Origin: Nanobdellota archaeon
Lineage (GTDB): Archaea; Nanobdellota; Nanobdellia; Woesearchaeales; JBHPFW01
DNA: 64,000 nt
Assembly (NCBI GenBank): GCA_042571645.1
Contig: JBHPFW010000005.1
Coordinates: forward strand, 1,536 to 65,535
Direction of reading: 5' to 3'
The translations under genes were made by a program, and so were the position numbers. Shown piece after piece: positions 1 to 64,000 of the stretch. Under the pieces are notes generated by a model. It worked only from the letters and a program-made list of their open reading frames with translations. It ran no database searches and had not been told where the DNA came from. How positions within the stretch are numbered: the first letter of the stretch is position 1; each line of letters starts with the position of its first letter.

Positions 1-1
1 T

Positions 2-175
2 TACCAATCATTTCTAAAAGAAATTGAACTTGCAAAAGAAATTCACAAAAAAGTTATAATTATTGAATCTGACAAGGAATTCAAGTTTTCAATCACAGAC
101 TTTTCCCATACAAATGAATTGATTAAAGCTGGAGAAAGGATTGCTAAAAGAATGTTAAGACATATAATAGTATGA
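2..175 (+). CDS. 3' end of a gene entering from the left edge; patatin-like phospholipase C-terminus
   Basis: Frame 2 reads YQSFLKEIELAKE...SITDFSHTNELIKAGERIAKRMLRHIIV*; the DF...ELI..G ending resembles patatin C-termini. Not in the ORF track. Confidence 0.45.
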   Translation, partial: YQSFLKEIELAKEIHKKVIIIESDKEFKFSITDFSHTNELIKAGERIAKRMLRHIIV

Positions 176-264
176 GTTCTGAAAGGATTTTACTCAAATC
201 AACCCAAAGGTTTATATACTTTGAAGACTATATAATGCATTATACATTATCTGGGGGGATTAAT

Positions 265-393
265 GTGAATGCTATGACTAAATCGCTTGATGAACTCAAG
301 AAAGAATTAGAAGAAGAAAAAAGGAAATCATTCCTGGAAAAAAGGGGCTCTCTAAATCATCTTGAAGAACCTTTCATTGAGGAAGAAAACTAA
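265..393 (+). CDS. small hypothetical protein
   Basis: Charged helical peptide; a G-run (SD-like) precedes GTG at 265 within ORF 172..393. Confidence 0.35.
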   Translation: MNAMTKSLDELKKELEEEKRKSFLEKRGSLNHLEEPFIEEEN

Positions 394-438
394 CTTTCTA
401 GGACAAATTATTTAATATCTGCTTATTCTACTAATCTT

Positions 439-957
439 ATGACATCTAAAACACCTGTTTATTTATGGACTGGAGAAGGCTGGGGTAAAAGTACTTCTGC
501 AATTGGTGTTGCACTAAGAGCGGTAGGCCATGGAAGAACCGTTACCATAATCCAATTCATGAAAGGTTGGGGAGATAAAATTGGAGAGTATAAAGTCCGT
601 GAAAGATTACAACCAGAGTATGAGATTTATCAATTTGGCTCAGAAACTTGGATAGATCTAGAAAATCCAAAAGAAGAAGATATAGCCAGAGCAAAAAAAG
701 GATTAGAGTTTGCTAAAGAAAAACTTAAGGAAAAACCTTTTCTATTAATTCTTGATGAAATTAATATTGCAGTTGCAAAAAAACTCATTGAAGAAAAAGA
801 TGTTCTTGATTTTATTGATCAAGCTCCAGAACAAACAACTATTTATTTAACTGGAAGATATGCTACTCCTGCTTTAATAAAACGTTCTAATTTTGCTACA
901 GAAATCAAGCCAATAAAGAAAAGTGATTATATTGCAGGCGAAGGAATAGATTATTAA
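439..957 (+). CDS. cobO: cob(I)alamin adenosyltransferase (CobO/BtuR family)
   Basis: TGEGWGKSTSAIG P-loop variant, IQFMKG, LILDEI and LTGRYA motifs. Confidence 0.9.
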   Translation: MTSKTPVYLWTGEGWGKSTSAIGVALRAVGHGRTVTIIQFMKGWGDKIGEYKVRERLQPEYEIYQFGSETWIDLENPKEEDIARAKKGLEFAKEKLKEKPFLLILDEINIAVAKKLIEEKDVLDFIDQAPEQTTIYLTGRYATPALIKRSNFATEIKPIKKSDYIAGEGIDY

Positions 958-974
958 AAAAATAACAAAAAGTT

Positions 975-1166
975 TTATCTCTTTTTCTTTTTTTCTGGTT
1001 CAATACCCCAATATTTAGCTACAACACCTGACAAAATCCAGATTGCAATTGCCGCAATTAAGCCATTCATAAATTCATATGTTCCAGTAAACAAACCAAT
1101 TAATAGAACTATCAAGCCAATTCCTCCTAATAATTTAATCATTGCTTCTTTTTGGTTTCTTTTCAT
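975..1166 (-). CDS. small two-TM membrane protein
   Basis: Two hydrophobic helices and a basic C-tail; GAGGTG SD upstream of the ATG at 1166. Confidence 0.7.
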   Translation of the reverse strand: MKRNQKEAMIKLLGGIGLIVLLIGLFTGTYEFMNGLIAAIAIWILSGVVAKYWGIEPEKKKKR

Positions 1167-1301
1167 AAATATACACCTCAACTCTAATTTCAGTTAGTTA
1201 TTATATAAATATTGTGAAAAAATCTTATTAAGCTTATTCACAGCAAAATCAGCTATAGGCTTAAGATTAAGAATATCTTCTTCATTAAAGAATTAAAATC
1301 A

Positions 1302-2315
1302 TCAGTAACCATAAGAATCGTTAATAGGCATAGTATAATTATGATTAGAACTAGACGAACCATTAACAGGAACAGTATAACTTTGATTAGAACTAGACGA
1401 ACCATTAACAGGAACAGTATAACTTTGATTAGAACTAGGCGAACCATTAATAGGTGATGTCAAACATTCAATACTGCCTGGTATACAAGGGCAGTCTGCA
1501 GAAGGAGGTAAAATCTCATTAAATAAATCCATCACATCTAATTCAGATAACGCCACATCAAATATTTTTAATTCATCAATGCTTCCTTTGAAAGGACTGG
1601 CAAATCCTGTTCTTGCGCCAATAACAGTGCCTTGAGTATCTGTTAATGCTGCATGAGCAAGAGTATTTGTCAATCTTACTCCGTCAAGATATCCTTCTAC
1701 AAGTTTGTTTTGATTAATCATAACAACATGATGCCAACCGATAGTATCGCTAAAAAAAACAGATTTACTCGCATAATTCCTAGTTCTATCAGAATTATAA
1801 CCCTTATAATTAGTCAATCTAAGTCGTCCATTATATATTTGAATTCCCATTCGATTATTCCTGTTAACACTCGAAGTTAAGAGTGTCTTAACTCCTGAAG
1901 CATCATCTGCCTTAAACCACATTGATACTGTCCAATCCTTATTATAATCTAAATTAGATTGATATCCTATTGTTTGAATATATTTTCCATCACCATCAAA
2001 ATATGCTGCCTGATCACTTTTACCAGGAATGCAAACAACACCACTCACATTTTCACCAGTTATAGTTCCAGTAAGATCAACCACATCGTTATTAAATTGA
2101 TAATGAGCAATTAAATCAGATTGCGTAATGCCTTCAGTTGCTTGTCCTGCCAAATCACCCTCTGGTTCGCCAGGTATAATCAATGATTGTTCAGATATAG
2201 CATATCCTTTTGGCACAGGAGCACCTCTACCCACAAACAGTATAATCAACCCTACTACTGCCACAATACCAACAATCGCAAGAATCATTAATTCAGACTG
2301 ACTTTTTTTGTTCAT
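1302..2315 (-). CDS. LamG/concanavalin A-like surface protein with class III (pilin-like) signal peptide
   Basis: MNKKSQ followed by a hydrophobic stretch; WTVSMWFK, WHHVV and FKGSIDELKIFD LamG motifs. Confidence 0.8.
   Translation of the reverse strand: MNKKSQSELMILAIVGIVAVVGLIILFVGRGAPVPKGYAISEQSLIIPGEPEGDLAGQATEGITQSDLIAHYQFNNDVVDLTGTITGENVSGVVCIPGKSDQAAYFDGDGKYIQTIGYQSNLDYNKDWTVSMWFKADDASGVKTLLTSSVNRNNRMGIQIYNGRLRLTNYKGYNSDRTRNYASKSVFFSDTIGWHHVVMINQNKLVEGYLDGVRLTNTLAHAALTDTQGTVIGARTGFASPFKGSIDELKIFDVALSELDVMDLFNEILPPSADCPCIPGSIECLTSPINGSPSSNQSYTVPVNGSSSSNQSYTVPVNGSSSSNHNYTMPINDSYGY
1321..1454. repeat. about 3 x 42-bp coding tandem repeat (NGSSSSNQSYTVPV)
   Basis: Unit tgattagaactagacgaaccattaacaggaacagtataactt at 1342 and 1384, partial at 1426. 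Confidence 0.9.
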
Positions 2316-2358
2316 AACATCGCCTTTTAGCATAATAACACAATTAAACACTAACAAT

Positions 2359-3108
2359 TTATAAATATTGCGTGAATTGCTTTTTCAACTTCCCCACAGC
2401 AAAATCAGCTATTGGCTTTAAATTAAGAATATCTTCTTCATTATACTCTGCCAGCATTTCCAAATAAGCTTTATCACCAGTTGCTTTCCAGCATCTCCAT
2501 AATTCTGCAGCATCATCTCCGCCAACATACTTTAAACTCTCAGGACGTTTGATCCCGAGTTGTTTCTCAATATTTTTCAAGCCACCACTCAAGCCAACCT
2601 TTCTGCAAACATGCATTAAATCCATGTGCGGAATATCAAAATCTATGCGGAAGTATCTTTTCAGCACAGGAACATCAAAACTTCTGCCATTGAATGTGAC
2701 AAGCAATTTGTATTTGGCTAACTCTTTCTTGAGGGATTTAATATCTAAATTAATATCTCTTATCATTATTTTTGAATCATAACCATCACTTAGCCCAACT
2801 ACAGTGATATTTCCATAATAACTGCAGGTTTCTATGTCTAGAAATATTGCTTCATCTTTGAACTGCTCATATAATCTCCAATGTTCTTTCATTGGCAAAA
2901 GGTTTGTGAAATATTTAGAATTATCCTCTTCTAAATTCTGCTCAGCACTCTTGATTATTTTATCACAAGCATATTTTTTTTGCCTGGAAATGCCCTTAAT
3001 ATCTTTTACACCCAGAAAGTCATTCCAATCTTTAATGCCTTGCTTCCAGATATTCTGCTCTTTTTTCTGTGCTACTTTTGGAAAGATTTGAAAAGTATTT
3101 CGGATCAT
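2359..3108 (-). CDS. RNase H-like (DEDD) 3'-5' exonuclease, YprB/MrfB-like
   Basis: FLDIET, VTFNGRSFDVP, HMDL, GLKNIEKQLGI and YNEED motifs. Confidence 0.85.
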   Translation of the reverse strand: MIRNTFQIFPKVAQKKEQNIWKQGIKDWNDFLGVKDIKGISRQKKYACDKIIKSAEQNLEEDNSKYFTNLLPMKEHWRLYEQFKDEAIFLDIETCSYYGNITVVGLSDGYDSKIMIRDINLDIKSLKKELAKYKLLVTFNGRSFDVPVLKRYFRIDFDIPHMDLMHVCRKVGLSGGLKNIEKQLGIKRPESLKYVGGDDAAELWRCWKATGDKAYLEMLAEYNEEDILNLKPIADFAVGKLKKQFTQYL

Positions 3109-3153
3109 AGAAAAAGAAAGAACTTATTGGTTTAAATATGCTCCCCTCGTAAG

Positions 3154-3166
3154 TGTCCAGTGGGAA
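3154..3166 (-). promoter_or_regulatory. palindromic box 1 (TTCCCACTGGACA), 15 bp upstream of TATTTAAA
   Basis: Box end is 46 bp from the exonuclease ATG at 3108; the same motif and spacing occur at 22317, 36007 and 63038. Confidence 0.7.
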
Positions 3167-3170
3167 TTCT

Positions 3171-3773
3171 CTAAAAAACAACTATGCCCTTAACAACAAC
3201 AATAACATAAGCTATGATAATATATCTTATTGTTCTAGGAATTAAAGCAAAAAGAAGAAAGTCTCTTATTCTTACTCTAAAAATCCCTGAAATCCAGCAC
3301 ATCAGCACATAAGGCACAGGAGTCATAGCAGCTAAAGCCAAAGCAATTTTATCAAATCTTCTGAAAAAATTCTTCCACTTGCTATATTTTTCAAATCCAA
3401 AAATCACTTTAACAGCTTTTTCTCCATATGTGATTCCAAGTGAATAACTCATTAAACTGGCAAGATAACTTCCAAAAGAAATTATCATTATAACTATAAA
3501 GATATTAAAACCCAAAAGTATTCCTGTAATCAAAGCCACATCTGGACTTAACGGCTGACCTAACAAATCAGTAAGAAATGAACTCAAGAAAAGAGCTAAA
3601 TATCCATAAGTCCCAATTGATTCTTTGATGGTAACTTCAAGTTGTCTATAATTGAACAGAACATATACAAATATCCCCATAAATATAAGAAAAATAATAA
3701 CACTGATAACCTCAATAATTCTGATATTCCTTGGGTTTTCAATAATCTTTTCAACAACTTTACGTTTTTTCAT
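3171..3773 (-). CDS. DedA/VTT-domain (YqaA-like) membrane protein
   Basis: Multiple TMs; SYSLG, TPVPY and PRTIRY motifs. Confidence 0.8.
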   Translation of the reverse strand: MKKRKVVEKIIENPRNIRIIEVISVIIFLIFMGIFVYVLFNYRQLEVTIKESIGTYGYLALFLSSFLTDLLGQPLSPDVALITGILLGFNIFIVIMIISFGSYLASLMSYSLGITYGEKAVKVIFGFEKYSKWKNFFRRFDKIALALAAMTPVPYVLMCWISGIFRVRIRDFLLFALIPRTIRYIIIAYVIVVVKGIVVF

Positions 3774-3874
3774 GTGAAAACCCTAAACCAAACTGAGTTT
3801 ATATACTTTTTCAAAATCCACTTTCATCAGATTTATAGATAATATTTAAAAAGCTCTAAAACCGGGATTTCGAT

Positions 3875-6103
3875 ATGAAGACAAATAAGCCAACTCCTAA
3901 GAAACTGAAAGGAATATTTAAAAAAGGCATTGAGAGAAGTCTCATATATTCAATACAGAAACAAAGCCTTCTGAATTACTTCAAGAAAACAGTCAACAAA
4001 ATCAATGAAAAATGCAAGCACTTAGATATTAAAGATGTTTCCTCTATGGATCAGCTTCTACAGGCAATGACTAAGATCTCTGGTTTTGAAGAATATGAAA
4101 CATTTAAGAAAAATATTAATATGTACTTGAAAAAAAGAGCAATAATCAGAAGAAAATTCTCAAAAGATGAAATAGACTTTCTGTGGATACTCCACAGTAA
4201 AGATTTTGATAGTTTTGAAAAACACAAACTCACAAAATTATACAAACATCTCAAAAAAGAACATATGTTCTTAAGAAAATCAATAGACTTCCTGATAGCT
4301 CTGAGAGAACAGAGACTTGATCTAATTTTCACCCGATATCCTAAACTCAAGGTCTTTTACAGGCTGATTGATGAACTAACTAGAGCCAAACCAACCCAAA
4401 GATCACCTGTCAGTACAGTAAAAGCCATAACTCGAAGAGAAATAGATAATCTAGAAAAAGCCCAAATAGAGGAATTCCTAAAGAACATACAAAGAGAAGA
4501 ACTGCTAAAAAACAATCTTCAACACACGCTTATTGATTTCTTTACTAACAACAAAATAACAGAACCGCCAAAACATAAAAGAATAAATTCAAGACAAATG
4601 ACCTCATTAAGTCTCCTACTTTATCAGTTATTTACCTTTGGTTTAACCGGCTGCGGAGAAATGCCTAGCAGAACAGGTTCTACAGGTTCTGAATCCTATG
4701 GTGAAAGTGCAACAACTCCAACCGAAACAACGCCGAGTGAAGCAACAACACCAGAAGAAGAATGTAATCTTCCAGAAATTGGCAGCGACATTGATAATTA
4801 TTTATTGCTAGTAAAAGGTGAAGAAGAAGTTAAAGAAATTATTGCTAATTTAAAGTCTATTGAACATCTGCCTCATTGGAATGAAATTGAACTAAATCTG
4901 AAATTCTGGACACATTATGAACCTAGTGATTTGAAAGAAGAATTCAAATGCGCAAGTAAAGACATAAAATTTATTCTTTTAACACGTGAAGAAACTAATA
5001 AAGTTTGTAATAGTGGACTAGCCTGTCTGATGACTTTTCCTGATAATATTTATAGATATATTGTTTTGCCATTTCCAACAGAATTTAACTCTGTAAAGAA
5101 CTTTATATCTACAGCTGCTCATGAGGCTTATCATGCTATGGGAAAAAGCATAGGTCTCTCCCCATTTACAAAAGGAAAAATTGATCAAGTAGTAGATAAA
5201 AGTGAAAGAGTAACAGTTATTTTAAGTGAATTTGTTGATTTTTTGCAAGAAATTCGTTATGCAAAAGATTCAACTAACTTCTATCTAGAGTTCTATCATT
5301 ATATGAAAAGAGTTAAGAAATCATTTGTATCTCTATCAAATCTCCCACTACAAGAAGAACAACAGTGGTTTAATCACGATGACGCAGTTCAATGGGCTAT
5401 TCATAATCTTCTTATGGTATGGAAAGAAGATTCTTCACTTAATACCATAAGAGATTTCTTTTCTAATTTGAGTTATTCAACCGAGGCCGCGCCTAAAAAT
5501 TTTAGACTTACTTCTGAAGAAATTGAGCAGTTTATGAAACTTTTGAGCGATATAATTAATACACCTGAAATGGGTAAGATCATTAATGGAAATATTCATA
5601 ACCTTCTTGAGAATGCAGATTCATATGATGATAGGGAATCTTTGGAAATAGTAAGAGCAAAGATAAAGGCAGCCATTAGGGGCGAAATTACATTTGAATT
5701 CAATGAGGATTCTAAACAAAGAATACACGACGAAAATATTCAACATTTCAATGAAATTTCAGAAGAAGGGTTCTTTGAAAGATTCTACAATGTTGCGCCC
5801 ATGCTTCAATCCACTATTGAAATGGTTTTTCACATCATTATGAGCACAAAAAATTGCGATCCAGAAGAGATTTATGAGATTATGAAAAGAATAATTAGAT
5901 TAAATGAACTAAATGAGGATGGAAATGGATTAATCATTTATTATTTTGAAAGCTTATTAGAAGAAGAATTATGGAAAAAATTTAATGACTTATCATTCCC
6001 TACAGAAACATTCGAATATCTGCAACAATTCGAAGAACTGCGCGAACATTCTCACTTTATAGAAGAATTAGATGAAAGAATTGCAGAGTTAGAAAACCAA
6101 TAA
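3875..6103 (+). CDS. large hypothetical protein with internal TM/lipobox and HExxH zincin motif
   Basis: LSLLLYQLFTFGLTGC at about aa 245-260, then a T/E-rich linker and AAHEAYHAMG. Confidence 0.6.
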   Translation: MKTNKPTPKKLKGIFKKGIERSLIYSIQKQSLLNYFKKTVNKINEKCKHLDIKDVSSMDQLLQAMTKISGFEEYETFKKNINMYLKKRAIIRRKFSKDEIDFLWILHSKDFDSFEKHKLTKLYKHLKKEHMFLRKSIDFLIALREQRLDLIFTRYPKLKVFYRLIDELTRAKPTQRSPVSTVKAITRREIDNLEKAQIEEFLKNIQREELLKNNLQHTLIDFFTNNKITEPPKHKRINSRQMTSLSLLLYQLFTFGLTGCGEMPSRTGSTGSESYGESATTPTETTPSEATTPEEECNLPEIGSDIDNYLLLVKGEEEVKEIIANLKSIEHLPHWNEIELNLKFWTHYEPSDLKEEFKCASKDIKFILLTREETNKVCNSGLACLMTFPDNIYRYIVLPFPTEFNSVKNFISTAAHEAYHAMGKSIGLSPFTKGKIDQVVDKSERVTVILSEFVDFLQEIRYAKDSTNFYLEFYHYMKRVKKSFVSLSNLPLQEEQQWFNHDDAVQWAIHNLLMVWKEDSSLNTIRDFFSNLSYSTEAAPKNFRLTSEEIEQFMKLLSDIINTPEMGKIINGNIHNLLENADSYDDRESLEIVRAKIKAAIRGEITFEFNEDSKQRIHDENIQHFNEISEEGFFERFYNVAPMLQSTIEMVFHIIMSTKNCDPEEIYEIMKRIIRLNELNEDGNGLIIYYFESLLEEELWKKFNDLSFPTETFEYLQQFEELREHSHFIEELDERIAELENQ

Positions 6104-7750
6104 CTAAATCTTAATCGCAACAGCATTAATCATTCTTTTTTGTTCTTTCTTGATGCTGTCAACAACTTTCTTTAATTCTTCTGGATCTAATTTGCCGTTC
6201 TTTTCAACAGAATAAATTCCAACTGCATTTTTCTTGTCAGAACTTTGATTTACTCCTGATTGTCTAATATTATAGCCGGCATTTGCAAATGTTTCTGAGA
6301 TAAAAGCATTCATGCCTGGACCTTCTTCATATTGGAATATTGCAATAAGCTCTTCCTTAGTTAATTCAAAGCCTACTCCAATTCCATCAATGGTTGTTAT
6401 CTTTGGAACTCCATCAACCAAAGTAGCTCTAATTACATGTCTAATCTTTCCTTCATCTGCTTTATACTTTACCTCGATAACATAACCATGCTCTCCTGTT
6501 TCCTCTGTTGAAGATTTTATTTCTATTCCAGAAGTTTTTGCTTTAGCTAGTGCTTCTCCTGGCTTTATAGTCGAGGCTTCTCCCTCTGCTTCAAAGACTC
6601 CTTTGATAACGCAGCCAGAAAGTTGTTTTGCATATTTGCTTAAACCACTGAATGCAGTAAGCTTTAGTCTTTCTGGAGATCTATCATTAGCCAAACCATA
6701 AGCTATCATTCCAAGATCTGTTGCTAATCCTGCATAATCCCTCATCTTACTCGGTATTGGAGAGTTAACTGCATTAACAACTATGCCTTCTGTTAAAAAG
6801 TCAACTACTTGTCTTGCAGCAGCAGTTGCTGCATTAAAATTTGCTTCCGAAGTATTTGCCCCTATATGCGGAGTAAAAATTGCATTGCTTAATTCAATCA
6901 TCTCAGAATCTGGTGCTTCTCCTTCATGAGAGACATCTGCTGCATATTTAAAATCAAGATTCTTTTTGAGATGTAAAATTAATTCTTTTTTATCTACAAC
7001 CTCTGCTCTTGCTGAATTAATTAACAAACCATCCTTTTTCATCAATCCCAATAATTTTAAGTTAATTGAATTTGTTGTTTCTGGTGTTGCAGGAATATGT
7101 AATGTGATAATATCTGCCTCTGCATATAATTTTTGCAAATCGTCAACTAATGTTACTCCAAGTTGTTCTGCAACATCTGGCATTACATACGGATCAAAAG
7201 CATATATTTCCATGCCAAATCCGTGAGCTATTTTTGCAACAATCTGTCCAATATTCCCAAAGCCGTGTATGCCTAGTTTTTTTCCTTTTAGTTCTCTGCC
7301 TGCACATTCTTTTTTTAGAAACTCACCATTTGTCAAACCAATATGTCCCTTAGGTATATTCCTTTTTGCACTTACAGCTAGCCCGAAAACCAGTTCTGCT
7401 ACAGCATTAGAATTCTGGCCAGGAGTATTCATTACAGTTACACCTTCTGCTTCTGCAGTTTTTGTATCAATTGTGTTAAACCCTGCACCGCCTCTTACAA
7501 TTAGCTTGAGAGAATTGTCTTTATTGCTTTTTCCTGCTGAAATCTCTTCTGGATTTATCTTATCACTTCTGACAATTACTGCATCATAACCTTTTTTCAG
7601 CTCATTTCGTAGATCGTTTTCTGATTTATATGACTTAAGAACATTTACTTTTAATCCCGCAGCTTCCATTATCTTGACTGCTGTCTGCTCTGCTTCTTTT
7701 GCATATGGTGATTTTGTTGCTATTAGGACTTTTTTCTTTTTATCTGACAT
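6104..7750 (-). CDS. serA: D-3-phosphoglycerate dehydrogenase (long form with C-terminal regulatory domains)
   Basis: VRS, RGGAGFN, NTPGQNSNAVAE, GIHGFGNIG, INSAR and TPHIGA motifs; GAGGT SD before the ATG at 7750. Confidence 0.85.
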   Translation of the reverse strand: MSDKKKKVLIATKSPYAKEAEQTAVKIMEAAGLKVNVLKSYKSENDLRNELKKGYDAVIVRSDKINPEEISAGKSNKDNSLKLIVRGGAGFNTIDTKTAEAEGVTVMNTPGQNSNAVAELVFGLAVSAKRNIPKGHIGLTNGEFLKKECAGRELKGKKLGIHGFGNIGQIVAKIAHGFGMEIYAFDPYVMPDVAEQLGVTLVDDLQKLYAEADIITLHIPATPETTNSINLKLLGLMKKDGLLINSARAEVVDKKELILHLKKNLDFKYAADVSHEGEAPDSEMIELSNAIFTPHIGANTSEANFNAATAAARQVVDFLTEGIVVNAVNSPIPSKMRDYAGLATDLGMIAYGLANDRSPERLKLTAFSGLSKYAKQLSGCVIKGVFEAEGEASTIKPGEALAKAKTSGIEIKSSTEETGEHGYVIEVKYKADEGKIRHVIRATLVDGVPKITTIDGIGVGFELTKEELIAIFQYEEGPGMNAFISETFANAGYNIRQSGVNQSSDKKNAVGIYSVEKNGKLDPEELKKVVDSIKKEQKRMINAVAIKI

Positions 7751-7815
7751 ATTCATACCTCTTGTCTTGAATAATAATGACAATTTAGGCCATTATTTAA
7801 AGGTTTTTACTGGGT

Positions 7816-8205
7816 TTATTCTTTTTCCTCTTTTTTCTTAAAAAACAACCAGTTTTCAGGACCGGATTTGGAGAACTTAACCAAAACAAATTGCCCATTT
7901 AATTTTTTACCATTAAGCTTGAAAACAATCTTAGAGTCTTTTTTATCAATTGATTCATAAGTTCCTCTATCCCATATCTTCACAGTGCCAGCACCATATT
8001 GTCCTTCAGGTATTTCACCCTCAAAATCAGCATAATCAAGATCATGGTCTGCCACACTCACAGCAAGTCTTTTTACTTTTGGATCAGTACTTGGCTCTTT
8101 GGGTATAGCCCACGATTTCAGCACTCCATCAATCTCTAATCTAAAGTCCCAATGAAGATGGCTTGCATCATGCTTTTGCACTACAAATATTGGTTTTTTT
8201 GGCAT
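7816..8205 (-). CDS. stand-alone LigD-type 3'-phosphoesterase (PE) domain protein
   Basis: FVVQKHDASHLHWDFRLE, LKSWAIPK and FEGEIPEGQYGAG.V.IWDRG motifs. Confidence 0.92.
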   Translation of the reverse strand: MPKKPIFVVQKHDASHLHWDFRLEIDGVLKSWAIPKEPSTDPKVKRLAVSVADHDLDYADFEGEIPEGQYGAGTVKIWDRGTYESIDKKDSKIVFKLNGKKLNGQFVLVKFSKSGPENWLFFKKKEEKE

Positions 8206-8240
8206 ATTGAGGCTTAGGAGATAAATATTTATAAGTATTA

Positions 8241-9971
8241 TTGCCTGAAATGCCTATAATGCCAAATAAACAGCTTGAAGATTATATAAAAAAAGAGGAA
8301 GTACAGGGTTATACCCCTGATCAACTTTATCAACTTCTTGTTAAACAAGGCTATAATCCAAATGAAGTCAGGGAAGCTATTGATGCTGCAGCTGGAAATC
8401 CTGCAGCTCCTGACCAACCAGGTAATAATGTAACTGCACAAACTTCTGCACCAAAAAGCAACTTAGGTCTGATTATAGGTGTTCTTTTCCTGATAATTAT
8501 TATTGCAGGCGTGGCTTTTTGGTTTTTTACCATGCCTGTATGCGGTGATGGAAAAATGCATGAATCGGAAACATGGCAGAACTGCTGTGCTGATGTTTCA
8601 TGTCCTGGTCAGATGACCTGTGATTCTGAAAATATGGTTTGTAAAGATCCTGTATGTGCTGAGTGTCAGTATTTGGAGAATCATGTCTGCAAAGATTACG
8701 AATGCTGTAAAAACGAAGATTGTACTGAAACTCAAATCTGCCAGGATCATAACTGTGCTGAGTTAGAATGCGGTGAATGCCAGTATGCAGAGAACCATGA
8801 ATGCAAGGATCATGAATGCTGCGACAATGACGCCTGTCTGGAGACAGAGAAATGTCAGGACAACAAATGCATTGAGGTGGTGGGATTAACTGAAGAGGAA
8901 ACAGTGACAGAGAAAGATACTGGGGATTTTTATTGTGCTGAATCTGAAAACGAAGAGATCCCTATCAGCTTCTGCTCAGAAAAGTCAAATTATGAGCTAC
9001 AGGAAGACACATTTTTTGATATATCCACAGATTATACCGGTGAACCGAAAGAAGTTGCTATGATAACAAAAAGATATCGAGAAGGATTTGAAAGAGTTTT
9101 TTATAAGGATTATACTGCTAATCTATCAAACTCTGAAATAAAATATATCTCTATAGTAAGAGATACTTCTTTTAAGAATGACAAACAGGCATTTATTATT
9201 ACAGATAAAAGTTCTTCAGCTCCAAAAACATCATTCATTTATGAAGGAAACTACATTTATTTGCTTTATGTTTATGATTGCGAAGAGTTGCTATCTCATA
9301 ACCTCGATTGTACACTTAATGGGTTAGAAGATACAACCAAAGACAGGTTTAAAAGTCTGTTCTTTTGGAAAGATACTGATTTTGAGAATATGATGACAAA
9401 TGTCTCAAATATTGCTTCTCTTAAGTTGGATATATCTGTAAGCGGAGGAAAACTTCAATGTACAGAAGATCAGGAATGCCAGCAACCCTGTGAATCTTGC
9501 AATGAAAGTACTCACAGATGTACTCCAGAATTCAGATGTGTTGAATGCACTTCAAAAAAACATTGTAAAAAAGGGTATGAATGCAGATGGAATAAATGCA
9601 TCCCTGATCCAGAATATTGCGAGGATGTATCTGATTGTTCTGAGTGTGGTGGTTGTTCTCCTGGTGCAGTCATTTGTAGAAACAACAACTGTGATTATTG
9701 CAGTCCCTTTTCCGGAAAGGAAAATTCCTGCCTTCAGGGATATACTTGTGAAGATTGGGGTTGTGTAGATGTCAACGTGCTTGATAATGTCCCAAAATGC
9801 AAAATAGGAATCTGTGCAATATCAAATAAAACCATTAATCCAGAAATCGGATGTGTGGCCAGCTCAGAACCAAGTAAACATCTAAGATGCATGGAATGCC
9901 ATAGCAATCTGAATTGCAAATCAGATTACTATTGTCATAATTATGAATGCGTACAGCTTGATACAAATTAA
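8241..9971 (+). CDS. membrane-anchored Cys-rich repeat surface protein
   Basis: Short N-terminal cytoplasmic domain, one TM, then many C-x-x-D-x-x-C type modules; the start may be the ATG at 8250. Confidence 0.75.
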   Translation: MPEMPIMPNKQLEDYIKKEEVQGYTPDQLYQLLVKQGYNPNEVREAIDAAAGNPAAPDQPGNNVTAQTSAPKSNLGLIIGVLFLIIIIAGVAFWFFTMPVCGDGKMHESETWQNCCADVSCPGQMTCDSENMVCKDPVCAECQYLENHVCKDYECCKNEDCTETQICQDHNCAELECGECQYAENHECKDHECCDNDACLETEKCQDNKCIEVVGLTEEETVTEKDTGDFYCAESENEEIPISFCSEKSNYELQEDTFFDISTDYTGEPKEVAMITKRYREGFERVFYKDYTANLSNSEIKYISIVRDTSFKNDKQAFIITDKSSSAPKTSFIYEGNYIYLLYVYDCEELLSHNLDCTLNGLEDTTKDRFKSLFFWKDTDFENMMTNVSNIASLKLDISVSGGKLQCTEDQECQQPCESCNESTHRCTPEFRCVECTSKKHCKKGYECRWNKCIPDPEYCEDVSDCSECGGCSPGAVICRNNNCDYCSPFSGKENSCLQGYTCEDWGCVDVNVLDNVPKCKIGICAISNKTINPEIGCVASSEPSKHLRCMECHSNLNCKSDYYCHNYECVQLDTN

Positions 9972-10011
9972 AACCCATAAACTTAAATAGCTAATTTCTC
10001 CTCCATACAGC

Positions 10012-12177
10012 ATGTGCGGTATAATAGGTATATTTGGACAAGAATCTGCAAGCAAATATGCAGCTGAAGGCCTGAAAATCATTGAAAACAGAGGAAAAGA
10101 CAGCTTCGGAGTATTTGACGGAAAAAAGGTTTTCTTTGAAAAACAACTAAATCAGCTGAATAATAAAATAAAAAACAACACCTCAAATAACTGTCTTGCA
10201 CACAATCTTCATTCAATTGTTAATTTTGTTCCACAACCAATTAAAGGAAAACAAGGCATACTCGCAGCTAACTGTGAAATATATAATTGGAAAGAACTTA
10301 ATGAAAAATACAAACTTAAAGCAAAGAATGATTCTGAACTTCTACTAAACTTAATTGAAACAAAAGGAATTAAAAAAATTAAGGAAATTTTAAAAGAAAT
10401 TAGGGGTGTTTATTCTTTTGCTTATTGGACAAATAATGAAATAATTATTGCCAGAGACATAATCGGTGTAAAACCATTATGGTACTTTAATGATAAAAAT
10501 ACATTTGCATTCTCATCAGAAAGAAAAGTATTAGTTAATAATAATTTTATTAAAAATGACGATATTGAGGAATTAAATCCCAGAACAATTCTAATTTATA
10601 ACATTAAAACCAAAACTCTCAAAAAAATAAAAAGAAATTTCTTCAAAACAACTCCTCAAATAAAAAAAACCAAAGAAAAAATAAAAGCGGAACTAAAAAA
10701 AGAAATAATTGAAGCAATAAAGATAAGAATCCCGGAAAAACAGAAATTTGGCATACTCTTCTCAGGCGGCATAGACTCCACAACTATTGCCCAAATCTCA
10801 AAAAACCTGGACAAAAATTTCACCTGCTATAGTGCTGTTCTGGAAGAACCTGGAATGGAACCAGCTAAGGATTATATTGCTGCACAGAAAGTTGCCAAAA
10901 AACTTGGTTTTAAGTTAAAAGTTAAGAAAATCAAGCTGAAAGATGTAGAAAGATACCTAAAGAAAATTGTTCCACTAATCGAAGACAATAATGTTGTCAA
11001 AGTTGGTGTTGCTTTAACTTTCTATGTTGCCTGTGAATTAGCTAAAAAAGACAATATCAAAGTAATTTTCTCTGGCTTGGGTGCAGAAGAGTTATTTGCA
11101 GGCTACCAGCGCCATGAAAACAGCACAGATATCAACAAGGAATGCCTTAAAGGATTTATTGAAATCTACGAGAGAGACACTTACAGGGATGATGTTATTA
11201 CTATGAATAATAACCTAGAACTCCGAGTGCCGTTTATGGATAAAAATCTGATAGACCATTGCCTCAAGATCCCATCAGAACTAAAGCTAAAAAAAGAAAG
11301 GGGGGATTGGAGAAATAAAATTATTCTAAGAGAAATAGCTAAAGATCTTGGAATTCCAGAAGAATTTGCAGAACGCAAGAAAGTAGCTGCGCAATACGGC
11401 AGCAAATTCGACAGAGCAATACAGAAACTTGCTAAAAAACAACACCAAAAGAAATCAGAATATCTCAAACAATTCTACAATAAAGGAAATGTTCCTTTAG
11501 GAGTACTATTCTCAGGAGGAAAGGATTCTGTTTATGCAATGCATACAATGATTAAGCAGAATTACGATATTAAATGCCTAATAACAATGAAAAGCATTAA
11601 TCCAGATTCCTATATGTTCCATACTCCAAATATCAATCTTGCTGAACTCCAAGCAAAAGCAATGGACTTACCGATTATTGAGCAATCTACTCACGGCAGA
11701 AAAGAAGAAGAACTTAAAGACATGGAAAAAGCCATAAAAAAGGCTATGAAAGAATATCAAATTAAAGGAATTGTTACAGGAGCATTATATTCCAATTATC
11801 AACGTGAACGTGTCCAGAAAATCTGTGATAAACTTGGCCTAAAAACATTCTCTCCATTATGGCATATTGATCAAGAACTTGAGATGAGGAGTTTAGTCAA
11901 ACAAGGCTTTGAAGTTATTATTAGCTCTATTGCAGCAGATGGTTTAAGCAAAGAAGATCTAGGCAAAACCATAGACAACAAATTCATTGACAGAATAGTC
12001 AAACTAAACAAAAAGAACCAAATAAATATTGCAGGAGAAGGTGGAGAGTTTGAGACTTTAGTACTAAATTGTCCTCTATTCAATAAAAAGATAAAAACAG
12101 AAAAAGCACAAATTGTCATGGAAAACCAATGCACAGGCAGATATATCATCAAAAAAGCCTCCTTAATGAATAAGTAA
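10012..12177 (+). CDS. fusion of glutamine-dependent asparagine synthetase B-like domain and diphthine--ammonia ligase (Dph6)
   Basis: MCGIIG Ntn start, NCEIYN, SGGIDS and SGLGAEELFAGY; then a second PP-loop SGGKDS, SYMFH and GEGGEFET. Confidence 0.88.
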   Translation: MCGIIGIFGQESASKYAAEGLKIIENRGKDSFGVFDGKKVFFEKQLNQLNNKIKNNTSNNCLAHNLHSIVNFVPQPIKGKQGILAANCEIYNWKELNEKYKLKAKNDSELLLNLIETKGIKKIKEILKEIRGVYSFAYWTNNEIIIARDIIGVKPLWYFNDKNTFAFSSERKVLVNNNFIKNDDIEELNPRTILIYNIKTKTLKKIKRNFFKTTPQIKKTKEKIKAELKKEIIEAIKIRIPEKQKFGILFSGGIDSTTIAQISKNLDKNFTCYSAVLEEPGMEPAKDYIAAQKVAKKLGFKLKVKKIKLKDVERYLKKIVPLIEDNNVVKVGVALTFYVACELAKKDNIKVIFSGLGAEELFAGYQRHENSTDINKECLKGFIEIYERDTYRDDVITMNNNLELRVPFMDKNLIDHCLKIPSELKLKKERGDWRNKIILREIAKDLGIPEEFAERKKVAAQYGSKFDRAIQKLAKKQHQKKSEYLKQFYNKGNVPLGVLFSGGKDSVYAMHTMIKQNYDIKCLITMKSINPDSYMFHTPNINLAELQAKAMDLPIIEQSTHGRKEEELKDMEKAIKKAMKEYQIKGIVTGALYSNYQRERVQKICDKLGLKTFSPLWHIDQELEMRSLVKQGFEVIISSIAADGLSKEDLGKTIDNKFIDRIVKLNKKNQINIAGEGGEFETLVLNCPLFNKKIKTEKAQIVMENQCTGRYIIKKASLMNK

Positions 12178-12242
12178 TTCTTAATCAAAAAACAGAAATA
12201 CAATAAATATATTTAAATATAGTGAAATCCCAAATCCTTAAT

Positions 12243-13889
12243 ATGAGTTTAATCCGGAAAATCAAAGATCTTGCAAGATTTGAACAGGTAATTTCTACAT
12301 TATTCAAATATGATCTTGGCTATTTAATCAAAAGAATAAAACTGCACAAATTTCTCTCAGCAAAAGACAGGCTAAAAAAGCAGAAATTTCTTGAAAAAGA
12401 GTACAAACCAAAGTTATTAAGAAAAGCTCTGGAAGAGCTGGGCGGAGGATTCATAAAACTAGGCCAATTACTAAGCTTACGTCCGGATCTTATACCTAAG
12501 GAATATTGTGATGAATTTTCAAAACTTCAGGATGAAGTCAAGGCTTTCCCTACAGAAGAAGCAAAAAGTATTATTGTAACTGAACTGAAAAAATCCATGA
12601 AAAAAATTTTCAAAGAATTCAGTGATAAGCCTATTGCAGCTGCTTCCATAGGACAAGTTCATAGAGCAACATTAAAATCAGGAGAAGAAGTTATAGTAAA
12701 GGTACAAAGACTTGGTGTGAAAGAAAAGATTCAGCAGGACATTGACATCCTAAAATATTTAGCAGAACTTATTGACGAGCATCTTAGTCTTGAGTTTGTT
12801 GATTTTGAAGGAATTGTTAAGGAAATAGAACGCTATACAAAAGATGAACTTGATTATCTGAAAGAAGCGCATAATATAAATACCTTCCGCGAACATAATA
12901 AAGATGACAAAACAATTATAGTTCCAAAAGTATATAATGATCTCACAACTAAAAAAGTTTTGGTGATGAGTTTTATTAATGGTGTGGAAATAAAAAAGAT
13001 TAAAAAACCAAATAGAAAACTTGCTAACATAGTTGTTAATTCTGTACTAAAACAGGTCTATATTGACGGATTCTTTCATGCTGATCCCCATCCCAGCAAT
13101 ATTTTAGTAGTTCGGAACAAAATTGCTTTTATTGATTTTGGGATTATTGGCAGATTTAACAGGGATTTGAGAAAAAAGATGTTTTCATTGTTTCAGTCAT
13201 TAATAGAAAGAAGCTCTGAGGATCTGGTAAAAGCATTAATCAATCTAGGTGTTGTCGAGGAAGAGATTGATCAAGAAACTATTAAAGAGGATTTTAGTGC
13301 TAATTTTGATAAATATTATAGTTCTAAGCTCGAAGAAATTGATTTTGGAGAAGTATTCCATAAAATAACTGAAATAGCAAGAAAATATAAGATAAAACTT
13401 CCTGTTGATTTTGTACTCTATGGCAAAACAGTTATAACTGTTGAAAGTGTTGCTGAAAAACTCGATCCCAAATTCAATATTGTTAAAACAGCCAAGCCTT
13501 TTATTGAGAAACAACTTAAAAAACAGCTTGATCCATTGAATATTTTTGATGAAATAAAAGATAATGCAACAAGACTTGCAGATTTTCTGAAGAATGTGCC
13601 GATAAAAACCAGAAGGATTTTAAGTAAAATTGATAAAACTGAAAAAAGTCTAAAAGAAATAGATAAAGATCTAAAAATTTTCACAGAAGAAGTAGATAAA
13701 TCAAGCAATAGAATTGCATATGCCATGATTCTCACAGGAGTGCTGATATGCTCTGCTTTGCTTTTCAATGAAAAGACTTATACTATTCTTGGGATTTCGG
13801 CATTTTCCTTTGTTGGATTTATAATTGCCGGCATAATAACAATGATGATAATAGTTTCTGTTTTAAAAGAAAAAAGATTCAAAAGATGA
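12243..13889 (+). CDS. ABC1/AarF/UbiB atypical kinase family protein
   Basis: FIKLGQLLS.RPDL, AAASIGQVH, VKVQR, FFHADPHPSN and IDFG motifs; two C-terminal TMs. Confidence 0.92.
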   Translation: MSLIRKIKDLARFEQVISTLFKYDLGYLIKRIKLHKFLSAKDRLKKQKFLEKEYKPKLLRKALEELGGGFIKLGQLLSLRPDLIPKEYCDEFSKLQDEVKAFPTEEAKSIIVTELKKSMKKIFKEFSDKPIAAASIGQVHRATLKSGEEVIVKVQRLGVKEKIQQDIDILKYLAELIDEHLSLEFVDFEGIVKEIERYTKDELDYLKEAHNINTFREHNKDDKTIIVPKVYNDLTTKKVLVMSFINGVEIKKIKKPNRKLANIVVNSVLKQVYIDGFFHADPHPSNILVVRNKIAFIDFGIIGRFNRDLRKKMFSLFQSLIERSSEDLVKALINLGVVEEEIDQETIKEDFSANFDKYYSSKLEEIDFGEVFHKITEIARKYKIKLPVDFVLYGKTVITVESVAEKLDPKFNIVKTAKPFIEKQLKKQLDPLNIFDEIKDNATRLADFLKNVPIKTRRILSKIDKTEKSLKEIDKDLKIFTEEVDKSSNRIAYAMILTGVLICSALLFNEKTYTILGISAFSFVGFIIAGIITMMIIVSVLKEKRFKR

Positions 13890-13900
13890 GGTGTTAGAAA

Positions 13901-14284
13901 ATGTTGAAAGAAATTAGAAAAGGTTTGGTTTTGAGTGTTGGTCTGACAGCTCTTGTTACAAAGAGAGTTTCAAGAGAATTGGATAAAGCCCTCAAAAATA
14001 AACACATAACAAAGAAAAAAGCAAAAGAAATAGCTACTAAGGTTGCTAAACTTGCAATGAAAGAAGGCAAACGAGTAGAGATGACAGTAAAAAAAGAGCT
14101 TATCAGAGAACTTGAAAAATCTATGCCTAAAAAAACAGCAACAAAAAAGAAGAAAGTTACAAAGAAAAAGAAAACCACTAGAAAAAAGGCAGCTAAGAAA
14201 AAGGCGGGGAAAAAAGTTAAGAAGAAAAGAACTGTCAAAAGAAGAAAAAAGAAAACCACAAAAAAGAAACGAAAAAAGAGGTAA
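13901..14284 (+). CDS. phasin-like protein with histone H1-like Lys-rich tail
   Basis: N-terminal GLVLSVGLTAL...LKNKHITKKKAKEI helix pattern, then a KKKT/KKAA-rich tail; GAGGTG SD; follows the UbiB-family gene. Confidence 0.6.
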   Translation: MLKEIRKGLVLSVGLTALVTKRVSRELDKALKNKHITKKKAKEIATKVAKLAMKEGKRVEMTVKKELIRELEKSMPKKTATKKKKVTKKKKTTRKKAAKKKAGKKVKKKRTVKRRKKKTTKKKRKKR

Positions 14285-14437
14285 TTTTTTAACTGGTTTT
14301 ATATATTTTATATTTATTCCTTAGTTATAAATCCCGGGCTTAGCTATACTTGAAAGAACTTGGAAACCAATAACTATTTAAATCAAGCTTGCGTATAATA
14401 CATCTAGAAACAATTCTTAGAAAGACAGGCAAAGAAG

Positions 14438-14635
14438 ATGATAGTCCGAACAGAAGGGGAACGCCTAGAAAGGCTCAGGAAGCAGATTCAGAGTATTGAA
14501 TGGGATATCGAATGCGATTCATTCCCTCCAGGCAAAATACCTTATTATAAGGAACTTATTGAAACCTATAATTCCTTAGCTGAAGTATCGTCTATGCCAA
14601 AACTTCAGCCTAAACAATCAAAGATTAAGAAATAA
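14438..14635 (+). CDS. small hypothetical protein
   Basis: 65-aa ORF with a plausible upstream TATA; no recognised motif. Confidence 0.5.
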   Translation: MIVRTEGERLERLRKQIQSIEWDIECDSFPPGKIPYYKELIETYNSLAEVSSMPKLQPKQSKIKK

Positions 14636-14655
14636 GAATAAATTTATTTTAACTT

Positions 14656-15234
14656 CTAAAAATTCATAAAAGGATTTTTCTTCTTTTCATTTCCAATTGT
14701 AGAAGTCTGTGTCTTGCCGTAATCATGACCTGGATATACTACAGTATCTTCAGGTAAAAGGGACAGTCTTTTTAGTGACTGCAATAACATACCTTGATCT
14801 CCTCCTTCTATATCAGTTCTGCCTGCGGTACCTATAAATAATGTATCCGAAGTAAAAAGTTTAGGTGGTTTGTCATCAACAAAAATGCTAATTCCATCTG
14901 GAGTATGGCCTGGTGTATATAACACGGTTAGTTTACACTTTCCAAGCTCAATCTCCTGATTATCATTAACACCAATATCCCTATCTCCTTTTATGCCCTG
15001 ATGTGCTACTAATTTAATCTGCTTTTCCTTATATTTCTCCAAATCTTTGGTATGATCAAAATGAGAATGCATGATAAATGCATATTTGATCTTCAGCTTT
15101 TGTTGTTTTGCTTCATGAAAAATGAATTCTGCCTGTAGCGCAGTGTCTATAACAGCTGCTTCTTTTGTATCTTCATCCCAGACCAAATAAGCAAGATTTC
15201 TATCAAATCCGCCACAAAAGGTTTCAACTCTCAT
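14656..15234 (-). CDS. MBL-fold hydrolase (glyoxalase II-like)
   Basis: HSHFDH, TPGHT, SDTLF and YPGHDY motifs. Confidence 0.9.
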   Translation of the reverse strand: MRVETFCGGFDRNLAYLVWDEDTKEAAVIDTALQAEFIFHEAKQQKLKIKYAFIMHSHFDHTKDLEKYKEKQIKLVAHQGIKGDRDIGVNDNQEIELGKCKLTVLYTPGHTPDGISIFVDDKPPKLFTSDTLFIGTAGRTDIEGGDQGMLLQSLKRLSLLPEDTVVYPGHDYGKTQTSTIGNEKKKNPFMNF

Positions 15235-15318
15235 AAAACTCTAATAATTAGGGAAACTTTAAAAAGATTATTTATTAAAAGATCAACATAACAAAAAGAA
15301 CCAAAAAGAGGCTCTAAA

Positions 15319-17091
15319 ATGCAAGCAGAACTAAAAAAAGAACCAAAACCCGAATTTATTGAGAAAGATCCTGAAAAACTCAAGCTTAAACCAAATCTTG
15401 AGGATTATGATTATATGAACCATATTTTTTGCTGGGATGATGCTAAAAATGAGATTGAATTCTTTGAGGATGGCAAATTAAATATTGCTCATAACTCTCT
15501 TGATAGGCATAATACTCCTGAAAAAAAGAATAAAACTGCTTTAATATGGGAAGATGATGACGGAAATATAGAAAAATACACTTATGAAGATCTTGTCAAG
15601 GAAACAAATAAGTTTGCTAATGTCCTGAAAAAACATGGAGTAAAAAAAGGCGACAGGATTTTTATTTTCATGCCAAGAATTCCTGCTTTATACATAAGTT
15701 TCTTGGGAACATTAAAAACAGGTGCTATTGCTGGAACATTATTTGCAGCATTTGGCCATGATGCTTTGCTTGACAGATTAAGTGATAGCTCAGCTAAATT
15801 TGTTGTTACGCATTCTACACTAAAGGACAGAATCTACAGTGTAAAAGATGACTTACCTAATCTGAAAAAAATAATAATTACAGACGCCCCTACAGAAAAT
15901 GATTTTGAGATTGACTATAAAAAAGAAATGAAAAAAGCAAGTGATGAGTATGAAGTAGAACACATGGATCCTGAAGATGAAGCTTTCATGCTCTATACTT
16001 CTGGAACAACTGGTAAACCAAAAGGTGTTGTTCACAGACATTTAGCTGTTGCTCAAGAACATTTAACTGCTAAATGGGTTCTTGATATTCATGAAGAAGA
16101 TATGTACTGGTGTACTGCTGATCCTGGATGGGTTACTGGGATTGCATATGGCATTATTGGGCCTTTATCTAATTATACAACAATGCTTGTTCACGGAGGA
16201 AGATTTAGTGCAGAGAGATGGTATGAACTCATTCAAAAATATAAAGTTACAATTTGGTACACTGCTCCTACTGCTGTAAGACTTCTTATGAAAAATCCAG
16301 ATATTCTAAAGAAATATGATTTATCCAGTTTAAGATATGCTTGCAGTGTTGGTGAACCATTAAATCCTGAAGCAGTCAGGTGGGGTAATGAAAAACTTGG
16401 TTTGCCATTCCATGACAATTACTGGCAGACCGAAACAGGCAGTATTGTTATTGCAAATTATCCTTCTATGCCAATTAAGGTTGGTTACATGGGTAAACCT
16501 TTCCCAGGAATTGTTGCTGGGATAATCGACGAAGAGGGCAATGAATTACCAGATGGCGAAGAGGGGAATTTAGCATTAAAGCCTTGTAACACAGATAAAG
16601 ATTACTGGCCTTCACAAATGTTGGAAATCTGGCATAATGAAGCAAAGTTCGAGAGCTATTTCAACAAAGGATGGTATTTAACTGGAGATAAAGCTAAAAA
16701 AGATGCAGACGGCTATATTTTATTTGTCGGCAGAGCAGATGATGTAATAAAAACTGCAGGCCATAGAGTTGGTCCGTATGAAGTTGAATCTGCATTAATT
16801 GAACATCCTTCTATTGCAGAAGCGGGAGTGATTGGAAAACCAGATGAAACTTACGGCGAGATAATCAAAGCATTTGTTGTTTTAAGACCTGGAGCAAAAA
16901 AAGCAGATGTAACTATGGAGAATGTTAAACATTTCATGAAAGACAAACTTGCAGGTCATGCTTATCCAAAAGAAGTTGAAGTTGTTAAATCTCTTCCAAA
17001 AACTAGATCTGGTAAAATAATGAGGCGTATGTTAAAAGCTAAAGAACTTGGCCAAGATTTAGGAGATACTAGTACACTTGAGAAGGATTGA
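15319..17091 (+). CDS. acsA: AMP-forming acetyl-CoA synthetase
   Basis: LYTSGTTGKPKG, SVGEPLN, YWQTETG, GRADDVIK and LPKTRSGKIMRR motifs. Confidence 0.92.
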   Translation: MQAELKKEPKPEFIEKDPEKLKLKPNLEDYDYMNHIFCWDDAKNEIEFFEDGKLNIAHNSLDRHNTPEKKNKTALIWEDDDGNIEKYTYEDLVKETNKFANVLKKHGVKKGDRIFIFMPRIPALYISFLGTLKTGAIAGTLFAAFGHDALLDRLSDSSAKFVVTHSTLKDRIYSVKDDLPNLKKIIITDAPTENDFEIDYKKEMKKASDEYEVEHMDPEDEAFMLYTSGTTGKPKGVVHRHLAVAQEHLTAKWVLDIHEEDMYWCTADPGWVTGIAYGIIGPLSNYTTMLVHGGRFSAERWYELIQKYKVTIWYTAPTAVRLLMKNPDILKKYDLSSLRYACSVGEPLNPEAVRWGNEKLGLPFHDNYWQTETGSIVIANYPSMPIKVGYMGKPFPGIVAGIIDEEGNELPDGEEGNLALKPCNTDKDYWPSQMLEIWHNEAKFESYFNKGWYLTGDKAKKDADGYILFVGRADDVIKTAGHRVGPYEVESALIEHPSIAEAGVIGKPDETYGEIIKAFVVLRPGAKKADVTMENVKHFMKDKLAGHAYPKEVEVVKSLPKTRSGKIMRRMLKAKELGQDLGDTSTLEKD

Positions 17092-17092
17092 T

Positions 17093-17977
17093 TCAGTCTC
17101 TAATAAACCCCAACTTCCCTAAAGTCCCAAGAATCACATTAAGTGTTTTCTCTTCTTTATCTTTTTCTGGCAGATAATTACTAATACTCACAGCTATAAT
17201 ATCAAAATTATCTTTTAAAAATTCAGCTATACCATATAATTCTTTTTTATATAATCCGCCGGGTTCTGGGTATAATGTTGCGCCACTTTGGCTAGGATCC
17301 ACTACATCCTGATCAAAATGCAGATATAATTGACGGATACCCTTTTCTTTAAACTTATTTTTTATTTCAGACAAAATAGCATCATATCTTTCTCTTATTT
17401 CCTGTGGAGAATAAGTTGTTATTTGTTTTTCTCTAATTAAATCCATTTCGCCTGGATCTAGGTCCCTTGTTCCAATCAAAACAAGATTTTCCTCATTTAC
17501 TGCAGGTTCATTATTATTTAATGCTAAGATTTCCGGATGACCATAGCCTAAAACATGAGCAAGCCCCATACCATAGAAACAGCCGCTAGGGCTAGTTTCT
17601 GGAGTATTTAGGTCTCCATGAGAATCAAAATATATTATGCCAAATGGTTCGTCTATTGCAGAATAAATCCCATAACTTATTCCAGCTACAGCAGAATCAT
17701 CTCCATGAAGAATTAGTGGTGTTTTTCCGCTTCTCAATACCTCTTTTACATTCTGTTTCAAATCTGCACAAATCTTTTTTACCTGCGGTAGGTTCTTGGC
17801 TTTTTCATACATTCCAGTTTTATGGACTGGTTTAAGTTTTGGCACAGTAATTTCTATAATGTTTTCAATTAAAGGAGGATATTTTTCTTTCAAAGCTGAT
17901 ATCATCTTAATAGGGCCTTTATCTGTTCCTTTTGTAGGAGCTCCAAAATCATATGGAACTTTAATTATTTGATACAT
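17093..17977 (-). CDS. arginase/ureohydrolase-family protein with atypical active site
   Basis: DSHGDLNTPETSPSG and HFDQDVVDP present; GGDH is HGDD, the catalytic His is Tyr, and the E-x-N-P motif reads NYLP. Confidence 0.85.
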   Translation of the reverse strand: MYQIIKVPYDFGAPTKGTDKGPIKMISALKEKYPPLIENIIEITVPKLKPVHKTGMYEKAKNLPQVKKICADLKQNVKEVLRSGKTPLILHGDDSAVAGISYGIYSAIDEPFGIIYFDSHGDLNTPETSPSGCFYGMGLAHVLGYGHPEILALNNNEPAVNEENLVLIGTRDLDPGEMDLIREKQITTYSPQEIRERYDAILSEIKNKFKEKGIRQLYLHFDQDVVDPSQSGATLYPEPGGLYKKELYGIAEFLKDNFDIIAVSISNYLPEKDKEEKTLNVILGTLGKLGFIRD

Positions 17978-19119
17978 TTTTGATCAGAATAATGTGGTTT
18001 GTAAGTCGGCTCTCTGTGAGGCAAATCTTTTAATCTTTCATATGACGGCAGGATTTCAGTAACTGTTCTTTTGAAAATTGGTGTTGAGATTGCCCATTTT
18101 TCTATCCTTTCTAATTGAGATGTATTCCAACATAATTTTTTAGCCCAATTAAAAAACTCTCTCCTATAAGCATGATATAAGGAACTAATTTTCAGATAAG
18201 ATTCAACTGCTTCATTGCTATCCTGAACAAAATCAATAATTGGTAAGCTTCCTTTAACAACTTCAACAAAACATTGAAGGAAAAATCTTTTTAGAAATTC
18301 TTCATCTGGTTTTTCAGGAATTTCAACAATTCTAAATGTATCAAAATCACACAAATATAACTCAGAAGTATCGCCATTTGCAAACTCTATAACATCATTG
18401 CCAATATTGCTGTTTAATAAATCTCTAAATCCTCCATTAAAATTCATAGTAACAAGCAATAACGCTTTTTTATAGATATACCGAGCAACATTAATTCTGT
18501 CTAAATTAACTTCTGCTCCGAGATGGCATCTTAATCCTATTGTTTTTCTTGAAGCTTCTTGGATTATTAGTTTGTGTGTATCTATTTCTTTAAAATCAAA
18601 GAATGATTCTATTCTTGATTCACAAACTGTATGCTCAACAAGAGTACAGCCATTATGATTGGAATAAACACAAATCGGTCTTATATTTGTTTTTAAACCA
18701 TGTTTAATAAAAAAAGCATAACCTAAAATTTCTCTCATTACTTGTTCCTTAGTTAAAATCCCATAAGGAATTGTCTTTATATCAACATGCTCTTTGCCAA
18801 AAAAAAAGCTCTCGCTTGGGAATGTTTTGGAGTTATTTGCCGGATTGCATCCTTTGAACTTAATATTTTTTTCTGGCCAATAAGCAGATCTTTCTCCATG
18901 CCTTTCAACCATTATTGTTTTGCTTTTTCTTTTTTTCAACCAATCTGCTCTTGTTCTTGGTATTTTTAAAAAATTGGGAACATCTTTTTCTTCTGGTAAT
19001 AATGCATACTTAAGAATTTTTTTTTCCTTATCATTCAAATTGGTTTTATCAATATATTTTCTAACAAATTCAGCTGCTGAAATAACTTTCCCATTGAATT
19101 CAAATAATTCTATTCCCAT
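17965..19119 (-). CDS. hypothetical protein, probable SelO-like/protein-kinase-fold nucleotide-binding enzyme
   Basis: Ordered motifs HGERS, KFKG, G.L....RE, GF....SNIGN and LCDFD parallel SelO's GDGR, LKG, RE, HG..NTDN and IDYG. Confidence 0.5.
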   Translation of the reverse strand: MGIELFEFNGKVISAAEFVRKYIDKTNLNDKEKKILKYALLPEEKDVPNFLKIPRTRADWLKKRKSKTIMVERHGERSAYWPEKNIKFKGCNPANNSKTFPSESFFFGKEHVDIKTIPYGILTKEQVMREILGYAFFIKHGLKTNIRPICVYSNHNGCTLVEHTVCESRIESFFDFKEIDTHKLIIQEASRKTIGLRCHLGAEVNLDRINVARYIYKKALLLVTMNFNGGFRDLLNSNIGNDVIEFANGDTSELYLCDFDTFRIVEIPEKPDEEFLKRFFLQCFVEVVKGSLPIIDFVQDSNEAVESYLKISSLYHAYRREFFNWAKKLCWNTSQLERIEKWAISTPIFKRTVTEILPSYERLKDLPHREPTYKPHYSDQKCIK

Positions 19120-19122
19120 GAT

Positions 19123-20928
19123 TCACCTTAAATGCTCGAAAAACTTCTTCAGGCTTAAATCTGAGCGAGTAATTAATTTTAAATCAAATTCTCCTTTTCT
19201 CACAGCCAAATAATCCCCCATAGCAAGAACATCAATTTCAGAATTAAGAAAAGTGTCAAGAGCCTGACTTGGACTCTCAACTATGGGTGAGTTTATATTA
19301 AATGAAGTATTAACAAGAATCGGCACGCCTGTTATCTCATGGAAAGATTTTATTAGATTATAATATCTTTCATTAGTATCTTTGCTTACTGTTTGTATCC
19401 TTGCAGTATCATCTACATGAGTTATAGCTGGAACTTGTCCAATTTTCTCTGGCCTGAGTTTATAAGCAAATAACATGAAGTCGTCGGAATCAGAACCAGT
19501 TGGTCTATAAAACCATTTGTCTACTTCTTCTTTTAAGATGCTTGGAGCTAACGGCCTGAAATGTTCTCTGCCTTTGACGTCTATACTTACTTTTTTATGC
19601 ATAGAACTATTTCTTGGATCAGCTAGTATACTTCTATTGCCTAAGGCTCTCGGCCCAAGTTCCATTCTTCCCTGAAACCAGCCAATTACTAATCCATTTG
19701 CGAGAAAATTTGCAGTTAATTTTTCAATTTTATCTGTTTTTATGTATTCAATTTTTGTATTTTTCTTAAGTGTATTTTCAATCTCTTCATTGGAATACTC
19801 TGTACCAAGATAAGCACTCATCGCACTAGTTTTCCTCTTATTATCAAGAATATGATGCCAAATATAAAACGCCGCACCCAAAGCAGTCCCCATATCATTT
19901 GCAGCTGGCTGAACAAATATTCTTTCAAAGGGTCCATGTTCTAAAAGATGAGTGTTTGATAAGCAATTTAAGCTTACTCCTCCCGCTTTGCATAAATTCT
20001 TAGAACCTGTTTGCGTGTATAAGTACTTAACTAAAGATAATGTAACCTCATTTGTAATTTTTTGCAATGCCGCTGCAAAATCCATATGGCGTTGTTCTAC
20101 TGATTCGTCAGAATCTCTTGATTTTCCAAATAATTTTTCATATTTAGAATGCGAATTGTATCTAAACTGAAGTTTAACACCATCAACCTTAAAATTTCCG
20201 TTGTTATCCCACGTAACAAATTCCTTGAATTCCTTGTAGAATCTTTCTGGATCGCCGTAAGATGCAAGAGCCATTACTTTGCCTGCACCATACTCACCCA
20301 TACCGTTAACTAATAATCCAAGATATCTTGAAGCTTTTGTCCAAAGAAAACCAATTGAGTTTGGATAATTTATTTCTTTTATTACTTTAATCTTATTTCC
20401 TTTTCCATAAGCAAGCATTGTACTGGCAAACTCACCTATGCCATCTGTTGTCAAGATAGCTGCGTTTTTATAAGGAGCTGCAAAATAAGCACTTGCAGCA
20501 TGAGATAAATGATGTGGAATCCAAATAAATTTTCCTTTAACATCTGTTTTATACTTTTTATTCAGTAATTTAGGTATAGTCATTAAAAGATTATAGAATT
20601 TTTCTTCACCTTCTTTACTTCCCCAATCTCCTGGATCAACCTCTTTGTCCACTCCGATATTTCTCTTTAATCTTTCCTCTGGCAAAAAAGAAAACCCTAT
20701 ATGGCTCACATCACCTATTGTTATACCAGCAGACTTTAAGCAATAATTAATAGAAGAATATGGAAGTTCATGGGGATTGTAAATCAAGGCAGGTTTTCCA
20801 TGCCTCTGTCTACTAAATCTTTCTTCTTCTACTGCAGCGATTATTTTCCCATCTTTCAGCAGACATGCTGCTGGCTCATGATATGCTGAATTTATACCCA
20901 ACACAAATACTGGTTTCTTATAATCCAT
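19123..20928 (-). CDS. carbamoyltransferase (NodU/CmcH/TobZ family)
   Basis: AAVEEERFSR, HHLSHAAS, DGIGE, GKVMAL, GGVSLN, GPRALGNRSIL, FRPLAP and NTSFN motifs; GGAGG SD before the ATG at 20928. Confidence 0.95.
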   Translation of the reverse strand: MDYKKPVFVLGINSAYHEPAACLLKDGKIIAAVEEERFSRQRHGKPALIYNPHELPYSSINYCLKSAGITIGDVSHIGFSFLPEERLKRNIGVDKEVDPGDWGSKEGEEKFYNLLMTIPKLLNKKYKTDVKGKFIWIPHHLSHAASAYFAAPYKNAAILTTDGIGEFASTMLAYGKGNKIKVIKEINYPNSIGFLWTKASRYLGLLVNGMGEYGAGKVMALASYGDPERFYKEFKEFVTWDNNGNFKVDGVKLQFRYNSHSKYEKLFGKSRDSDESVEQRHMDFAAALQKITNEVTLSLVKYLYTQTGSKNLCKAGGVSLNCLSNTHLLEHGPFERIFVQPAANDMGTALGAAFYIWHHILDNKRKTSAMSAYLGTEYSNEEIENTLKKNTKIEYIKTDKIEKLTANFLANGLVIGWFQGRMELGPRALGNRSILADPRNSSMHKKVSIDVKGREHFRPLAPSILKEEVDKWFYRPTGSDSDDFMLFAYKLRPEKIGQVPAITHVDDTARIQTVSKDTNERYYNLIKSFHEITGVPILVNTSFNINSPIVESPSQALDTFLNSEIDVLAMGDYLAVRKGEFDLKLITRSDLSLKKFFEHLR

Positions 20929-20990
20929 TAATATTCCCTCCAACCTTATTTTATCACGACTTAGTGGAGTTATGAGCCCTTATTAACATT

Positions 20991-21012
20991 TATTCTCCTT
21001 TTTTGGAGAATA
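20991..21012. promoter_or_regulatory. 8-6-8 inverted repeat, candidate TrmB-family operator
   Basis: TATTCTCC-tttttt-GGAGAATA directly abutting TTTATATA (21013-21020) in the divergent promoter region. Confidence 0.5.
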
Positions 21013-21042
21013 TTTATATAGAAGCTCTGCTTTACCAGAATT

Positions 21043-21789
21043 ATGGCATTAGACACATCCATACTACAAGAAATAGGACTTACAAATGCCCAGATAAGGG
21101 TATATTTGGCACTAATAGAGCTTGGGCAAACAACTTCAGGTCCAATTATAAAGAAATCAGAGCTTCAGAACTCAGTAGTATATAATGCCCTTAATCAACT
21201 AATGGAAATTGGCTTAGTAAGCTTTGTGATAAAAGGCAAAAGAAAACATTTCCATGCAATAGATCCAAAAGCACTATTAAAATTAATTGATGACAGGAAA
21301 GAGAAGCTTGAAGCATTAGTTCCAGAATTAGAAGCAAAACATGAACTTTCAAGAACAAAACAAGAAGCTCAAGTATTTGTTGGGTGGAAAGGATTACAGA
21401 CAGCATTAAATATTGCCATTGATTCTGTCCCTATGCGAGGCGAATATATTGGTTTTCCTGCTGGATATGAAGAACAATATACAGAAGAAACCAAAAAATT
21501 CTTCAGAGAAATCCAAAAAAAGCGTGCACTAAAAAGATTAGATGTGAAATTTATTGCTAATGAATCTGCAAGAGACCAAGTTAGCACATATAGATATTAT
21601 GAAAAATTCAGCATTCCTAAATATAAATTTGTTCCGGGCTTTGCTCCTGTTGGAGTTCTTATCTTCGGCGATAGTATAATGAACATCGCATTCGAAGAAC
21701 AACCTCTAGCAGTAATAATTACATCAAAACAAATGGCAGAATCATATAGAAGATTTTTCTATGCATTATGGGAAGTTGCTAAGAAATAA
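21043..21789 (+). CDS. TrmB-family transcriptional regulator
   Basis: LQEIGLT..QIRVYLALIELG wHTH, VYNAL..L.E.GLV, and a C-terminal effector domain. Confidence 0.88.
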   Translation: MALDTSILQEIGLTNAQIRVYLALIELGQTTSGPIIKKSELQNSVVYNALNQLMEIGLVSFVIKGKRKHFHAIDPKALLKLIDDRKEKLEALVPELEAKHELSRTKQEAQVFVGWKGLQTALNIAIDSVPMRGEYIGFPAGYEEQYTEETKKFFREIQKKRALKRLDVKFIANESARDQVSTYRYYEKFSIPKYKFVPGFAPVGVLIFGDSIMNIAFEEQPLAVIITSKQMAESYRRFFYALWEVAKK

Positions 21790-21791
21790 AA

Positions 21792-21902
21792 TAAGTTCAT
21801 CAGCGCCTAGAGTGCTAAGGATTCTTTGCAAACAATTGCGTGAATCTTTCATGATTGCAAGGTACAACTAATTCATAGTTGGCACTCGCTCTGATGAACT
21901 TA
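21792..21902. other. structured intergenic element (MITE-like, ncRNA or bidirectional terminator)
   Basis: Perfect 12-bp terminal inverted repeat TAAGTTCATCAG/CTGATGAACTTA enclosing nested stems GAGTGC/GCACTC and CAACTA/TAGTTG. Confidence 0.55.
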
Positions 21903-21912
21903 AAAACAAAAA

Positions 21913-22242
21913 TCAAGAAACCCTAACCTTAACCTTCTTACTAAGATGTTTTTCAGTTTCTTGCAAAAGCAAAGTATCATACAATTTAATCAATTGTTTA
22001 ACTGCAGGAGTGTCTTCATTTAATTTGAAAAGTTTGGCTCTGCCAATTTCTCTTGTGGGTTGAACCATTTTTAAGTTTACCAAATTATCCCAAATTCTAT
22101 GTAATGTTGTCCAACCAATATTTGAATTTTCTGCTATATCTGTTAATGAATAATCTAATCCTCTGCCTTCTATCAAAAAGTCCAGAACTCTTATTACAGG
22201 AGAATCTCCTAAAGCTTCTCTAAAGACTGTTGTTTCTTTCAT
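21913..22242 (-). CDS. winged-HTH DNA-binding protein
   Basis: GDSPVIRVLDFL, YSLTDIAE...IGWTTL and REIGRAKLFKLN motifs. Confidence 0.85.
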   Translation of the reverse strand: MKETTVFREALGDSPVIRVLDFLIEGRGLDYSLTDIAENSNIGWTTLHRIWDNLVNLKMVQPTREIGRAKLFKLNEDTPAVKQLIKLYDTLLLQETEKHLSKKVKVRVS

Positions 22243-22316
22243 TGTATTAAAAAGAAAAGTACAACAAATATATAAAACTTTCTATTAGGGTACATTAATA
22301 TACCAAAATAGAGTTA

Positions 22317-22329
22317 TACCCAGTGGACA
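22317..22329 (+). promoter_or_regulatory. palindromic box 2 (TACCCAGTGGACA), 15 bp upstream of TATAAAAA
   Basis: TATA at 22345; ATG at 22375 is 46 bp from the box end. Confidence 0.7.
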
Positions 22330-22374
22330 AGTACAGCCCAGAAGTATAAAAATAAGCCCTACAACCAATTTAGC

Positions 22375-22653
22375 ATGCAAAAGCTTCTAATCCAAAAGAA
22401 AATTCTAAGAAAGTTAATATCTATGAAACCTCACAAATGGGGTAATTCTCATACAGAAGAAAAGAATCTTTTCAAAGGTTTGCCAAGTCATTTAAGAGGT
22501 AATAAAATAGTCAATAATGCAATAAAAGAACTATATCAATTAGAATTTCTAACAAAACTAAAGAAAACAGGAGAATGGCATGTCTCATTGAATCCAAGAA
22601 AAAAGGAAGAAATATTTAGATTTTTAGATATAAATCACGATTATGAATGCTAA
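22375..22653 (+). CDS. small basic hypothetical protein, probable wHTH
   Basis: KWGNSHT...KGLP...AIKEL...VSLNP; clear TATA upstream. Confidence 0.7.
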   Translation: MQKLLIQKKILRKLISMKPHKWGNSHTEEKNLFKGLPSHLRGNKIVNNAIKELYQLEFLTKLKKTGEWHVSLNPRKKEEIFRFLDINHDYEC

Positions 22654-22657
22654 AACC

Positions 22658-23794
22658 CTAACTCTCCAAAACCTTACTCAAAACAATTATTGGAATAAAG
22701 GTAGTAACTAATATCATCAAAAAGAAACTAGAAAACAAACTTTCTGGCAATATACCTAAACCCATACCAACTGCTAATATTGCCAAACAAACCTCTCCAC
22801 GAGGAATCATTCCTATTGCTACAGCTAGAGAATCTTTAATATTAAGTTTCGTGGCCATAGCAATAATCCATGTTGGCAAAAACTTTGATAATATTGCAAT
22901 AACTGTCAACCATACAGCAAACATAGAGAAAAATCCTGCGGTAAAATCTATTTGCAGCCCAATCCATGCATAAAATAACGGGATAAACATTCCTTCGCTG
23001 ACTGCATCCAGTTCTGTGATGAATTTTCTTTCTTTTAGTTTTGGTACTCGAGATAAAATTACTCCAGCTACAAATCCTCCTAATATCACACTTAAACCCA
23101 AACTGCTTGCTATTGCTGCCAGCACAATTACTAAAACTAAAGTTATTGAGAACTGCGCTTCTTCAACAATTAATATTTTGAGATGAGAAAATATTTTTGG
23201 AATAAAATATTCTGCTAACCCAATAACAATACCAAACAAAACAAACCCTAAACCTAACTCAACAAGATTTGAGAACAAAGGCATATTTGGATTGATAACA
23301 AAACTTGCTACAATCACTAAAAATATCACTCCAATTAAATCATCTATTATAGCAGAACCCAAAAAAGTTCTTCCTGCTTTTGTATCAAGTTTTTTTGCAC
23401 TAATAAAATTCCCTAAAGGTATTGAGATGGATGTTGCAGATAAAGCTATTCCAACAAACAATGCAACAGGCAAATCAAAATAAATTAATCCAAAACTAAA
23501 TCCTACAAGAAAAGGGATAAAAGCAGAGGTTATGCCAATCAATATTGATCTTGTCTTTTCCTTAAGCAGATTCTTAAGATTTACTTCCTCAAAACCAATT
23601 CTGAATAATAATAGAATTATTCCTACTTCTGCAAACTGTGCTAAAACATCTGCCTGCACTAACCCCAACCAAGGCCCAAATATTATTCCTGCGATTACTG
23701 CCCCGAATAACTCTGGAAGCTTGAATATTTCAAACAGATCTGCACAAAGCTTAGCCGCAATCAACATTATAGCCAGCTGTATTAGGAATTCCAT
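22658..23794 (-). CDS. cation:proton antiporter (CPA2/KefB/NapA family)
   Basis: Many TMs; SATSI, AIIDD, FIPLFY and GMIPRGEV motifs. Confidence 0.92.
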   Translation of the reverse strand: MEFLIQLAIMLIAAKLCADLFEIFKLPELFGAVIAGIIFGPWLGLVQADVLAQFAEVGIILLLFRIGFEEVNLKNLLKEKTRSILIGITSAFIPFLVGFSFGLIYFDLPVALFVGIALSATSISIPLGNFISAKKLDTKAGRTFLGSAIIDDLIGVIFLVIVASFVINPNMPLFSNLVELGLGFVLFGIVIGLAEYFIPKIFSHLKILIVEEAQFSITLVLVIVLAAIASSLGLSVILGGFVAGVILSRVPKLKERKFITELDAVSEGMFIPLFYAWIGLQIDFTAGFFSMFAVWLTVIAILSKFLPTWIIAMATKLNIKDSLAVAIGMIPRGEVCLAILAVGMGLGILPESLFSSFFLMILVTTFIPIIVLSKVLES

Positions 23795-23855
23795 AATAGA
23801 AAGGAAATAAGCATGATATAAATAACTTTCTTTAGAGTACTACTTTAGAGTAGAA

Positions 23856-24422
23856 TTAGGAATGCTCATCGTGAGTCCTTTGATAATACCCAGGTTTGCC
23901 TTCAACACGATCAACTGAATGACCATAAATAGGATGTATCTCGCTTAAACTCCTATTTGCACCGCATCCTCTGGGAATATAATCTCCACAAACACTATCT
24001 ACTAAAGAACCAATCCAATTCTTAACACCTTTATATGCAGAACATGCTGCAGGCTCATTAAATGCTATCCTAGCCCAGGCATCAGCCATAGAATGAATAT
24101 ACCCTCCCATTATAACCAATTTTGATTGCACATCAACATATTCAGCATCTCTAAATTTAGCTATTAGATAAAGCAGTCCCACTACTTTACAAACATCCAC
24201 ACCTGCAACAAAAAGATTAAATTTCCTATCTCCTGAATTAAAGACTGATCCTATTGATGCATCACTGAAACTAGACTCCATTACAGAATCATAAGAACCT
24301 GTATTCAAAGTTCCATCCTCACAAGAACTATCTGGTAAACCAACATTAACTTCTTCCGCAGAGGAAATCTGCCCAGATCCATCACTACCCCCCGAAGCAA
24401 TACTATCTAAATCTTCTGCCAT
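23856..24422 (-). CDS. hypothetical protein (acidic Ser/Gly-rich N-terminus, possible TM)
   Basis: Likely ATG at 24422; the longer ORF overlaps the divergent HAD gene. Confidence 0.5.
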   Translation of the reverse strand: MAEDLDSIASGGSDGSGQISSAEEVNVGLPDSSCEDGTLNTGSYDSVMESSFSDASIGSVFNSGDRKFNLFVAGVDVCKVVGLLYLIAKFRDAEYVDVQSKLVIMGGYIHSMADAWARIAFNEPAACSAYKGVKNWIGSLVDSVCGDYIPRGCGANRSLSEIHPIYGHSVDRVEGKPGYYQRTHDEHS

Positions 24423-24529
24423 TAATAAACACCCAACCCATTGGTCTGCAAAGAAAATGATATTATATAAAATTTTCTCAAGTCTTTTTAAACAAAAAAT
24501 ATTAAAACAAATCAAAAACCAAGTATAAT

Positions 24530-25210
24530 ATGATAAAAGCAGTAATATTTGATGTTGATGGAGTAATTGTTGATTCTGAACCAATTCATTGGAAAACTTT
24601 CAATATTGATTTAAAACCATATGATGTTAAGATTCCTAAAAAAAGATGGATGAAGGAGTTTGTTGGCACTGGTTCTTTGCATATAATGAAGACAATAGTC
24701 AAGGAAAACAATCTTATTGAAAGATTTAATGTTGATATTGATAAAATGGTCAAACACAGAAAATTTGCCTTTCAAAAATATCTAAAAGATCATAAGATAA
24801 AAACAATCCCCGGTTTTAAAAGTTTTAAAAATAAATTAAAAAAAACTGGAGTAAAGATGATAATTGCTTCTGGCGGACATAGAAATAATGTTATGGCTTC
24901 ATTAAAAGCCTCTGGTGTTGATCATGAATTCAAAGATATTATTACAGGGGATGAAGCCAAAAAACGCAAACCCAATCCAGATATTTATTTGCAGGCAGCT
25001 AAACTCATAAAACTAAAACCAAAAGAATGCATGGCAATTGAAGATTCTCCTGCAGGTGTAACTGCAGCAAAAAAAGCAGGAATGTTTACAATAGGATTAT
25101 TAACAACATCTTCTAAAAAACAAATCAATCATGCTGACTTTATTATTGAAGATTTTATGGATAAGAAAGCTAAGAAATTGTTGAGGATGATTAAGCCACA
25201 GCAAAGTTAA
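24530..25210 (+). CDS. HAD-family phosphatase (beta-PGM/CbbY-like)
   Basis: FDVDGVIVDSE, KPNPDIY and IEDSPAG motifs. Confidence 0.92.
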   Translation: MIKAVIFDVDGVIVDSEPIHWKTFNIDLKPYDVKIPKKRWMKEFVGTGSLHIMKTIVKENNLIERFNVDIDKMVKHRKFAFQKYLKDHKIKTIPGFKSFKNKLKKTGVKMIIASGGHRNNVMASLKASGVDHEFKDIITGDEAKKRKPNPDIYLQAAKLIKLKPKECMAIEDSPAGVTAAKKAGMFTIGLLTTSSKKQINHADFIIEDFMDKKAKKLLRMIKPQQS

Positions 25211-25547
25211 TACTTTGAGTTTTTGCAGAACCATGTCCTAAATCAACTGTTAAAGGTATTGTGATGTCTTTTTCTTTCTCTTTAAATTGCATTACTAAAT
25301 AGATATAGACATAATTAGGCTTGTAAGTAACAACCATTGATGCTTTCTTTAAACCTTCTAATTGTTTTTCTGATAATTTTAGATTTCGGGAAGCATTTAG
25401 TATTTCTATGCCTGTAATAAATCCTCCTGAATCTACATCAATTATAAAATCACCTACATCTATTGAAGCTTTTACTTTTCTTTCTTTAGATAAAAACAAA
25501 ATATCTTCTTCTTTATCATAATTTATTTTTGCTTTGTTTTTTGCCAT
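25191..25547 (-). CDS. DUF2283-family protein (putative antitoxin)
   Basis: YDKEEDILFL and DVD..G.ITGIEILNAS motifs. Confidence 0.8.
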   Translation of the reverse strand: MAKNKAKINYDKEEDILFLSKERKVKASIDVGDFIIDVDSGGFITGIEILNASRNLKLSEKQLEGLKKASMVVTYKPNYVYIYLVMQFKEKEKDITIPLTVDLGHGSAKTQSINFAVA

Positions 25548-25843
25548 TTTCTATCTGTATTCCAAGCAGTTATTATATATAAGTCTTTCTTTAGGATAGC
25601 AACCACTACAACTAAGCTGTATTTATTGCTTAATTTTATCCATAATTTATATTTCTTTTCTTCCTCTCTTCTTGATTGTTGTTCTTCAACCTTTAATAAC
25701 TTATCTGTTTTCTTTAAATACTCTCTTACAAGAACTTCTGAAATAGGTCTATCCTCTGTTCTGTAGTAAAAATGTTTCTTAAATTTTATATTCTCATCTT
25801 TTAATTCTTCTAAACAATTTTTAACTTTTTCAAAACAGGACAT
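25523..25843 (-). CDS. DUF4258/RelE-BrnT-like putative toxin
   Basis: KHF..R...R.IS and LYIITAW motifs; overlaps the DUF2283 partner, giving a toxin-antitoxin pair. Confidence 0.65.
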   Translation of the reverse strand: MSCFEKVKNCLEELKDENIKFKKHFYYRTEDRPISEVLVREYLKKTDKLLKVEEQQSRREEEKKYKLWIKLSNKYSLVVVVAILKKDLYIITAWNTDRKWQKTKQK

Positions 25844-26006
25844 AAATTATGAGAATTTCCAATTTTATTTAAACCTTAAGACAAAAACGGGATAAACTCA
25901 TTTTCCTGTCAGACACTGATTATTACATACTATTTTAAATATAATAATCATACCCCTATATTCTAAGATAGGTTTATTAAGAATATTTTATATTCAAAGA
26001 ACTAAC

Positions 26007-26777
26007 TCACTTCAATTTCTTAAAAGACTGGCTTTTTTTCAAAAACTTATAGAAATTTTCTCTGTTATGAGGTTTGTTTAATGAACTAGCTTTAAATATC
26101 TTGCCGATTTCTTTTAATCTTTTTATGTTATCTTTTGATTGGCTTTTGCCATATTTCTTTAGAACATGTTTAACTTCATGATTTTGAGAAAAGGATATTA
26201 ATTTTCTGTCTAGATTGCTGGATTTAGTTGTTTTCTTCTTCTGCGACTTTTTTGAACTTGATTTCTTAACAGATTTCTTTTTTGTAGCTGCTTTTGTGGA
26301 TTTTTTCTTCTTAGCTGGTGTTTTAACTTTCTTGACTTTTGAATTTAATCCATTAATATCATAATGATGCTTCAGTATTACACTTTGATGGCTTTTTACC
26401 ATGTCTTTGAGTTTCTGCATATCTGATGTCTGTGCTAATGCCTCACCTGGTGTTGGAATACCCATAGCAGCACTTGCTACATGATCAATCTTTTTGTTCA
26501 AAGCTGCAATATGTCTTTGCTGCATTTGAATCTTAGCATCTACAGCTAAAGCATCAATTTTCTTATTTAGAATCTCTATAGCTCTTTGTTGGGCTTCTAT
26601 TATCCTATTTTGCCTTTCTATGACTGAATTGAACTGTTCTGCACTAAAATCAAGCTGAGAAGCCTTTAAAACTTCAATTTGGTTCAATAATACATTCATA
26701 TCCCCTTTTACCCTAATAAAAGCTGTTCTAAGCCTTTCATCGCGCCTTATTAGCTCTGATTGCATTGAAGGTTCCAT
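26007..26777 (-). CDS. coiled-coil protein with Lys-rich linker and small C-terminal domain
   Basis: Heptad repeats, a KKKS/KKTT stretch, and DRKLISFSQNHEV (DUF3606-like). Confidence 0.6.
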   Translation of the reverse strand: MEPSMQSELIRRDERLRTAFIRVKGDMNVLLNQIEVLKASQLDFSAEQFNSVIERQNRIIEAQQRAIEILNKKIDALAVDAKIQMQQRHIAALNKKIDHVASAAMGIPTPGEALAQTSDMQKLKDMVKSHQSVILKHHYDINGLNSKVKKVKTPAKKKKSTKAATKKKSVKKSSSKKSQKKKTTKSSNLDRKLISFSQNHEVKHVLKKYGKSQSKDNIKRLKEIGKIFKASSLNKPHNRENFYKFLKKSQSFKKLK

Positions 26778-26912
26778 AAACACTGAAAAACAACCTGAGT
26801 ATTTAAACATTTTGATTTTTAGTTATCAAAGAGTGGTAACGATGGAAAGGTTTATAAAGGGATACAAAAGTCCTTATCATCTAAAGAATATAAACTACAA
26901 ATGTGATAATTC

Positions 26913-27746
26913 ATGGCAAAAAAAAAGATTGACCTGGCAACATTTAAAGCAATGCAACAACCCACAGCAGCAGATTTCTTTGACGGCCAGCCAGAGGATA
27001 GTCCTTTTGCAAAACTAAAAGTTCTTATGACTTATCTTAATATGAGTCCTAAACTTAAAGGGGGAAAATCTCATGTAGATTATGGCAAAATTGTTCTTGA
27101 TGGTATCGGAGAACAAAGAGGAGATACAGAATCAGAAAGATATGTTGATAGATTTAATGATCTCAGTATTCTTTGCATGCCTTCTAAAGTTGGTCCTGTA
27201 GTTGCTTTAATTTCTGCAGTATTAGGTATGAAACCATATCAAGTTTGTGATAGTGAAGAGAATGCAGAAACTCTTTTAGAAACTATTGCTGAACTTTCTA
27301 CTTTTGGAATCATAGAACCAGATTCAATTGCAATTGCATATGGCGGTGGTTTAGATCTAGAACTACTTAAAAAAATGGGTGAAATAAACCCTCCTTATAT
27401 TAATGAATTGATGCCAACCCCTCAAGACAGAGTTGTTGGTGGTAGAGTTGGTAATTTTGATCCTAGAACACTTGACCAATTTGGAATTGGTTTTGATAGA
27501 TTTGATTATGTATTTTTAGATGAACAGGGCAGTGTTAATCAAGCTTCAGCAATTGCTTATTTTGCAACACAAGCAAAACCTGGTGCTGGTCTTATTGTTA
27601 CAGGAAAAGATCATGTTGCAAAACTTGCTGATTGGGCCAATGGCCATCCTAGTTTAAGGCCGGGTGAAACAAGATATACTGGCACAGAAGCTCAGCCTGG
27701 AATTTCTTATAAAATTATAGAGAAACTTGATTTGACTTCAGATTAA
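26913..27746 (+). CDS. hypothetical protein
   Basis: 277-aa ORF with upstream TTTATAAA; no family recognised. Confidence 0.6.
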   Translation: MAKKKIDLATFKAMQQPTAADFFDGQPEDSPFAKLKVLMTYLNMSPKLKGGKSHVDYGKIVLDGIGEQRGDTESERYVDRFNDLSILCMPSKVGPVVALISAVLGMKPYQVCDSEENAETLLETIAELSTFGIIEPDSIAIAYGGGLDLELLKKMGEINPPYINELMPTPQDRVVGGRVGNFDPRTLDQFGIGFDRFDYVFLDEQGSVNQASAIAYFATQAKPGAGLIVTGKDHVAKLADWANGHPSLRPGETRYTGTEAQPGISYKIIEKLDLTSD

Positions 27747-28135
27747 TTTTCTCTTTTCTCATTATCCTGCATTTGGTCATAATTACAATGACAATAGGTC
27801 TTAGAAGGTCGAAAAAATGATGCCTTTAGTGTTATTGTTTTAGACGGAATAGTTGCAGCATATGGACATATATTCTTATTAAACCAATCTTTATCCCAAT
27901 ATCTCGAGCTATATCTGCAAATGCCAGGTATTCTTCCTCTGTCAGTTACCAACTCTACTTGATGGCATAACCCATTACTCCTGATATAATCATAAGCATA
28001 TCTAATATAATCATGGGATGCAGTGATTGTTTTTTTTACTGTACGGGTGCCAGCACCTCCCAAAGCCAAAACTAAATCTGCCAAGCAATTGATTAAATTG
28101 TCGCTTTGACCTCTGTAATAATTTTTTTGAGACAT
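27743..28135 (-). CDS. hypothetical Cys-containing protein
   Basis: 130-aa ORF with upstream TATA; no family recognised. Confidence 0.5.
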   Translation of the reverse strand: MSQKNYYRGQSDNLINCLADLVLALGGAGTRTVKKTITASHDYIRYAYDYIRSNGLCHQVELVTDRGRIPGICRYSSRYWDKDWFNKNICPYAATIPSKTITLKASFFRPSKTYCHCNYDQMQDNEKREN

Positions 28136-28205
28136 CTTAGATCAAATATGTGAATTTTTGAATATTATATAAACCTGTTGGAAAAGGTTTTTAAATCCAA
28201 AAAAC

Positions 28206-29795
28206 TCAGAGAATCTTAAAATCCACACAAATTCTAAAAACTCTTGGAGAAAACTGCCCGCACTTCACTAGATCAAGAATTTTATATTTCACATTATTCC
28301 TCTTGCAAGCTTTTTTTACTTTTTCCTTGGCAAGATTGAATTCGTCTTCTGCTAAGAAATCATAGAAATGTATTATTGTACCTTTTTTTGCAGCTAATAA
28401 AGCTGTATCAAGAAAATCCTCTGCTGATTTTGGTAGGGGCATTAGTATTCTGTCAAACTTCTTTATATTATGTTCAACTTTGAAATAACTCTTAATCATT
28501 TCTTTTGCTTTTTTCTCATCCTTGTTTCTAACTTCAACAACACCTAAATTAACATAAGGCAAAATCTTTGAGAAATCTATAGAACCTTTACCAATTTCAC
28601 AAGTATGAGCTTTATTATTATGATCGGCAATATGAAAATAAGTATTGAAATTCTTTCTTATTTCTTTAATATGGTCTTCAATTTTATTATTGTTCTTATA
28701 CAATATGAATAAATGAGCAGTATCAATACAAATGTTCTTAATTCCCGCTTTTTTGCCTATTCTGACTATGTCTTCTGTTCTTGAAAAAAGACCGTCAATA
28801 ACATTCTCAAAATAAAAATAGTCATAATACTTACTTAATTTCATAATATTCTCAACTAAGATATCTTCATAATTCTTTGAATCGGAATCAGAGGCGGGAT
28901 GCACAATAGCTTTAATATGATATTGTTTGCATAAAGACCCCAAAATATTAAACATTCTAAGCTCTTCAGCTATATTCTCTTTAGCAAGATTATATTTTTC
29001 TCCATTCTTTTTATGAAATGGCATGTGAAGAACAACTTGTATTCCTTTAGCCTGTAAATCCTGAATTGCATTTTCTAACTTATCAATCCCCTCAAAAAGA
29101 TCATTATCAAAAAGATGTATCTCCATTATTACTGGATGATTCAATAACCTTGTTTTTAGTTGTTTTTCTGAATCAGAAGATTTTAAACCAATCAAATAAT
29201 GATATATATTAGGAACAACATCATTAACATCTCCATTAATCAGCACAACATTATGAAGTTTATTTAGTTTTAAATTCTGCATAGCATAATTATGTGCATC
29301 AGGATTTATTTCCATACCAAAAACATTCCTTGCTTCTGTATTTTTTGCAATAACACACGTAAAAGGCCCACAGCCTGAAAACATTACTAAAACATCTTCT
29401 CCTGGCTTAACTTGCTGGAATATTCTTTTTCTTTCTGTTGCGGATCTAGAAGAAAAATATGTTTTTTCTAAGTGAAGTTTGATTCTGGCATTGTTTTCTT
29501 TATGTATTGTTTCTTTTGTTCTTTTACCGACAATAATTTTGTATTTCTGCAGCCTGAATTCTCCTTTGTGCTCAGATGCTTTTTTTACAACAGTTTTTAT
29601 TTGCTTGTTAATCTTCAGTATTTCCTCTGCAATTTTCTTTTCTTTTTTTACAAGTTCATCCGGAATCTCCATTATAGCGATACTGCCCACCATATCGTAA
29701 GCAGTTCTGACTATTTCCAGTTCTTTTTTTGTGAGAATTTTGTTTTTTTCTAATGCTTCTTTTAGTTTCATTTTAACCATAACACTATGAATCAA
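28206..29795 (-). CDS. trm5: Trm5/Tyw2-family tRNA methyltransferase with inserted endonuclease IV/xylose isomerase-like TIM barrel
   Basis: YD.VG.IAI, YFSSR..TER, MFSGCGPF and EINP motifs; about 247-aa insert (HMP, HP, FEN, DTAH, HIAD, VEV); then FDRILMPLPK...IHFY. Confidence 0.85.
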   Translation of the reverse strand: MIHSVMVKMKLKEALEKNKILTKKELEIVRTAYDMVGSIAIMEIPDELVKKEKKIAEEILKINKQIKTVVKKASEHKGEFRLQKYKIIVGKRTKETIHKENNARIKLHLEKTYFSSRSATERKRIFQQVKPGEDVLVMFSGCGPFTCVIAKNTEARNVFGMEINPDAHNYAMQNLKLNKLHNVVLINGDVNDVVPNIYHYLIGLKSSDSEKQLKTRLLNHPVIMEIHLFDNDLFEGIDKLENAIQDLQAKGIQVVLHMPFHKKNGEKYNLAKENIAEELRMFNILGSLCKQYHIKAIVHPASDSDSKNYEDILVENIMKLSKYYDYFYFENVIDGLFSRTEDIVRIGKKAGIKNICIDTAHLFILYKNNNKIEDHIKEIRKNFNTYFHIADHNNKAHTCEIGKGSIDFSKILPYVNLGVVEVRNKDEKKAKEMIKSYFKVEHNIKKFDRILMPLPKSAEDFLDTALLAAKKGTIIHFYDFLAEDEFNLAKEKVKKACKRNNVKYKILDLVKCGQFSPRVFRICVDFKIL

Positions 29796-29798
29796 AAA

Positions 29799-30833
29799 TT
29801 AGAAAAATTCACCTAAACCTTTTTGGGAATTCTTGGATTTTTCCTTTTCAATATTCTCTATTGAATCTTCAATTCTTGTTGTTGAGAAATCATGCTCGCT
29901 GCACAGTATCTCCTTAACCCTGTCATTGTTCATTGGTTTCCATACCAAGTCATAATCATTTGTTACTGGCATTTTTGTTATTGTATAATATACTTCAGTC
30001 CAAGGAAAGTCAAAATGATCATCCCATTTCACTTCTTTGAATAAAGCGTCAAGGTCTGCACCGTGTTTCTTGACAAGCTTTAGGGCATTGACAGGTCCAA
30101 CACCCTTTATGCCTCCGATATTGAAATCTGTTCCAACTAACATACCTAATGCAATCAGCTGTGTATGGTCTATGCTCAGATTATTTAGGTTTTCTGAAAG
30201 ACTAACTAATTGCGGTTTTATAGTTTCATATGCGAGTTTGCTTTGTTTTTTTTGGCGTTGTGTAAGTGTAAGGTTCTGAATCATTCTTTCTACTCCAAAC
30301 AACAAACAATCCTGGTCTTGAGATATTTCTGCATATGCGTGTCCGTTTTTAACTATTTGTGCTGCTTGAGCTTCTCCTTCTGACGGTGCTTGTACAATCG
30401 GCATTCCCATTGCTTTAATGAGTTTTTTTGCATCCTCAATCATTTCAGGAGTCATTACTGTTGTTCTGGCTGCGTATTTTTTCATTCCCTCAAAATCTTC
30501 TCTTTGTTTTGCTACTTCATATTCTTCTTTTGCATCTTCTTTCAATCTACGACGTCTTTCTCGTTCCTTTTTCTTCAGATCTGGTGCTTTTCCATCAAAC
30601 ACAAAGGATATTTTCATTCCTTTCTGCATTAACTTAGAAGTCCTGTGAAACAAACCAGAAAGATGAGATGTTACATTGCCTTTTGAATCTGTCAGCAAAC
30701 TCCCATCATATTGTCTTATTGAAGCAAGAAACTGATACAGCATATTCATTGCATCCACTACAAGAATCTTCCCTCTAAGAGATTCAAATGTTATTTCTTT
30801 TTTCACCAAGATGTCTTTTAGTTTTACTCCCAT
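29799..30833 (-). CDS. fen: flap endonuclease 1
   Basis: MGV start, YQFLASIRQ, VFDG, APSEGEAQ, SQD.D and GTDFN motifs; C-terminal PIP box QKGLGEFF. Confidence 0.97.
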   Translation of the reverse strand: MGVKLKDILVKKEITFESLRGKILVVDAMNMLYQFLASIRQYDGSLLTDSKGNVTSHLSGLFHRTSKLMQKGMKISFVFDGKAPDLKKKERERRRRLKEDAKEEYEVAKQREDFEGMKKYAARTTVMTPEMIEDAKKLIKAMGMPIVQAPSEGEAQAAQIVKNGHAYAEISQDQDCLLFGVERMIQNLTLTQRQKKQSKLAYETIKPQLVSLSENLNNLSIDHTQLIALGMLVGTDFNIGGIKGVGPVNALKLVKKHGADLDALFKEVKWDDHFDFPWTEVYYTITKMPVTNDYDLVWKPMNNDRVKEILCSEHDFSTTRIEDSIENIEKEKSKNSQKGLGEFF

Positions 30834-30851
30834 TTTAATTTAATACCTAAC

Positions 30852-31847
30852 TCAACCCAATTTCTTAACAGTCATGTTCTTGAATTCTTTCTCAAGCAGT
30901 TCATTTGCTTTTTTAGTAATATCTCCTAATGTAATAAATAATATTGGTAGTTTTTTCATCTGTCCTTGGATAAATGCTGTGCTTAAATCGCCGTCATTAA
31001 TTTTCTTTTTTGTTTTTGCTTTGCAAAAATACTGAAGTTTCCCAACTGCAGAAGGTACATTTATAACAAAATCTACTTCTGAATTTTTTCTTATTATTGT
31101 TTGTTCTATTATTTCAATCTCATTTCTACTGAAGTATTTTTTTATTCTTCTTGAGAACTCATCATCTGGTTTTTCTTCTTCTTTCTTGATTCTGATTTCT
31201 TCCTGTTGATTTTCAGCTAATTTTGTTTGTGATTCTATTGGTTTTTCTTGTTGAACTTGAATCTCAGAAACAGATTTTGGAATGGATGATTTTTCTTGAA
31301 CAACAGCTGGTTGAGGAGTAACTTGCGGTTGTTCTGGCTGAACTTGGTGAGGAACAGTTTGTGGTTGTTCTGGTTGAGCTTGCGGCTGTTCTGGTTGTTC
31401 CTCTGCAAACCCTAATTTATCTTTAATTATTTTTTCTGCTTCTTCATCAGATGTTTGGTACCATTTCCAAAACAAAGCAGTATGTCCGTAAGCAGTGATC
31501 TCCAAAGGCTTGGAAAAATCTTTTATTGCTCTTAATGCTGCTCTGATTACTGGTTCTTGCTCTTCATCTGCAAGAATCTTTTGTTGCTTTAATCTGTCAA
31601 ATGCTTTTTGTTCTTTTTCATGAAGATATTTGTAAAGCATCTCTAGTTTTGGTTCTTGGCCGTCAACATAATACACTGGGGAACTGCCGAATTTTGCTGA
31701 GGATATTTTTATCTTTTTTTTGTCAACTAATTCAGAAAGCATGGCTCCTGCAATTAAAACACTTGTATCCATCTCTTTATTTATCTGAGCTGGCATCACA
31801 GGGCCTTTTGTTCGGATTATCCTCATTAATTTCTCGTAATGATCCAT
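30852..31847 (-). CDS. hypothetical protein (N-terminal wHTH-like, Q/P-rich linker, C-terminal nuclease-like fold)
   Basis: GPVMP..I, GAMLSEL, GSSPVYY and DF...FCKAK motifs; upstream of fen on the same strand. Confidence 0.6.
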   Translation of the reverse strand: MDHYEKLMRIIRTKGPVMPAQINKEMDTSVLIAGAMLSELVDKKKIKISSAKFGSSPVYYVDGQEPKLEMLYKYLHEKEQKAFDRLKQQKILADEEQEPVIRAALRAIKDFSKPLEITAYGHTALFWKWYQTSDEEAEKIIKDKLGFAEEQPEQPQAQPEQPQTVPHQVQPEQPQVTPQPAVVQEKSSIPKSVSEIQVQQEKPIESQTKLAENQQEEIRIKKEEEKPDDEFSRRIKKYFSRNEIEIIEQTIIRKNSEVDFVINVPSAVGKLQYFCKAKTKKKINDGDLSTAFIQGQMKKLPILFITLGDITKKANELLEKEFKNMTVKKLG

Positions 31848-31977
31848 GGTAAATAATAGCTCTGACTGGGTTTTTATATGTTTTGGGTGGTTATATACCA
31901 AAAAGGCTTATAACGCCACTTTTAAGTAATAATTAAAGCAAGGTTTAAATAATTGTTGATTTCCACCTTATTCTAAA

Positions 31978-33378
31978 ATGGGGAAGGTTTTAAATTTAGA
32001 TCAACTTGCACAGCAAAGAGATATTGCTTATTATGGCTTGAAAGCTGAAGGCTTGGTTAAACTACAAAGAATGATTCCTGATGTTTCTAGAGAATCCGGA
32101 TTAAATTTCCCTATTCTTATTCCTGATATGTTTGCAGTTCCTGTTGATGTACCTTTAGAAAGTTCTGAGATTAGAGAAGCATATTTTAACATGACAAAAA
32201 GTTTTGATAATTTTACTATAGTTCTTGCAAGAAGTTCTGATCCTAATGAAATGCCGGGAATATTTGAAAGCCATTCAAGTTTGTATGATCCAAGAAATCC
32301 TAAACAGAGTTTTCAGAATTGGCTTACTGCTGCAAGAAAAGTGAAAAAATCAGGTGCAAGGGCATTAATTGGCCAAGTATTAGCAGCTGATTATTGTGAA
32401 AATGTAAATGAATTTATCCATAGGTATTATGAAAACAGATCAAAGATTCCTGGTTTTGGAGGAGATGTTACTGGTTTTGTTGGTAATTCAACTAATTTTA
32501 TCTATGGCAATAATGCTGAAATAATTTGTTCTTGGGGCTTGCCTACTAAAGTTATCAGACTAGACAAAGATGTTTGCGAGATTAGAGAACTTCCCAATAC
32601 TTACAGAGAATATATACTCTTTAAAGAAAATCACGATTATAGAACTTCTGGCTTTGCTAGAACAGAACAAGATGCTGTTGATATTATAACATTGGATAAT
32701 CCTGATATAATAAGAACTCTTTCTTATACAAATCATGCAGAATATCCCGATAAAGGAGGTCATTTACCTTTTTCTTCTAAACTTATGGGTAAATTTGATC
32801 CGTGGGATATATTTTCTCTAATTTCTGCTATTAAAAAAAGAACTGAAACTGAAGTAGAGATTGAGGGTCTTGTTAATTATGATGCTCAAACCCGGAAACC
32901 AAGTATATCTATTTTTCAATTAAGAGAATACGAATTGCCACAAAAAGATTTTACAGAATTATCTGAAGTTCCAGAAGAGAAAAGACTTATTCTTGACAAA
33001 ACAGCTCTGGGTTATAAAAGATTTCAAGGTGATTTATATGTTTCGGACAAGGAAATAGAAGTACCAGAAGATGCCATATTCTTCTATAATAAAGGTTACT
33101 TAAAGAAAAATACAATATCACATCCAAAACTAATCATTCCATATCAACAGATTGCTAAGCAAGGAATGCATAATTACGGTTATTTAATTGAAATAATTAA
33201 AGATTTAGAAAACAGAGGTGTAAAGGCTATTGCTATGGACAAAGAAGTTTATTTTTCACTTCCTCGTGTTGAGAATCTTCCTGCAGATAGAATTAAAAAA
33301 ATTGATCCTAGAACTTATATTATAAAAAATGTAACAGTTGAATGTGATGGAACAAATGCACAAATATATTTGAATTAG
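31978..33378 (+). CDS. PEP/pyruvate-binding (PPDK/PEP synthase N-terminal, ATP-grasp) domain protein
   Basis: YGLKAEGL, ARSS..NE.PG.FES, EIEG and FQLR motifs; no pyruvate-binding TIM barrel. Confidence 0.6.
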   Translation: MGKVLNLDQLAQQRDIAYYGLKAEGLVKLQRMIPDVSRESGLNFPILIPDMFAVPVDVPLESSEIREAYFNMTKSFDNFTIVLARSSDPNEMPGIFESHSSLYDPRNPKQSFQNWLTAARKVKKSGARALIGQVLAADYCENVNEFIHRYYENRSKIPGFGGDVTGFVGNSTNFIYGNNAEIICSWGLPTKVIRLDKDVCEIRELPNTYREYILFKENHDYRTSGFARTEQDAVDIITLDNPDIIRTLSYTNHAEYPDKGGHLPFSSKLMGKFDPWDIFSLISAIKKRTETEVEIEGLVNYDAQTRKPSISIFQLREYELPQKDFTELSEVPEEKRLILDKTALGYKRFQGDLYVSDKEIEVPEDAIFFYNKGYLKKNTISHPKLIIPYQQIAKQGMHNYGYLIEIIKDLENRGVKAIAMDKEVYFSLPRVENLPADRIKKIDPRTYIIKNVTVECDGTNAQIYLN

Positions 33379-33381
33379 AAA

Positions 33382-33915
33382 TTATGGCTTTACCCACCTA
33401 ATTTCCCAATAACTCACATCATTCTCGTCATCTACTACACCAACAAGAAGTCTCTTTTTTGTGCTATGGGCTACTCTGTTTTTGGCAGAAAACTCAAACC
33501 AGGTTAGACCAGAAGTTTCTAATACAGGATACAAAATCCATTTTGCATGATCTTCTCCTGGTTTTACACCACGATCATAAATCCTGAAATCTGCACCAAA
33601 CTTTAGTGCAGTTTTGACAATATACCCTCTATTTCTCATATCATTAAGCACACAATACCTTGTCCAAAAATTTGGCTCTAATTTTTTTGCTTTTTTTACA
33701 TATTTTTCAAACTCTATTAACTTGCCACGACCATCAGTCACTTCTAAGCGTCCTTTCTCCATTAGATGCAATGCCTCAATCATTGACATTTGAACACGAC
33801 CATCCTTTAGCATAGTGCCAAATCTGCTTTTATCATAGAATTCTCTAGCAGCATCAGTACTTTCAGTATAGACTCTATTATCAATCAATTGTGCTTGTAC
33901 AGTTTCTTTTGGCAT
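33382..33915 (-). CDS. endA: tRNA-splicing endonuclease
   Basis: EALHL, RGYIVKTALKFGADFRIY, DHAKW and RVAHSTKK (Y-H-K triad). Confidence 0.95.
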   Translation of the reverse strand: MPKETVQAQLIDNRVYTESTDAAREFYDKSRFGTMLKDGRVQMSMIEALHLMEKGRLEVTDGRGKLIEFEKYVKKAKKLEPNFWTRYCVLNDMRNRGYIVKTALKFGADFRIYDRGVKPGEDHAKWILYPVLETSGLTWFEFSAKNRVAHSTKKRLLVGVVDDENDVSYWEIRWVKP

Positions 33916-34033
33916 ATTTAGAAGGATAAGAAGGGGGTATTTAAAGGTTTTTAAAAAGAAAGTAAATAATTACTATATAGAAAATAATTCTTCCTCAAAA
34001 ACCCTTATAAACCTCAGACTACTCCTAAACCCT

Positions 34034-34936
34034 GTGGAACTTACAATCCTGGGCACAGCTGCAATGGTGCCTACTAAAGACAGAAATGTCTCAGCAACTT
34101 ACTTAGACTATAAAGGAGAAGGTATTCTATTTGACTGTGGAGAAGGCTCTCAAAGGCAAATGAACCTAGCAGGTATTAATAGAAATAAAGTCAACAAAAT
34201 TCTATTAACTCACTGGCATGGAGACCATATTGGGGGAATAATCGGCCTATTACAAACCATAAGCAACAAAGAATCAGAAAAAAACATAGAAATTTTCGGA
34301 CCAAAAGAAACTAAAGAACGTTTCAACAATCTAATGAAAGCATCTGTGTTTGATAATCATTTGAAAATAAAAGTTCATGAACTCCCAGATACAAACACTC
34401 CAAAAAAATGTTTTGAAAACAATGATTACATAATAGAATATATCTCCCTGGAACATTCTTGTCCAACAATAGGATTTTCATTTATCGAGAAAGATAAAAT
34501 AAAAATAAACAAAGCATATCTTAAAAAACATAAAATCAGAGACGGTCCCCATCTAAAAAAACTGCAAGAAGGAAAATCTATAACATACAAAGGAGAGAAA
34601 ATTGATGTTAAAGAAGCAGCAACTGTAGTTAAAGGAAGAAAGATAACTTATGCCTTGGACAGTATCCAAACTCTAAATATTGTTCAACTTGCTCAAAATG
34701 CAGATGTCTTGATCTGTGAATCTACTTATCTGAATAAACAAGAAGAAAAAGCAGAACAATACCAGCATCTTACTGCCAAACAAGCTGCTTATATTGCAAC
34801 TCAAGCAAATGCAAAGAAACTTGTCTTGACTCATTTCAGCCAGCGCTATAAAAATAATGAAGAACTTGAAGAAGAAGTTAAATCTGGATTTGATAATTCA
34901 GCATGTGCATATGATCTAATGAAGATGAGAATTTAA
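34034..34936 (+). CDS. rnz: ribonuclease Z
   Basis: LGT...P...RN, FDCGEG, THWHGDH, CESTY and LTHFSQRY motifs. Confidence 0.95.
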   Translation: MELTILGTAAMVPTKDRNVSATYLDYKGEGILFDCGEGSQRQMNLAGINRNKVNKILLTHWHGDHIGGIIGLLQTISNKESEKNIEIFGPKETKERFNNLMKASVFDNHLKIKVHELPDTNTPKKCFENNDYIIEYISLEHSCPTIGFSFIEKDKIKINKAYLKKHKIRDGPHLKKLQEGKSITYKGEKIDVKEAATVVKGRKITYALDSIQTLNIVQLAQNADVLICESTYLNKQEEKAEQYQHLTAKQAAYIATQANAKKLVLTHFSQRYKNNEELEEEVKSGFDNSACAYDLMKMRI

Positions 34937-34998
34937 GAATATTTTTAAATAGCATAGTAAAACATATTAAATATAACATTTCATAGAAGAATAGAAAA

Positions 34999-35544
34999 AT
35001 GAAATTATACAAAATCACCATAATTATCCTTCTTCTTATCAGCTTACTATTACTCTCCTCCTGCATGAATGGAACTAAAGTCATCACAGCAGATGAGAGA
35101 AGAGCTCTTGAAGACCAAGATGCTCAGCAGACTGATTCTCAAGAAGCTGCAGAAACAACAACTCAAGAAGATCCTTCAACAGAAGGTATTGATGTTGTTG
35201 AAACAGAAGATTCATCTGAAGCTGATGAAGCAGTGATAACTGATTTTGAAGATTCTGAAAAAATACTGGATGCTGATGTAGTTCTCCAACTAAGAGAACA
35301 AAAAGGCGATAGAAGAGATTACGGCGCAAGAATTACAGGAAAATTCAGAAATATTGGTAAAGTTGATGCTCCATATGTTCCAGTTTATGCTTATGTCTAC
35401 AAAAATAGTGAGTTTGTTGCAGAGAATAAAAAGATCTATGAACAGGAACTTCCTATTGGAGAAGACCTGTTTTTCTATATTGACATAAACACAACAGAAG
35501 CCTGGACATCATATAAAATTTCCTATAGACCAGCCATGAAATAA
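34999..35544 (+). CDS. lipoprotein with acidic linker and FxLYD-like beta-sandwich domain
   Basis: Signal peptide ending LSSC; ITG..RNIG motif. Confidence 0.65.
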   Translation: MKLYKITIIILLLISLLLLSSCMNGTKVITADERRALEDQDAQQTDSQEAAETTTQEDPSTEGIDVVETEDSSEADEAVITDFEDSEKILDADVVLQLREQKGDRRDYGARITGKFRNIGKVDAPYVPVYAYVYKNSEFVAENKKIYEQELPIGEDLFFYIDINTTEAWTSYKISYRPAMK

Positions 35545-35550
35545 ATTATT

Positions 35551-35961
35551 TTATTTATTAATCTCAACCAATTCCTCAAACAACAATCCTTTTCTTTTTG
35601 CAGAATCTAAGCTGATTACAAAATTTTCTCCTTCTGTTTTATCCAAATCTTCCAAATTCATAAAATACCAACTATTATCATCAACTGACTTATCAAACCT
35701 CACCCCAACCCATGATTCTGTGCCAAAGATCAATGAGAATTCTTTCAATTCCCCAATTTCTTTTTTTGTTAAGTACTGTTTTGCATTTCTTGTGGCTTTA
35801 CATTCTATAGCAAGCTTTCTAATCAGGTTTCCCGCGATTATATCTGGACAGGGATACTTTATAGCGCCAGAGCTTGGAGCTCTCATGCAAGCAAATCCTT
35901 CTGCCCACAACATGTGAATAAGTTCTCTTTCTGCATTTGTGCCTTTTGATTTTTTGTTCAT
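35551..35961 (-). CDS. hjc: archaeal Holliday junction resolvase
   Basis: KG..AEREL, RAPSSG, PDIIAG and IECK motifs. Confidence 0.95.
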   Translation of the reverse strand: MNKKSKGTNAERELIHMLWAEGFACMRAPSSGAIKYPCPDIIAGNLIRKLAIECKATRNAKQYLTKKEIGELKEFSLIFGTESWVGVRFDKSVDDNSWYFMNLEDLDKTEGENFVISLDSAKRKGLLFEELVEINK

Positions 35962-36006
35962 AACCTTATCTTAACACCTTTTCTTTTTAAACATCCCCAC
36001 CAGAAA

Positions 36007-36019
36007 TGTCCAGTGGAGA
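36007..36019 (-). promoter_or_regulatory. palindromic box 3 (TCTCCACTGGACA), 15 bp upstream of TTTAAAAA
   Basis: TATA at 35991-35984; hjc ATG at 35961 is 46 bp from the box end; a GGGG run lies in the spacer. Confidence 0.72.
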
Positions 36020-36216
36020 AAGGTATTTTTGGACTTTTATGAGTCCTTAATCAATTTTAAGGCACTCAGAAAAGAGAAAACAGCATAAAAATCACTTCTT
36101 TTGCATGAAAAAAGCTCAAATAGGCCTCTTTTTGGCCTAAAAACCGAAATATTTATATATAAAGCTGTTTCCCTTATTTTTAAAGAACAATCATAAATAA
36201 TGGGGGGTTAAACAAA

Positions 36217-36435
36217 ATGACCGCACAACAATCAAAGAGACTATTGCCTTTAGCAGCAATGGAAAAAATTCTTAAAAACGCTGGTGCAGACAGAGTATCA
36301 GACAAAGCAAAAGAAGCTCTCAAAGAAATAGTTGAGGACATTGCTCAAGAAATTGCAGAATCAGCGGTTAGATATGCTAATCACGCTGGCAGAAAAACCG
36401 TCAAAGGCGGAGATATTAAGTTAGCTTCTAAATAA
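36217..36435 (+). CDS. archaeal histone (HMf family)
   Basis: [18 protein letters not shown] and [11 protein letters not shown] motifs; TTTATATA promoter and G-rich SD. Confidence 0.95.
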
Positions 36436-36461
36436 ATATATAATAATTTTAAATTTTTTAA

Positions 36462-37031
36462 TTATTTATTCTGTTTTTCTTCCAAAACTGTTCTCAATTT
36501 CTCTATCTGATCCCAGCTCTTCTGCATCTTTTCATTAGCAACTTCAACAAGATATTTCAGGTAATCATCACTAATTAATTTCTCACTGTCAAAAACAGGT
36601 GCCTCTAAAAACTCAGAACCTGCAATTTCAACAACAATCTTTTTTCTAGTAGAAAGAATTGCTGGTCTTTTAAAGCTGTTTTGCCTTGCTAAATCAACTA
36701 AATCCTGAGCAATCTCAATACTCTGACAACCAATATGAATTATTGGGGGTTCTTGTTTGAAGATAATTTTTTCTTCTCCAGAATATTTATTCAGTGCATC
36801 CTTAAACTCATCACTATTTGCTAAATCATGTGTAACAACTAACCATTCACATAAATGTTTCTTTGCACATGCCTTCAATAAACATATTCTCCCTGAACAC
36901 GAAGACAAAGTAACATAATCATCTTTAGAATTAACTAATTCACACAAATCCTTAATCTTCTCATCAACTGATCCTTTTCTTGATTTATCTATCCTGGATA
37001 AAACATCCTGTTTTAATTGCTCAAAGCCCAT
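36462..37031 (-). CDS. taw3: tRNA wybutosine/wyosine methyltransferase Tyw3/Taw3
   Basis: D.S.KGSVD, TLSSCSGRI and EPPIIH motifs. Confidence 0.9.
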   Translation of the reverse strand: MGFEQLKQDVLSRIDKSRKGSVDEKIKDLCELVNSKDDYVTLSSCSGRICLLKACAKKHLCEWLVVTHDLANSDEFKDALNKYSGEEKIIFKQEPPIIHIGCQSIEIAQDLVDLARQNSFKRPAILSTRKKIVVEIAGSEFLEAPVFDSEKLISDDYLKYLVEVANEKMQKSWDQIEKLRTVLEEKQNK

Positions 37032-37068
37032 AATAAGAAAGAATCAAGTATCGTATAAATATCTTTTG

Positions 37069-37812
37069 CTAAGAAGTAAAAATATAGCCTTTTCTGAACA
37101 TCTCCGGCTTTATTCCTTTTTTCTTTAATTTCTTGGCAAGTTCTTTATACTCTTTATCACAATTTTCTTCATTAAATTCTCGTAATGCTTTAGCTGCTCT
37201 GGGATCATATTTTTCTAATATGTGTTTCCATTTGGATAATAATTTTCTTGATTTTTTGCAATCGATTGAACATGGTGTTTGTGAAGGCATCAAATAAAGA
37301 AACTCTTCTGGAATTTTCTTTTCTTCTAATAATTTTTGTACATATTCTATCTCAAAAGTAAATGCCTTATGAGCATAAGGTGGTTCAAAAAACTTTAAAA
37401 TCCCCCCATTAAATTTCTCTTCATAAGTAGGGTTTGAATATTCCTTTCTGCAACATTCTGGATAGCCTAAAAGTTTACCAAAAAGATCATGATTCCAAAA
37501 AGCACTATCATTTAAATCCAAAACAGTATTAAGAATTTTCTTATTAGCACAAACAGTATACACCTTACTAGGTAAAACTAAACCCGGATTTATTCGCCAA
37601 TATTTTCTCAAACCTCTTGCTTCAGTAAAAAATATTTTGAGTTCGCTGCTTAAATAATCCTTAATACTTTCTACATCACTAGAATCACAATAAGCCATTG
37701 GTTTAAGACCTTCTACCACTAAAATAATATGGGCCCTGTCCACAGGATCAATACTTCTCCAAGCAGCTGACTTATAAACTTCTCTGTTTGGTTTATCTTT
37801 CCAAATAAACAT
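37069..37812 (-). CDS. DUF483-like protein
   Basis: FGKLLGYPECC and PCS.DC motifs. Confidence 0.55.
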   Translation of the reverse strand: MFIWKDKPNREVYKSAAWRSIDPVDRAHIILVVEGLKPMAYCDSSDVESIKDYLSSELKIFFTEARGLRKYWRINPGLVLPSKVYTVCANKKILNTVLDLNDSAFWNHDLFGKLLGYPECCRKEYSNPTYEEKFNGGILKFFEPPYAHKAFTFEIEYVQKLLEEKKIPEEFLYLMPSQTPCSIDCKKSRKLLSKWKHILEKYDPRAAKALREFNEENCDKEYKELAKKLKKKGIKPEMFRKGYIFTS

Positions 37813-37856
37813 AGTAATAACAAAAGAACTGATTTATATAAAATTAACCAAATTTC

Positions 37857-38690
37857 CTAATAAACCTTAAAAGCTTTCCTCAATGCCATACTAAATATTA
37901 TCGAGAGAAGAATGTAAGTTCCCAGCCATCCTGGATGCCAACCGAATATGCTTAAATTGCCCATTGGCTTTACAGGCCTCTGCTGGATTGTTATTCTTGT
38001 AAATGGACTTGTTGACTGCATATATCCTTCAGGCGCACTATAAACGATTAAGAATATCTTTTCAAAAAATGAGGATTTCCGTTTCATAGACTGGGCATAT
38101 TCTATTGGATCTCCTATGATGATCCTTTTTGTTTGAATATAATTCTCTCCTAATTTATATGCCAGCATATAATCCCCTGCTTTTCCTTTTAATGTCCATG
38201 TTGCCAGCTTATTCTCAATTGTCTTTGTTGAGTCTGATAAAATCTCTAATCCTTCTGGAACTTCAAGCATGACATCTCCAAATACATCCTTCTCAAAGTT
38301 TGCTGTTACATTGAACTCCTCATCTACAACCAAAGGAAAATTAGCTAAATGAGCATTTGCCCAGCCAAAAATTATTATTATTGGTATTATTGTGTAAAAT
38401 GTTGATTTAAAGCTGTGCTTCATGTATTTTGTATTTATTTCCATCAGCTGTTTCTGAATCTTCATGGCTTTAGATGGATCTTTTCTGTACTGTTTCATTT
38501 CAGCGGATAGCTTTTTCTGCTGATCCTTTAAAGACTTCATCTCTTTTTGGTCTGTAAAGAATTTATAGAATAAAGTTATCATCAAAGTTACTAAGAACGC
38601 CAATAGTAAGATCGCCCAAAAATGCCCTATACTAACTAATGGATTGAATATTGCAGCAAATACCGGATCTAATATATTAAATAATCCCAT
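37857..38690 (-). CDS. DUF106 / EMC3-TMCO1 (Oxa1 superfamily) membrane insertase
   Basis: TM1, DQ..MK coiled coil, TM2, and GWLG.YI C-terminal TM; ATG at 38690 follows a GGGGG SD. Confidence 0.85.
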   Translation of the reverse strand: MGLFNILDPVFAAIFNPLVSIGHFWAILLLAFLVTLMITLFYKFFTDQKEMKSLKDQQKKLSAEMKQYRKDPSKAMKIQKQLMEINTKYMKHSFKSTFYTIIPIIIIFGWANAHLANFPLVVDEEFNVTANFEKDVFGDVMLEVPEGLEILSDSTKTIENKLATWTLKGKAGDYMLAYKLGENYIQTKRIIIGDPIEYAQSMKRKSSFFEKIFLIVYSAPEGYMQSTSPFTRITIQQRPVKPMGNLSIFGWHPGWLGTYILLSIIFSMALRKAFKVY

Positions 38691-38717
38691 GTTAACCCCC
38701 GCTAATGAATGTGAAAC

Positions 38718-38872
38718 TTTTGCAGAGACTCGCTTTGCTCGGGCACTGTCGGGCTCGTCTGTTGCATGAAACCTTACATGACCGGGGATCCCCGTAGGGG
38801 GCAACCCCCTCCCCTCATAGCAACATTAATTTTCAGTAGACTCGCAAATTGACAGTGCCGCACTCTGCAAAA
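38718..38872. other. GC-rich nested-hairpin element (candidate ncRNA or MITE)
   Basis: TTTTGCAGAG/CTCTGCAAAA, GGCACTGTC/GACAGTGCC, TGTTGCATGA/TCATAGCAACA and GGGG-GCAA-CCCC stems. Confidence 0.6.
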
Positions 38873-38879
38873 ACTTAAA

Positions 38880-39091
38880 CGAATAAATAAACTACTCCAT
38901 GAACTTTCTCATCATTGGATGCATACCGCATTAAATGGTCTTGCTCATTTCCACAAAAATCTTTAGATTTTTGGGAGCCAAAAACCATTTGGTTTTTGTG
39001 CTGATACGCGCCATCAAGGACAACATAAACTAAAGTTTAGTTGTCCGAATAAACTAATCACTCCATGAACTTTCTCATCATAGGATGCATA
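38880..39091. mobile_element. 166-bp-period direct repeat duplicating the secY 3' end, enclosing three hairpins
   Basis: 38880-38925 and 39046-39091 match at 41/46 nt; both encode MHPMMRKFME-stop. Confidence 0.5.
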
Positions 39092-40509
39092 TCCATCATG
39101 TGTTGTTTGGCAATCTCTTCATATAATCTGTAAATGATCATTACTGCAAGCAAAATACCTGTTCCATTTCCTAATGCTCCAGACAAATCTGCCAGTGCCG
39201 CCAAGAATCCTATTGCTAAACCACCCATTACTGTCAATGGACCTATATATCTTTCCAACACTCTCTCAAGTATTCTTGGATCTCTTCTGAATCCAGGTAT
39301 TTGTAATCCTGATGACATTATGTTTTTTGCCTGAGATTTTGCATCCATACCAGAAGTCTGAACCCAAAATATTGAAAATACCATTGAACCAAGCATAAGT
39401 ATCAGCATGTAAACCAAACCATGAAGCACATCAGAGTTTGAAAAAGTCTGCCATACTGATCCCAAAAATCCCAAATCAGGAGCATAGTTAAAATTTAATA
39501 TGTTTAAGTTCCCATCAATTATTTTCCTGACAATATTTGGAGGGTAAAGCCAAGTTACAAAACCAGATATTGGTGTATTGCCGGAAAATGTTCCCAATAA
39601 AGGATAGCCTGCTCTCTCAAGCAATCTTGCCCATAACTGAAAATTCGCCATCAAAGCAGCAATCAAAATAACAGGAATATTAGATGTATACATAAAACTC
39701 AAAGGCCACCTTATACCATGACCTCTTACCCTGCCAAAAGACAAAGGAATCTCAACTTTCATTGCTTGGCCATAAACTGCCACAACAAAAACAACAATAG
39801 TAAAGAATACTGCAAAAAACAATGTCAATGCTCCAGTTACATCATTATTTGCTAAAGCTTGAAACAAGCCAGGTATGGCACCAGTCATCATTTCTGGATT
39901 TGATGGAGAAGGCAAAGGCGATAATGCTCTTACAAATATTCCCTGCGATACATTTGCTGCAATAAATAGGCTAACTCCGGATCCGAAACCCCACTTACTA
40001 ATAACTTCATCCATGAACAATATCAATATACCTCCCACAAAAAGCTGTATAACAAGAATAATTTCAAATATAAAATATGCTGGTGTTCCTCTAAAAATTT
40101 CTGCAGGAGCCAACCCACCCATGAAAACATATATGGCTGCTTCAAACAATATGAAAAATACTGCAAGAACTTTCTGGATTCCTTGGAATCTTTTCTTACC
40201 TTCATGAGTGTTGAGATCAAATTTCACTATGCCTGATCCATTGAGCAATTGCAATACAATTGAAGCAGTAACTATTGGCCCGATTCCTAGAGATATTATT
40301 GATCCGAATTGAGCTCCCAAGATTATAGACAAGGCCTCAAACTGCGCCAAAGCATTTACACCAAGTCCAAACAAAGGAACTAATCCAAGAACATAGAATA
40401 ATACTAAAATTGCTGAAGTCCATTTCAATTTCTCTTTAAATGAAAGCCTCTTCTGTGTTGGAGGAGCAACCTCTGGCAGATTTGATAGAATATCGTCAAT
40501 TAAACCCAT
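39058..40509 (-). CDS. secY: preprotein translocase SecY/Sec61alpha
   Basis: LGIGPIVTASIVLQLL, SKWGFGSGVSLFIA, YTSNIPVIL, QIPGFRRD and GTGILLAV motifs. Confidence 0.98.
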   Translation of the reverse strand: MGLIDDILSNLPEVAPPTQKRLSFKEKLKWTSAILVLFYVLGLVPLFGLGVNALAQFEALSIILGAQFGSIISLGIGPIVTASIVLQLLNGSGIVKFDLNTHEGKKRFQGIQKVLAVFFILFEAAIYVFMGGLAPAEIFRGTPAYFIFEIILVIQLFVGGILILFMDEVISKWGFGSGVSLFIAANVSQGIFVRALSPLPSPSNPEMMTGAIPGLFQALANNDVTGALTLFFAVFFTIVVFVVAVYGQAMKVEIPLSFGRVRGHGIRWPLSFMYTSNIPVILIAALMANFQLWARLLERAGYPLLGTFSGNTPISGFVTWLYPPNIVRKIIDGNLNILNFNYAPDLGFLGSVWQTFSNSDVLHGLVYMLILMLGSMVFSIFWVQTSGMDAKSQAKNIMSSGLQIPGFRRDPRILERVLERYIGPLTVMGGLAIGFLAALADLSGALGNGTGILLAVMIIYRLYEEIAKQHMMDMHPMMRKFME

Positions 40510-40580
40510 GATTCTGAACCCCTTTTCGCTGAATGCTGAAAATTGCTAATATCTGATATGATCAATGCACAAAAAGATCA

Positions 40581-41159
40581 TCATTCTTTTAAATCTTGTT
40601 TTTTTGGTGAATTTTCTGAAGGAGCATCTTCTGCTGGTGTTTTTGCAGGAGCTGATTGTGATTCTGTTTGTTGTGGTTCATTTGCTTCAATGCTTTCTGT
40701 TTGGGCAACATCTTGATCCAAAGTATCAACTGAACCGCCTTTTTCTTTTACTTTTGCAACAGCAGATTCTGAAGCATACTGGGTTTTTATCTTGAACTTG
40801 CTCTTAACTAAACCTGATCCAAGAAGTTTATTATAACCTAAAGACTCCAGATCCACTGAGTAAGCTCCTGCTTCCTCTTTTATTAATCCCTCACTTAAAT
40901 ATTTGCTTAGATTTTGTTGGATTTGGCCTATATTGATAGGAGTTATCTTGATAACTACTCCTTTTTTCTTGAATCCGAACTTACCAAATTTTATTCTAGC
41001 TTTCCAGTCAGAAGGTTTTTTTGTATCTGCTCTTTTGCCAGAGCCAGCTCTTCCTCTTCCTCCTCTGGAGCCTGCTCCTCTATGTTTTTTCTTCTCACCC
41101 CAGCCATGACTGCTACTGCCGCGCTGTCTGGAATTCTTTTTTCTTTTGTTGAATGTCAT
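40581..41159 (-). CDS. rpl15: 50S ribosomal protein uL15 with acidic C-tail
   Basis: RGS.SHGWG.KKKHRGAG.RGGRG, GK.GF and KLLG.G motifs. Confidence 0.95.
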   Translation of the reverse strand: MTFNKRKKNSRQRGSSSHGWGEKKKHRGAGSRGGRGRAGSGKRADTKKPSDWKARIKFGKFGFKKKGVVIKITPINIGQIQQNLSKYLSEGLIKEEAGAYSVDLESLGYNKLLGSGLVKSKFKIKTQYASESAVAKVKEKGGSVDTLDQDVAQTESIEANEPQQTESQSAPAKTPAEDAPSENSPKKQDLKE

Positions 41160-41178
41160 AAAAAGCACCTTAATGAGA

Positions 41179-41709
41179 TCATATCATTTTCTTAATAAGA
41201 TCAATTATTTTCTCGCCTCGATAACCCAATGCTCCGCTCATGGTGAATGGGACTTTTATTCCTCTTCTCTCAAAGCCGCCTTTAGGAGGGCTCAAGTTAA
41301 ATGATTTTATCTTGACTTCTGTATTTTTTTGATTTGGTCTTTTTTGTTCCAATAATTTTAATGTTGCCTCATCAATTTCTCCCCAGGTTGCATAATCCTT
41401 GACTTTAATTGCCATTCCCCTGGATGATTTTGTTAAAGGTAGCACAGCACAACTATTCTTTTTTTGAAGCCTTAGCATTTTGAATGTGTCATTTATTTCT
41501 TTTTGAACACCAATAGCCCCTCTTATTCTTATTATTGCGATGTTTCCTGAATCTTTTGATTCCTTTTTAGGAGTTGGTTTAGGTTGTTCCTGTGGTTTTT
41601 CAACTTTTTCAACTTCAAGTTTTTCAACTACTTCTAACTCTTTTTTACTTTCTTCAGGAACTATGTCCTTAGTTGGTTCCTCTGCCGGTAATGTTGTTTC
41701 TTCTGTCAT
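41179..41709 (-). CDS. rpl30: 50S ribosomal protein uL30 with acidic N-extension
   Basis: AIIRIRG, VKDYATWGE, L.PPKGG and LGYRG motifs. Confidence 0.92.
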   Translation of the reverse strand: MTEETTLPAEEPTKDIVPEESKKELEVVEKLEVEKVEKPQEQPKPTPKKESKDSGNIAIIRIRGAIGVQKEINDTFKMLRLQKKNSCAVLPLTKSSRGMAIKVKDYATWGEIDEATLKLLEQKRPNQKNTEVKIKSFNLSPPKGGFERRGIKVPFTMSGALGYRGEKIIDLIKKMI

Positions 41710-41730
41710 TTTAATCTAATAACCTTTAGC

Positions 41731-42870
41731 TTAATCTTTTTTTGGCTCTTCTGCGCTAACTGGTGATTCTCCTTCTGCCAATTCTTTCATTTCATCACGA
41801 GATGATTCAATATCTGAAGCTTTTAATTTTCCTTCGACAATTCCTAAAGTGCTGTAATGATCCTCTTTGACCTTTGTTGAGCTCAATTGCTTTAAAGCCT
41901 CGAAGCATGCTTTTACTAGGTTCGTCTTTGTTCTTGATTGTCCTGAAGTTTTTGACCAAACATCTTTTATTCCTGCAAGACTTAATATCTTTTGGCATTC
42001 TTTTTCTACTTTTAAACCTGTACCTTTAGGCGCAGGAATTAATGTTATGCTTACAGAACCTTCTCTTCCAGAAACCTTGAATGGAATGGATGTTGGTTCT
42101 GTAGTCTTTGATTCCCATGAGCCCGCACCCCTCCTTATTTTGATTATATTTAATTTAGCCTTTCTAATTGCCTTTTCTCTGGCAGGCACTGTCTCTTTTG
42201 ACTTTCCATAACCTATGCCAACTATACCATCTTTGTTGCCTACTGCTGCACAAGTAGCAAAACTTGGCTTGTTGCCTTCTCTAGTTTTCTTTTGTGTTTG
42301 TTTGAATATTCTTCTTGCGCCGCCTCCAAATTTACCTTTGGACTGACCGATCATCAAAAGCTCTGTTTCAATATTAGGCAAAAGAAGTTCTACAACCTCG
42401 ATTTCGAGTATCTTCTTACCAACATCCAAAATATCTTCAATATCTGTTAATTCACCTGATTTAACAAGCTTACCCATCTCTGTTTTTGGCTTCCAGACCG
42501 CAAGAATTTCTTCTGAAGATCTCTGCTGAGGTCTTTGCTGTCTTCGTTTAAAACCCTTTTCTCCTTTTGAACCTGATCTTTTTGGCTTCTCTCTTTTTTC
42601 TTCTGATTGCTTTTTTTCTGATTGCTTTTTTTCTGATTGCTTTTTTTCTGATTGCTTTTCTTCTGATTCTGCCTTATTCTCTTTGGAATCATCTAAAGCT
42701 TTGCCTGTTTCAGCTTTGCCTGTTTCTTTTTCATTATCATCTGATAATTTTTCTGCTTTTTCTGCCTCTGTTTCCTTGGCTTCCTTAACAGAACTAATGT
42801 TCTCTGCTCCTTCTACCTTTTCTGTCTCAGGCTGAACAACTTCATTTGATTCTTGTTGTGATTCTGTCAT
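41731..42870 (-). CDS. rps5: 30S ribosomal protein uS5 with long charged N-extension
   Basis: WKPKT.MG, VGN.DG.VG.G, PAPKGTG and AGI.DVW motifs. Confidence 0.96.
   Translation of the reverse strand: MTESQQESNEVVQPETEKVEGAENISSVKEAKETEAEKAEKLSDDNEKETGKAETGKALDDSKENKAESEEKQSEKKQSEKKQSEKKQSEEKREKPKRSGSKGEKGFKRRQQRPQQRSSEEILAVWKPKTEMGKLVKSGELTDIEDILDVGKKILEIEVVELLLPNIETELLMIGQSKGKFGGGARRIFKQTQKKTREGNKPSFATCAAVGNKDGIVGIGYGKSKETVPAREKAIRKAKLNIIKIRRGAGSWESKTTEPTSIPFKVSGREGSVSITLIPAPKGTGLKVEKECQKILSLAGIKDVWSKTSGQSRTKTNLVKACFEALKQLSSTKVKEDHYSTLGIVEGKLKASDIESSRDEMKELAEGESPVSAEEPKKD
42601..42668. repeat. about 4.5 x 15-bp tandem repeat encoding (K)KQSE(K) in uS5
   Basis: ttctgattgcttttt repeated at 42601, 42616, 42631 and 42646. 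Confidence 0.92.
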
Positions 42871-43460
42871 TATGATGTTCCCCCTTGAATTTTGGACTTT
42901 ACTTGATCAAACATAACTCCCAAAGATTCAGGATTTGAGTTTTTCTTTTCATAACCTGAAAATTGTTTTTTATACTTCTCTGAATTGTCTGATTTCAATT
43001 TTTTTGCATAATCCTCAATGTGCTTGCCTTTTATTCTTTCCTCTGAAGGCAAAACTTCCTCGCCATGGGGTATCTCTAATCCCCCATCGATTGCTCCTTT
43101 CAATGCTGCAAAGAGTCTTGAACCTACTGTCCCTCTCTGCAAACCAATATCCAATAAAGCTTTCTTTATTCCTGAATTTTGTGCTTTTTTAGCCAATAAC
43201 AATCCGGTAAGATATGCGCTGCTGAGATTTGATTTGCTAACTGGCCAACCATATTTATTGAGTTCTGTGCTTCTCGCACAAGCCTTTACTTTATCTCCAG
43301 AGGCACTATAATCTATCAATTGAACTAATATATTCTTCAGAGATTTTCTCACTACTAATCTGGGCAAAGATCCTTTCAATATACTCAATCTTTTCTTGTA
43401 GTCTGTTTTTCCAGCTCTCTTTCTTCTTTGCCTGACTGTGAACTTTGCTTTTCTTTTCAT
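42870..43460 (-). CDS. rpl18: 50S ribosomal protein uL18
   Basis: RR.R.GKTDY..R, AYLTG, LDIGL and GL.IPH motifs. Confidence 0.96.
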   Translation of the reverse strand: MKRKAKFTVRQRRKRAGKTDYKKRLSILKGSLPRLVVRKSLKNILVQLIDYSASGDKVKACARSTELNKYGWPVSKSNLSSAYLTGLLLAKKAQNSGIKKALLDIGLQRGTVGSRLFAALKGAIDGGLEIPHGEEVLPSEERIKGKHIEDYAKKLKSDNSEKYKKQFSGYEKKNSNPESLGVMFDQVKSKIQGGTS

Positions 43461-43936
43461 TTGGTGACCTTCTCCTTAGATTTCTTAGCTGTTGTTATCA
43501 TTTTTGCTTCAGTCATGTAAAGTTTCATGTGCCTTAGGTTTCTGAAAAACCCGCCTTTGGCTTTAGAGTATAATTGCCTAAAATCTTTTTGTGAAATCTT
43601 ATCTTCAGTTTTTAGTTTTTGTAGTAGTTCTCTTTGTTTTCTTATTTTGTTTATCCAAACTGTTTTTGATGATAATCTCGCATTTTTAGATCCTTTCTTT
43701 GAACCTGCATTGGATCTTCTGCCTTTGCTTTTTTGGGTTTTAAGTTTTCTTGTTCTTCCTTTTGAAATCCCAACTTTAGGCTTCTCTCTTATTGTGCCGC
43801 TATGAATTAGTCTTCTTATGTCTTCCTTTGTTATTCCTTCTTTTATTTCGTCTAATCTTGATTCATCAAACCATACTCTTTTCTCTGAGCATTTCAGTAA
43901 ATGTGCTGCAAATCTTTTTTGTGCGCCTAATTGCAT
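43457..43936 (-). CDS. rpl19e: 50S ribosomal protein eL19
   Basis: QKR.AA.LL, GS.KG, W..KIR and LY.KAKGG.F motifs. Confidence 0.96.
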   Translation of the reverse strand: MQLGAQKRFAAHLLKCSEKRVWFDESRLDEIKEGITKEDIRRLIHSGTIREKPKVGISKGRTRKLKTQKSKGRRSNAGSKKGSKNARLSSKTVWINKIRKQRELLQKLKTEDKISQKDFRQLYSKAKGGFFRNLRHMKLYMTEAKMITTAKKSKEKVTK

Positions 43937-43964
43937 TGTCTTTACCCTTCAGGTGAATATTTTT

Positions 43965-44576
43965 CTACTGTTTCTTTGTGAGTACTTTGTCTTTTTCTTC
44001 TTTTTCCAGCTTTGCTGCCAATTCATCAGATGACTCTGTTTTTTCAGCTTCTCCTTCCTTGGTCTGCTCTTTGGCTTTTTCTTCTGCCCGTTTCTCTGCT
44101 TCTTTCTTCATCTCTTCTTTTTTCTTGGACGTTTTTTCCTTTTCTTCTTTCTTCTTTTTCATATCTTCATCTGTTTTAGTCAAAAAAGCATCAATATCTT
44201 TAACATTGCTGGATTTTATACCTAGTTTTTTTGCTTCTTTAAGTATTTCTATTTTCTTTTTCAGACCGAGTTTTGAAGACAGCGTGATAATCTGCGAATC
44301 CTTGTTTATATTGCTCAATTCATTTTTAGTTTCTACTCTGATTTCCTCAAGGCCTTCTTTATTTAAACCTTTAACTTCTTTTGGAGATCCGAAACCTTTT
44401 CTAACGCCTATTTTATATCCTTTAATATTCAGTCTCATCTTATTATGTCTGCCTTTTGGTTTTCTCCATTTTTGGCCTACTCTTTTTTTCTTATTAGCAT
44501 CATGTCTAATAAAATCTGGCTTTTTTTGTTTTATTTTCTTTCTCAACTCAAGTAATTTTGAAACTTCCATGATCAT
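43965..44576 (-). CDS. rpl32e: 50S ribosomal protein eL32 with charged C-tail
   Basis: KKP.F.R, WRKPKG..NKMR and G.GSP motifs. Confidence 0.94.
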   Translation of the reverse strand: MIMEVSKLLELRKKIKQKKPDFIRHDANKKKRVGQKWRKPKGRHNKMRLNIKGYKIGVRKGFGSPKEVKGLNKEGLEEIRVETKNELSNINKDSQIITLSSKLGLKKKIEILKEAKKLGIKSSNVKDIDAFLTKTDEDMKKKKEEKEKTSKKKEEMKKEAEKRAEEKAKEQTKEGEAEKTESSDELAAKLEKEEKDKVLTKKQ

Positions 44577-44587
44577 TACCCTCAGTA

Positions 44588-45148
44588 TTAAACTGTTTTC
44601 CCATCTTTTTCAATTATGTAAATGCCGTCCTGAAATATTCTCGTGTCAAAGCCCGGTCTTTTTGTGAGTCTTTCTATATCTGCAGCCACCTGTCCTGCTG
44701 TTTCCTTATTTAGGCTTTCGACTGTTATTATATCGCCTTCAACTTTAACATCCGCGCCCTGCTTAATATCTAATCTTCTTGAATCTGCCTCTCCTATGAA
44801 GTTCTTGATTTCGAGCTTGCTGCCTGAAACACTCACATTCATTGGAAAATGACCAGAGCATATTTTAAGCTTGTAAACATGACCCTCACTCACACCACTA
44901 ATCATATTCTGTATGTGGGATTTTATTGTTCCTATCATCTTCTTTTCTCTTTGTGTGGCATTGGTAGAGGAGGTAACAACCACATTATTCTCCTCTTGGG
45001 TCACTTTTATATTTGGGATTGTGAAATCTCTCTCGAGATTGCCTTTTTCTCCTGTTATCTTAATTAAACCATTAGTAATTTCTGCCTTAACTCCTTCAGT
45101 AAGTAATATACTCTGCTTTATTACTCTCTGTTTTTTCTTTTCAGCCAT
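44588..45148 (-). CDS. rpl6: 50S ribosomal protein uL6
   Basis: HFPM, NFIGE, GQ.AA.IE and D.RIFQDGIY motifs. Confidence 0.96.
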   Translation of the reverse strand: MAEKKKQRVIKQSILLTEGVKAEITNGLIKITGEKGNLERDFTIPNIKVTQEENNVVVTSSTNATQREKKMIGTIKSHIQNMISGVSEGHVYKLKICSGHFPMNVSVSGSKLEIKNFIGEADSRRLDIKQGADVKVEGDIITVESLNKETAGQVAADIERLTKRPGFDTRIFQDGIYIIEKDGKTV

Positions 45149-45201
45149 TTTAACTCTTTAATTATTCCAATAGCAATATTTAACAAGATTATTTAGCAAG
45201 A

Positions 45202-45591
45202 TTAATAGCAATATGCTATAAGTTTTCCCCCGATTGCTTTTTCCTTTGCTTCTTCATGAACCATTAACCCTTGTGATGTTGAAACTATCAAAACTCCAAA
45301 GCCTTTTGCCGGCAAAAATCTTTTTTCAAATTTCTCATAATCCTTTAGTTGTATACTATGTCTTGGAGTTATAACACTGCAATTATTTATACTTCCAATT
45401 AAGCTTACTTTGAGTAAACCTCCTTTTCCATCATCTACTTCTTGGAAAGAACCCACATATCCTCTATCTTTTAGTATCTTGAGGACATTCTTTATTGTCT
45501 TTGAAAATGGCTTGATCAAACATTCATTCTTGCCCACTTTCTCAGCATTAAGTAATGAGGAAAGAGCATTTGCCAACGGATCATTTAACAT
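45202..45591 (-). CDS. rps8: 30S ribosomal protein uS8
   Basis: DPLANAL, LPA..FG.LIVSTSQG and GG.LIAY motifs. Confidence 0.97.
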   Translation of the reverse strand: MLNDPLANALSSLLNAEKVGKNECLIKPFSKTIKNVLKILKDRGYVGSFQEVDDGKGGLLKVSLIGSINNCSVITPRHSIQLKDYEKFEKRFLPAKGFGVLIVSTSQGLMVHEEAKEKAIGGKLIAYCY

Positions 45592-45630
45592 TTGTTTTCA
45601 CCTTCATATCTATACAATCTCAACATATTA

Positions 45631-45861
45631 TCAGGAATATTTCTTAAAACCTATCTTCGTAGCAATATCTCTAAAACACTGTCTGCATAAGCCCAAACCA
45701 TACTTGCTTATATGGCCTTTTGTATTTCCGCACCTGACGCAGTGCTTTGTGTCCATTCCGTGTTTTCTAGGCTTTGGCACATTATGTTTTGTGTACTTTT
45801 TCAATTTGCCTGGTTTCACTTTCAATTGAACAAGTACTTTTTTGTGATCGCTTTGTGTCAT
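45631..45861 (-). CDS. rps14: 30S ribosomal protein uS14 (Zn-binding)
   Basis: CVRCG...KYGL.LCRQCFR...GFKKY. Confidence 0.95.
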
Positions 45862-45862
45862 T

Positions 45863-46399
45863 TTATTCTTCTTCTCCACCTATTTTAATATTGAATTTTG
45901 ATTTCATGAAATTTATTGCTTCTTCTTTTGTTATTAGATGTTTTTTTGATAATTTTGAGTTTTTTAATGCTCTTCTTTTAACTCTGTAACCAGGCCTTTC
46001 AAGAGTTATACTGACTTCTAAGCCAATTATCCCAACATCCGGATCATATTTTGCGTCTTTAATATCTATATATTCTGGTATCCCGAATGAGACTGTTCCT
46101 GCTGTGGAAAAATTTGAATCTGCGAGTGTAAATACTTTTGCATCCAGTAATCTAGGTATTAATAATAACGCCTTTTCTCCTCTTAATGTAAGCTTGCAAC
46201 CAACCGGCAAACCAGGCCTTAAACCCCAAGTAGGAATTCTTTTCACTGTAACTGTCTTAACAGGATCTAAACCAGTAATATTCTTTATGAGCTTTATTCC
46301 TTTCTCTAATTTACCTTGATCCTTCCCTGCACCAATATTTAAGGTGAGTTTCTCGATCCTGATTTCTCTCATCCGGTTATTATTTTTTGCTTCTGACAT
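45863..46399 (-). CDS. rpl5: 50S ribosomal protein uL5
   Basis: KLTLNIG.G, SFGIPEY, YDP.VGI.G and RPGYR motifs. Confidence 0.97.
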
Positions 46400-46415
46400 G
46401 TTTCTTTGATTGTTT

Positions 46416-47210
46416 TTATTCCTTTTTTTCTTGTGTCTTTTTTTCTTCTGATTTTTTGTCTTCTGATTTTTTTGAGGATGATTTCTTCTCTGTTGTTTCC
46501 TTTGTTGTTTTTGCTTGTTTTGACAAAGCTATTTCTGGCTTATCCTTCCCAACAACAAATAAAAACTTCTTAAATGTTTGATACACTTCCTTTTCAGGAG
46601 TTCTAAATGTTATCATGTTTCCTTCAATATTCTCAATGGATCCTGTACTTCCCAAATGCTTCCCACCTATCAGATATATTGAAGCACCCTTCTCTAGCTT
46701 GAGAACCTTGTTTATTTTCTGATCTGGCAGACCAATCACAACAGTATCGCCAACAGTATACTCATCTTTTTCAATAATTATATTCCTATTGCTGCCTAAA
46801 TTAAGCTGAATCTTTTTACCACGCAATAATGTTTTTGACATTACTTTGCAAAGCTTGAGATTTACTTCATTATCAGCTATCTCAATTGTTTTTAGTTTTC
46901 CCCTATTGTCAAGTATCATCCTGTACGATTTCTTTAGTTGAGGTATTGTTATTATATCCATGAGTCCCACTAAAGATTTTTGATCCTTTCTTCTTTTACC
47001 ATCAACCAATAACTCTTTATTGTTTAGTATATCCTTTACTTCCTTTGTGGTCTTTGCCAAACCAAGTAACTCTTTTATCACTATGCCTAATGGCATTCCG
47101 TGTTCTAGTTTATGAGCTCCGGGGTGGGGTCTAGTTATGAAAGTACTTACTTTTCTTTTTATCTCCCAGGTTCTGGGCATGTTCAATCTTTTTAGGTGTC
47201 TCTTTGGCAT
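46416..47210 (-). CDS. rps4e: 30S ribosomal protein eS4
   Basis: HLKRL..P..W, P.PG.H, VDG, GLMD and GG.H.G motifs. Confidence 0.96.
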   Translation of the reverse strand: MPKRHLKRLNMPRTWEIKRKVSTFITRPHPGAHKLEHGMPLGIVIKELLGLAKTTKEVKDILNNKELLVDGKRRKDQKSLVGLMDIITIPQLKKSYRMILDNRGKLKTIEIADNEVNLKLCKVMSKTLLRGKKIQLNLGSNRNIIIEKDEYTVGDTVVIGLPDQKINKVLKLEKGASIYLIGGKHLGSTGSIENIEGNMITFRTPEKEVYQTFKKFLFVVGKDKPEIALSKQAKTTKETTEKKSSSKKSEDKKSEEKKTQEKKE

Positions 47211-47266
47211 TTTTATCCTGTCATCCTTTTCTTTGTTTTGATATATAATTTATTTACATAATTGAT

Positions 47267-47788
47267 TTATAATTGTGGTTTTGTCACGAGACTTTCTGGT
47301 TTTTTTTCTGGTTTAGTTGAGGAAGTTACTGTTTTTTCTTTTCCTTCTGATGATTCAGATGATTCAGATCCTGCCTGAGGCTTTTCTGTTGTTGAATCTG
47401 ATAATGGTGTCTTTAATTTCAGTGATCTCTCTCTTTTCTTATCATCAAGATTGAGCTCAGTGATCGTGAGATTTGAGGAATGGATTCCGACTGGCACTTT
47501 AGCACCCTCCTTTTTAATCACTTCAAATCCTTCAATGAATATTTTCTGACTTTTTCTATCAACCCTCGAAATTTTTCCTGTCTTACCTTTAAAACCGCCT
47601 GAATTGACCAGTATCTTATCCCCCACTCTTGCAGGAATAGATCTCTTGCTGTATTTTTTCCTCAGATCTTTTGATAGAGCTGACGAAACAAACTTGACTC
47701 TAGTATGTAAAGGTGCTTTTTTCAGATATTTTCTCTGTTTGTTTGGTCTGGAACTGCTCTTCCAAAGACGTGAAAATTTCTTTTTCAT
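47267..47788 (-). CDS. rpl24: 50S ribosomal protein uL24 with C-tail
   Basis: S.RP.KQRK, APLH, LS..LR.KY and GD...G..KG motifs. Confidence 0.95.
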   Translation of the reverse strand: MKKKFSRLWKSSSRPNKQRKYLKKAPLHTRVKFVSSALSKDLRKKYSKRSIPARVGDKILVNSGGFKGKTGKISRVDRKSQKIFIEGFEVIKKEGAKVPVGIHSSNLTITELNLDDKKRERSLKLKTPLSDSTTEKPQAGSESSESSEGKEKTVTSSTKPEKKPESLVTKPQL

Positions 47789-47815
47789 TTTTATCAAGTT
47801 ATCCTCATGATCTTA

Positions 47816-48217
47816 TTATACAATAATACTTGCAACCTTAGCAACAGCAGGCCATCTTTCAGATACTTCCTTTGCTATTGGACCTTTGAATATTGTGCCT
47901 TTAGGATTTCCCTTATCATCTTTAAGCACAACCGCAGCATTATCTTCAAATTTCACTCTTGTTCCGTCTGCCCTTCTGAATGACTTTCTCTGTCTGACGA
48001 TTATTGCAAAAACCACTTTTTTTCTCATATCAGGTTTTCCTCTTTTTACAGAAGCTAAAACCATATCCCCTATTCTGGCCGAAGGAGACTTTCCCTTAAC
48101 TGTTTTTGCACCTTTGACTCCGAAAATTCTGATAGTCTTTGCTCCTGAATTATCACAGGTATCCACAGAACATCCCACAGGAAGTCCTGCTGTGATTTTT
48201 GCTTTGATTGCTTTCAT
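47816..48217 (-). CDS. rpl14: 50S ribosomal protein uL14
   Basis: DNSGA, IVRQR, FEDNAAV and GPIAKE motifs. Confidence 0.97.
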   Translation of the reverse strand: MKAIKAKITAGLPVGCSVDTCDNSGAKTIRIFGVKGAKTVKGKSPSARIGDMVLASVKRGKPDMRKKVVFAIIVRQRKSFRRADGTRVKFEDNAAVVLKDDKGNPKGTIFKGPIAKEVSERWPAVAKVASIIV

Positions 48218-48222
48218 AATTA

Positions 48223-48699
48223 TCAACTTTTGTTGTCTCCTGAATCCTCAGGAATTTCATTCTTTGTGGTTTTCTCAATATTTCTCTCAGTCTTGGTTTT
48301 CGATGATTTGTCTTTATCCTGATCTCTTTCCTTCTTCTCTTCCTGAGAGATGAGCTGTTTGAGATCTTGCTTTTTCTGAATTTCTATTATCACATAATTT
48401 TTAGTCTTGCTTAATGGTCTGGTTTCCATTATTCTAACTATATCGCCTGGTTGAGCATTTATGCATGGAGGGTTATGAACCTGTAGCTTTGTTCTTCTCT
48501 TTTCATATCTCTCGTACTTTTTCACCTTCACTAATCTGTCCCATTCAACTGTAGCTGTTTTCTGAGATCCTGTCTTTGTGACATTTCCCAAAAATTGCCT
48601 TCCTCTGACTGATATTTTACCATGGAATGGACAATTCTGATCATCACAGCTCTCTTTAGGTGGTGTTACATTGATTCCGATGTTTTTTTCTTTTGCCAT
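48223..48699 (-). CDS. rps17: 30S ribosomal protein uS17 with C-tail
   Basis: C.D.NCPFHG, KYERYEKR and ETRPLSKTK motifs. Confidence 0.96.
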   Translation of the reverse strand: MAKEKNIGINVTPPKESCDDQNCPFHGKISVRGRQFLGNVTKTGSQKTATVEWDRLVKVKKYERYEKRRTKLQVHNPPCINAQPGDIVRIMETRPLSKTKNYVIIEIQKKQDLKQLISQEEKKERDQDKDKSSKTKTERNIEKTTKNEIPEDSGDNKS

Positions 48700-48718
48700 T
48701 ATAATACCCTTGTAATAA

Positions 48719-48814
48719 CAAAAATCGGCTAAAATAGATTTTAGTTTAGTCGATTTTTGGAATTAAAAATGACGCACTTAAGTGCAGAGTTTTAAACCCC
48801 GCGCCATTTTTAAT
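48719..48814. other. two long intergenic hairpins inside the r-protein operon
   Basis: CAAAAATCG...CGATTTTTG (48719-48759) and ATTAAAAATGACGC...GCGCCATTTTTAAT (48762-48814). Confidence 0.6.
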
Positions 48815-48872
48815 AATTTATTTCCTGTATGCTTTGTGCTTTGATAGCTTTGATATCATGTTTGTATATCTG

Positions 48873-49118
48873 TTACTTCCCTTTTATTCTTTCATGGAGT
48901 CTTCCTTGAATCTTTTCACCATCTATTATTATATTTTCTTCAATGAGTTTGATTTTTATTCCTTTTTTGCTGAATTTTTTTGTCTCTTCCTGTTCAGTTA
49001 AGATGGATATTGTATTTTTTGTTTCATCTATGATTTTTCCTATGTGAACTTTTTTCTGATCATTCATGATAATTTCAGCTTTCTTGCCGATAAGGTTTTG
49101 GTTGAGTATAGATCCCAT
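48873..49118 (-). CDS. rnp1: RNase P protein subunit Rpp29/Pop4
   Basis: LIG, GKIIDETKNT and IDG..I..R..ERI motifs; canonical position between sui1 and S17. Confidence 0.85.
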   Translation of the reverse strand: MGSILNQNLIGKKAEIIMNDQKKVHIGKIIDETKNTISILTEQEETKKFSKKGIKIKLIEENIIIDGEKIQGRLHERIKGK

Positions 49119-49146
49119 GATTCTTGCAGTTATGCTTTTTTTATAT

Positions 49147-49455
49147 CTATTTTATATCAATTGTGTTTGAAGCAAAACCAAGCTCAACCAATGCTGATTT
49201 GGTTTTTAACTTATGATCGCCTTGGAGTTCTATTGTCCCTGACTTGAATGTTCCTCCGCAAGCAAATTTATTTTTGAGTCCCTTTGTAACATCTTTTATG
49301 TTGATATCCTTAGTGTCTATTCCTTCTATTATAGTGTATTTTTTCCCAAATTTCCTTTTTTCAATACTTACTGATATCTTCTGGTCTTCCTTCACTATGG
49401 TGTCCCAAGCAGATAGCTCTTTTGGCAAACCGGTTACAGGGTCTATTTCTTTCAT
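49147..49455 (-). CDS. sui1: translation initiation factor aIF1/SUI1
   Basis: GLPKEL, LK.KFACGGT and IELQGDH motifs. Confidence 0.95.
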   Translation of the reverse strand: MKEIDPVTGLPKELSAWDTIVKEDQKISVSIEKRKFGKKYTIIEGIDTKDINIKDVTKGLKNKFACGGTFKSGTIELQGDHKLKTKSALVELGFASNTIDIK

Positions 49456-49679
49456 TTCTTGCTTAATCCTCCTTTATTTTTCACAATTTTTTTCTGATTA
49501 AGTATTCCAAGTATTGTGGCTTTTGTTCTTTTTGTATTCCTTATTTCCATTGGACTCTGTGGATTTGTTCCTGTAGCCACTTGAGCATTCAACTTTATTA
49601 ATGACTTGTCAAGCTCCTTTAATTTGGAGTTCAAGTCTTCCTCAGACATATTGATGAATTCTTTTGATTTTCGCGACAT
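49452..49679 (-). CDS. rpl29: 50S ribosomal protein uL29
   Basis: MS.E.L..KL.EL...L..L and IR..KR..A.IL motifs; operon position. Confidence 0.88.
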   Translation of the reverse strand: MSRKSKEFINMSEEDLNSKLKELDKSLIKLNAQVATGTNPQSPMEIRNTKRTKATILGILNQKKIVKNKGGLSKK

Positions 49680-49706
49680 TTTAAGCATCTATTTTTTTAT
49701 ATTATT

Positions 49707-50567
49707 TTATTGTTCAGATTTTTCAGATTGTTTTTCTGTATCTTTCTCTGCATCTTTGTCTGAAACTTTCTTATTCTGTTGTTCTTTTTCCTGTTCTTTT
49801 TCCTTAATTTCTTCTTCAGCTTTTGAATCCTCTTTTGAATCCTCTTTTGCAGACTTTTTGGTTTGTGGTTTTTGTCTGCTTTTTGTCGATTTCCGTCTGG
49901 TTGAAGGTTTTTTCTTGGCTTTGCCTGATTTTTCTTCTGCCTCTTCAATGGATTCTTCTATGATTGTCAGTTCTTCATTGATTTTTATCCTATCAGGTAG
50001 CTCTGTTTCAGGCGGCATTATTCTTACTTGTATGCCTACAGTTCCTGTTTTGAGTTCTGCTGTTGTATAAGCAATATTTACACCGCTTGTCGATATATCT
50101 CCTGATTTTTTCAGATAACCCTGATAAAATCTCCATACTTTTGCTCTGCTGCTTGGTATCTTACCGGATATCAAAAGCTCAACTCCCCATGCTCCTGCAT
50201 TCATTATCTCAGAAAGCACTTTGTGAGCAATTCCTTTAAATCTTGCTGAACCAAATCTTTCTAATGAAGACGATATCATTTCTGCCACAATCTTGGCATC
50301 AAGATGTATATTCTCCACCTCATTTATTTCTATTTGTGGATTATCAAGTGTGAATTTCTTTTTGAGTTCAGTGGTTATTCTCTTTATACTTTGACCTTTT
50401 CTTCCCACAACCAAGCCAGGCCTTGATGCATAGATTATTATTTTCTCTCCTAAGGGTGTTCTCTGCAATTTTGTATGGCTTAACCCAACATTTCTTAGAC
50501 TATTCGATATAAATTCCTCAATCTGGAATTCCTTCATTTTTTCTGCCACAAACTTTCTTTCAATCAT
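49707..50567 (-). CDS. rps3: 30S ribosomal protein uS3 with charged C-tail
   Basis: TPLG, RPGLVVGRKG (KH domain), ISGK and G.VG.QV.IMPP motifs. Confidence 0.96.
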   Translation of the reverse strand: MIERKFVAEKMKEFQIEEFISNSLRNVGLSHTKLQRTPLGEKIIIYASRPGLVVGRKGQSIKRITTELKKKFTLDNPQIEINEVENIHLDAKIVAEMISSSLERFGSARFKGIAHKVLSEIMNAGAWGVELLISGKIPSSRAKVWRFYQGYLKKSGDISTSGVNIAYTTAELKTGTVGIQVRIMPPETELPDRIKINEELTIIEESIEEAEEKSGKAKKKPSTRRKSTKSRQKPQTKKSAKEDSKEDSKAEEEIKEKEQEKEQQNKKVSDKDAEKDTEKQSEKSEQ

Positions 50568-51313
50568 TGTGATTCCTCTTGTTGTGCTGATTGTGATTTT
50601 TTAGGAGCTTCTTTTTCTGTTTTCTCCTCTTTTATCTCTTCTTTCTTTTTTTCAGGACTATCTGCTGCTATATTAGATTCAGTTTTTTTCTCTTCAGTTG
50701 CTGTTTTCTTTTCTTCTGGTTGTGCTTTTTTCTCTTCTGCAATTGTCTTTTCCCCAGATTTCTGCTCTGCAGAAATTGGGCCCGATTGAGCTTTGCTCAA
50801 TTTGGGTTCTGTTGCTGTTTCTTCCTTTACTTCCTCTTTCTTTACAGGATGCTTTTTTTCTCTCTTAGGCGAAGCAGAAGACTCCTCTAATACAATTTCA
50901 AGGTGTGTTCTTTTCATTAACCTTCCTCTTCTACTTCCACCATGAACAGGTCTCGAAGATTGCTGAACAGATAGATGCCTTATAATCATGTTTGAAGTGT
51001 TAAGCCCTTTGGTTTGAGCATTCTTTTCAGCTGATTCTAACATCTTTAGTATCTCAAGTGATGCCTTAACAGGATATCTACCCGGACCTATACCTGGCTT
51101 ATGCGCCATGCCCCCTGTGAATCTTCTATACTTCACCGGTTTCTTCAAAGTTGATACTTGATTCAGAAACTCTTTGGCCTTTTGGATGTTTGTCTTTCTG
51201 ATCTCATTGCATATCTCAATTGAATGCTTCGATGAAATACTAAGATCACTGCCAAAAGCTCTTGCCATCTTTTCTGAATCATAATCCTGGAATGAATATT
51301 TTTTATCCGCCAT
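50564..51313 (-). CDS. rpl22: 50S ribosomal protein uL22 with long C-tail
   Basis: S.KHS.EIC, GRYPVKA, NA..KGL and THLEIVL motifs. Confidence 0.95.
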   Translation of the reverse strand: MADKKYSFQDYDSEKMARAFGSDLSISSKHSIEICNEIRKTNIQKAKEFLNQVSTLKKPVKYRRFTGGMAHKPGIGPGRYPVKASLEILKMLESAEKNAQTKGLNTSNMIIRHLSVQQSSRPVHGGSRRGRLMKRTHLEIVLEESSASPKREKKHPVKKEEVKEETATEPKLSKAQSGPISAEQKSGEKTIAEEKKAQPEEKKTATEEKKTESNIAADSPEKKKEEIKEEKTEKEAPKKSQSAQQEESQ

Positions 51314-51362
51314 CTTGATCTTTATTTTTCCTTTTGTTAGACTGGTTTATTCTTTTCTATTC

Positions 51363-51746
51363 TTATCTGACTGCTACATTGGCGCTTGATCTGGTTGCAC
51401 CCACACCAGGAGCATTATGACCTACTCTTTTTCTCGTGAGAGAAAACTCTCCTAATATATGACCCACCATATGAGGCCTTATCTCTAGCGGCTCAAAGGT
51501 TTTCCCATTATATATTCTTATCAGCATACCTATCATCTCAGGCAGTATAATCATATCTCTACAATGAGTTTCTATGTTCTTTTTTCCTGATCTGATCTTT
51601 TTCAACAATGCCTTCTGGGTTTCAGTAAAACCTCTTGAAAGGCTTCTTCGTTGTCTTGCAGGAATAATCTCCATAAACTCAACGAGACTCATAGCCTTAA
51701 TTTCTTCTTCTGTTTTCCCTCTATAAATGAATTCCTTTTTTGCCAT
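51363..51746 (-). CDS. rps19: 30S ribosomal protein uS19
   Basis: YRG, P.RQRRSL, TH.RDM, GH.LGEF and PGVGATRSS motifs. Confidence 0.97.
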
Positions 51747-51814
51747 TTATTGTTCACCATGAATTTAGTTAGTGCTCATATGCCCTTGCTTTGTTTGCAG
51801 TATTTATTTATTGT

Positions 51815-52531
51815 TTATTTCTTTTTTCTTCCTGTTCTTCTCGGCCTCAACATACCGACCTTTCTTCCAGGTGGAGCATTTCTTGGAACAGGTTTTGCTT
51901 TTGATTTTCTTGATGATCTTTTATTTCCAAATGGATGTGATACAGCATTCATTGCGCCGCCTGAAACTACTGGATACAGTCCTCCTCTTGACCTTACTTT
52001 GTGGAATTTTGTTCCTGCTTTGAGCAATGGTTTTTCAAATCTGCCACCACCTGCAACACTTCCTATGTTAGCTCTGCAAGTTTCGTGGAAAACCTTTTTC
52101 TTTTTTGAAGGCAGCTCTATAACCACCTTGGTATTTGATTTTGATAATACTCTTGCAAATGTACCTGAAGCTCTCACAAACTTGCCTCCATCTCCAGGCA
52201 TTGCTTCAATATTGTATACAAAGGTTCCTTCGGGAATATCTTTAAGCAATAAACTGCTTCCTTTTTCTGCTTGAGCACCAATTCCCGCTTCAACAAAATC
52301 GCCTACTTTTACACCTTCTGGTGCAATCAATAAACAATGTTCTCCATTATCATATTCAACAAACGCCAATGGAGCTGAATGACCGGCACAATGAACAAAA
52401 TCACGAATAATGCCCTCACTAAGCTCTCCACTAACTGAAGGATGGCCTGCCTTCCCCTTAAATCTAAAACTATTTACTGTTAAGACAGGGGATGCTTTTC
52501 CACGTTTCTGCTGTATTATTCGTTTGCCCAT
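51815..52531 (-). CDS. rpl2: 50S ribosomal protein uL2
   Basis: MGKRI..Q.RG, PGDGGKF.RASG, AMNAV.HPFG and APPGRKVG motifs. Confidence 0.97.
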   Translation of the reverse strand: MGKRIIQQKRGKASPVLTVNSFRFKGKAGHPSVSGELSEGIIRDFVHCAGHSAPLAFVEYDNGEHCLLIAPEGVKVGDFVEAGIGAQAEKGSSLLLKDIPEGTFVYNIEAMPGDGGKFVRASGTFARVLSKSNTKVVIELPSKKKKVFHETCRANIGSVAGGGRFEKPLLKAGTKFHKVRSRGGLYPVVSGGAMNAVSHPFGNKRSSRKSKAKPVPRNAPPGRKVGMLRPRRTGRKKK

Positions 52532-52587
52532 TTTTGATCTTTAATTTTGGTCTTTATTGAACTATTATTTTTGAACATTATATTTTA

Positions 52588-52842
52588 TTACATCAATCCC
52601 AATTGCGTTGCAACATCTATTGCAGGTGTTTCATCTTTCAGTTTAACATATGCTCTTTTCTGAGATTTTGGTGTAATATAAGTATTAACTTTTTCCACTT
52701 TAACATTAAAAATGCTCTCTACTTCTTTCTTTATCTCTGCTTTTTTTGCTTTTTTGTCAACTACAAAAATAAGTTTATTCTCTGATTCCATCAATCTGAT
52801 GGATTTTTCTGTTGACAACGGGTATTTTATTATGGCTGACAT
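52588..52842 (-). CDS. rpl23: 50S ribosomal protein uL23
   Basis: P..TEK, N.L.F.V, VNT and KRAYVKL motifs. Confidence 0.96.
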
Positions 52843-52858
52843 TTTTTATCGTTAGTTC

Positions 52859-53725
52859 TTATTTTTTAACTGATTTTTCTTCCTGTTTTTTTTCTGTTGC
52901 AGATGGTGCTTTGTAAGATTCTGTGAAAAGTTTTTCCTGCGATAGTTTACTTATTGCTGATTCTGTCCATAAGGTCAATCTTCCCGGTTCTGCTCCAGGA
53001 GCTAATAGATCTGTATTTATTTTCTGAACTAAAACAACATCCACGCCAGGAATATTTGCTCCTGAATTAAGCAAAGCACAATCATCTCCCACAACAATCA
53101 GTGGCCCAATCTTGTTTTGATATTTTCTTCCTCTGGCTTTTCCCCTTCCAGCTCTAATTTTAGTTTTTGAAGATCTGATAAGCTCTTCTTTCAAACCAAA
53201 CTTCTCTAGTGTTGAAATAACTTCTTTTGTTTTTGACAAAGATTGAATTTTATCTTCGATTATGAAAGGATAATTATCTGGAACCTTGTGGCCTTTTTGA
53301 GAAACAATATCTTTAATGACTGAAGCTGACATAGCAGATCTAATTGCTTTTCTTCTTTCTTTTTTGTTTACTTTCATTTTTAGTAATTTTGATGTTTTTG
53401 GTGGATGAGCTCTTCTACCTCCAACTGTATTTGGAGCAAATGCTCCAACCCAATACATTCTAGTGCCTCTTCTGCTGAGTATTTTTCTTGGGGTCCTTGA
53501 AATTCCGTAACCATAACTTGTTCTATATTTTCTTCTTCTCTTTGGAATATCTGAACTTACTTTTTTTCCTGCCTCTGGATCAGCACCATGAGACTGTCTC
53601 TTATGACTCCGAATTGCTAAAACTGCTCTCTTGATTATGTCATCTCTCACAGGCTCATTGAATTGACTGGGCAATTCTACTTTTCCTTGTTCCTGATTTT
53701 CAATTGTTAGTTTCGGTACTTGCAT
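52859..53725 (-). CDS. rpl4: 50S ribosomal protein uL4
   Basis: VGGRRAHPPK, RAGRGK.RGR and LAPG..PGRLT motifs. Confidence 0.96.
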   Translation of the reverse strand: MQVPKLTIENQEQGKVELPSQFNEPVRDDIIKRAVLAIRSHKRQSHGADPEAGKKVSSDIPKRRRKYRTSYGYGISRTPRKILSRRGTRMYWVGAFAPNTVGGRRAHPPKTSKLLKMKVNKKERRKAIRSAMSASVIKDIVSQKGHKVPDNYPFIIEDKIQSLSKTKEVISTLEKFGLKEELIRSSKTKIRAGRGKARGRKYQNKIGPLIVVGDDCALLNSGANIPGVDVVLVQKINTDLLAPGAEPGRLTLWTESAISKLSQEKLFTESYKAPSATEKKQEEKSVKK

Positions 53726-53752
53726 TTTTATTTCCTATTTGATTTCCTCTAT

Positions 53753-54751
53753 TTAGGCTTCTGTTTTTGCAGATTTTAAATTAAAATTGATTGATTTTAT
53801 CTCTGGAGCTTGATTTGGGATTCTTTTGCTGGGTCTTGTTGCGAGGTTTAATCTAATCATCCTTTTTGCAGGTCCTAAAATACTTCCCTTAAGAACTATG
53901 TAAGGATTTTTTATAACACCATACTTCCTGAATCCGCTGTCTGGATTTATTTTGGAAACATCTTTATCTAAACTTAATATCCATTTATTATAATCTGTTC
54001 TGTTATGGCAACCTGTTTGTCCTGCATGAGCAACTCTATACATCACGTGCTGCTGGCAGGTCCATCCACCTAAAGATCCTGGAGCCCTTCTTGATTTCTC
54101 TGACTTATGACTTTTTAGACCAATACCGAATCTTTTTACAGGACCTTGATATCCTTTACCTTTTGTTACTGCATGTATATCTACTTGCTGCCCTGGCTGA
54201 AGAATTTCATCAACATGAATTTCCTTGTTTAGATGGTCTTTTACGAATGTTATTTTGTCAGCATTATTGCCGCCCATTGACATTTCAAATAATTCTGGTT
54301 TTTTCTTGCCTAATCCTGTAAGTTTTGGCTGGGTATAAACAATAAGTGTCATATCATCATATTCATCTGCATTAATTGAATCAATTTCTTTTTCAGAAGT
54401 CTTTTTTCTTTTTGGAATTTTTCTCAGGAGATCTTTATCAATAGGAAAAGCAAGTTCTTTGGCAGGCTGCAAACCATTGTGCTTATTTTTATAGAATCTT
54501 ACTCCGCATATTTTTAATGGCGGGCATTCAATTATTGTGACAGGACAACTAATGGTCTCTCCTTTTGTAGTTGAGGCTTTTCTATTGTCTGTAAAAGTAA
54601 CATGTGTCATACCAACTTTATATCCTGCAAATCCTAAGGGCTTGCTCTCTTTAATGTTCTTTGCCTTAGAGCTAACTCTAGAATATTGTCTTTTAGCGCG
54701 TTTTCTAGGCCAAACTCCCATGCTTCCATGTCTTGGGTTTCGTGCTTTCAT
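53753..54751 (-). CDS. rpl3: 50S ribosomal protein uL3
   Basis: PR.GS...PRKR, GYKVGMTH, TKGKG.QGPVKRFG and GQ.G.H.RT motifs. Confidence 0.97.
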   Translation of the reverse strand: MKARNPRHGSMGVWPRKRAKRQYSRVSSKAKNIKESKPLGFAGYKVGMTHVTFTDNRKASTTKGETISCPVTIIECPPLKICGVRFYKNKHNGLQPAKELAFPIDKDLLRKIPKRKKTSEKEIDSINADEYDDMTLIVYTQPKLTGLGKKKPELFEMSMGGNNADKITFVKDHLNKEIHVDEILQPGQQVDIHAVTKGKGYQGPVKRFGIGLKSHKSEKSRRAPGSLGGWTCQQHVMYRVAHAGQTGCHNRTDYNKWILSLDKDVSKINPDSGFRKYGVIKNPYIVLKGSILGPAKRMIRLNLATRPSKRIPNQAPEIKSINFNLKSAKTEA

Positions 54752-55049
54752 TTTGTTGATGTGTTATTGATTTATGTTATTGTTGTGAATTTGATGGATA
54801 TGACTAAATTTCTTGAAAAACCGCTATTGAAAAACACCAAAATAAGACTAATTTAGCTAAAAAAGCAAATTTTGGGGTCTATTTGCCTTAACAACCTATT
54901 ATTTCAGCCTTTCTTTCAGAAGAAGTCTATTTAACGAACCTCGTACTGAAAGACTGTTTTTCAGGCTTGGCTTTATGATTTACAATGCTTAAATCCTTAT
55001 TTTTTATGTTTAAGCACTCCTACTAAGCTATTTGGTAGATTAAATGGGC

Positions 55050-55057
55050 CTTTATAA
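55050..55057 (-). promoter_or_regulatory. probable TATA box of the ribosomal superoperon
   Basis: TTTATAAA about 300 bp upstream of the rpl3 start, implying a long leader. Confidence 0.4.
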
Positions 55058-55113
55058 ATATTCCGGGTTTAGAAACCAAGAAAAAGAACTGCTAATTTCT
55101 ACTAATTTGTAAT

Positions 55114-56577
55114 TCATCCCTTCCTAACAACATCCCTAAACTCCCTCTCATATTTCTTAGCCCATGAATTATAGAATCTGATTGCTCCAATTGAAGTTAA
55201 TGGTTCTGCTATTCCATAACCTTGGACATTATGACATCCACTTGAGTAAAGAGATCTCATTTGGTCTGGGGTGTTAACACCTTCTGCTATAACAGTAATT
55301 CCATACTTGCTGGCTAAATCTATTACAGCTTTGATCTCTTCTGCATACTTCCTATAATTTTTCCCGGTAATTATCGATTTGTCAAGTTTTAGTATGTCTG
55401 GCTTTAGATCCTTTAATTTAAATAAACTTGTTGCTTTTGATCCAAAATCATCTATAGATATTCCAACTCCTAGTCCTCTTAGATCATTTATAATCTTAAT
55501 AGCATTATCATCAACAACAATATCCTCATTTAATTCCAAAACAATATATTGAGGATCAACTTTGGAAAGTTCTAATGCATCTTCTACAGTCTGTACATAT
55601 TTTTCTGAAAAGAATTCTTTTTTACTAACATTTACTGAAACTGTAAAATCATTATATCCTTTATCTAGCCATTTTTTTCTTTGTTCACCTGCATGATATA
55701 ATACCCAACCACCAATGTCTAGAATTAATGACTTTCTTTCGGCAAATGGTAAGAAATCATCTGGCATGATAATTCCGCGATCAGGATGATCCCATCTTAT
55801 TAATGCTTCATATCCTTTTATTTCCCCTGAAGAAAGATCTACAATTGGTTGATATTGCAAAAAGAATTCATGCTTTCTAATTGCAATTATTAAATCTTCT
55901 TGAAGCTGATGAAGGTCTTTAACTTTTCTCTGTAAACTAGAATCATAATAAGCAACATTTTTCCCTTGCTCCCTGGCACTTAACATTGCAAGATCTGCTT
56001 GAGTCACAAGATCTTCTGGAGTGAGTTCATTGCTTTGTTGAGGATAAGTTGTTATACCAATAGTTGATAATATTTGCAACTCTATTCCTTGATATTGGAA
56101 AGGGTGTTCAAGTGCTCGTGTTATCTTTCTTACTTCTCTGTCAATATCAAATTCATTGTTAATTCCTGAATAAACTAATACAAATTCATCACCAAAAGTT
56201 CTTGCAGCAATATCTTTATCAATTACAACCCTGCTAAGTCTCTCGCCTGTTTCTCTTAAAAGTTCCTCAGCTACTGTTCTTCCATGATTCTGGATAATAT
56301 TCATAAATCCACTTATATCTAAAAGCATTACAGTAAAATCATCCTCAGCAGCTATTAAATCTTCAATATGACTGTACAATTTTGTTCTGTTTGCTAAGCC
56401 AGTTAAAGAATCCCGATAAGCAATATTTTCCAAATCATCAAGCTTCCCTGTGAGTTCATCCAGCTGTCCAAGTATATCTCCGGTATCAGTTTCTGACCCT
56501 GTTTTTCTTAGCCCAGCAAGCAACTCTTTTATCCTACCAACTAAATCAAAGTCCCTCATAGATTTTGGTAATAGCAC
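55114..56577 (-). CDS. GGDEF-EAL protein (degenerate cyclase, apparently intact EAL phosphodiesterase)
   Basis: DSLTGLANR and RTFGDEF; QPIV, EALIRW, SVNVS, LELNE, IDDFG, LKLDKS, AEGV and QGY motifs. Confidence 0.92.
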   Translation of the reverse strand: MLLPKSMRDFDLVGRIKELLAGLRKTGSETDTGDILGQLDELTGKLDDLENIAYRDSLTGLANRTKLYSHIEDLIAAEDDFTVMLLDISGFMNIIQNHGRTVAEELLRETGERLSRVVIDKDIAARTFGDEFVLVYSGINNEFDIDREVRKITRALEHPFQYQGIELQILSTIGITTYPQQSNELTPEDLVTQADLAMLSAREQGKNVAYYDSSLQRKVKDLHQLQEDLIIAIRKHEFFLQYQPIVDLSSGEIKGYEALIRWDHPDRGIIMPDDFLPFAERKSLILDIGGWVLYHAGEQRKKWLDKGYNDFTVSVNVSKKEFFSEKYVQTVEDALELSKVDPQYIVLELNEDIVVDDNAIKIINDLRGLGVGISIDDFGSKATSLFKLKDLKPDILKLDKSIITGKNYRKYAEEIKAVIDLASKYGITVIAEGVNTPDQMRSLYSSGCHNVQGYGIAEPLTSIGAIRFYNSWAKKYEREFRDVVRKG

Positions 56578-56670
56578 AGAAGATATAAATCTTTCGAAGC
56601 ATAACGTCTACAAAGTAGTTACATTCATATAGCTTGAAACTTAAGAATTCAATGGTTTAAGACAATAAGG

Positions 56671-57360
56671 TTATTTATTCTCCTTCCTAACAATCTTCAA
56701 TAATTCTCTAACATCCCCTATTTCATAATCAGCATAATCTTTTGGAATGCCTCTGTGCTTGACACTATAACCATACTTTGCAAAACAAGTTTTCATGCCT
56801 AATTTCTTTGCTCCCCTGACATCTCTTTCAGGCCAATCCCCAATCATTAATACTTCTTCTGGTTCTAATTTGAGTGAAGTTAAAGCTAATTTGAAAGGCT
56901 TTGGATGAGGCTTAAATTTCTTAGTATCATCATGTGTTATAACTAAATCAAAATAATGTGTTAATCTTAATGCAGCCAACCTAGTCCAAGCTCTCATTCT
57001 AGGAGCATCACTTACAACTGCCAACTTAATTCCTTTTTGTTTTAATCCCATTAATGTTGAATTAACATGAGGATATGTATTCAAAAATCCTTCTTTAACT
57101 TTTCTGTAAGAAACAATTCCATTAGCTAAAATACAATAATCAATTTTCTTATTTAATTTTGTGAGTACTTTCTGGAATATTGTTTTGTCTTCAATGCCAT
57201 GTTTATCATAAAGCTCGTAAAGAATCTTTAGGCCCTTTTTCTTATCAACATTCAATCCAGCATCTCTCATTGCAGACATTGCCTCTTCACAGGCATGCTT
57301 CTTCATCTTCATGAAATCCATTAGTGTATTGTCCAAATCAAATAGTACTGCTTTTATCAT
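56671..57360 (-). CDS. HAD-family hydrolase (YjjG-like nucleotidase class)
   Basis: FDLDNTL, KPHP and IGD...DV.GA...GM motifs. Confidence 0.9.
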   Translation of the reverse strand: MIKAVLFDLDNTLMDFMKMKKHACEEAMSAMRDAGLNVDKKKGLKILYELYDKHGIEDKTIFQKVLTKLNKKIDYCILANGIVSYRKVKEGFLNTYPHVNSTLMGLKQKGIKLAVVSDAPRMRAWTRLAALRLTHYFDLVITHDDTKKFKPHPKPFKLALTSLKLEPEEVLMIGDWPERDVRGAKKLGMKTCFAKYGYSVKHRGIPKDYADYEIGDVRELLKIVRKENK

Positions 57361-57418
57361 ATCAAGAAAAAATACACTTTAGCTTATTAAGTTTATGGAA
57401 GAAAAAGGATAAATATGG

Positions 57419-59251
57419 TCAAAAACCAAAATATTTCTTATAATTTTCCTGCAAGACCTTTTTTGACTGTATTAATCTAATTATCTCTTGCATCTTCTTT
57501 TCCTTAGTTAGTATGTTCTTGATTTGTTTTGGATATTTTTGCTGGAGTTCCTCTTCCAAAACAAGAGCAGTATCAAGATAACCATCAAAATTAGAAGAAT
57601 AAGATGCATCTACAATATGCTTATAACTACTCCGATAAGGCAGATTTATTAAATCTGTTGGCTTTGTGAATTCACATAATCTTGCCGCAATTTGATCTTC
57701 AGAGAAGTTAGAATAAGTATGAATTTCATTTGAAACAAAAATATTCACAAGATCCACTAAGTTATTCAATAAAACCAAAAGCACTGCAATTTGTTTGTTA
57801 AATCTTTTGTCTTTATAGTTTTCATTTATAATCTTAAAGCTGCTATGAATAATACGTATTGTTTCAAAAATAATTTCTGAATTCTTAAAAAGACCATTTT
57901 CATGTTCTCCTACATTATGATTTTTTCTTATAAACTTAGTAGCTAAATGAGCTTGGTTTTGATAAGTCGAAAACTCCCTCGATATTGTACCTACATCTGC
58001 AGATTCATATGAAAAATATGCATTTAAAGATTCTTTTGCAAAAGATTCTAATAATTTATGGTGTGGGGAATAACCATAACTGGGATGAGCGAGTTCAGAT
58101 CTCCCAACCTTAAGCAAAAAGTTATTAGCTGCATTATACACGCTGCCTTGTTCAACAATCAATAAACCTATACCTAACTTATGAAATTGTTTTCTTATTT
58201 CCTCTAACTCCTCATCTGTTTTGAAAATACTTTTAGCAACAATTACAAAGGAATCTGGAGGTATCTTTAAATTTCCTTCTACAAACGTATCACTAGGCCC
58301 AAATTTAATAATTCTATGTTTAGGAAAATTATACATAGGTATGATGATTACGACTTTTTTATCTTTCCAAGAATGTGATTCGCCAACAGCATCTACATCT
58401 TTAACAACATGGTTTAAAGTAAAATGTATTGTTGAAAATGTAGGAAAAATACCATGTGTTTCGTCAGTAAAAACATTTTCGTGAAGAGATAGTGAACTTC
58501 TTATAACTCCTTTGTAAGGAAATTGATTTGTTAGATGAACTAGAAGAAGACCCTCTATTGTCCCGGGATATTTTAATGATGATTTAGAGCCCGCATAATA
58601 AGAAAAAATTAATGAGTACTCCATTAGTATGCTGGAAAATTCGGAGACTATTAATTGAAATAATTTTTGAGATAACTCATTTTCTTTGTTTAAAATCTCA
58701 TTGATTTCATCATAATCTTCTTTTTCTTTGTAAAAAATGTTAAACTTGGGCAGGACTTCTTTTTGTTTTTCTAATACTTCTTTTAATTGAGGAACAGTTG
58801 TTCTAATCTCCTGATCTAATGCATGGATTTGTTCTGTTAATGCTTTTGTCTTTTTAATTTGGACTATTAATTCTAAATCTTTCTTAAACCTCTCAGTTAT
58901 TCCTGCGCCCAAAAATGACTCTTTATTAAACACGCCATTTAAAAAATTCAACAACGGATTCTCTTTTTCTAACAAAGCTATTTCAGAATTAATTATTTTA
59001 ATCTGTTTGTTTGAAGCTTTGATTAATTGTTTTTTTAGAAATTTTCTTTTGTTAAAATTCATATCTGCAATTTTTTCCAATATATCAACTTTTAATTTAG
59101 AAAGATATAAAAAATTATTAAGAAGTGTTTTATTTTGTTTTAAATAATCTTTTAAGCTATTTAGTTTCTTTGATACTTCAGGAGGATTCTCTTTTAATAC
59201 ATCCTGAATGAATTGTTTTAAGTTCATATACTCATCTAAAACAAGATCCAT
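57419..59251 (-). CDS. hypothetical protein with helical N-terminus and central putative catalytic domain
   Basis: LVHLT..FP, TIHFTLNH.V, SW...IIIP and SDT motifs. Confidence 0.6.
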   Translation of the reverse strand: MDLVLDEYMNLKQFIQDVLKENPPEVSKKLNSLKDYLKQNKTLLNNFLYLSKLKVDILEKIADMNFNKRKFLKKQLIKASNKQIKIINSEIALLEKENPLLNFLNGVFNKESFLGAGITERFKKDLELIVQIKKTKALTEQIHALDQEIRTTVPQLKEVLEKQKEVLPKFNIFYKEKEDYDEINEILNKENELSQKLFQLIVSEFSSILMEYSLIFSYYAGSKSSLKYPGTIEGLLLVHLTNQFPYKGVIRSSLSLHENVFTDETHGIFPTFSTIHFTLNHVVKDVDAVGESHSWKDKKVVIIIPMYNFPKHRIIKFGPSDTFVEGNLKIPPDSFVIVAKSIFKTDEELEEIRKQFHKLGIGLLIVEQGSVYNAANNFLLKVGRSELAHPSYGYSPHHKLLESFAKESLNAYFSYESADVGTISREFSTYQNQAHLATKFIRKNHNVGEHENGLFKNSEIIFETIRIIHSSFKIINENYKDKRFNKQIAVLLVLLNNLVDLVNIFVSNEIHTYSNFSEDQIAARLCEFTKPTDLINLPYRSSYKHIVDASYSSNFDGYLDTALVLEEELQQKYPKQIKNILTKEKKMQEIIRLIQSKKVLQENYKKYFGF

Positions 59252-59284
59252 TTAAATATGTTTTCAAAAAATAAAGTTCTCAAA

Positions 59285-60763
59285 TCAAGAATTAGATACT
59301 TTGGATAGCTCTTTTTCTTCCTTCAATTCTTTCTCTTTTTCTTTTTTCATCTTTCTAAATTTTCTTCTTGCTTCCTTCTGCTCCTCAGTTAATGGCTCGC
59401 GTTTAGCTTTTGGTTTATTTAACTTGTCTTCTTCTTTTTTCTTCTCGCGATTTATTCCGCGGATTTTTTTAATAGCATAATTAGCAGGATTCTTGACATA
59501 ATTACAATAACTATCTGGCGTGCATATCTGCATTCCTTTGTAATACATGTCATTATCACAATTTGGCGGCAGAATTTTCTTTTTGTGCTGTTTGTGATAT
59601 CTTAGCTGACCAACAATTAAGTTCTCCCGCAAAGGTTCTGGATTTTTTTCATTCCACTGCTTCATTAATTCCTCTATTTTTTCATAACTCCAGCCGCAAG
59701 TTGTTAAGAAATTAATCAGGATAAACATTGATCTTTTTTTTCCATCCTGTAATCCTTTTAAAATATTTTTTATGCATGGAGGGAATAATTCTTCAGGTAT
59801 TGCATTTTGTATCTGGGCGAATTCCTTGTGTTGTTTCTCTGCAGAATCACTTGAAAATATTTTTTCTCTTCTTTCTTTTTCTTTTACATCCTCTTTTACT
59901 TCAAAATCATAGGCATTTATTAAAAGAGATTTTGCTTCTCCTGATTTTGCTTTTTCTCTGTCAAGAAATTTGTATTTATTGACTTCAACCTTTTCTGGCT
60001 TGGCTGATTCCTTATCAAATTCTAAGATTTTATTCGGATCTACTGGTACAGAAACTAACCCTGATTTTTCATTAAATGAATAAGGCATTCTATAAAGATG
60101 CCTTGAAGATATTAGAATTGTGTCGATTGCTAGTACTTTGAAAGGATCAAAGATATTATTTTTTACAACTTCATTAAATTCTTTTCCTGTCTTTTTTATT
60201 ATCTCAGTAACTTCTTCTTTATCCAATAATGCTTTTGCTAATTTTTTTCTTATCATCTCCTGAAGATATAGTGCAACTCTTTTCGGGCCTTCTGGAAATA
60301 ATAATCTTGCTTCATTTCCAGTAATTGTTTCTGGAAATGATTCAAACGGCACTGCTATATGAAAGCCGTGATTTCCAGAGAATTTTATGGATACTGCATT
60401 TATGTCATGATATTGCAATGCTTTTACAATTAAATCTGCGGCAATACTAGAATACTCCAGAACAGGACAATCTATATCCAGCATTAAATCCCACCCAATC
60501 CTTAAATCATCCATTTCCTGTTTCTTTAGAGATGTATTTATCTGCAATGGATTATGCCATAATTCTTCAGAAGCATGAAAACTTGTAGCGCCCTGTTTGG
60601 CAAACTCCAAAACATCATTTGGATAATGTAAAGAATCTGGGCGTTTACCAAAACCATTATCCCCAAATTTAACAGCTATTTCCTTATTTTTTGCAGCTGC
60701 CACTATTGCTTTCTGTATTTCTGGTCGTTTGTAAAATAACAAAGTTGTACTTATATTGAGCAT
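59285..60763 (-). CDS. fused archaeal DNA primase (PriS catalytic + PriL Fe-S domain)
   Basis: LDID, KFSGNHGFHI and RMPYS motifs; then FPPCI, PPNC, C....C and NP. Confidence 0.92.
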   Translation of the reverse strand: MLNISTTLLFYKRPEIQKAIVAAAKNKEIAVKFGDNGFGKRPDSLHYPNDVLEFAKQGATSFHASEELWHNPLQINTSLKKQEMDDLRIGWDLMLDIDCPVLEYSSIAADLIVKALQYHDINAVSIKFSGNHGFHIAVPFESFPETITGNEARLLFPEGPKRVALYLQEMIRKKLAKALLDKEEVTEIIKKTGKEFNEVVKNNIFDPFKVLAIDTILISSRHLYRMPYSFNEKSGLVSVPVDPNKILEFDKESAKPEKVEVNKYKFLDREKAKSGEAKSLLINAYDFEVKEDVKEKERREKIFSSDSAEKQHKEFAQIQNAIPEELFPPCIKNILKGLQDGKKRSMFILINFLTTCGWSYEKIEELMKQWNEKNPEPLRENLIVGQLRYHKQHKKKILPPNCDNDMYYKGMQICTPDSYCNYVKNPANYAIKKIRGINREKKKEEDKLNKPKAKREPLTEEQKEARRKFRKMKKEKEKELKEEKELSKVSNS

Positions 60764-60875
60764 CTGACACCCCTATTAGACGGGTAGGGATAATTTGTTT
60801 ATAAGCTTTTTGAAGTATTAATAAAAGGTTTTAAGCCATAATATTAATAAGTGGAGAAAATCTAAACATATAATC

Positions 60876-61268
60876 ATGACACCAAAAACACCTTTACTGG
60901 CAGTTGACATAATAATTAAACACTCTGATGGTATTGTCTTAGTTGAAAGAAAATATGAGCCATTTGGATGTTGCATTCCAGGGGGATTTGTAGATATTGG
61001 AGAAACAGTTGAACAAGCCGCCATCCGAGAAGCAAAAGAAGAAACTGGTTTGGATGTTGAATTAGAAAGGCAATTCCACACTTATTCTGATCCTTCAAGA
61101 GACCCCAGAAGTCATTCTGTTGCAGTTGTGTTTATTGCAAATGCTAAAGGAGAACTTAAAGCAGGAGATGATGCTAAAGAAGCAAAAATATTCTCATTAG
61201 ATAATCTGCCTGAATTAGTTTTTGATCACAACAAAATTTTAGAAGATTTCAAGAATAATAAATATTAG
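60876..61268 (+). CDS. NUDIX hydrolase
   Basis: PGGFVDIGETVEQAAIREAKEETGL Nudix box; RDPR and AGDDA motifs. Confidence 0.95.
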   Translation: MTPKTPLLAVDIIIKHSDGIVLVERKYEPFGCCIPGGFVDIGETVEQAAIREAKEETGLDVELERQFHTYSDPSRDPRSHSVAVVFIANAKGELKAGDDAKEAKIFSLDNLPELVFDHNKILEDFKNNKY

Positions 61269-61271
61269 AAA

Positions 61272-61628
61272 ATGGAAATTATTGACTTAGAATATTGGCT
61301 TTCTGAACTAAAACATTCTGACAAACTAATTCTTGTAGAAGGCAAAAAAGACATTACTGCTCTCACTAATCTTGGAATTAATGAAACTAATATTGTTTCT
61401 CTTTCAAAAAAAGATTTATTTAATTTAGCAGAAGATATTTCCAAAAAACACAAAGAAATAATCTTATTAACTGACTTAGACAAAGAAGGCAAACTTCTTT
61501 ACGGCAAACTAAAAAAACTATTTGATGAAATGGGTGTTAAAGTTGACTTAACATTCAGAGAATGGCTGCAGAACAATACTAAGTTAAGTCATATTGAAGG
61601 AATTGATACTTATTATGAGAAAAATTAA
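61272..61628 (+). CDS. small stand-alone Toprim-domain protein
   Basis: LVEGKKD and LLTDLDKEG motifs. Confidence 0.9.
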   Translation: MEIIDLEYWLSELKHSDKLILVEGKKDITALTNLGINETNIVSLSKKDLFNLAEDISKKHKEIILLTDLDKEGKLLYGKLKKLFDEMGVKVDLTFREWLQNNTKLSHIEGIDTYYEKN

Positions 61629-62110
61629 TCTAATCCTAATTCTATTCTCAAATAATCAACTGCTGTGTCTGTGTCATTAAAGCCTAGTTTTTTTCCTTTT
61701 AATTCAGGTCTGGAAAAATCTTTTCTCACAACATACATTCCATTATCATCTGATGAACAAATATAACCAATATCTAAATCAGAACGCTTTATAGAAATTC
61801 TATCAACAGACAAATCAGGACCTTGTCCATTATATCCCTTTATCGGTTGAGTTATTGGAATTGTTCCAGTTATTCCACCTTTTGATAATCCCAAATAAAT
61901 ATCTCTGTATGGTTGGGGTGTTGTTTTCTTTATTCTGATTCCTTGGCCTGCCACTTCATAATCTGCACCTATAAAAAATTCACGTAAAATTAACTCAACT
62001 AATTCTGGTTTATCAAGCTCTCCTAAAAAATTAGTTCCTACTTTGCCTTTGCCCCCTGAAGCTATTCCTGCATATTCACTTAAAAATTGCTTTAATTCTG
62101 TAGTAATCAT
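61625..62110 (-). CDS. hypothetical protein
   Basis: Likely ATG at 62110, downstream of a TTTATAA-like box. Confidence 0.55.
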   Translation of the reverse strand: MITTELKQFLSEYAGIASGGKGKVGTNFLGELDKPELVELILREFFIGADYEVAGQGIRIKKTTPQPYRDIYLGLSKGGITGTIPITQPIKGYNGQGPDLSVDRISIKRSDLDIGYICSSDDNGMYVVRKDFSRPELKGKKLGFNDTDTAVDYLRIELGLD

Positions 62111-62190
62111 TTTAGAGGGGTTTTGATAACCTTTTATAAGTTTTATCAAGGATCAACTTTAAATATAACTTCTTCATTACTGTTTATAAA

Positions 62191-63036
62191 ATGTTCAACA
62201 GACTAAAAACAGCAGTACTCTTAGCATCTTTAGCTGGATTAATGTTATTCATAGGCTATCTTCTAGGCGGCTATCAGGGCTTAACTATTGGTCTAATTAT
62301 TGCTTTAATATTTAACTTTGGCAGTTATTGGTTTTCTGACAGAATAGTATTAGCTATGTACAAAGCTAAGGAAGTAAAAGATCAGGGTCATCATTTGTAT
62401 AAAATTGTAAAAGATGTCTCTCATTTAGCTAATATTCCTATGCCTAAGGTTTACATTATTCCTTCTGCTCAAAGCAATGCTTTTGCTTGTGGTCGTGATT
62501 ATAATCATTCAGCTGTTGCAGCTACAGAAGGCCTCTTAAATTTAATGAATCAAGATGAACTTAAAGGAGTAATAGCTCATGAAGTATCACACATTAAAAA
62601 CCGAGACATTCTGATCCAAACAATTGCTGCTACTATTGCTGCAGTTATTTCTTATGTTGCTATGATGGCTAGATGGGCTGCTATTTTTGGTGGGTTTGGC
62701 GGCAGAGACAAAAACAATTCTGGCATCTTGGAATTTTTGGCTCTAGCTATTCTGGCACCTATACTTGCATTAATTATTCAATTAGCTATTTCCAGAAGCA
62801 GAGAATATCTTGCAGATGCATCAGCAGCTAAACTTCTTCATAGTCCATTTGGCCTAGCTAATGCTTTAGAAAAACTTGATGTAGATGGGAAAAAGAACCG
62901 CATGAGACTTGGAAATCCTTCTACAGCACATATGTTTATCTCAAATCCATTTAGAGGCAACTTCTTGATGTCTATTCTTAGCACACATCCTCCTGCTAAA
63001 TCTAGGATTAAAAAACTAAGAGATATGAACATATAA
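62191..63036 (+). CDS. htpX: zinc metalloprotease HtpX (M48)
   Basis: NAFA.G, AHEVSH, SRSREYLAD and STHP motifs. Confidence 0.96.
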   Translation: MFNRLKTAVLLASLAGLMLFIGYLLGGYQGLTIGLIIALIFNFGSYWFSDRIVLAMYKAKEVKDQGHHLYKIVKDVSHLANIPMPKVYIIPSAQSNAFACGRDYNHSAVAATEGLLNLMNQDELKGVIAHEVSHIKNRDILIQTIAATIAAVISYVAMMARWAAIFGGFGGRDKNNSGILEFLALAILAPILALIIQLAISRSREYLADASAAKLLHSPFGLANALEKLDVDGKKNRMRLGNPSTAHMFISNPFRGNFLMSILSTHPPAKSRIKKLRDMNI

Positions 63037-63037
63037 C

Positions 63038-63050
63038 TTGCCACTGGACA
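63038..63050 (+). promoter_or_regulatory. palindromic box 4 (TTGCCACTGGACA), 15 bp upstream of TTTATAAT
   Basis: TATA-like sequence at 63066; the next gene is the LAGLIDADG ORF at 63200. Confidence 0.65.
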
Positions 63051-63199
63051 TTTGTGGTCACCAGATTTATAATACAATTACTATTTCTTTTTTGATATAT
63101 TCACATTTTAAATTCCAAAATAGTTCATTTCCAAATAATGATTTTTGTTCTCACTAAAAATCAATTAGGGAAATCTCACTCAATAAATAATGATTTAAA

Positions 63200-64000
63200 A
63201 TGGTTTTAAAAAATAATGATCAAAAAACTCAAATAAGCAAATTTCATATAAACCAGCTTCCGTCAGATAGGATTTTTATTTTGTTAGAACAAAAATTTCA
63301 TAAAGAAATATTCTCAAGAATTGAATATAAAAAGCTGCCCAAAATCAACAAGTTGTTTTTTAAAAATCATCTAAATGCACATACTGTTAAACAGTGGAAA
63401 AGCAGAAAACACTTCATACCGCTTTGGTTTCTAATTAAATTAAACAAATTGTTCCCCGAATATTCCATACAAAAAATAGAGAAAAACATTCTTGCCTATA
63501 GGGGGCCATCTACATCTGCCATAATAAAAAATCCTGATTTTCCAATAAAAGAAGACTCAAGATTATTAAAAATAATGGCTCATCTCCTCGGAGATGGTTC
63601 TGTGGGTGGCGGTTTTGGAAGTAACCTTCCTAAAGGAAAACAACATTCAGAATATAGAAATTTCACACCTGAATTATTAGATGGTTTCGAAAGGGATTTA
63701 TCTGTTTTTGGAGAAGTTCCAACAACTAAAAATTACGAAAGGGGAACATTAATAATTCCTAATCTTATCGGCTATATCTTAGAACATATTTACAATATAA
63801 AATTCGATACATTTAATTCAAGAATTCCTGAGAAGTTATTTGAAATTGAGCCTGAATTAATTGCTTTTTTCTTAAGAGCATTTGCTGATGATGAAGGACA
63901 TGTTTATGATAGCTCAATTGATTATTATTCAAATAACAAGAAACTTTTAACAGACATACTCTCCTTAATAAATAAAGCATTTACCAGAGTTAAGACTTCA
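63200..64000 (+). CDS. free-standing double-motif LAGLIDADG endonuclease-like protein (runs off window)
   Basis: Manual translation from ATG 63200 is open to the window end: MVLKNND...TVKQWK..KHFIPL (HTH-like)...IMAHLLGDG...FLRAFADDEG. Not in the ORF track. Confidence 0.85.
   Translation, partial: MVLKNNDQKTQISKFHINQLPSDRIFILLEQKFHKEIFSRIEYKKLPKINKLFFKNHLNAHTVKQWKSRKHFIPLWFLIKLNKLFPEYSIQKIEKNILAYRGPSTSAIIKNPDFPIKEDSRLLKIMAHLLGDGSVGGGFGSNLPKGKQHSEYRNFTPELLDGFERDLSVFGEVPTTKNYERGTLIIPNLIGYILEHIYNIKFDTFNSRIPEKLFEIEPELIAFFLRAFADDEGHVYDSSIDYYSNNKKLLTDILSLINKAFTRVKTS

Follow-up and report, generated by a model that had tools for sequence, protein, structure and literature searches.

Within the 64,000-nucleotide stretch of Nanobdellota DNA that we analysed (the window), three genes are packed tightly on the minus strand. 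CT (19123-20943), an open reading frame of 606 aa, encodes a class III carbamoyltransferase of the TobZ/NodU/CmcH type; MID (17965-19119, 384 aa) encodes a member of an unnamed family with a modelled protein-kinase-like fold, predicted to bind CT; and ARG (17093-17977, 294 aa) encodes an arginase-superfamily metallohydrolase from a small, divergent clade. By ORF coordinates, 3 bp separate the CT stop from the MID start, a GGTGA Shine-Dalgarno-like motif for MID lies within the end of the CT gene, and ARG shares 13 bp with MID. A gene for a TrmB-family transcription regulator (trmB, 21043-21789, plus strand, 248 aa) is transcribed divergently, separated from CT by a control region of 99 bp (20944-21042). 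The tight coupling and the divergent regulator described by a sequence-only reading of the locus are thus confirmed, and divergent trmB homologues recur upstream of the module at L001, L031, L032/L033, L035 and L054.

The divergent control region contains a perfect 8-nt inverted repeat, TATTCTCC-N6-GGAGAATA, at 20991-21012, abutted on the trmB side by a TTTATATA box at 21013-21020, upstream of trmB. The equivalent spacer of L031 carries the same core, TTCTCC-AAAAAA-GGAGA, and equivalent spacers of other archaeal loci display CCCC-N3-5-GGGG palindromes; we regard the window's repeat as a putative operator. Because an A/T-rich box lies ~25 nt upstream of the ATG at 20928 and the closest CT homologue is 601 aa long, compared with 606 aa for the ORF, CT more likely starts at this ATG than at the TTG at 20943. 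The regulator itself has an N-terminal winged-helix domain and matches the TrmB domain PF01978 in Pfam (2.6e-13, 50 bits vs cut-off 25.6). Its best score against the TrmB/TrmBL equivalogs is 29 bits, vs cut-offs of 500-650, and covers the N-terminus alone; the sugar-binding C-terminal domain of TrmB sugar-sensing regulators has no equivalog-level match in the protein.

The carbamoyltransferase and its kinase-fold partner

The identification of CT as a carbamoyltransferase holds firmly. Residues 14-358 match Carbam_trans_N (Pfam 1.4e-57, 196 bits) and residues 411-580 match Carbam_trans_C (3e-66, 223 bits), both over cut-off, giving an N-terminal Kae1-like and a C-terminal YrdC-like domain, and the closest solved relatives are NovN (3.8e-87), GdmN and TobZ (E 1e-73 to 1e-87). 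Among the operon proteins CT alone matched in PHROGs, as 'Nol-like carbamoyltransferase', and it scored 161 bits against the NodU equivalog NF041651 (NCBIfam), below the cut-off of 1000. Residues H22, H144, H145, H148, D167 and D350 do not vary across 18 homologues; they include a His-x3-His metal site (H144/H148) completed by D167 and D350, and the general base H22, all of which are kept and align with NovN. The published account of GdmN places its metal site at H133, H137, D156 and D333 and its general base at H27 (PMC9633730). Judged by the retained metal-binding His/His/Asp/Asp set and general-base His, CT looks like an active TobZ/NodU-type enzyme.

The sequence-only reading had proposed a search for a carbamoyl-phosphate source, which led to CarB on contig C22 (1540 bits, over cut-off); carbamoyl phosphate is therefore available in this genome, and a genome devoid of a source is ruled out. 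No carbamate kinase scored over cut-off in the genome, which is 82% complete. OTCase, ArgG and ArgH are encoded on contig C2 and there are two OTCase-family genes in all, so that, with CarB on C22, we ruled out an operon that fills a gap in arginine synthesis. The same genes show that carbamoyl chemistry is not scarce here, a correction to the sequence-only reading, which had called such a system unexpected in a metabolically reduced archaeon.

MID matches nothing in Pfam or NCBIfam, and neither its sequence nor its family profile found anything among PDB sequences. An exhaustive profile search of 1.84 billion proteins retrieved 105 representatives of the family and reached no named family. 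Its model is bilobal with a protein-kinase-like fold, for which the matches to SelO, the NIS synthetases SbnC/AcsD/IucA, WaaP and MTR kinase are tied; these ties do not tell phosphorylation, adenylylation and plain ATP hydrolysis apart. MID differs from all these adenylating and phosphorylating enzymes in having no sequence or profile similarity to them. Of the 'SelO-like kinase fold' claimed from sequence, the kinase-like fold stands in the model, with SelO as one of several tied matches; the family profile aligned with E. coli SelO at an hhalign probability of 0.8%, and the Pfam SelO family (PF02696) gave no match.

Members of the family share an invariant beta3 Lys and have an alphaC Glu, a catalytic loop rich in Asn, and a DFD motif with the DFG-like Asp. 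Cys91, which adjoins the beta3 Lys in the ATP site, is invariant in 35/35 sequences. At the presumed HRD-Asp position, 29/35 sequences have Gly and 6/35 have Asp, and MID resembles an ATP enzyme of an atypical kind, without the customary catalytic Asp. Counting the window's genome, MID occurs in 4/401 genomes of the phylum and in 2/41 relatives.

CT adjoins MID in 31 of the 32 loci whose sequence extends upstream of MID, and the pair is spread over Archaea and at least six bacterial phyla. Furthermore, one protein, P0059, is a natural fusion of the two (CT 6-576, MID 577-947). Three runs of complex prediction scored 0.76, 0.73 and 0.00 (median 0.73), with the best of three controls at 0.00. 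The score mark was reached by 58/80 solved complexes and 2/110 mismatched pairs, counts that are only approximate because our own alignments were used. The CT-MID runs share at least 10% of contacts, with partner pLDDT of at least 75. CT and MID are thereby predicted to form a two-protein complex, in which CT residues 413-418, 444-450, 461-464 and 498-512 contact MID residues 194-213 and 311-328. On CT this predicted interface lies in the YrdC-like domain (residues 413-512), not the Kae1-like domain, and it leaves the ATP-site residues of MID away from the CT active sites. Together, adjacency, fusion and predicted complex tie a TobZ/NodU-type enzyme to a new and very rare kinase-fold family, in a module that is conserved but rare and that is present in small-genome archaea as well as in several bacterial phyla.

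An altered arginase and the third partners at other loci

ARG matches the Pfam Arginase family PF00491 (9.5e-39, 134 bits vs a gathering score of 22) and scores 165 bits against the rocF equivalog TIGR01229, below the cut-off of 227.6, with lower scores still for the agmatinase and formimidoylglutamase equivalogs. About 12 close relatives form its clade, after which scores drop to the canonical arginases. Five of the six ligands of the binuclear metal site (His, Asp, His, Asp, Asp, Asp) are kept. In the sixth, GGDHS has become xG[DE]DS, the metal-ligand His being Asp in 14/14 clade members and His in 6/6 canonical arginases. Likewise, in 14/14 members the proton-shuttle His is Tyr or Phe, and EVNP has become NY[LIV]P, with Asn in place of the guanidinium Glu. 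The arginase therefore is indeed rewired, in a clade-specific manner, as had been suggested from the sequence.

The DxHxD and DxD motifs, loop A (N, S/T, S) and loop B (D-x-G-E) are all kept in the clade. We take the substituted Glu and shuttle His to correspond to Glu277 and His141 of human arginase. According to PMC9224512, these two residues have roles in guanidinium binding and in the proton shuttle, and loops A and B hold arginine by its alpha-carboxylate and alpha-amino groups. With this Glu and His, the clade has lost residues that hold guanidinium. The ARG pocket, as far as its residues tell, points to a free L-amino-acid-type substrate and not to removal of the mark that CT itself installs; with the amino-acid-anchoring loops in place, the reversible write/erase carbamoylation offered by the sequence-only reading is not supported. 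The clade may well be a natural case of an arginase whose active site has been rebuilt for a non-guanidinium substrate. DcsB, an N-omega-hydroxy-L-arginine amidinohydrolase, and guanidine hydrolase are likewise arginase folds re-tuned to other C-N substrates; ARG differs from them in lying nearer the Bacillus-type arginases (1.8e-40, vs 1.8e-13 for DcsB) and in its own signature of metal His to Asp, shuttle His to Tyr/Phe and Glu to Asn. The window's genome has a second arginase-family gene.

A neighbourhood search found the trio of CT, MID and ARG again at L002, L035, L036 and L054, so that the three genes do co-occur elsewhere, and all five ARG genes with an examinable neighbourhood (the window's and these four) directly follow MID. 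As a unit, the trio claimed from the window fares less well: the conserved core is the CT-MID pair, and ARG is accessory, being the third partner in 4/35 loci (the window, L002, L035 and L036; 5/36 with L054). The most frequent third partner is a radical-SAM enzyme of a family we call F2 (20/35 loci). A RaSEA-family enzyme (260 bits vs cut-off 212) follows MID in L032/L033 (2/35 loci), and an Amidohydro_3 enzyme does so in L003; altogether, 27/35 loci have a known or putative C-N-cleaving enzyme in this place. F2 aligned with the RaSEA-family protein of L032 at an hhalign probability of 64% (E 6.7e-5, 136 columns), a weak link for which we withheld the name RaSEA from F2.

Other genes accompany the module. 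A PrmA/MTS-like N-methyltransferase forms one protein with ARG in L035 and is encoded separately in L054, both with the NHPF motif of PrmA/MTS/HemK-like N-methyltransferases. Genes for an SsuA/TauA-like (NMT1) substrate-binding protein, a permease and an ATPase flank CT-MID in 8/35 loci; such importers fit uptake and breakdown as much as biosynthesis. A carbon-nitrogen hydrolase gene is found near the trio in L036, and integrase, recombinase and IS200 transposase genes near CT-MID loci. A tblastn search of the window's genome (82% complete) found no copy of F2, of F7 (an unknown family) or of the PrmA/MTS-like methyltransferase. At Rfam gathering thresholds, 12 bacterial loci gave 0 matches. 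PADLOC returned nothing for CT, MID, ARG, TrmB or F2, and a defence-system reading was dropped for want of its support; next to L002 there is a ThsB-like TIR gene, which we count as no more than a neighbour. As for a RiPP, an unsystematic look at the window's operon brought no obvious precursor-peptide gene to notice.

Possible chemistry of the module and its relation to known systems

We put at about even chances that the locus is a TrmB-controlled module for small-molecule nitrogen chemistry, built around a CT-MID two-protein core. This reading starts from the gene coupling, the conservation of the pair, the kinase-like fold, the motifs retained and lost, and a predicted complex that stood up to its controls; from there we infer a substrate, an order of steps and a chemistry for MID and ARG. 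The YrdC-like domain of CT would convert carbamoyl phosphate and ATP to carbamoyl-AMP, and the Kae1-like domain would pass the carbamoyl group on to an acceptor amine or hydroxyl. NodU-like enzymes can N-carbamoylate a lysine side chain, according to PMC13174530. MID, docked on the YrdC-like domain, would spend ATP on activating one oxygen of the carbamoylated intermediate (the carbamoyl or ureido oxygen, or a nearby carboxylate), leading to a new C-N bond or to loss of water. A third enzyme would then cleave a C-N bond. In the window this would be ARG, which may anchor an L-alpha-amino acid in a pocket whose distal part is rebuilt for a neutral ureido- or carbamate-like group instead of guanidinium; at other loci the third step would mostly fall to a radical-SAM lyase-like enzyme. 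The RaSEA-family enzyme of L032/L033 and the PrmA/MTS-like methyltransferases of L035 and L054 are of kinds whose substrates are usually RNA or protein, which counts against a small-molecule reading. The role assigned to ARG is also chemically uncertain, since an arginase-type cut would turn a carrier-linked guanidine back into the ureido compound.

A more specific proposal, which we consider unlikely though the most far-reaching, is that MID founds a new enzyme family that turns the carbamoyl group installed by CT into a guanidino, amidino or cyano group, at the expense of ATP and with nitrogen from a donor borne by an amino acid, the carrier being removed by the radical-SAM lyase or, in this archaeon, by the re-tuned arginase. 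If true, the module would make guanidine-type groups by a short path of its own, alongside the urea cycle and without ArgG/ArgH.

Since CT consists of Kae1-like and YrdC-like domains, the module might instead modify macromolecules in the manner of KEOPS: the Kae1-like domain would attach a carbamoyl-type group to a tRNA, rRNA or protein, MID would act as a regulatory ATPase of the Bud32/RIO type and carry out no chemical step, and the radical-SAM enzyme, methyltransferase and arginase-like enzyme would complete the modification or edit it. Such a function would suit the RaSEA-family, archaeosine-type radical-SAM gene after MID in L032/L033 and the PrmA/MTS/HemK-like N-methyltransferases of L035 and L054. 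We nevertheless judge it improbable, because the predicted interface is on the YrdC-like and not the Kae1-like domain, ARG keeps residues that anchor a free alpha-amino acid, ABC importers occur at 8/35 loci, small-molecule kinases and NIS synthetases match the fold of MID with tied scores, and presence in 4/401 genomes of the phylum and 2/41 relatives is unusual for modification of the translation apparatus. Decidedly less probable is a cyanation akin to that of HypF and HypE, in which CT would carbamoylate Cys91 of MID, and MID with ATP would dehydrate the thiocarbamate to a thiocyanate and pass the cyano group on. HypE carries out an ATP-dependent dehydration of a carbamoyl group. According to PMC9633730, HypF, itself a YrdC-like and Kae1-like carbamoyltransferase, loads the C-terminal Cys of HypE; the predicted binding of CT to MID and the invariance of Cys91 next to the beta3 Lys would agree with a parallel. 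Yet Cys91 lies outside the predicted interface and, in the model, is buried in the nucleotide site and not on a flexible tail, no metal-centre maturation genes are nearby, and ARG and the radical-SAM partner are left unexplained.

The importers flanking the pair at 8/35 loci bring in a catabolic alternative, that an external, nitrogen-rich ureido, guanidino or carbamate compound is taken up and broken down or salvaged, ARG or another hydrolase opening a C-N bond and CT-MID handling the carbamoyl fragment with ATP. The amidohydrolase after MID in L003, the carbon-nitrogen hydrolase near the trio in L036 and a patchy, mobile-looking distribution (integrase, recombinase, IS200 transposase), typical of accessory catabolic genes, all lean this way. 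Against this, the window's operon is without a transporter, the 12 bacterial loci showed no riboswitch in Rfam, the 82% complete genome has no carbamate kinase over cut-off that would harvest carbamoyl phosphate, and TobZ-type enzymes are described, in PMC9633730, as ATP-consuming carbamoyl donors and not decarbamoylases; the odds seem to us poor. Finally, one may ask whether CT, MID and ARG merely sit side by side and serve unconnected housekeeping functions, given that most CT-MID loci have no ARG and that the genome has a second arginase-family gene. We give this hardly any credence: the pair is conserved across domains, is naturally fused and yields a complex prediction that passes controls, the five ARG genes with examined neighbourhood all come directly after MID in a clade of ~12 close members, and MID and ARG overlap by 13 bp.

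The small-molecule nitrogen-chemistry module proposed here has a known or putative C-N-cleaving enzyme, of varying family, as its usual third component, and the proposal amounts to a chemistry in three steps on nitrogen-rich small molecules that can be put to the test. Identifying the product would give a function to the unannotated MID and the radical-SAM family F2, and to a misannotated clade of 'arginases'. The sequence-only reading knew of no described pathway with this trio, and our full-text literature search likewise found no published description of a CT-MID-ARG module.

By analogy, the proposed order resembles the logic of the urea cycle (OTCase, argininosuccinate synthetase, arginase), namely carbamoylation, ATP activation with addition of nitrogen, and C-N cleavage of a carrier, and the activation suggested for MID would resemble that of argininosuccinate synthetase, or of HypE after HypF. 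Archaeosine synthesis by ArcS-RaSEA likewise parallels the order proposed for the module, and a RaSEA-family gene follows MID in L032/L033; according to PMC11298593, RaSEA removes a lysine carrier from an amidine. The module differs from both in that its three operon enzymes come from other families or subfamilies, and OTCase, ArgG and ArgH are already in the genome. With KEOPS and t6A synthesis (Sua5/YrdC, Kae1, Bud32) it shares YrdC-like and Kae1-like domains and an atypical kinase-fold ATPase, and the Kae1-Bud32 fusion of Methanocaldococcus (PDB 3en9) has its counterpart in the CT-MID fusion; unlike KEOPS, the module is rare and not universal, its MID is no detectable sequence homologue of Bud32, and the predicted contact is with the YrdC-like domain. 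HypF-HypE likewise pairs a YrdC-like and Kae1-like carbamoyltransferase with a second, ATP-consuming protein that acts on the carbamoyl group. The fold of HypE is PurM-like and its Cys C-terminal, whereas the fold of MID is kinase-like and its invariant Cys internal, and a hydrogenase context is absent.

Carbamoyltransferases of the TobZ/NodU type are generally viewed as self-sufficient tailoring enzymes, and to our knowledge an obligate kinase-fold partner has been reported for none of the described class III enzymes. CT is like these enzymes (TobZ, GdmN, NovN, NodU, CmcH) in its two-domain build, its length, close to that of TobZ, its metal ligands and its general-base His, and unlike them in its conserved kinase-fold partner MID, where GdmN, according to PMC9633730, has a C-terminal dimerisation domain instead.

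Layout and setting of the operon

Three minus-strand genes of the window form a tightly packed operon: CT, a TobZ/NodU-type carbamoyltransferase (19123-20943; 606 aa; Pfam Carbam_trans_N and Carbam_trans_C), MID, without a family match (17965-19119; 384 aa), and ARG, an altered arginase-family protein (17093-17977; 294 aa; Pfam Arginase). The TGA stop of CT lies 3 bp from the MID ATG, with a GGTGA motif within the CT 3' end, and the MID and ARG genes overlap by 13 bp. A 99-bp spacer separates CT from a divergent plus-strand TrmB regulator gene, trmB (21043-21789; 248 aa; Pfam TrmB). ORF and Pfam calls agree with this layout, which the sequence-only reading had described. Translation of CT probably begins at the ATG at 20928, giving 601 aa, judging from an A/T-rich box ~25 nt upstream and from the closest homologue, also of 601 aa. 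An acetate-CoA ligase gene (15319-17091, plus strand; NF003313, 814 bits, over the cut-off) converges on ARG with stop codons one base apart; none of the other loci examined has such a gene beside the module, and L012 is instead adjoined by AMP-binding NRPS genes.

The regulator matches the N-terminal TrmB domain only, and matched none of the sugar-sensing TrmB equivalogs. Divergent TrmB homologues also lie upstream of the module in L001, L031, L032/L033, L035 and L054. The window's spacer holds a perfect inverted repeat, TATTCTCC-N6-GGAGAATA (20991-21012), which abuts a TTTATATA box ~25 nt ahead of the trmB ATG. The L031 spacer, whose MID is only ~35% identical, has an identical core (TTCTCC-AAAAAA-GGAGA) in the corresponding position, and those of L001, L032, L035 and L054 carry CCCC-N3-5-GGGG palindromes instead. 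We infer that the spacer palindromes are putative TrmB operators.

Gene content of the window is archaeal (ribosomal proteins L19e, S4e and L30/L7e, tRNA-intron endonuclease, TYW2/TYW3, FEN1, primase). At 82% completeness, the assembly measures 1.49 Mb; genomes of same-order relatives span 0.6-2.1 Mb. The genome encodes CarB (1540 bits), two OTCace-family genes, both ArgG and ArgH, and a second arginase-family gene besides ARG. Carbamoyl chemistry is not scarce here. As for a carbamoyl-phosphate source, CarB qualifies, and no carbamate kinase above cut-off was found in the 82% complete genome.

Elsewhere in the window, a 721-aa ORF (10012-12177, plus strand) joins a glutamine-amidotransferase/asparagine-synthase part (GATase_7, Asn_synthase) to a diphthamide-synthase domain (Diphthami_syn_2, 9.5e-65), and may amidate diphthine in a glutamine-dependent manner. 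Cyclic-di-GMP enzymes are uncommon among archaea; a GGDEF and EAL protein (55114-56577, minus strand; 2.1e-30 and 9.3e-63) adjoins the ribosomal-protein cluster. A 529-aa protein (28206-29795, minus strand) fuses a TYW2/Trm5-type methyltransferase with a xylose-isomerase-like TIM-barrel (AP_endonuc_2), and TYW3 lies at 36462-37031. Extensions seem to be present on several ribosomal proteins; S5 is unusually long (41731-42870, minus strand; 379 aa, S5 domains at 190-333). A lysine-rich ORF of 127 aa lies at 13901-14284 (plus strand).

The carbamoyltransferase and its kinase-fold partner

The best solved relatives of CT are NovN (3.8e-87), GdmN and TobZ. In GdmN, the YrdC-like domain adenylates carbamoyl phosphate and the Kae1-like domain transfers the group, with H133, H137, D156 and D333 as iron ligands and H27 as general base (PMC9633730, in excerpt). 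CT residues H22, H144/H148, D167 and D350 align with NovN and are invariant across 18 homologues; since metal-ligand and general-base residues are kept, CT looks catalytically competent. Its score is far under the NodU equivalog cut-off. Excerpts of a 2026 preprint describe carbamoylation of the lysine epsilon-amine by a NodU-like enzyme (PMC13174530), a precedent for N-carbamoylation of amino-acid side chains.

MID has no match in Pfam, NCBIfam or PDB sequences. Among 5.8 billion proteins, a word-indexed search recovered 40 relatives, all unnamed or 'hypothetical'. Exhaustive profile searching of 1.84 billion representatives yielded 105 (E 0.001 or better) without arriving at a known family. 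The MID family is very small and unannotated. Its confident AlphaFold model (mean pLDDT 91.5, pTM 0.90) gave weak protein-kinase matches in Foldseek, and exhaustive structural search placed kinase-like matches in one tied block: SbnC (12.5), WaaP (12.0), MTR kinase (11.3), AcsD (11.2), Bud32 (10.9), SelO (10.7) and RIO1 (10.5). Invariant in a 35-sequence alignment are G75, R77, K89, G90, C91, R129, E130, R169, E203, G229, G230, R232, N236, S237, N238, N241, D258, D260 and E286. By order and secondary structure, we take K89 for the beta3 Lys and E130 for the alphaC Glu, and place the catalytic loop at R232-N241 and the DFG equivalent at D258-F-D260; in 29/35 sequences, Gly occupies the HRD catalytic-Asp position. 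The kinase-like model, these motifs and this Gly point to an atypical kinase-fold ATP enzyme. The earlier 'SelO-like' label is not specifically supported: MID lacks a Pfam SelO match, hhalign against E. coli SelO gives a probability of 0.8%, and SelO is suggested solely by a language model, whose lead was an MchC/SelO cluster (score 0.93).

We tabulated 35 loci by tblastn: 13 from a one-genome-per-species scan, 20 from JGI metagenomes, the window and one relative, with near-duplicate pairs L007/L024, L022/L023 and L032/L033 included. Of the 32 loci with any sequence upstream of MID, 31 have CT adjoining it, the exception (L021) being a divergent MID paralogue in genome G008. The order in L007/L024 is MID, radical-SAM gene, CT. 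These loci occur on archaeal-type contigs and in bacteria labelled Bacteroidales, Nitrospirae, Phycisphaerae, Acidobacteriota, Krumholzibacteriia, Holophagales and SAR324. In the MID-family representative P0059 (947 aa), CT (residues 6-576) and MID (577-947) form a single chain, a natural fusion that could also stem from read-through in gene calling. The CT-MID pair, rather than the trio, is what is conserved. It is also rare, found in 2/41 relatives and in 4/401 genomes across the phylum, with the window's own genome counted in each. A divergent MID paralogue (L055, G008:C90, 3468-4667; ~25% identity, two matched stretches) lies on a 5.5-kb contig that holds no carbamoyltransferase.

Complex prediction from family alignments supports a putative CT-MID complex and passes its controls. 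Scores were 0.76, 0.73 and 0.00 across three runs (median 0.73), against 0.00 for the best of three controls; the runs share at least 10% of contacts, with partner pLDDT at least 75. The mark is reached by 58/80 solved complexes and 2/110 mismatched pairs, counts that are rough because our own alignments served as input. The confident interface comprises CT residues 413-418, 444-450, 461-464 and 498-512, in the YrdC-like domain, and MID loop 194-213, holding invariant E203, plus helices 311-328.

ARG and the variable third partner

ARG has 12 close relatives (234-660 bits), one assigned by NCBI to a Candidatus Woesearchaeota archaeon; the next sequences (158 bits or less) are canonical Bacillus-type arginases. 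The description 'rewired arginase' holds: across 14 clade members aligned with 6 canonical arginases, the His of GGDHS is Asp in 14/14 (xG[DE]DS), the Glu of EVNP is Asn in 14/14 (NY[LIV]P), and in SGNIHGM the Asn is Cys in 12/14 and the His is Tyr or Phe in 14/14. DxHxD, DxD and the loops N-T-x-E-T/S-x-S-G and L-D-x-G-E are kept. These motifs map onto human arginase by residue numbering. In that enzyme, the two loops hold both the alpha-carboxylate and the alpha-amino group, and the guanidinium is positioned by Glu277 (PMC9224512, in excerpt). ARG scores under the arginase, agmatinase and formimidoylglutamase cut-offs. We infer that it may act as a metallohydrolase on an L-amino acid roughly as long as arginine, with a distal group other than guanidinium.

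Neighbourhood search shows that the trio recurs, in a minority of loci: ARG is the gene after MID in 4/35 (the window, L002, L035, L036) and also in L054, a locus of a same-order genome added later, outside the 35. F2, a radical-SAM family of ~320 aa with a CxxxCxxC motif, flanks the pair, after or before, in 20/35; none was found in the window's genome (82% complete). A RaSEA-family radical-SAM gene follows MID in L032/L033 (260 bits, cut-off 212), and an Amidohydro_3 gene follows it in L003. Tallying the partner families around CT-MID, the third enzyme is of a known or putative C-N-cleaving type in 27/35 loci. L035 encodes both F2 and ARG, so the two are not simple substitutes. F2 is predicted to fold as a radical-SAM barrel (pLDDT 83), with tied matches to queuine lyase (15.4), tryptophan lyase NosL (15.3), BioB (15.1), HydG (14.7) and ThiH (14.5). 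The F2-RaSEA link is weak; RaSEA takes the lysine carrier off preQ0-lysine amidine to give archaeosine (PMC11298593, in excerpt).

In a MID tree of 25 rows, omitting near-duplicates L022, L024 and L033, paralogue L021 and loci with a MID ORF under 330 aa, MIDs linked to ARG are split between two well-supported groups (window, L002 and L001; L035 and L054), and the main bacterial clade (14 rows) has F2 throughout. In L035 (9133-10758), a single protein joins ARG to an NHPF-motif N-methyltransferase of PrmA/MTS/HemK-like type, and a homologous free-standing methyltransferase (33% identity, E 5e-33) heads the operon of L054 (11688-12422). This enzyme is part of the archaeal version of the module in L035 and L054; none was found in the window's genome, 82% complete.

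Proposed function and alternatives

We propose that CT and MID form a complex in which CT would carbamoylate, via carbamoyl-AMP, a small molecule, probably amino-acid-like, at an amine or hydroxyl. MID, with ATP, would activate an oxygen of the carbamoylated intermediate, leading to C-N bond formation or water loss, and ARG, or elsewhere a radical-SAM lyase, would then cut a C-N bond to release or recycle the amino-acid moiety. We consider the whole scheme to have an even chance of being right. Its weaknesses are that the kinase-like fold matches of the MID model are tied, and that arginase-type cleavage of a carrier-linked guanidine would reverse the preceding step.

MID acting as a Bud32-like regulator in macromolecule modification is an unlikely alternative to the small-molecule scheme. 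Import and catabolism of a nitrogen compound is similarly improbable. SsuA/TauA-like ABC importers lie beside CT-MID in 8/35 loci. The unannotated family F7, probably membrane-associated, occurs in 6/35 by tblastn (5 by ORF clustering). Cyanation of the HypF/HypE type through the invariant Cys91 is more doubtful still. That CT, MID and ARG are unrelated neighbours is hardly credible.

Integrase, recombinase, IS200 and PIN genes near some loci suggest accessory, mobile regions. A riboswitch search of 12 bacterial loci (Rfam, gathering thresholds) found none, and no PADLOC defence-system model was found for CT, MID, ARG, TrmB or F2. In bacterial L002 (8667-11610) and L003 (3711-5574), a ThsB-like TIR protein (PADLOC ThsB, 1.4e-36) and a conserved unknown partner separate the CT-MID genes from the ABC importer.

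The sequence-only reading knew of no pathway with this trio, and likewise a search of openly readable full texts, without supplements, found neither the trio nor a carbamoyltransferase with a kinase-fold partner. By sequence, CT and ARG are assigned to known superfamilies; the obligate CT-MID pairing is new.

Follow-up and report, generated by a model that had tools for sequence, protein, structure and literature searches.

A (β/α)8 barrel of the xylose isomerase-like superfamily nested within the tRNA methyltransferase Trm5 of a Nanobdellota archaeon and its relatives

The closest described counterparts of the host enzyme reported here are the archaeal tRNA methyltransferases Trm5b (5yac), Trm5a (5hji and 5wt1), and M. 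jannaschii Trm5 (2zzn), with which it has a D2 domain and a class I methyltransferase domain in common. Section 12 of PMC5714064 describes the Asn of the NLPK motif as "absolutely conserved in Trm5bs" and as clashing with imG-14. The bifunctional Trm5a carries Pro at this position, and the structural argument made in that source is that Pro would admit the tricyclic imG-14 (PMC5714064).

For the barrel nested inside this host, the closest described systems are found among free-standing enzymes. Endonuclease IV (Nfo; 5zhz, 1xp3, and 1qtw) has the same fold, and its metal-motif residues align with those of the barrel. We take its nine metal ligands to be, in order, H, H, E, D, H, H, D, H, and E, and its Tyr72 has a DNA-wedging role. 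MJ1311 of M. jannaschii (3wqo), a free-standing orphan of 293 aa named a "D-tagatose 3-epimerase-like protein," presumably keeps all nine of these ligands and lacks the DNA groove; its His, His, Glu, Asp..His, and His motifs align with the barrel, to which it is ~17% identical. The Lactobacillales "TIM barrel protein," likewise an orphan, belongs to the same family as the barrel and shares its invariant residues but is free-standing, acidic, and bacterial. MJ1311 is tabulated as a predicted Endo IV homologue in PMC2770678. CbiR of Akkermansia also belongs to this superfamily; PMC7733943 describes it as a metal-dependent phosphodiesterase whose target is the phosphoribosyl bond of cobamides.

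Here, we analyzed a stretch of 64,000 nucleotides from a Nanobdellota archaeon of the DPANN group (GCA_042571645.1, JBHPFW010000005.1:1536-65535), referred to as the window, in which one minus-strand gene (28206..29795; stop codon at 28206-28208) encodes a Trm5 with a nested barrel. The open reading frame comprises 529 codons counted from a TTG, or 524 from the ATG at Met6, which is the start used in the database copy of the protein (P0002; 524 aa). All parts of the protein are given on the minus strand. Domain D2 (TYW2_N_2, PF25133) covers residues 11-93 (29517..29765; Pfam E of 7.8e-16, above the cut-off); the N-terminal D1 domain (PF18093), present in many homologues, is absent from the window's protein. 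The Pfam model of the methyltransferase domain (TRM5-TYW2_MTfase, PF02475) was also matched above its cut-off (E of 5.9e-41), split into two stretches, the first of which pairs residues 96-195 with positions 1-101 of the 164-position profile. Taking Pfam, the alignment to 5yac, and the structure model together, the first part of this class I domain spans residues 96-197 (29205..29510) and contains the SAM motif FSGCG, E162, and GDVNDV, ending in helix 190-201. The second part, residues 445-529 (28209..28463; 5yac alignment and model), consists of strand β4, FDRILMPLPK, in which Pro replaces the Asn of Trm5b, followed by the C-terminal sheet.

Aligned to P. abyssi Trm5b (5yac), residues 28-193 correspond to 95-258 and residues 446-528 to 261-344, such that ~250 residues of the window's protein stand at the position of ~2 residues in a plain Trm5b. 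The match to Trm5b (E of 1.6e-50) was stronger than that to Trm5a (6e-38), placing the window's protein nearer Trm5b. The curated NCBIfam models were matched below their cut-offs, Trm5b (NF047730) with 219 bits in two stretches against 600 bits and Taw22 with 180 against 550 bits. Because the insert splits the match and D1 is missing, the low NF047730 score is no argument against Trm5 function. The SAM and catalytic motif residues of the host are invariant in 49 homologues, and the gene is the only one of the Trm5 family above the cut-off in the 82%-complete genome. The host is predicted still to form m1G37.

An earlier note on this DNA had placed a whole TIM barrel inside the Trm5 fold at 28464-29204, and Pfam, profile, model, and alignment all bear this out: residues 198-444 (28464..29204, minus strand), exactly these coordinates, form a (β/α)8 barrel. 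Pfam AP_endonuc_2 (PF01261) matched residues 241-412 (E of 1.5e-8; 35.1 bits, relative to a gathering cut-off of 31.1). Modeled alone with 29 relatives in AF2, the insert gave a complete eight-stranded barrel (pLDDT 95.0, pTM 0.92). A structure model had been proposed as a check of the note's claim; in the full-length AF2 model that we built (pLDDT 93.1, pTM 0.90), the insert is a full barrel and the Trm5 fold is kept across it (5yac, E of 4e-23; 5wt1, TMt 0.73), superposing on the structures of Trm5b, Trm5a-tRNA, and aTrm5-tRNA. The insertion site is the short loop preceding methyltransferase strand β4. At the junctions of the model, helix 190-201 continues directly into strand 1 of the barrel, whose final helix (431-441) leads into β4. 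From topology, both barrel termini would lie on the non-catalytic face of the barrel, and the insertion would enter at the N-terminal end of β4. The two active sites should therefore face apart, and a shared active site is unlikely, as far as the topology of the barrel and the Rossmann fold indicates.

The barrel belongs to the xylose isomerase-like superfamily, in the branch of MJ1311, endonuclease IV, and CbiR. When its profile was compared with PDB sequences, MJ1311 (3wqo) was the best match (E of 7.3e-9), followed by M. tuberculosis endonuclease IV (5zhz; 2.2e-7); B. anthracis endonuclease IV (1xp3) was matched as well, and the histidine motifs were aligned in the top matches. The motif CIDTAH of the window's barrel, CIDTCH in homologues, is of the endonuclease IV type. 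Structure comparison was also led by MJ1311 (3wqo_B; Z of 23.6, rmsd 2.3, 228 residues aligned), with T. maritima ketose 3-epimerase 2zvr at 22.5, TTHB071 at 21.9, other epimerases at ~21, endonuclease IV at 19.6 to 21.0, and xylose isomerase-like barrels overall at 19.6 to 23.6. On these scores, the fold alone does not distinguish a nuclease from an epimerase.

Among curated NCBIfam models, CbiR (NF041277) was the family matched most often. It was matched by 9 of 29 archaeal sequences (best E of 4.7e-9) and by 13 of 34 bacterial relatives, with scores far below its 105-bit cut-off. Deoxyribonuclease IV models were matched by 4 of the 29 archaeal sequences (best E of 3.7e-4), again far below the curated cut-off, and the endonuclease IV model TIGR00587 (129.65 bits) was reached by neither the insert nor its relatives. 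No curated epimerase model was matched more than once in the archaeal set; L-ribulose-5-P 3-epimerase was matched by 9 of the 34 bacterial relatives. The window's own insert matched no NCBIfam model at an E of 0.1 or below. A role of the barrel in cobamide salvage or remodeling was also considered. Rebuilding a cobamide requires CobS; none of the 5 barrel-bearing genomes searched yielded this gene, which makes such a role unlikely. In a PADLOC search, neither the insert nor two stand-alone relatives gave a defense match.

We then quantified conservation of the putative metal site in 41 fused and 79 stand-alone representatives (120 family members). The earlier note had read a series of H, H, E, DxxH, HxxD, H, and E in the insert, and these residues are indeed present as H257, H299, E330, D358xxH361, H388xxD391, H397, and E421. 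At each strand end stands a polar residue (K, E, H, H, E, D..H, H, and E) that shows little or no variation across the 120 members: K205 in 40 of the 41 fused and 68 of the 79 stand-alone sequences, E225 in 41 and 79, H257 in 40 and 79, H299 in 39 and 78, E330 in 41 and 75, D358 in 41 and 79, H361 in 41 and 77, H388 in 41 and 79, and E421 in 41 and 62, respectively, the stand-alone shortfalls at K205 and E421 being mostly alignment gaps. Thus the E-D-H-E core of the superfamily (E330, D358, H388, and E421) is invariant in all fused representatives, and seven of the nine endonuclease IV ligand positions are invariant or nearly so in the family. H257, H299, and H361 correspond to what we take to be metal ligands of endonuclease IV and MJ1311, additional to the epimerase E-D-H-E set. 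The third-metal positions vary: D391 is Asp in 31 of 41 fused sequences, and position 397 is Asp in 15, His in 13, and Glu in 6, that is, one of these three in 34 of 41.

With this signature, the barrel looks catalytically active. It is very improbable that the insert is a catalytically inert structural or regulatory element: one genome (G046) keeps an insert of ~160 aa at the same Trm5 site with no metal residues, as an inert element might, but each core ligand is kept in 39 to 41 of the 41 fused representatives, which are only 30 to 66% identical.

Our leading reading, which we put at slightly less than an even chance, is that one polypeptide comprises two enzymes and that the barrel is a metal-dependent hydrolase complete in itself, its probable activity being that of a phosphodiesterase. 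The host Trm5 would make m1G37, and the barrel, holding what appears to be a full multinuclear metal site, would act as a separate module nested before β4. By analogy with endonuclease IV and CbiR, it would most likely cleave a sugar-3'-O-phosphate ester. G37 itself would not be the target of the barrel, and Trm5 would at most place the barrel near tRNA. We infer catalytic activity, phosphodiesterase chemistry, and the independence of the two active sites. Autonomy of the barrel is suggested by the occurrence of stand-alone copies, both in sister genomes with a barrel-free Trm5 and in Lactobacillales, by the ~100 of 151 scored representatives that lack Trm5 flanks, and by the rejection of a single fused Trm5 clade on the host tree.

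Counter to this reading, curated matches are absent for the window's insert and below the cut-offs for its relatives, and the third-metal positions vary; moreover, ketose 3-epimerases are almost as near by structure (Z of 21 to 22.5, compared to 23.6). Their closeness, together with the L-ribulose-5-P 3-epimerase matches of the bacterial relatives, leaves room for isomerase or epimerase chemistry. In such a case the barrel would be a sugar or sugar-phosphate isomerase or epimerase with no tie to tRNA, and a rare in-frame insertion would have been fixed in trm5 with both halves useful. The many D-tagatose and psicose epimerases at a Z of ~21, the fusion of distant family members to NeuB sialic acid synthase, and the acidity of the stand-alone forms are consistent with this explanation. 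Yet the invariant H257 and H299, with H361, align with the histidine motifs of endonuclease IV, and the curated families that come out on top for the archaeal set are CbiR and nfo. Genomic neighborhoods also speak against it: sugar-pathway neighbors were found at none of 79 bacterial or 7 archaeal loci. The 79 loci, all from Lactobacillales, have an AI-2E-type transporter downstream in 30 cases and otherwise unrelated genes, and the 7 archaeal stand-alone loci showed no neighborhood pattern. We therefore consider sugar chemistry unlikely.

Alternatively, the barrel could be a genuine DNA AP endonuclease serving base excision repair, for which Trm5 is no more than a host. The ligand order and the CIDTAH/CIDTCH motifs are those of endonuclease IV, and a FEN-1 gene (XPG_N plus XPG_I; 29799..30833, minus strand) lies 3 nt upstream of trm5 on the same strand. 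In addition, TIGR00587 gave no match elsewhere in the 82%-complete window genome. However, FEN-1 is likewise adjacent to a plain Trm5 (L042), which shows that its position does not follow the barrel. The window genome has an ExoIII-family gene, and 5 of 5 complete barrel-bearing genomes encode a further, better-scoring Endo IV-like protein of 259 to 292 aa. The position equivalent to Tyr72 is not conserved (F in 9, L in 7, Y in 5, and H in 5 of 41 fused sequences), and in contrast to endonuclease IV the barrel is ~40 residues shorter, has short loops, and is housed inside another enzyme. On balance, a repair AP endonuclease is improbable. The earlier note had also offered a coupling of tRNA methylation to nucleic acid repair; such a coupling may still exist but is not favored, given the other Endo IV-like and ExoIII-type genes and the scores short of the TIGR00587 cut-off.

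To find how widely the architecture occurs, we searched with the insert region and recovered 49 proteins of 509 to 611 aa, one of them from the window. PF02475 and PF25133 are present in every one of the 49, and PF01261 in 28; identity to the window's insert ranged from 32 to 100%, and was at most 66% apart from its own copy. The homologues with an equal insertion point that the earlier note had proposed to look for thus exist, as 48 other proteins share the architecture, and the insert is not unique to the window. Of 401 genomes sampled from the phylum, 35 gave a match, 30 of them strong, and all strong matches were confined to the window's own order. At 27 of the 30 strong loci (a count that takes in the window genome and the unpublished genome G360), the N-terminal part of Trm5, the insert, and the C-terminal part of Trm5 lie in one frame. 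Recurrence in independent assemblies (48 other proteins; 27 of 401 genomes) rules out an assembly chimera. Searches of the literature outside subscription journals found no described Trm5 with this architecture, in agreement with the note; it is a new architecture assembled from known folds.

When the profile was run against 1.84 billion representatives, it returned 857 sequences at an E of ≤1e-3, 146 at ≤1e-10, and 68 at ≤1e-30. Of 151 proteins scored, 39 had both Trm5 flanks, 12 were one-flank fragments, and 100, mostly of 245 to 290 aa, had no flanks. Three sister archaeal genomes encode a free barrel of 257 to 269 aa and a Trm5 with no barrel. G046, mentioned above for its ~160-aa insert, is one of these three; we considered whether that different insert is a decayed barrel, but the match to the barrel profile was not significant (E of 6), such that homology is only suggested. 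The Weissella "TIM barrel protein" WP_074426710.1 falls in a stand-alone clade of 35 rows that has good support, and the Lactobacillales stand-alone clade is represented by 169 loci in reference genomes.

The barrel and its host gave different histories in quick trees of each. A single clade of the 41 inserted barrels was not rejected by the barrel tree (p-AU 0.78), whereas a single clade of the 60 insert-bearing Trm5 proteins was rejected by the Trm5 tree built with the insert removed (lnL lower by 312; p-AU 0.00059). Together, the two trees suggest that the barrel was inserted once and was afterwards cleanly lost, or exchanged between alleles, on repeated occasions. Inserted and stand-alone barrels also differ in charge: the median pI was 8.1 for inserted barrels, compared to 5.6 to 5.75 for stand-alone forms, and the inserted ones are more basic by ~8 to 13 charges. 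The higher pI fits a role near RNA and argues against full independence of the two modules.

This basic shift, along with the retention in at least 26 further sampled genomes of a barrel covalently nested in a tRNA enzyme and the rigid domain arrangement predicted by the full-length model, raises the possibility of a tRNA-directed second activity, in which the barrel, docked on tRNA by Trm5, would cut or heal an RNA phosphoester or process a derivative at position 37. Candidate substrates would be an abasic or damaged anticodon-loop nucleotide, or a 2',3'-cyclic or 3'-phosphate end at a 37/38 splice site. The Endo IV/CbiR-like signature would suit such chemistry. Wyosine genes are also present: a Taw3 match (TYW3 family, PF02676; ~36480..37016, minus strand; G000:C5:38015-38551, with approximate family-match limits) lies 6.7 kb from trm5, in line with the ~7 kb given in the earlier note, and Taw1 and Taw3 both occur in the window genome. 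Finally, the tRNA genes of this genome are mostly undetectable by standard tools (ARAGORN, 0; Rfam, 1).

Several observations weigh against a tRNA-directed activity. Taw1 was not enriched in barrel-bearing genomes (26 of 30, compared to 308 of 401 overall; the tally takes in six unpublished genomes), and none was detected in G109, which carries the fused gene and is 100% complete. Within the same order, the number of detectable tRNAs did not differ between fused and barrel-free genomes (median of 29 in 22 and 26 in 41, respectively); these counts give no sign of a link of the barrel to intron-rich or disrupted tRNA genes. The stand-alone relatives live in Lactobacillales, and bacteria typically use TrmD in place of Trm5. 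The insert appears to have been repeatedly lost or exchanged on the Trm5 tree, and the insertion at the N-terminal end of β4 would point it away from the catalytic edge. Taken together, a tRNA-directed second activity appears doubtful.

One form of it deserves mention, to which we likewise assign a low probability: the barrel may be an RNA-directed phosphodiesterase brought to tRNA by Trm5, serving as a repair or end-healing enzyme, a quality-control nuclease, or an eraser of a phosphate-linked mark. Bacterial Pnkp/Hen1 RNA repair pairs a healing enzyme with a methyltransferase, by an analogous logic. The bifunctional enzyme that the earlier note had envisaged, with a possible extra step in G37 or wyosine chemistry, thus holds in part. 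A conserved two-enzyme architecture, neither a chimera nor a dead insert, is retained, but the proposed tie to wyosine is not borne out by the Taw1 distribution given above.

The Pro of the host motif has a history separate from that of the barrel. In the window's protein the motif reads MPLPK, with Pro as in the PTPK of Trm5a rather than Asn as in the NLPK of Trm5b, and MPLP is present in 75 of 75 long homologues. We asked whether an Asn-to-Pro change tracks the insert. This was ruled out, since plain Woesearchaeota Trm5 proteins carry Pro too: a strict pattern matched 66 of 85, and variants of it cover the majority of the others. The Pro motif is therefore a lineage trait of Woesearchaeota Trm5, with or without the insert, and is separate from the insert story. 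The motif Pro, Taw1, and Taw3, which would be expected of a Taw22 system, are present in the window genome, but the protein scores below the Taw22 cut-off and is nearer Trm5b. On the strength of the motif, Woesearchaeota Trm5 proteins of this type may be Taw22-like, acting in both m1G37 and imG2 formation.

Trm5 is an essential tRNA methyltransferase, and a protein in which its catalytic domain houses another complete enzyme is a natural domain-insertion chimera of a rare kind. The fused protein also offers a way into a branch of the endonuclease IV/xylose isomerase superfamily whose members are all orphans, comprising MJ1311, the 169 Lactobacillales loci, and the Woesearchaeota barrels. If the barrel does not act on tRNA, these archaea would offer a clean natural case of a barrel with adjacent termini entering, and apparently leaving, a Rossmann-fold loop. 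If it does act on tRNA, its activity would be a novel form of tRNA processing or repair.

In the window, the Trm5 gene follows closely on a FEN-1 gene (29796-30833), with only 3 nt separating the FEN-1 gene end from the Trm5 start. This adjacency recurred in 11 related loci, 10 with a barrel-containing (fused) Trm5 and 1 with a plain Trm5. Four neighboring ORFs of 267, 277, 130, and 349 amino acids (26007-28135 and 30852-31901) had no Pfam match at an E value of ≤0.001; the end of the 277-amino-acid ORF is overlapped by the 130-amino-acid ORF on the opposite strand (27743..28135).

The loop that takes the barrel in fused Trm5 proteins also carries a different insert, of roughly 160 amino acids, in the 493-amino-acid Trm5 of another genome of the phylum (G046; locus L043, 781..2262, minus strand). 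This insert lacks the metal residues, and the barrel profile gave no significant match to it. An intact stand-alone barrel is encoded elsewhere in the same genome (L035), and the Trm5 insert may be a decayed barrel.

Related barrels were also found outside Trm5. The window's source genome, G000, encodes a second PF01261 (xylose isomerase-like TIM barrel) domain in a 714-amino-acid ORF (contig C23; locus L009, 1279..3423, minus strand), where the barrel is interrupted by a very large internal insertion; similar ORFs of 655 to 724 amino acids were present in all five relatives checked. Reference genomes of Lactobacillales (Weissella, Lacticaseibacillus, Limosilactobacillus, Ligilactobacillus, and some Streptococcus; loci L050-L129) encode a conserved, uncharacterized "TIM barrel protein" of about 265 amino acids with a complete Endo IV-like ligand set. 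In 30 of 79 loci, the gene downstream encodes an AI-2E-family transporter.

The tRNA genes of G000 (a 1.49-Mb MAG) are nearly invisible to standard tools. Across the whole genome, ARAGORN detected none (4 with introns allowed), Rfam RF00005 gave 1 match, and only 3 T-loop motifs were found (example tRNA-related sites: C10:23025-23154, C1:43692, and C10:24633). In relatives, the numbers are 14 to 46. Elsewhere in the order, a number of genomes with high completeness (e.g., G022, G298, G306, G256, G344, G318, and G332) had just 4 to 9 Rfam-detectable tRNA genes, and these low-count genomes were concentrated in a few families (f12, f55, f71, and f50). Therefore, disrupted or unusual tRNA genes may be widespread in this order.

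The window Trm5 contains the motif FDRILMPLPK (within 28209-28463). Among 145 Woesearchaeota Trm5 proteins, fused or plain, nearly all have Pro at the motif position occupied by an invariant Asn in Trm5b, as does the bifunctional Trm5a/Taw22. Taw1 and Taw3 were present, and Taw2 was not found. Given the Trm5a-like Pro and this complement of wyosine-pathway proteins, Woesearchaeota with Pro-type Trm5 may make imG2/mimG.

What the first reader, a model, noticed from the sequence alone, without database searches (positions are those of the whole stretch)
35961..36019. Candidate archaeal DNA-repair regulon: TNNCCA[C/G]TGGACA-N15-TATA box, four copies with fixed geometry
Seen: four intergenic copies of a near-palindrome (ideal TGTCCA-N-TGGACA) at 3154-3166(-), 22317-22329(+), 36007-36019(-) and 63038-63050(+). 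In all four the promoter-proximal half TGGACA is perfect and a TATA-like octamer starts exactly 15 bp later (TATTTAAA, TATAAAAA, TTTAAAAA, TTTATAAT). In three the start codon is exactly 46 bp from the box end. Downstream genes are Holliday junction resolvase Hjc, a YprB/MrfB-like exonuclease, a wHTH protein and a LAGLIDADG nuclease. Established: archaeal activators bind at fixed spacing just upstream of BRE/TATA, and archaea lack LexA. Inference: an undescribed activator-controlled, SOS-like DNA-processing regulon in DPANN, possibly read by an Orc1/Cdc6 paralog given the ORB-like core.
Basis: partly seen in the sequence, partly recalled or inferred. Interest (0 to 1): 0.88.

Follow-up and report, generated by a model that had tools for sequence, protein, structure and literature searches.

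The report
DNA-repair promoter box in Woesearchaeota
A short DNA word sitting at a fixed distance in front of the TATA box marks the promoters of recombination, repair and replication genes (and of selfish nuclease genes) throughout a large group of tiny DPANN archaea, pointing to a so far undescribed gene-control circuit for DNA maintenance.

Summary
CCA[C/G]TGGACA occurs 4 times in the window against 0.11 expected, each 15 nt before a TATA-like octamer. In the 1.49-Mb genome, 21 of 27 CA[CG]TGGACA words have an A/T-rich octamer at +15 (background 17%). Downstream lie radA (behind a small unknown gene), hef, hjc, a radical-SAM repair gene, a YprB-like exonuclease, DUF4186, three LAGLIDADG-wHTH genes and toxin-antitoxin-like pairs.

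The element is conserved across the order, whose relatives are named Woesearchaeota. It was found in 84 of 92 sampled genomes, against 3 of 28 from sister orders. It precedes the radA operon in 30 of 30 orthologous loci: 26 exact, 4 one-mismatch variants. In relatives it also precedes MCM, primase, RNR, UvrB, Lhr, NreA, RadC and many homing-endonuclease-like and Bro-N genes.

It is directional, not a palindrome. The hjc site is lineage-specific: 2 of 30 orthologues.

The best candidate reader is a divergent Orc1/Cdc6 paralog, supported by co-occurrence, synteny and helix/motif covariation. This is inference, about 45% likely. Damage inducibility was not tested.

The parts
35984..36019 (-). Promoter module of hjc, the finding's focal site: box tcTCCACTGGACA 36007-36019, 15-nt spacer 35992-36006, TATA-like TTTAAAAA 35984-35991
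   Evidence: spacing read from the ruler
35551..35961 (-). hjc, Holliday junction resolvase, 136 aa. The ATG is 46 nt after the box end (TATA+30), so the mRNA is probably leaderless or nearly so (inference)
   Evidence: Pfam PF01870 Hjc, E 3e-25, 88.4 bits; ORF
3131..3166 (-). Promoter module: box ttCCCACTGGACA 3154-3166, spacer 3139-3153, TATTTAAA 3131-3138
2359..3108 (-). YprB-like RNase H-fold exonuclease, 249 aa, ATG at TATA+30
   Evidence: Pfam PF13482 RNase_H_2, E 7.5e-35. Orthologues behind the box in G032, G009 and G065
22317..22352 (+). Promoter module: box taCCCAGTGGACA 22317-22329, spacer 22330-22344, TATAAAAA 22345-22352
22375..22653 (+). Small 92-aa protein of unknown family. It is one of four paralogs in this genome, each behind a box
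   Evidence: no family above threshold; 27-43% identity among the four
63038..63073 (+). Promoter module: box ttGCCACTGGACA 63038-63050, spacer 63051-63065, TTTATAAT 63066-63073
63200..64000 (+). 5' part of a 384-aa LAGLIDADG_3 plus C-terminal wHTH gene. It runs past the window end, to 64354 in window numbering; the full gene is L017:736-1890
   Evidence: PF14528, E 1.7e-5; weak HTH_5/TrmB hits at residues 325-371

Best explanation
The box (consensus yCCACTGGACA, followed in this genome by tttrTGG and a purine-rich stretch) is a directional upstream promoter element. It lies 13-15 nt upstream of the TATA box, roughly -46 to -56 from the start codon of leaderless genes. It defines a regulon for DNA recombination, repair and replication in Woesearchaeales-type DPANN archaea. 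The conserved core target is an operon made of a small unknown beta4-alpha protein and radA. Around this core, lineages add or lose hef, hjc, uvrB, lhr, nreA, radC, a Cas4/Dna2-like nuclease, a YprB-like exonuclease, a radical-SAM repair gene, DUF4186, mcm, primase and ribonucleotide reductase. Selfish or mobile genes (LAGLIDADG homing-endonuclease-like, Bro-N, IS110 transposase, integrase, toxin-antitoxin-like pairs) carry the same box. They would therefore be expressed together with the host recombination machinery. SHOWN: the sequence element, its fixed geometry, its enrichment, its order-wide conservation at orthologous promoters, and the gene content. INFERRED: a sequence-specific protein binds the box as a monomer or in tandem and, from that position upstream of BRE/TATA, helps recruit TBP/TFB (activator about 60%, repressor or dual about 40%). 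The most likely reader (about 45%) is 'Orc-S', a 357-aa divergent Orc1/Cdc6 paralog (AAA+, Cdc6 lid, winged helix) conserved across the class. In that reading the box is a diverged origin-recognition-box. The signal (DNA damage or replication/cell-cycle phase) is unknown.
For: Enrichment and geometry. There are 4 matches against 0.11 expected in the window. In the genome, 27 CA[CG]TGGACA words occur; 21 have an octamer with at least 7 of 8 A/T at +15, against a 17% background. TWTWWA starts exactly at +15 in 15 and at +13 or +17 in 4. For four composition-matched control words, 0 of 28 occurrences have it. A single orientation relative to TATA holds at all sites.

Gene content in G000 (21 promoter-type sites): unknown 117-aa gene plus radA, hef (DEAD/Helicase_C/ERCC4/HhH), hjc, TIGR03916-like radical-SAM repair protein, RNase_H_2 exonuclease, DUF4186, 3 LAGLIDADG_3-wHTH genes, HEPN/MNT pairs, a TumE-like pair, and 4 small paralogs.

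Conservation. The strict pattern occurs in 28 of 41 genomes from 41 families of the order, with the reversed control at 0. In the second sample it occurs in 84 of 92 order genomes and 3 of 28 sister-order genomes, with 3 control hits in all. At the radA operon, 26 of 30 orthologous loci carry the exact box plus TATA. The other 4 carry one-mismatch variants at the same place.

Relatives. Of 59 sites in 7 genomes, 22 precede replication or repair genes: MCM x2, primase x2, RNR x2, Hef x2, radA operon x3, YprB x3, Cas4-like x2, UvrB, Lhr, NreA, RadC, Hjc, DUF4186.

Sister orders keep variant boxes at the same position before the same gene: TTGACAT, CACTTGACA, CATTGGAC, ACTGGACAA, often 2-3 direct repeats.

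Not RNA genes: no Rfam family or tRNA at the sites.

For Orc-S as reader.
(i) The box shares 8-9 of 11 positions with the genome's own ORBs beside orc1.
(ii) The AF2 model (pLDDT 87) superposes full-length on DNA-bound archaeal Orc1: 2qby_A TM 0.74 and 2v1u_A TM 0.77.
(iii) Across 121 genomes the counts are box+/Orc-S+ 87, box+/Orc-S- 1, box-/Orc-S+ 25, box-/Orc-S- 8. This fits better than the two other candidates tested: P0001 is missing in 8 box+ genomes and HTH154 in 7.
(iv) Family f57 (two genomes, 99-100% complete) lacks Orc-S, the small pre-radA gene and the radA-promoter box together.
(v) Of 80 Orc-S loci, 29 have a box promoter within 1.5 kb downstream on the same strand and 5 have one in Orc-S's own promoter, against 1 on the other strand.
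(vi) Residue 317 of the predicted recognition helix is Q in 32 of 32 loci with a local CACTGGACA. It is S, T, K or Q at the four CACAGGACA loci. It is H in 4 of 5 TTGACA lineages.
(vii) There is precedent: Sulfolobales Orc1-2 binds a promoter motif and drives the DNA-damage response (PMC6061795, abstract and passages read).
Against: No expression or binding data exist. No sequencing run was listed for this DNA, so neither regulation nor its sign or signal has been shown.

Membership outside the radA operon is fluid. hjc carries the box in only 2 of 30 orthologue loci and the HTH154 gene in 5 of 30. 'Regulon' is therefore a per-lineage set.

About half of the sites in relatives (28 of 59) drive mobile-type genes, and 7 of 59 drive unknowns. 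In G000 several targets (toxin-antitoxin-like pairs, small paralogs, Sua5 unit) have no evident link to DNA repair.

Against Orc-S:
- Two fragmented MAGs have the box at radA, but no Orc-S was found at E<=1e-30: G106, 96% complete, and G010, 97% complete. G124 has ACTGGACAA repeats without Orc-S.
- Orc-S is also present in 25 genomes without the strict box.
- G000's own Orc-S gene has no box within 1.5 kb.
- Co-occurrence, synteny and covariation are all confounded by shared ancestry.
- One CACAGGACA locus keeps Q, one TTGACA lineage has S, and G029 (CATTGGACA) has a canonical helix.
- Orc-S could simply be a replication gene that belongs to the regulon.
Confidence: 0.8

Rival explanations
1. 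The regulon is the same, but the reader is a different protein. Candidates are the replication initiator Orc1 itself (binding ORB-like boxes), the small beta4-alpha protein encoded ahead of radA (autoregulation), a LAGLIDADG-wHTH protein (WhiA-like), or an unexamined wHTH factor.
For: The box is ORB-like and Orc1 is universal. The pre-radA gene is the most constant box-driven gene and is co-lost with the box in f57. LAGLIDADG_3 genes with wHTH tails sit behind the box in every genome examined. Box+ genomes G106 and G010 have no detectable Orc-S.
Against: Orc1 is present everywhere, so it cannot explain the order-specific box. The pre-radA protein was not found in 8 box+ genomes, and its model (pLDDT 84) has no clear DNA-binding-factor match: best Z 5.3, with YbaB-like and other unrelated rows. 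The LAGLIDADG genes are multi-copy and fast-evolving; they fall into several BLAST clusters and singletons. That fits poorly with a box that stays constant across about 70 families. HTH154 is conserved equally in box-less orders and is missing in 7 box+ genomes.
Confidence: 0.35
2. The box marks a replication-phase (cell-cycle, G1/S-like) programme rather than a damage-induced SOS-like response. It would switch on replication, dNTP supply and recombination genes together once per cycle.
For: MCM, primase and ribonucleotide reductase are targets in relatives. An Orc-type reader would tie it to replication. The set resembles the eukaryotic G1/S gene set (recalled, not from a call).
Against: In G000 itself no replication gene was found behind a box; the targets there are repair and recombination genes. 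Sulfolobales Orc1-2 is damage-responsive. Nothing here measures expression either way.
Confidence: 0.4
3. The box plus TATA is a portable promoter cassette spread by selfish elements (homing-endonuclease genes, Bro-N genes, viruses). Host repair genes acquired it secondarily. There would be no dedicated host regulator.
For: 28 of 59 sites in relatives precede LAGLIDADG, Bro-N, transposase or integrase genes. One G000 locus has a duplicated promoter copy, split by an insert of about 50 nt with two hairpins. Tandem 7-nt duplications of the box are common.
Against: The box sits at the orthologous radA-operon promoter in 30 of 30 genomes of different families, and in variant form in sister orders. 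That indicates vertical inheritance under selection. Sequence outside about -12 to +35 is not shared between sites, so no repeat unit is being copied. A conserved 10-mer at fixed distance still needs a protein to read it.
Confidence: 0.05
4. The box is a palindromic operator (TGTCCA-N-TGGACA) for a dimeric repressor, in the manner of LexA.
For: CCA-N-TGG is a 3+3 dyad. The hjc site reads TCCACTGGA.
Against: The full palindrome is not enriched: 17 matches against 19.9 expected. The left arm is not conserved. Copies are direct repeats in many genomes. Every site has one orientation relative to TATA. The box lies upstream of BRE/TATA rather than over it. No Peptidase_S24 (LexA-type) domain was found in G000, which is 82% complete.
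Confidence: 0.05

Closest known systems
Sulfolobales Orc1-2 / DDR element (5'-ANTTTC-3') DNA-damage response (Sun et al. 2018, PMC6061795; abstract and passages read)
   Same: An archaeal promoter-proximal motif upstream of the core promoter is shared by a set of DNA-damage-related genes. Its reader is a non-initiator Orc1/Cdc6 paralog. The motif is needed for induction and is footprinted by the protein.
   Different: The motif is a different sequence. The Sulfolobales targets named in the passages read are ups pili, ced DNA import and tfb3, and 'radA' does not occur in the main text (its supplementary gene tables were not seen). Here the core targets are radA and classical repair and replication enzymes. 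Orc-S shows no sequence match to the Orc1-2-type structures 1FNN or 1W5S at E<=1e-3; its best matches are Orc1-1-type chains. Binding here is inferred, not shown.
Archaeal origin recognition boxes (ORB / mini-ORB) bound by Orc1-1 through the winged helix and ISM (Samson et al. 2013, PMC3607249, passages read)
   Same: The site is asymmetric, has a short dyad core, and would be read by a monomer. G000's own ORBs (GTTCCACAGGAAACAGGGGGG and TTCCACAGGAAAT) share CCAC-GGA-A with the box. G025's variant box CCACAGGACA is closer still.
   Different: ORBs flank an AT-rich unwinding region next to orc1. The boxes are single or tandem, sit 13-15 nt from a TATA box, and number about 20 scattered copies per genome.
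Archaeal upstream activators such as Ptr2, TFB-RF1 and EarA (recalled from memory, no call)
   Same: The binding sites lie just upstream of BRE/TATA at constrained distance and orientation. They act by recruiting TBP or TFB.
   Different: Those factors are Lrp, wHTH or other families with small operon-level regulons. None is known to me to control recombination and repair genes.
Bacterial damage regulons: LexA/SOS box, Deinococcus DdrO/RDRM, mycobacterial PafBC (recalled from memory, no call)
   Same: One cis-element joins recA/radA-type recombinase, uvrB, helicases and nucleases. Prophage-like and mobile genes plug into the same signal.
   Different: The domain, promoter architecture and regulator families all differ. 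LexA and DdrO are repressors with palindromic operators. No LexA-type domain was found here.

Membership tests
Archaeal upstream promoter element (activator-type site) | Fixed distance and single orientation relative to TATA/BRE, lying upstream of them | tested here: met
   TWTWWA starts exactly 15 nt after the box in 15 of 27 words, and at 13 or 17 nt in 4 more. In relatives the spacing is 13 or 15 nt. All sites point toward the gene.
Archaeal upstream promoter element (activator-type site) | Bound by a factor that raises transcription | not testable with these tools
   No binding or expression data. No RNA run was listed.
Regulon (shared cis-element before functionally related genes, conserved in relatives) | Element enriched over chance and located before genes | tested here: met
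   4 against 0.11 expected. 21 of 27 against a 17% background for the +15 A/T-rich octamer; controls 0 of 28.
Regulon (shared cis-element before functionally related genes, conserved in relatives) | Conserved before orthologous genes in other genomes | tested here: met
   radA operon: 30 of 30 (26 exact, 4 one-mismatch). Not met for hjc, at 2 of 30, nor for HTH154, at 5 of 30.
Sulfolobales-type Orc1-2 DDR system | Motif 5'-ANTTTC-3' in DDR promoters | tested here: not met
   The box is yCCACTGGACA. The published motif is from PMC6061795.
Sulfolobales-type Orc1-2 DDR system | Regulator belongs to the Orc1-2 clade | tested here: inconclusive
   Orc-S matches Cdc6-1 (2qby_A, 103 bits) and ORC1 (2v1u_A) by sequence but not 1FNN or 1W5S at E<=1e-3. 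Fold ranks place Orc1-1-type chains first. No phylogeny was made.
Sulfolobales-type Orc1-2 DDR system | Damage-induced expression dependent on the regulator | not testable with these tools
   These organisms are uncultured and no RNA data were listed.
Orc1/Cdc6 family (for Orc-S, L159:690-1763:-) | AAA+ module with Walker A/B and Cdc6-type lid | tested here: met
   PF13401 AAA_22, E 8e-16; PF22703 Cdc6_lid, E 3e-11. GPPGVGKT and DEVD were read in the translation.
Orc1/Cdc6 family (for Orc-S, L159:690-1763:-) | C-terminal winged-helix DNA-binding domain | tested here: met
   Pfam Cdc6_C was not detected. The AF2 model has three helices plus a beta-hairpin at residues 280-347. It aligns over 355-360 columns to DNA-bound 2qby_A and 2v1u_A, with TM 0.74 and 0.77.
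Orc1/Cdc6 family (for Orc-S, L159:690-1763:-) | Initiator-specific motif (ISM) contacting DNA | not tested
   The model was not inspected residue by residue.
Origin recognition box (ORB) | Clustered around an AT-rich unwinding element next to orc1 | tested here: not met
   True ORBs with that layout lie upstream of orc1 on contig C19. The boxes are dispersed promoter elements, and neither orc locus (L109, L110) contains CCANTGG.
LexA/SOS system | LexA (Peptidase_S24) repressor and a palindromic operator over the promoter | tested here: not met
   No PF00717 hit in G000, which is 82% complete. The palindrome is not enriched.

The most novel reading that the evidence does not exclude
A divergent Orc1/Cdc6 paralog, conserved through the whole class of Nanoarchaeia-type DPANN archaea, has been turned from an origin binder into the master transcription factor of DNA maintenance. 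It would read origin-box-derived words placed 13-15 nt upstream of TATA. Through them it would co-switch the recombinase operon, repair helicases and nucleases, MCM, primase and RNR. Homing-endonuclease genes and virus-like Bro-N genes would have copied the box so that they fire exactly when recombination is active. Its specificity (TGGACA, AGGACA or TTGACA) would have drifted together with one residue of its recognition helix. This would be an archaeal counterpart of SOS or E2F, built from the replication initiator.
Probability: 0.35. Interest if true: 0.9.

Novelty: new variant of a known kind. Interest (0 to 1): 0.8.

Why it matters
Archaea lack LexA. The only worked-out archaeal damage regulon (Sulfolobales Orc1-2) barely touches the repair enzymes themselves. 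Here a single, easily recognised promoter word ties radA, hef, hjc, uvrB, lhr, nreA, mcm, primase and RNR together across a whole order of uncultured, genome-reduced DPANN archaea.

This has three uses.

1. It gives a sequence-only way to list DNA-maintenance genes in these genomes, including unknowns. Examples are the small pre-radA protein, DUF4186, and the two tiny ORFs ahead of Sua5.

2. It gives a concrete, testable candidate for a second case of an Orc1/Cdc6 protein acting as a transcription factor.

3. It shows selfish nuclease genes wired into the host's recombination programme.

I found no description of the motif in four full-text searches; a fifth search listed only irrelevant papers.

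Tried and rejected
Chance or composition was rejected by shuffles and control words.

The palindrome reading was rejected.

RNA gene promoters were considered. There is no Rfam family at gathering score in the window, L007, L011 or L015, and no tRNA in the window.

An alternative TFB as reader was considered. G000 has one TFB gene with two cyclin repeats in a single 312-aa frame. That gives no support, though the genome is only 82% complete.

The second Orc paralog on C14 (397 aa, with Cdc6_C) was considered as reader. Orthologues above 50% identity occur in only 7 of 121 genomes, so it was rejected.

HTH154 (P0002) is class-wide, including box-less orders (110 of 121). It has no Pfam, NCBIfam or PDB assignment.

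For the pre-radA protein (P0001) I expected a PC4/Whirly-like ssDNA binder. The AF2 model has four strands plus a long helix. Foldseek found nothing at E<=1e-3, only weak Pur-alpha and SSB rows. VIA-align's best Z was 5.3, to YbaB-like HP0035 among unrelated rows. The ESM Atlas returned only 'hypothetical protein' clusters. The fold assignment stays open.

Expression: no RNA holder and no run at all was listed for window:34000-38000.

Literature: searches found no paper on this motif or on a DPANN repair regulon. Supplementary files were not opened; the DDR gene tables of PMC6061795 could bear on the comparison of regulon content.

Full report
1. THE OBSERVATION

That is 4 matches where 100 dinucleotide-preserving shuffles give a mean of 0.11, and none of the shuffles reached 4.

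Reading the four sites on their own strands confirms the geometry. Exactly 15 nt separate TGGACA from TATTTAAA, TATAAAAA, TTTAAAAA or TTTATAAT. At three sites the ATG lies 46 nt after the box, which is TATA+30, so these mRNAs are probably leaderless (inference).

The 'near-palindrome' does not hold. TGTCCANTGGACA with up to 3 mismatches gives 17 matches against 19.9 expected. In the 21-site count matrix only CC before ACTGGACA is conserved.

2. GENOME-WIDE SCAN

The window is contig C5:1536-65535 of a 1.49-Mb, 55-contig, 34% G+C assembly that is 82% complete. CA[CG]TGGACA occurs 27 times.

- 21 of the 27 have an octamer with at least 7 of 8 A/T exactly 15 nt downstream. The genome background for such an octamer is 17%.
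- TWTWWA begins at +15 in 15 cases, at +13 in 2, at +17 in 2, elsewhere in 2, and is absent in 6.
- Four control words of the same composition (28 occurrences in all) never have the A/T-rich octamer at +15.

The spacer is also constrained in this genome (TGGACA tttrTGGy ... rGG TATWTAAA).

A weight matrix of the upstream 19 nt finds 20 sites at or above 20.6 bits. These are 19 TATA-linked seeds and one site without TATA. Two weaker TATA-linked variants also appear: CACTAGACA at the end of C13 and CACTGGACT on C18. Below that the hits merge into shuffle noise: 32 hits at or above 12 bits against 5, 15 and 20 in three shuffles. So there are about 21 promoter-type sites.

3. WHAT THE SITES DRIVE IN THIS GENOME

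- A 117-aa unknown protein followed by radA (Rad51 family, 288 bits).
- hef (DEAD, Helicase_C, ERCC4, HhH).
- hjc.
- A TIGR03916-like radical-SAM 'DNA modification/repair' protein with HhH, plus a 228-aa partner.
- A YprB-like RNase_H_2 exonuclease.
- DUF4186.
- Three LAGLIDADG_3 proteins with C-terminal wHTH (384, 392 and 513 aa) and a 487-aa HTH_45 protein.
- Two HEPN/nucleotidyltransferase pairs, a TumE-like/HVO_A0114 pair, and a ParE-like gene behind a 90-aa wHTH-like gene.
- Four small paralogs of 88-96 aa (27-43% identity).
- A 154-aa HTH protein (P0002).
- A 97-aa protein ahead of a 1,000+-aa ATPase-like gene.
- A unit of two tiny ORFs ahead of flavodoxin and Sua5/YrdC genes.

No Rfam family or tRNA lies at the sites examined.

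4. CONSERVATION

Relatives' records are titled Candidatus Woesearchaeota, Nanoarchaeota or Nanoarchaeia. Some carry an evidently generic 'uncultured Methanosarcinales' label.

- CACTGGACA-N15-TWTWWAWW is present in 28 of 41 genomes representing 41 families of the order. The reversed-pattern control scores 0 in all.
- In a second sample with N13-15, it is present in 84 of 92 genomes of the order but only 3 of 28 from other orders of the class. There were three control hits in total.
- At the radA locus, 26 of 30 orthologous loci (30 genomes, 30 families) carry the exact box plus TATA on the radA strand. It usually lies about 500 nt upstream, ahead of the small gene.
- Re-reading the four misses shows one-mismatch variants at the same geometry: CATTGGACA in G011 and G029, CACTGGTCA in G027, CCACAGGACA in G025. 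The radA operon is therefore 30 of 30.
G035 and G036 have possible variants, and hjc in G065 also has the box.
- The P0002 gene has the box in 5 of 30 loci.

5. THE REGULON IN RELATIVES

I fetched 60 strict-pattern sites from seven genomes. One region, clipped at a contig end, did not contain the box at the expected place, leaving 59. The first genes downstream were classified by BLAST clustering and Pfam on representatives.

| Class | Sites |
|---|---|
| Replication/repair: MCM 2, PriS-PriL primase 2, class-II-type RNR 2, Hef 2, small gene + RadA 3, YprB-like 3, Cas4/Dna2-like nuclease 2, UvrB 1, Lhr 1, NreA 1, RadC 1, Hjc 1 (followed by TFE-alpha), DUF4186 unit 1 | 22 |
| LAGLIDADG proteins | 19 |
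| Bro-N proteins | 7 |
| IS110 transposase | 1 |
| Tyrosine integrase | 1 |
| P0002 orthologue | 1 |
| Sua5 unit | 1 |
| Unknown | 7 |

The first ATG is typically 51-56 nt after the start of the box.

So the element joins the host's DNA-maintenance genes with a large set of selfish or mobile genes. A homing endonuclease profits from being made when the recombinase is made (inference).

6. SHAPE OF THE SITE

In many radA promoters the box is duplicated in tandem with a 7-nt offset, as CACTGGACACTGGACA.

In sister orders the same position, 13-20 nt before TATA and ahead of the small gene's homologue, holds related words. These include CATTGGAC x3, CCCACTGGACAA x2, ACTGGACAA x2-3, TTGACAT x2-3, CACTTGACA and CACACGACA. 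One is unrelated: GCTCGTGCCA x2.

The unit is therefore an asymmetric word of about 9-11 bp ending in [T/G]GACA. It would be read in one orientation, singly or as direct repeats. That fits a monomeric reader better than a symmetric dimer.

7. WHO READS IT

Candidates tested and set aside are detailed in Tried and rejected: one TFB only, no LexA-type domain, a patchy C14 Orc paralog, P0002, and the small pre-radA protein.

The pre-radA protein is present in 102 of 121 genomes but not found in 8 box-bearing ones. Its fold is unassigned.

The best candidate is 'Orc-S', a 357-aa protein on contig C2.

- Domains: AAA_22 and Cdc6_lid but no detectable Cdc6_C.
- Structure: its AF2 model (pLDDT 87, 33-sequence alignment) aligns end to end with DNA-bound archaeal Orc1 structures. 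2qby_A gives TM 0.74 over 355 columns and 2v1u_A gives TM 0.77 over 360. This includes a C-terminal winged helix at helices 280-291, 297-306 and 313-325 plus a hairpin.

The evidence linking Orc-S to the box is all circumstantial:

(a) The genome's real ORBs beside orc1 (GTTCCACAGGAAACAGGGGGG, TTCCACAGGAAAT, and an inverted copy across an AT-rich stretch) share 8 of 11 positions with the box consensus and 9 of 11 with the hjc site.

(b) Orc-S is single-copy in 112 of 121 class genomes. Crossed with the strict box, the counts are 87 / 1 / 25 / 8 for box+Orc+, box+Orc-, box-Orc+ and box-Orc-.

(c) The two f57 genomes (99-100% complete) lack Orc-S, the small gene and any box at radA. G053, from another order, is the same.

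(d) Of 80 named Woesearchaeota Orc-S loci, 29 have a box+TATA promoter on the same strand within 1.5 kb downstream. Five have one 51-72 nt before the Orc-S ATG, 1 has one on the opposite strand, and 46 have none. One locus counts twice. From genome-wide densities of roughly 5-15 sites per Mb, I would expect about 1-3 in the roughly 217 kb scanned (my estimate). The downstream unit is the conserved pair of tiny ORFs plus Sua5/YrdC. In G000 this unit lies 4.4 kb downstream of Orc-S.

(e) The third wH helix reads Y-K-T-F-Q-R-K. Residue 317 is Q in 69 of 75 parsed Woesearchaeales sequences. All 32 loci with a parsed helix and a local CACTGGACA have Q. The four loci with CACAGGACA have S, T, K and Q. 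In sister orders it is H in four of five TTGACA lineages and Q, S or R in six TGGACA-type lineages. G011 (CATTGGACA) and G027 (CACTGGTCA) also have atypical helices, SYKSIQRK and SYKSFQRR. G029 does not.

(f) Precedent: Sulfolobales Orc1-2.

Against Orc-S:
- G106 and G010 keep the box at radA, but no Orc-S was found. Both are fragmented MAGs, 96-97% complete.
- G124 has box-like repeats without Orc-S.
- G000's own Orc-S gene has no box nearby.
- All comparative signals are confounded by common descent.
- Orc-S might be only a target.

I put Orc-S as reader at about 45%.

8. MECHANISM AND COMPARISON

Position and single orientation upstream of BRE/TATA argue for an activator-type site, as for Ptr2, TFB-RF1 or EarA (recalled) and for Orc1-2 at its DDR element. 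That remains inference.

Whether the trigger is DNA damage or replication phase cannot be told. The gene set fits both.

Relative to the Sulfolobales system, the motif differs and the gene set differs: repair and replication enzymes here, against pili, DNA import and tfb3 there. 'radA' has 0 occurrences in that paper's main text; its supplementary tables were not seen. The candidate regulator is not demonstrably of the Orc1-2 clade.

The element is not an ORB in the functional sense and not a LexA box.

I found no description of the motif in four full-text searches; a fifth search listed only irrelevant papers.

9. VERDICT

This is a real, strongly conserved cis-regulatory element that defines a DNA recombination, repair and replication regulon, with selfish-gene riders, in Woesearchaeales. 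Its interpretation is largely on target except for the palindrome, the conservation at hjc and the untested 'SOS-like activator' wording. I rate it a new variant of a known kind, with interest 0.8.

Noticed in passing
L015:3800-3850(-) in G000; L020-L048 and L141-L158 upstream of the small pre-radA gene: The 5' leader of the small pre-radA gene carries a class-wide conserved element: UGAAAYAAAA, then a short hairpin with a GNRA-like loop (UGCGAAAGCA, CCGAAAGG, GGGAAACC, UCCGAUAAGGA), then GGAGG and the AUG. Stem changes look compensatory, and some genomes have two copies. It may be a translational or autoregulatory RNA element.
   Followed up: partly
L109 (G000 contig C19:8180-11443), upstream of orc1 at L109:1447-2658(-): Likely replication origin: an AT-rich stretch flanked by ORB repeats (GTTCCACAGGAAACAGGGGGGT, ACTTCCACAGGAAAT, and an inverted copy) directly upstream of the Orc1-1-type initiator gene.
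   Followed up: partly
L007:3300-3790(-) (G000 contig C2, box at C2:26782); L163-L181 in relatives: A conserved box-driven unit of two tiny ORFs. One is about 40-58 aa with ..TIExLFFxQI.., faintly PIP-box-like. The other is about 42-58 aa ending ..EEGFMxGYLxA. They are followed by Sua5/YrdC and a metallophosphoesterase. In many genomes the unit lies just downstream of the Orc-S gene.
   Followed up: partly
L001:400-600(+) (G000 contig C1:67400-67600): Two copies of the box promoter lie 165 nt apart ahead of the DUF4186 gene. In the first copy an insert of about 50 nt with two hairpins separates TGGACA from its spacer and TATA, making a natural spacing mutant or MITE-like insertion.
   Followed up: no
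window 22375-22653(+); L013:582-848(+); L004:3015-3305(-); L016:1493-1648(+): Four small paralogs (88-96 aa, shared K-W-G-N-S-H-T ... N-L-x-K-G-x-P) with no Pfam or NCBIfam family, each behind a box. No counterpart was seen behind boxes in the seven relatives examined.
   Followed up: partly
G000 contig C14:12340-13530(-) (L110:1450-2643): A third Orc1/Cdc6 gene (397 aa, with Cdc6_C). Close orthologues were found in only 7 of 121 class genomes, so it is patchy and possibly associated with a mobile element.
   Followed up: partly
record titles: Many contigs that encode close Orc-S relatives (55-63% identity) are titled 'uncultured Methanosarcinales archaeon'. Their neighbours in the list are titled Woesearchaeota or Nanoarchaeota, so this looks like a generic or wrong label in those submissions.
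   Followed up: no
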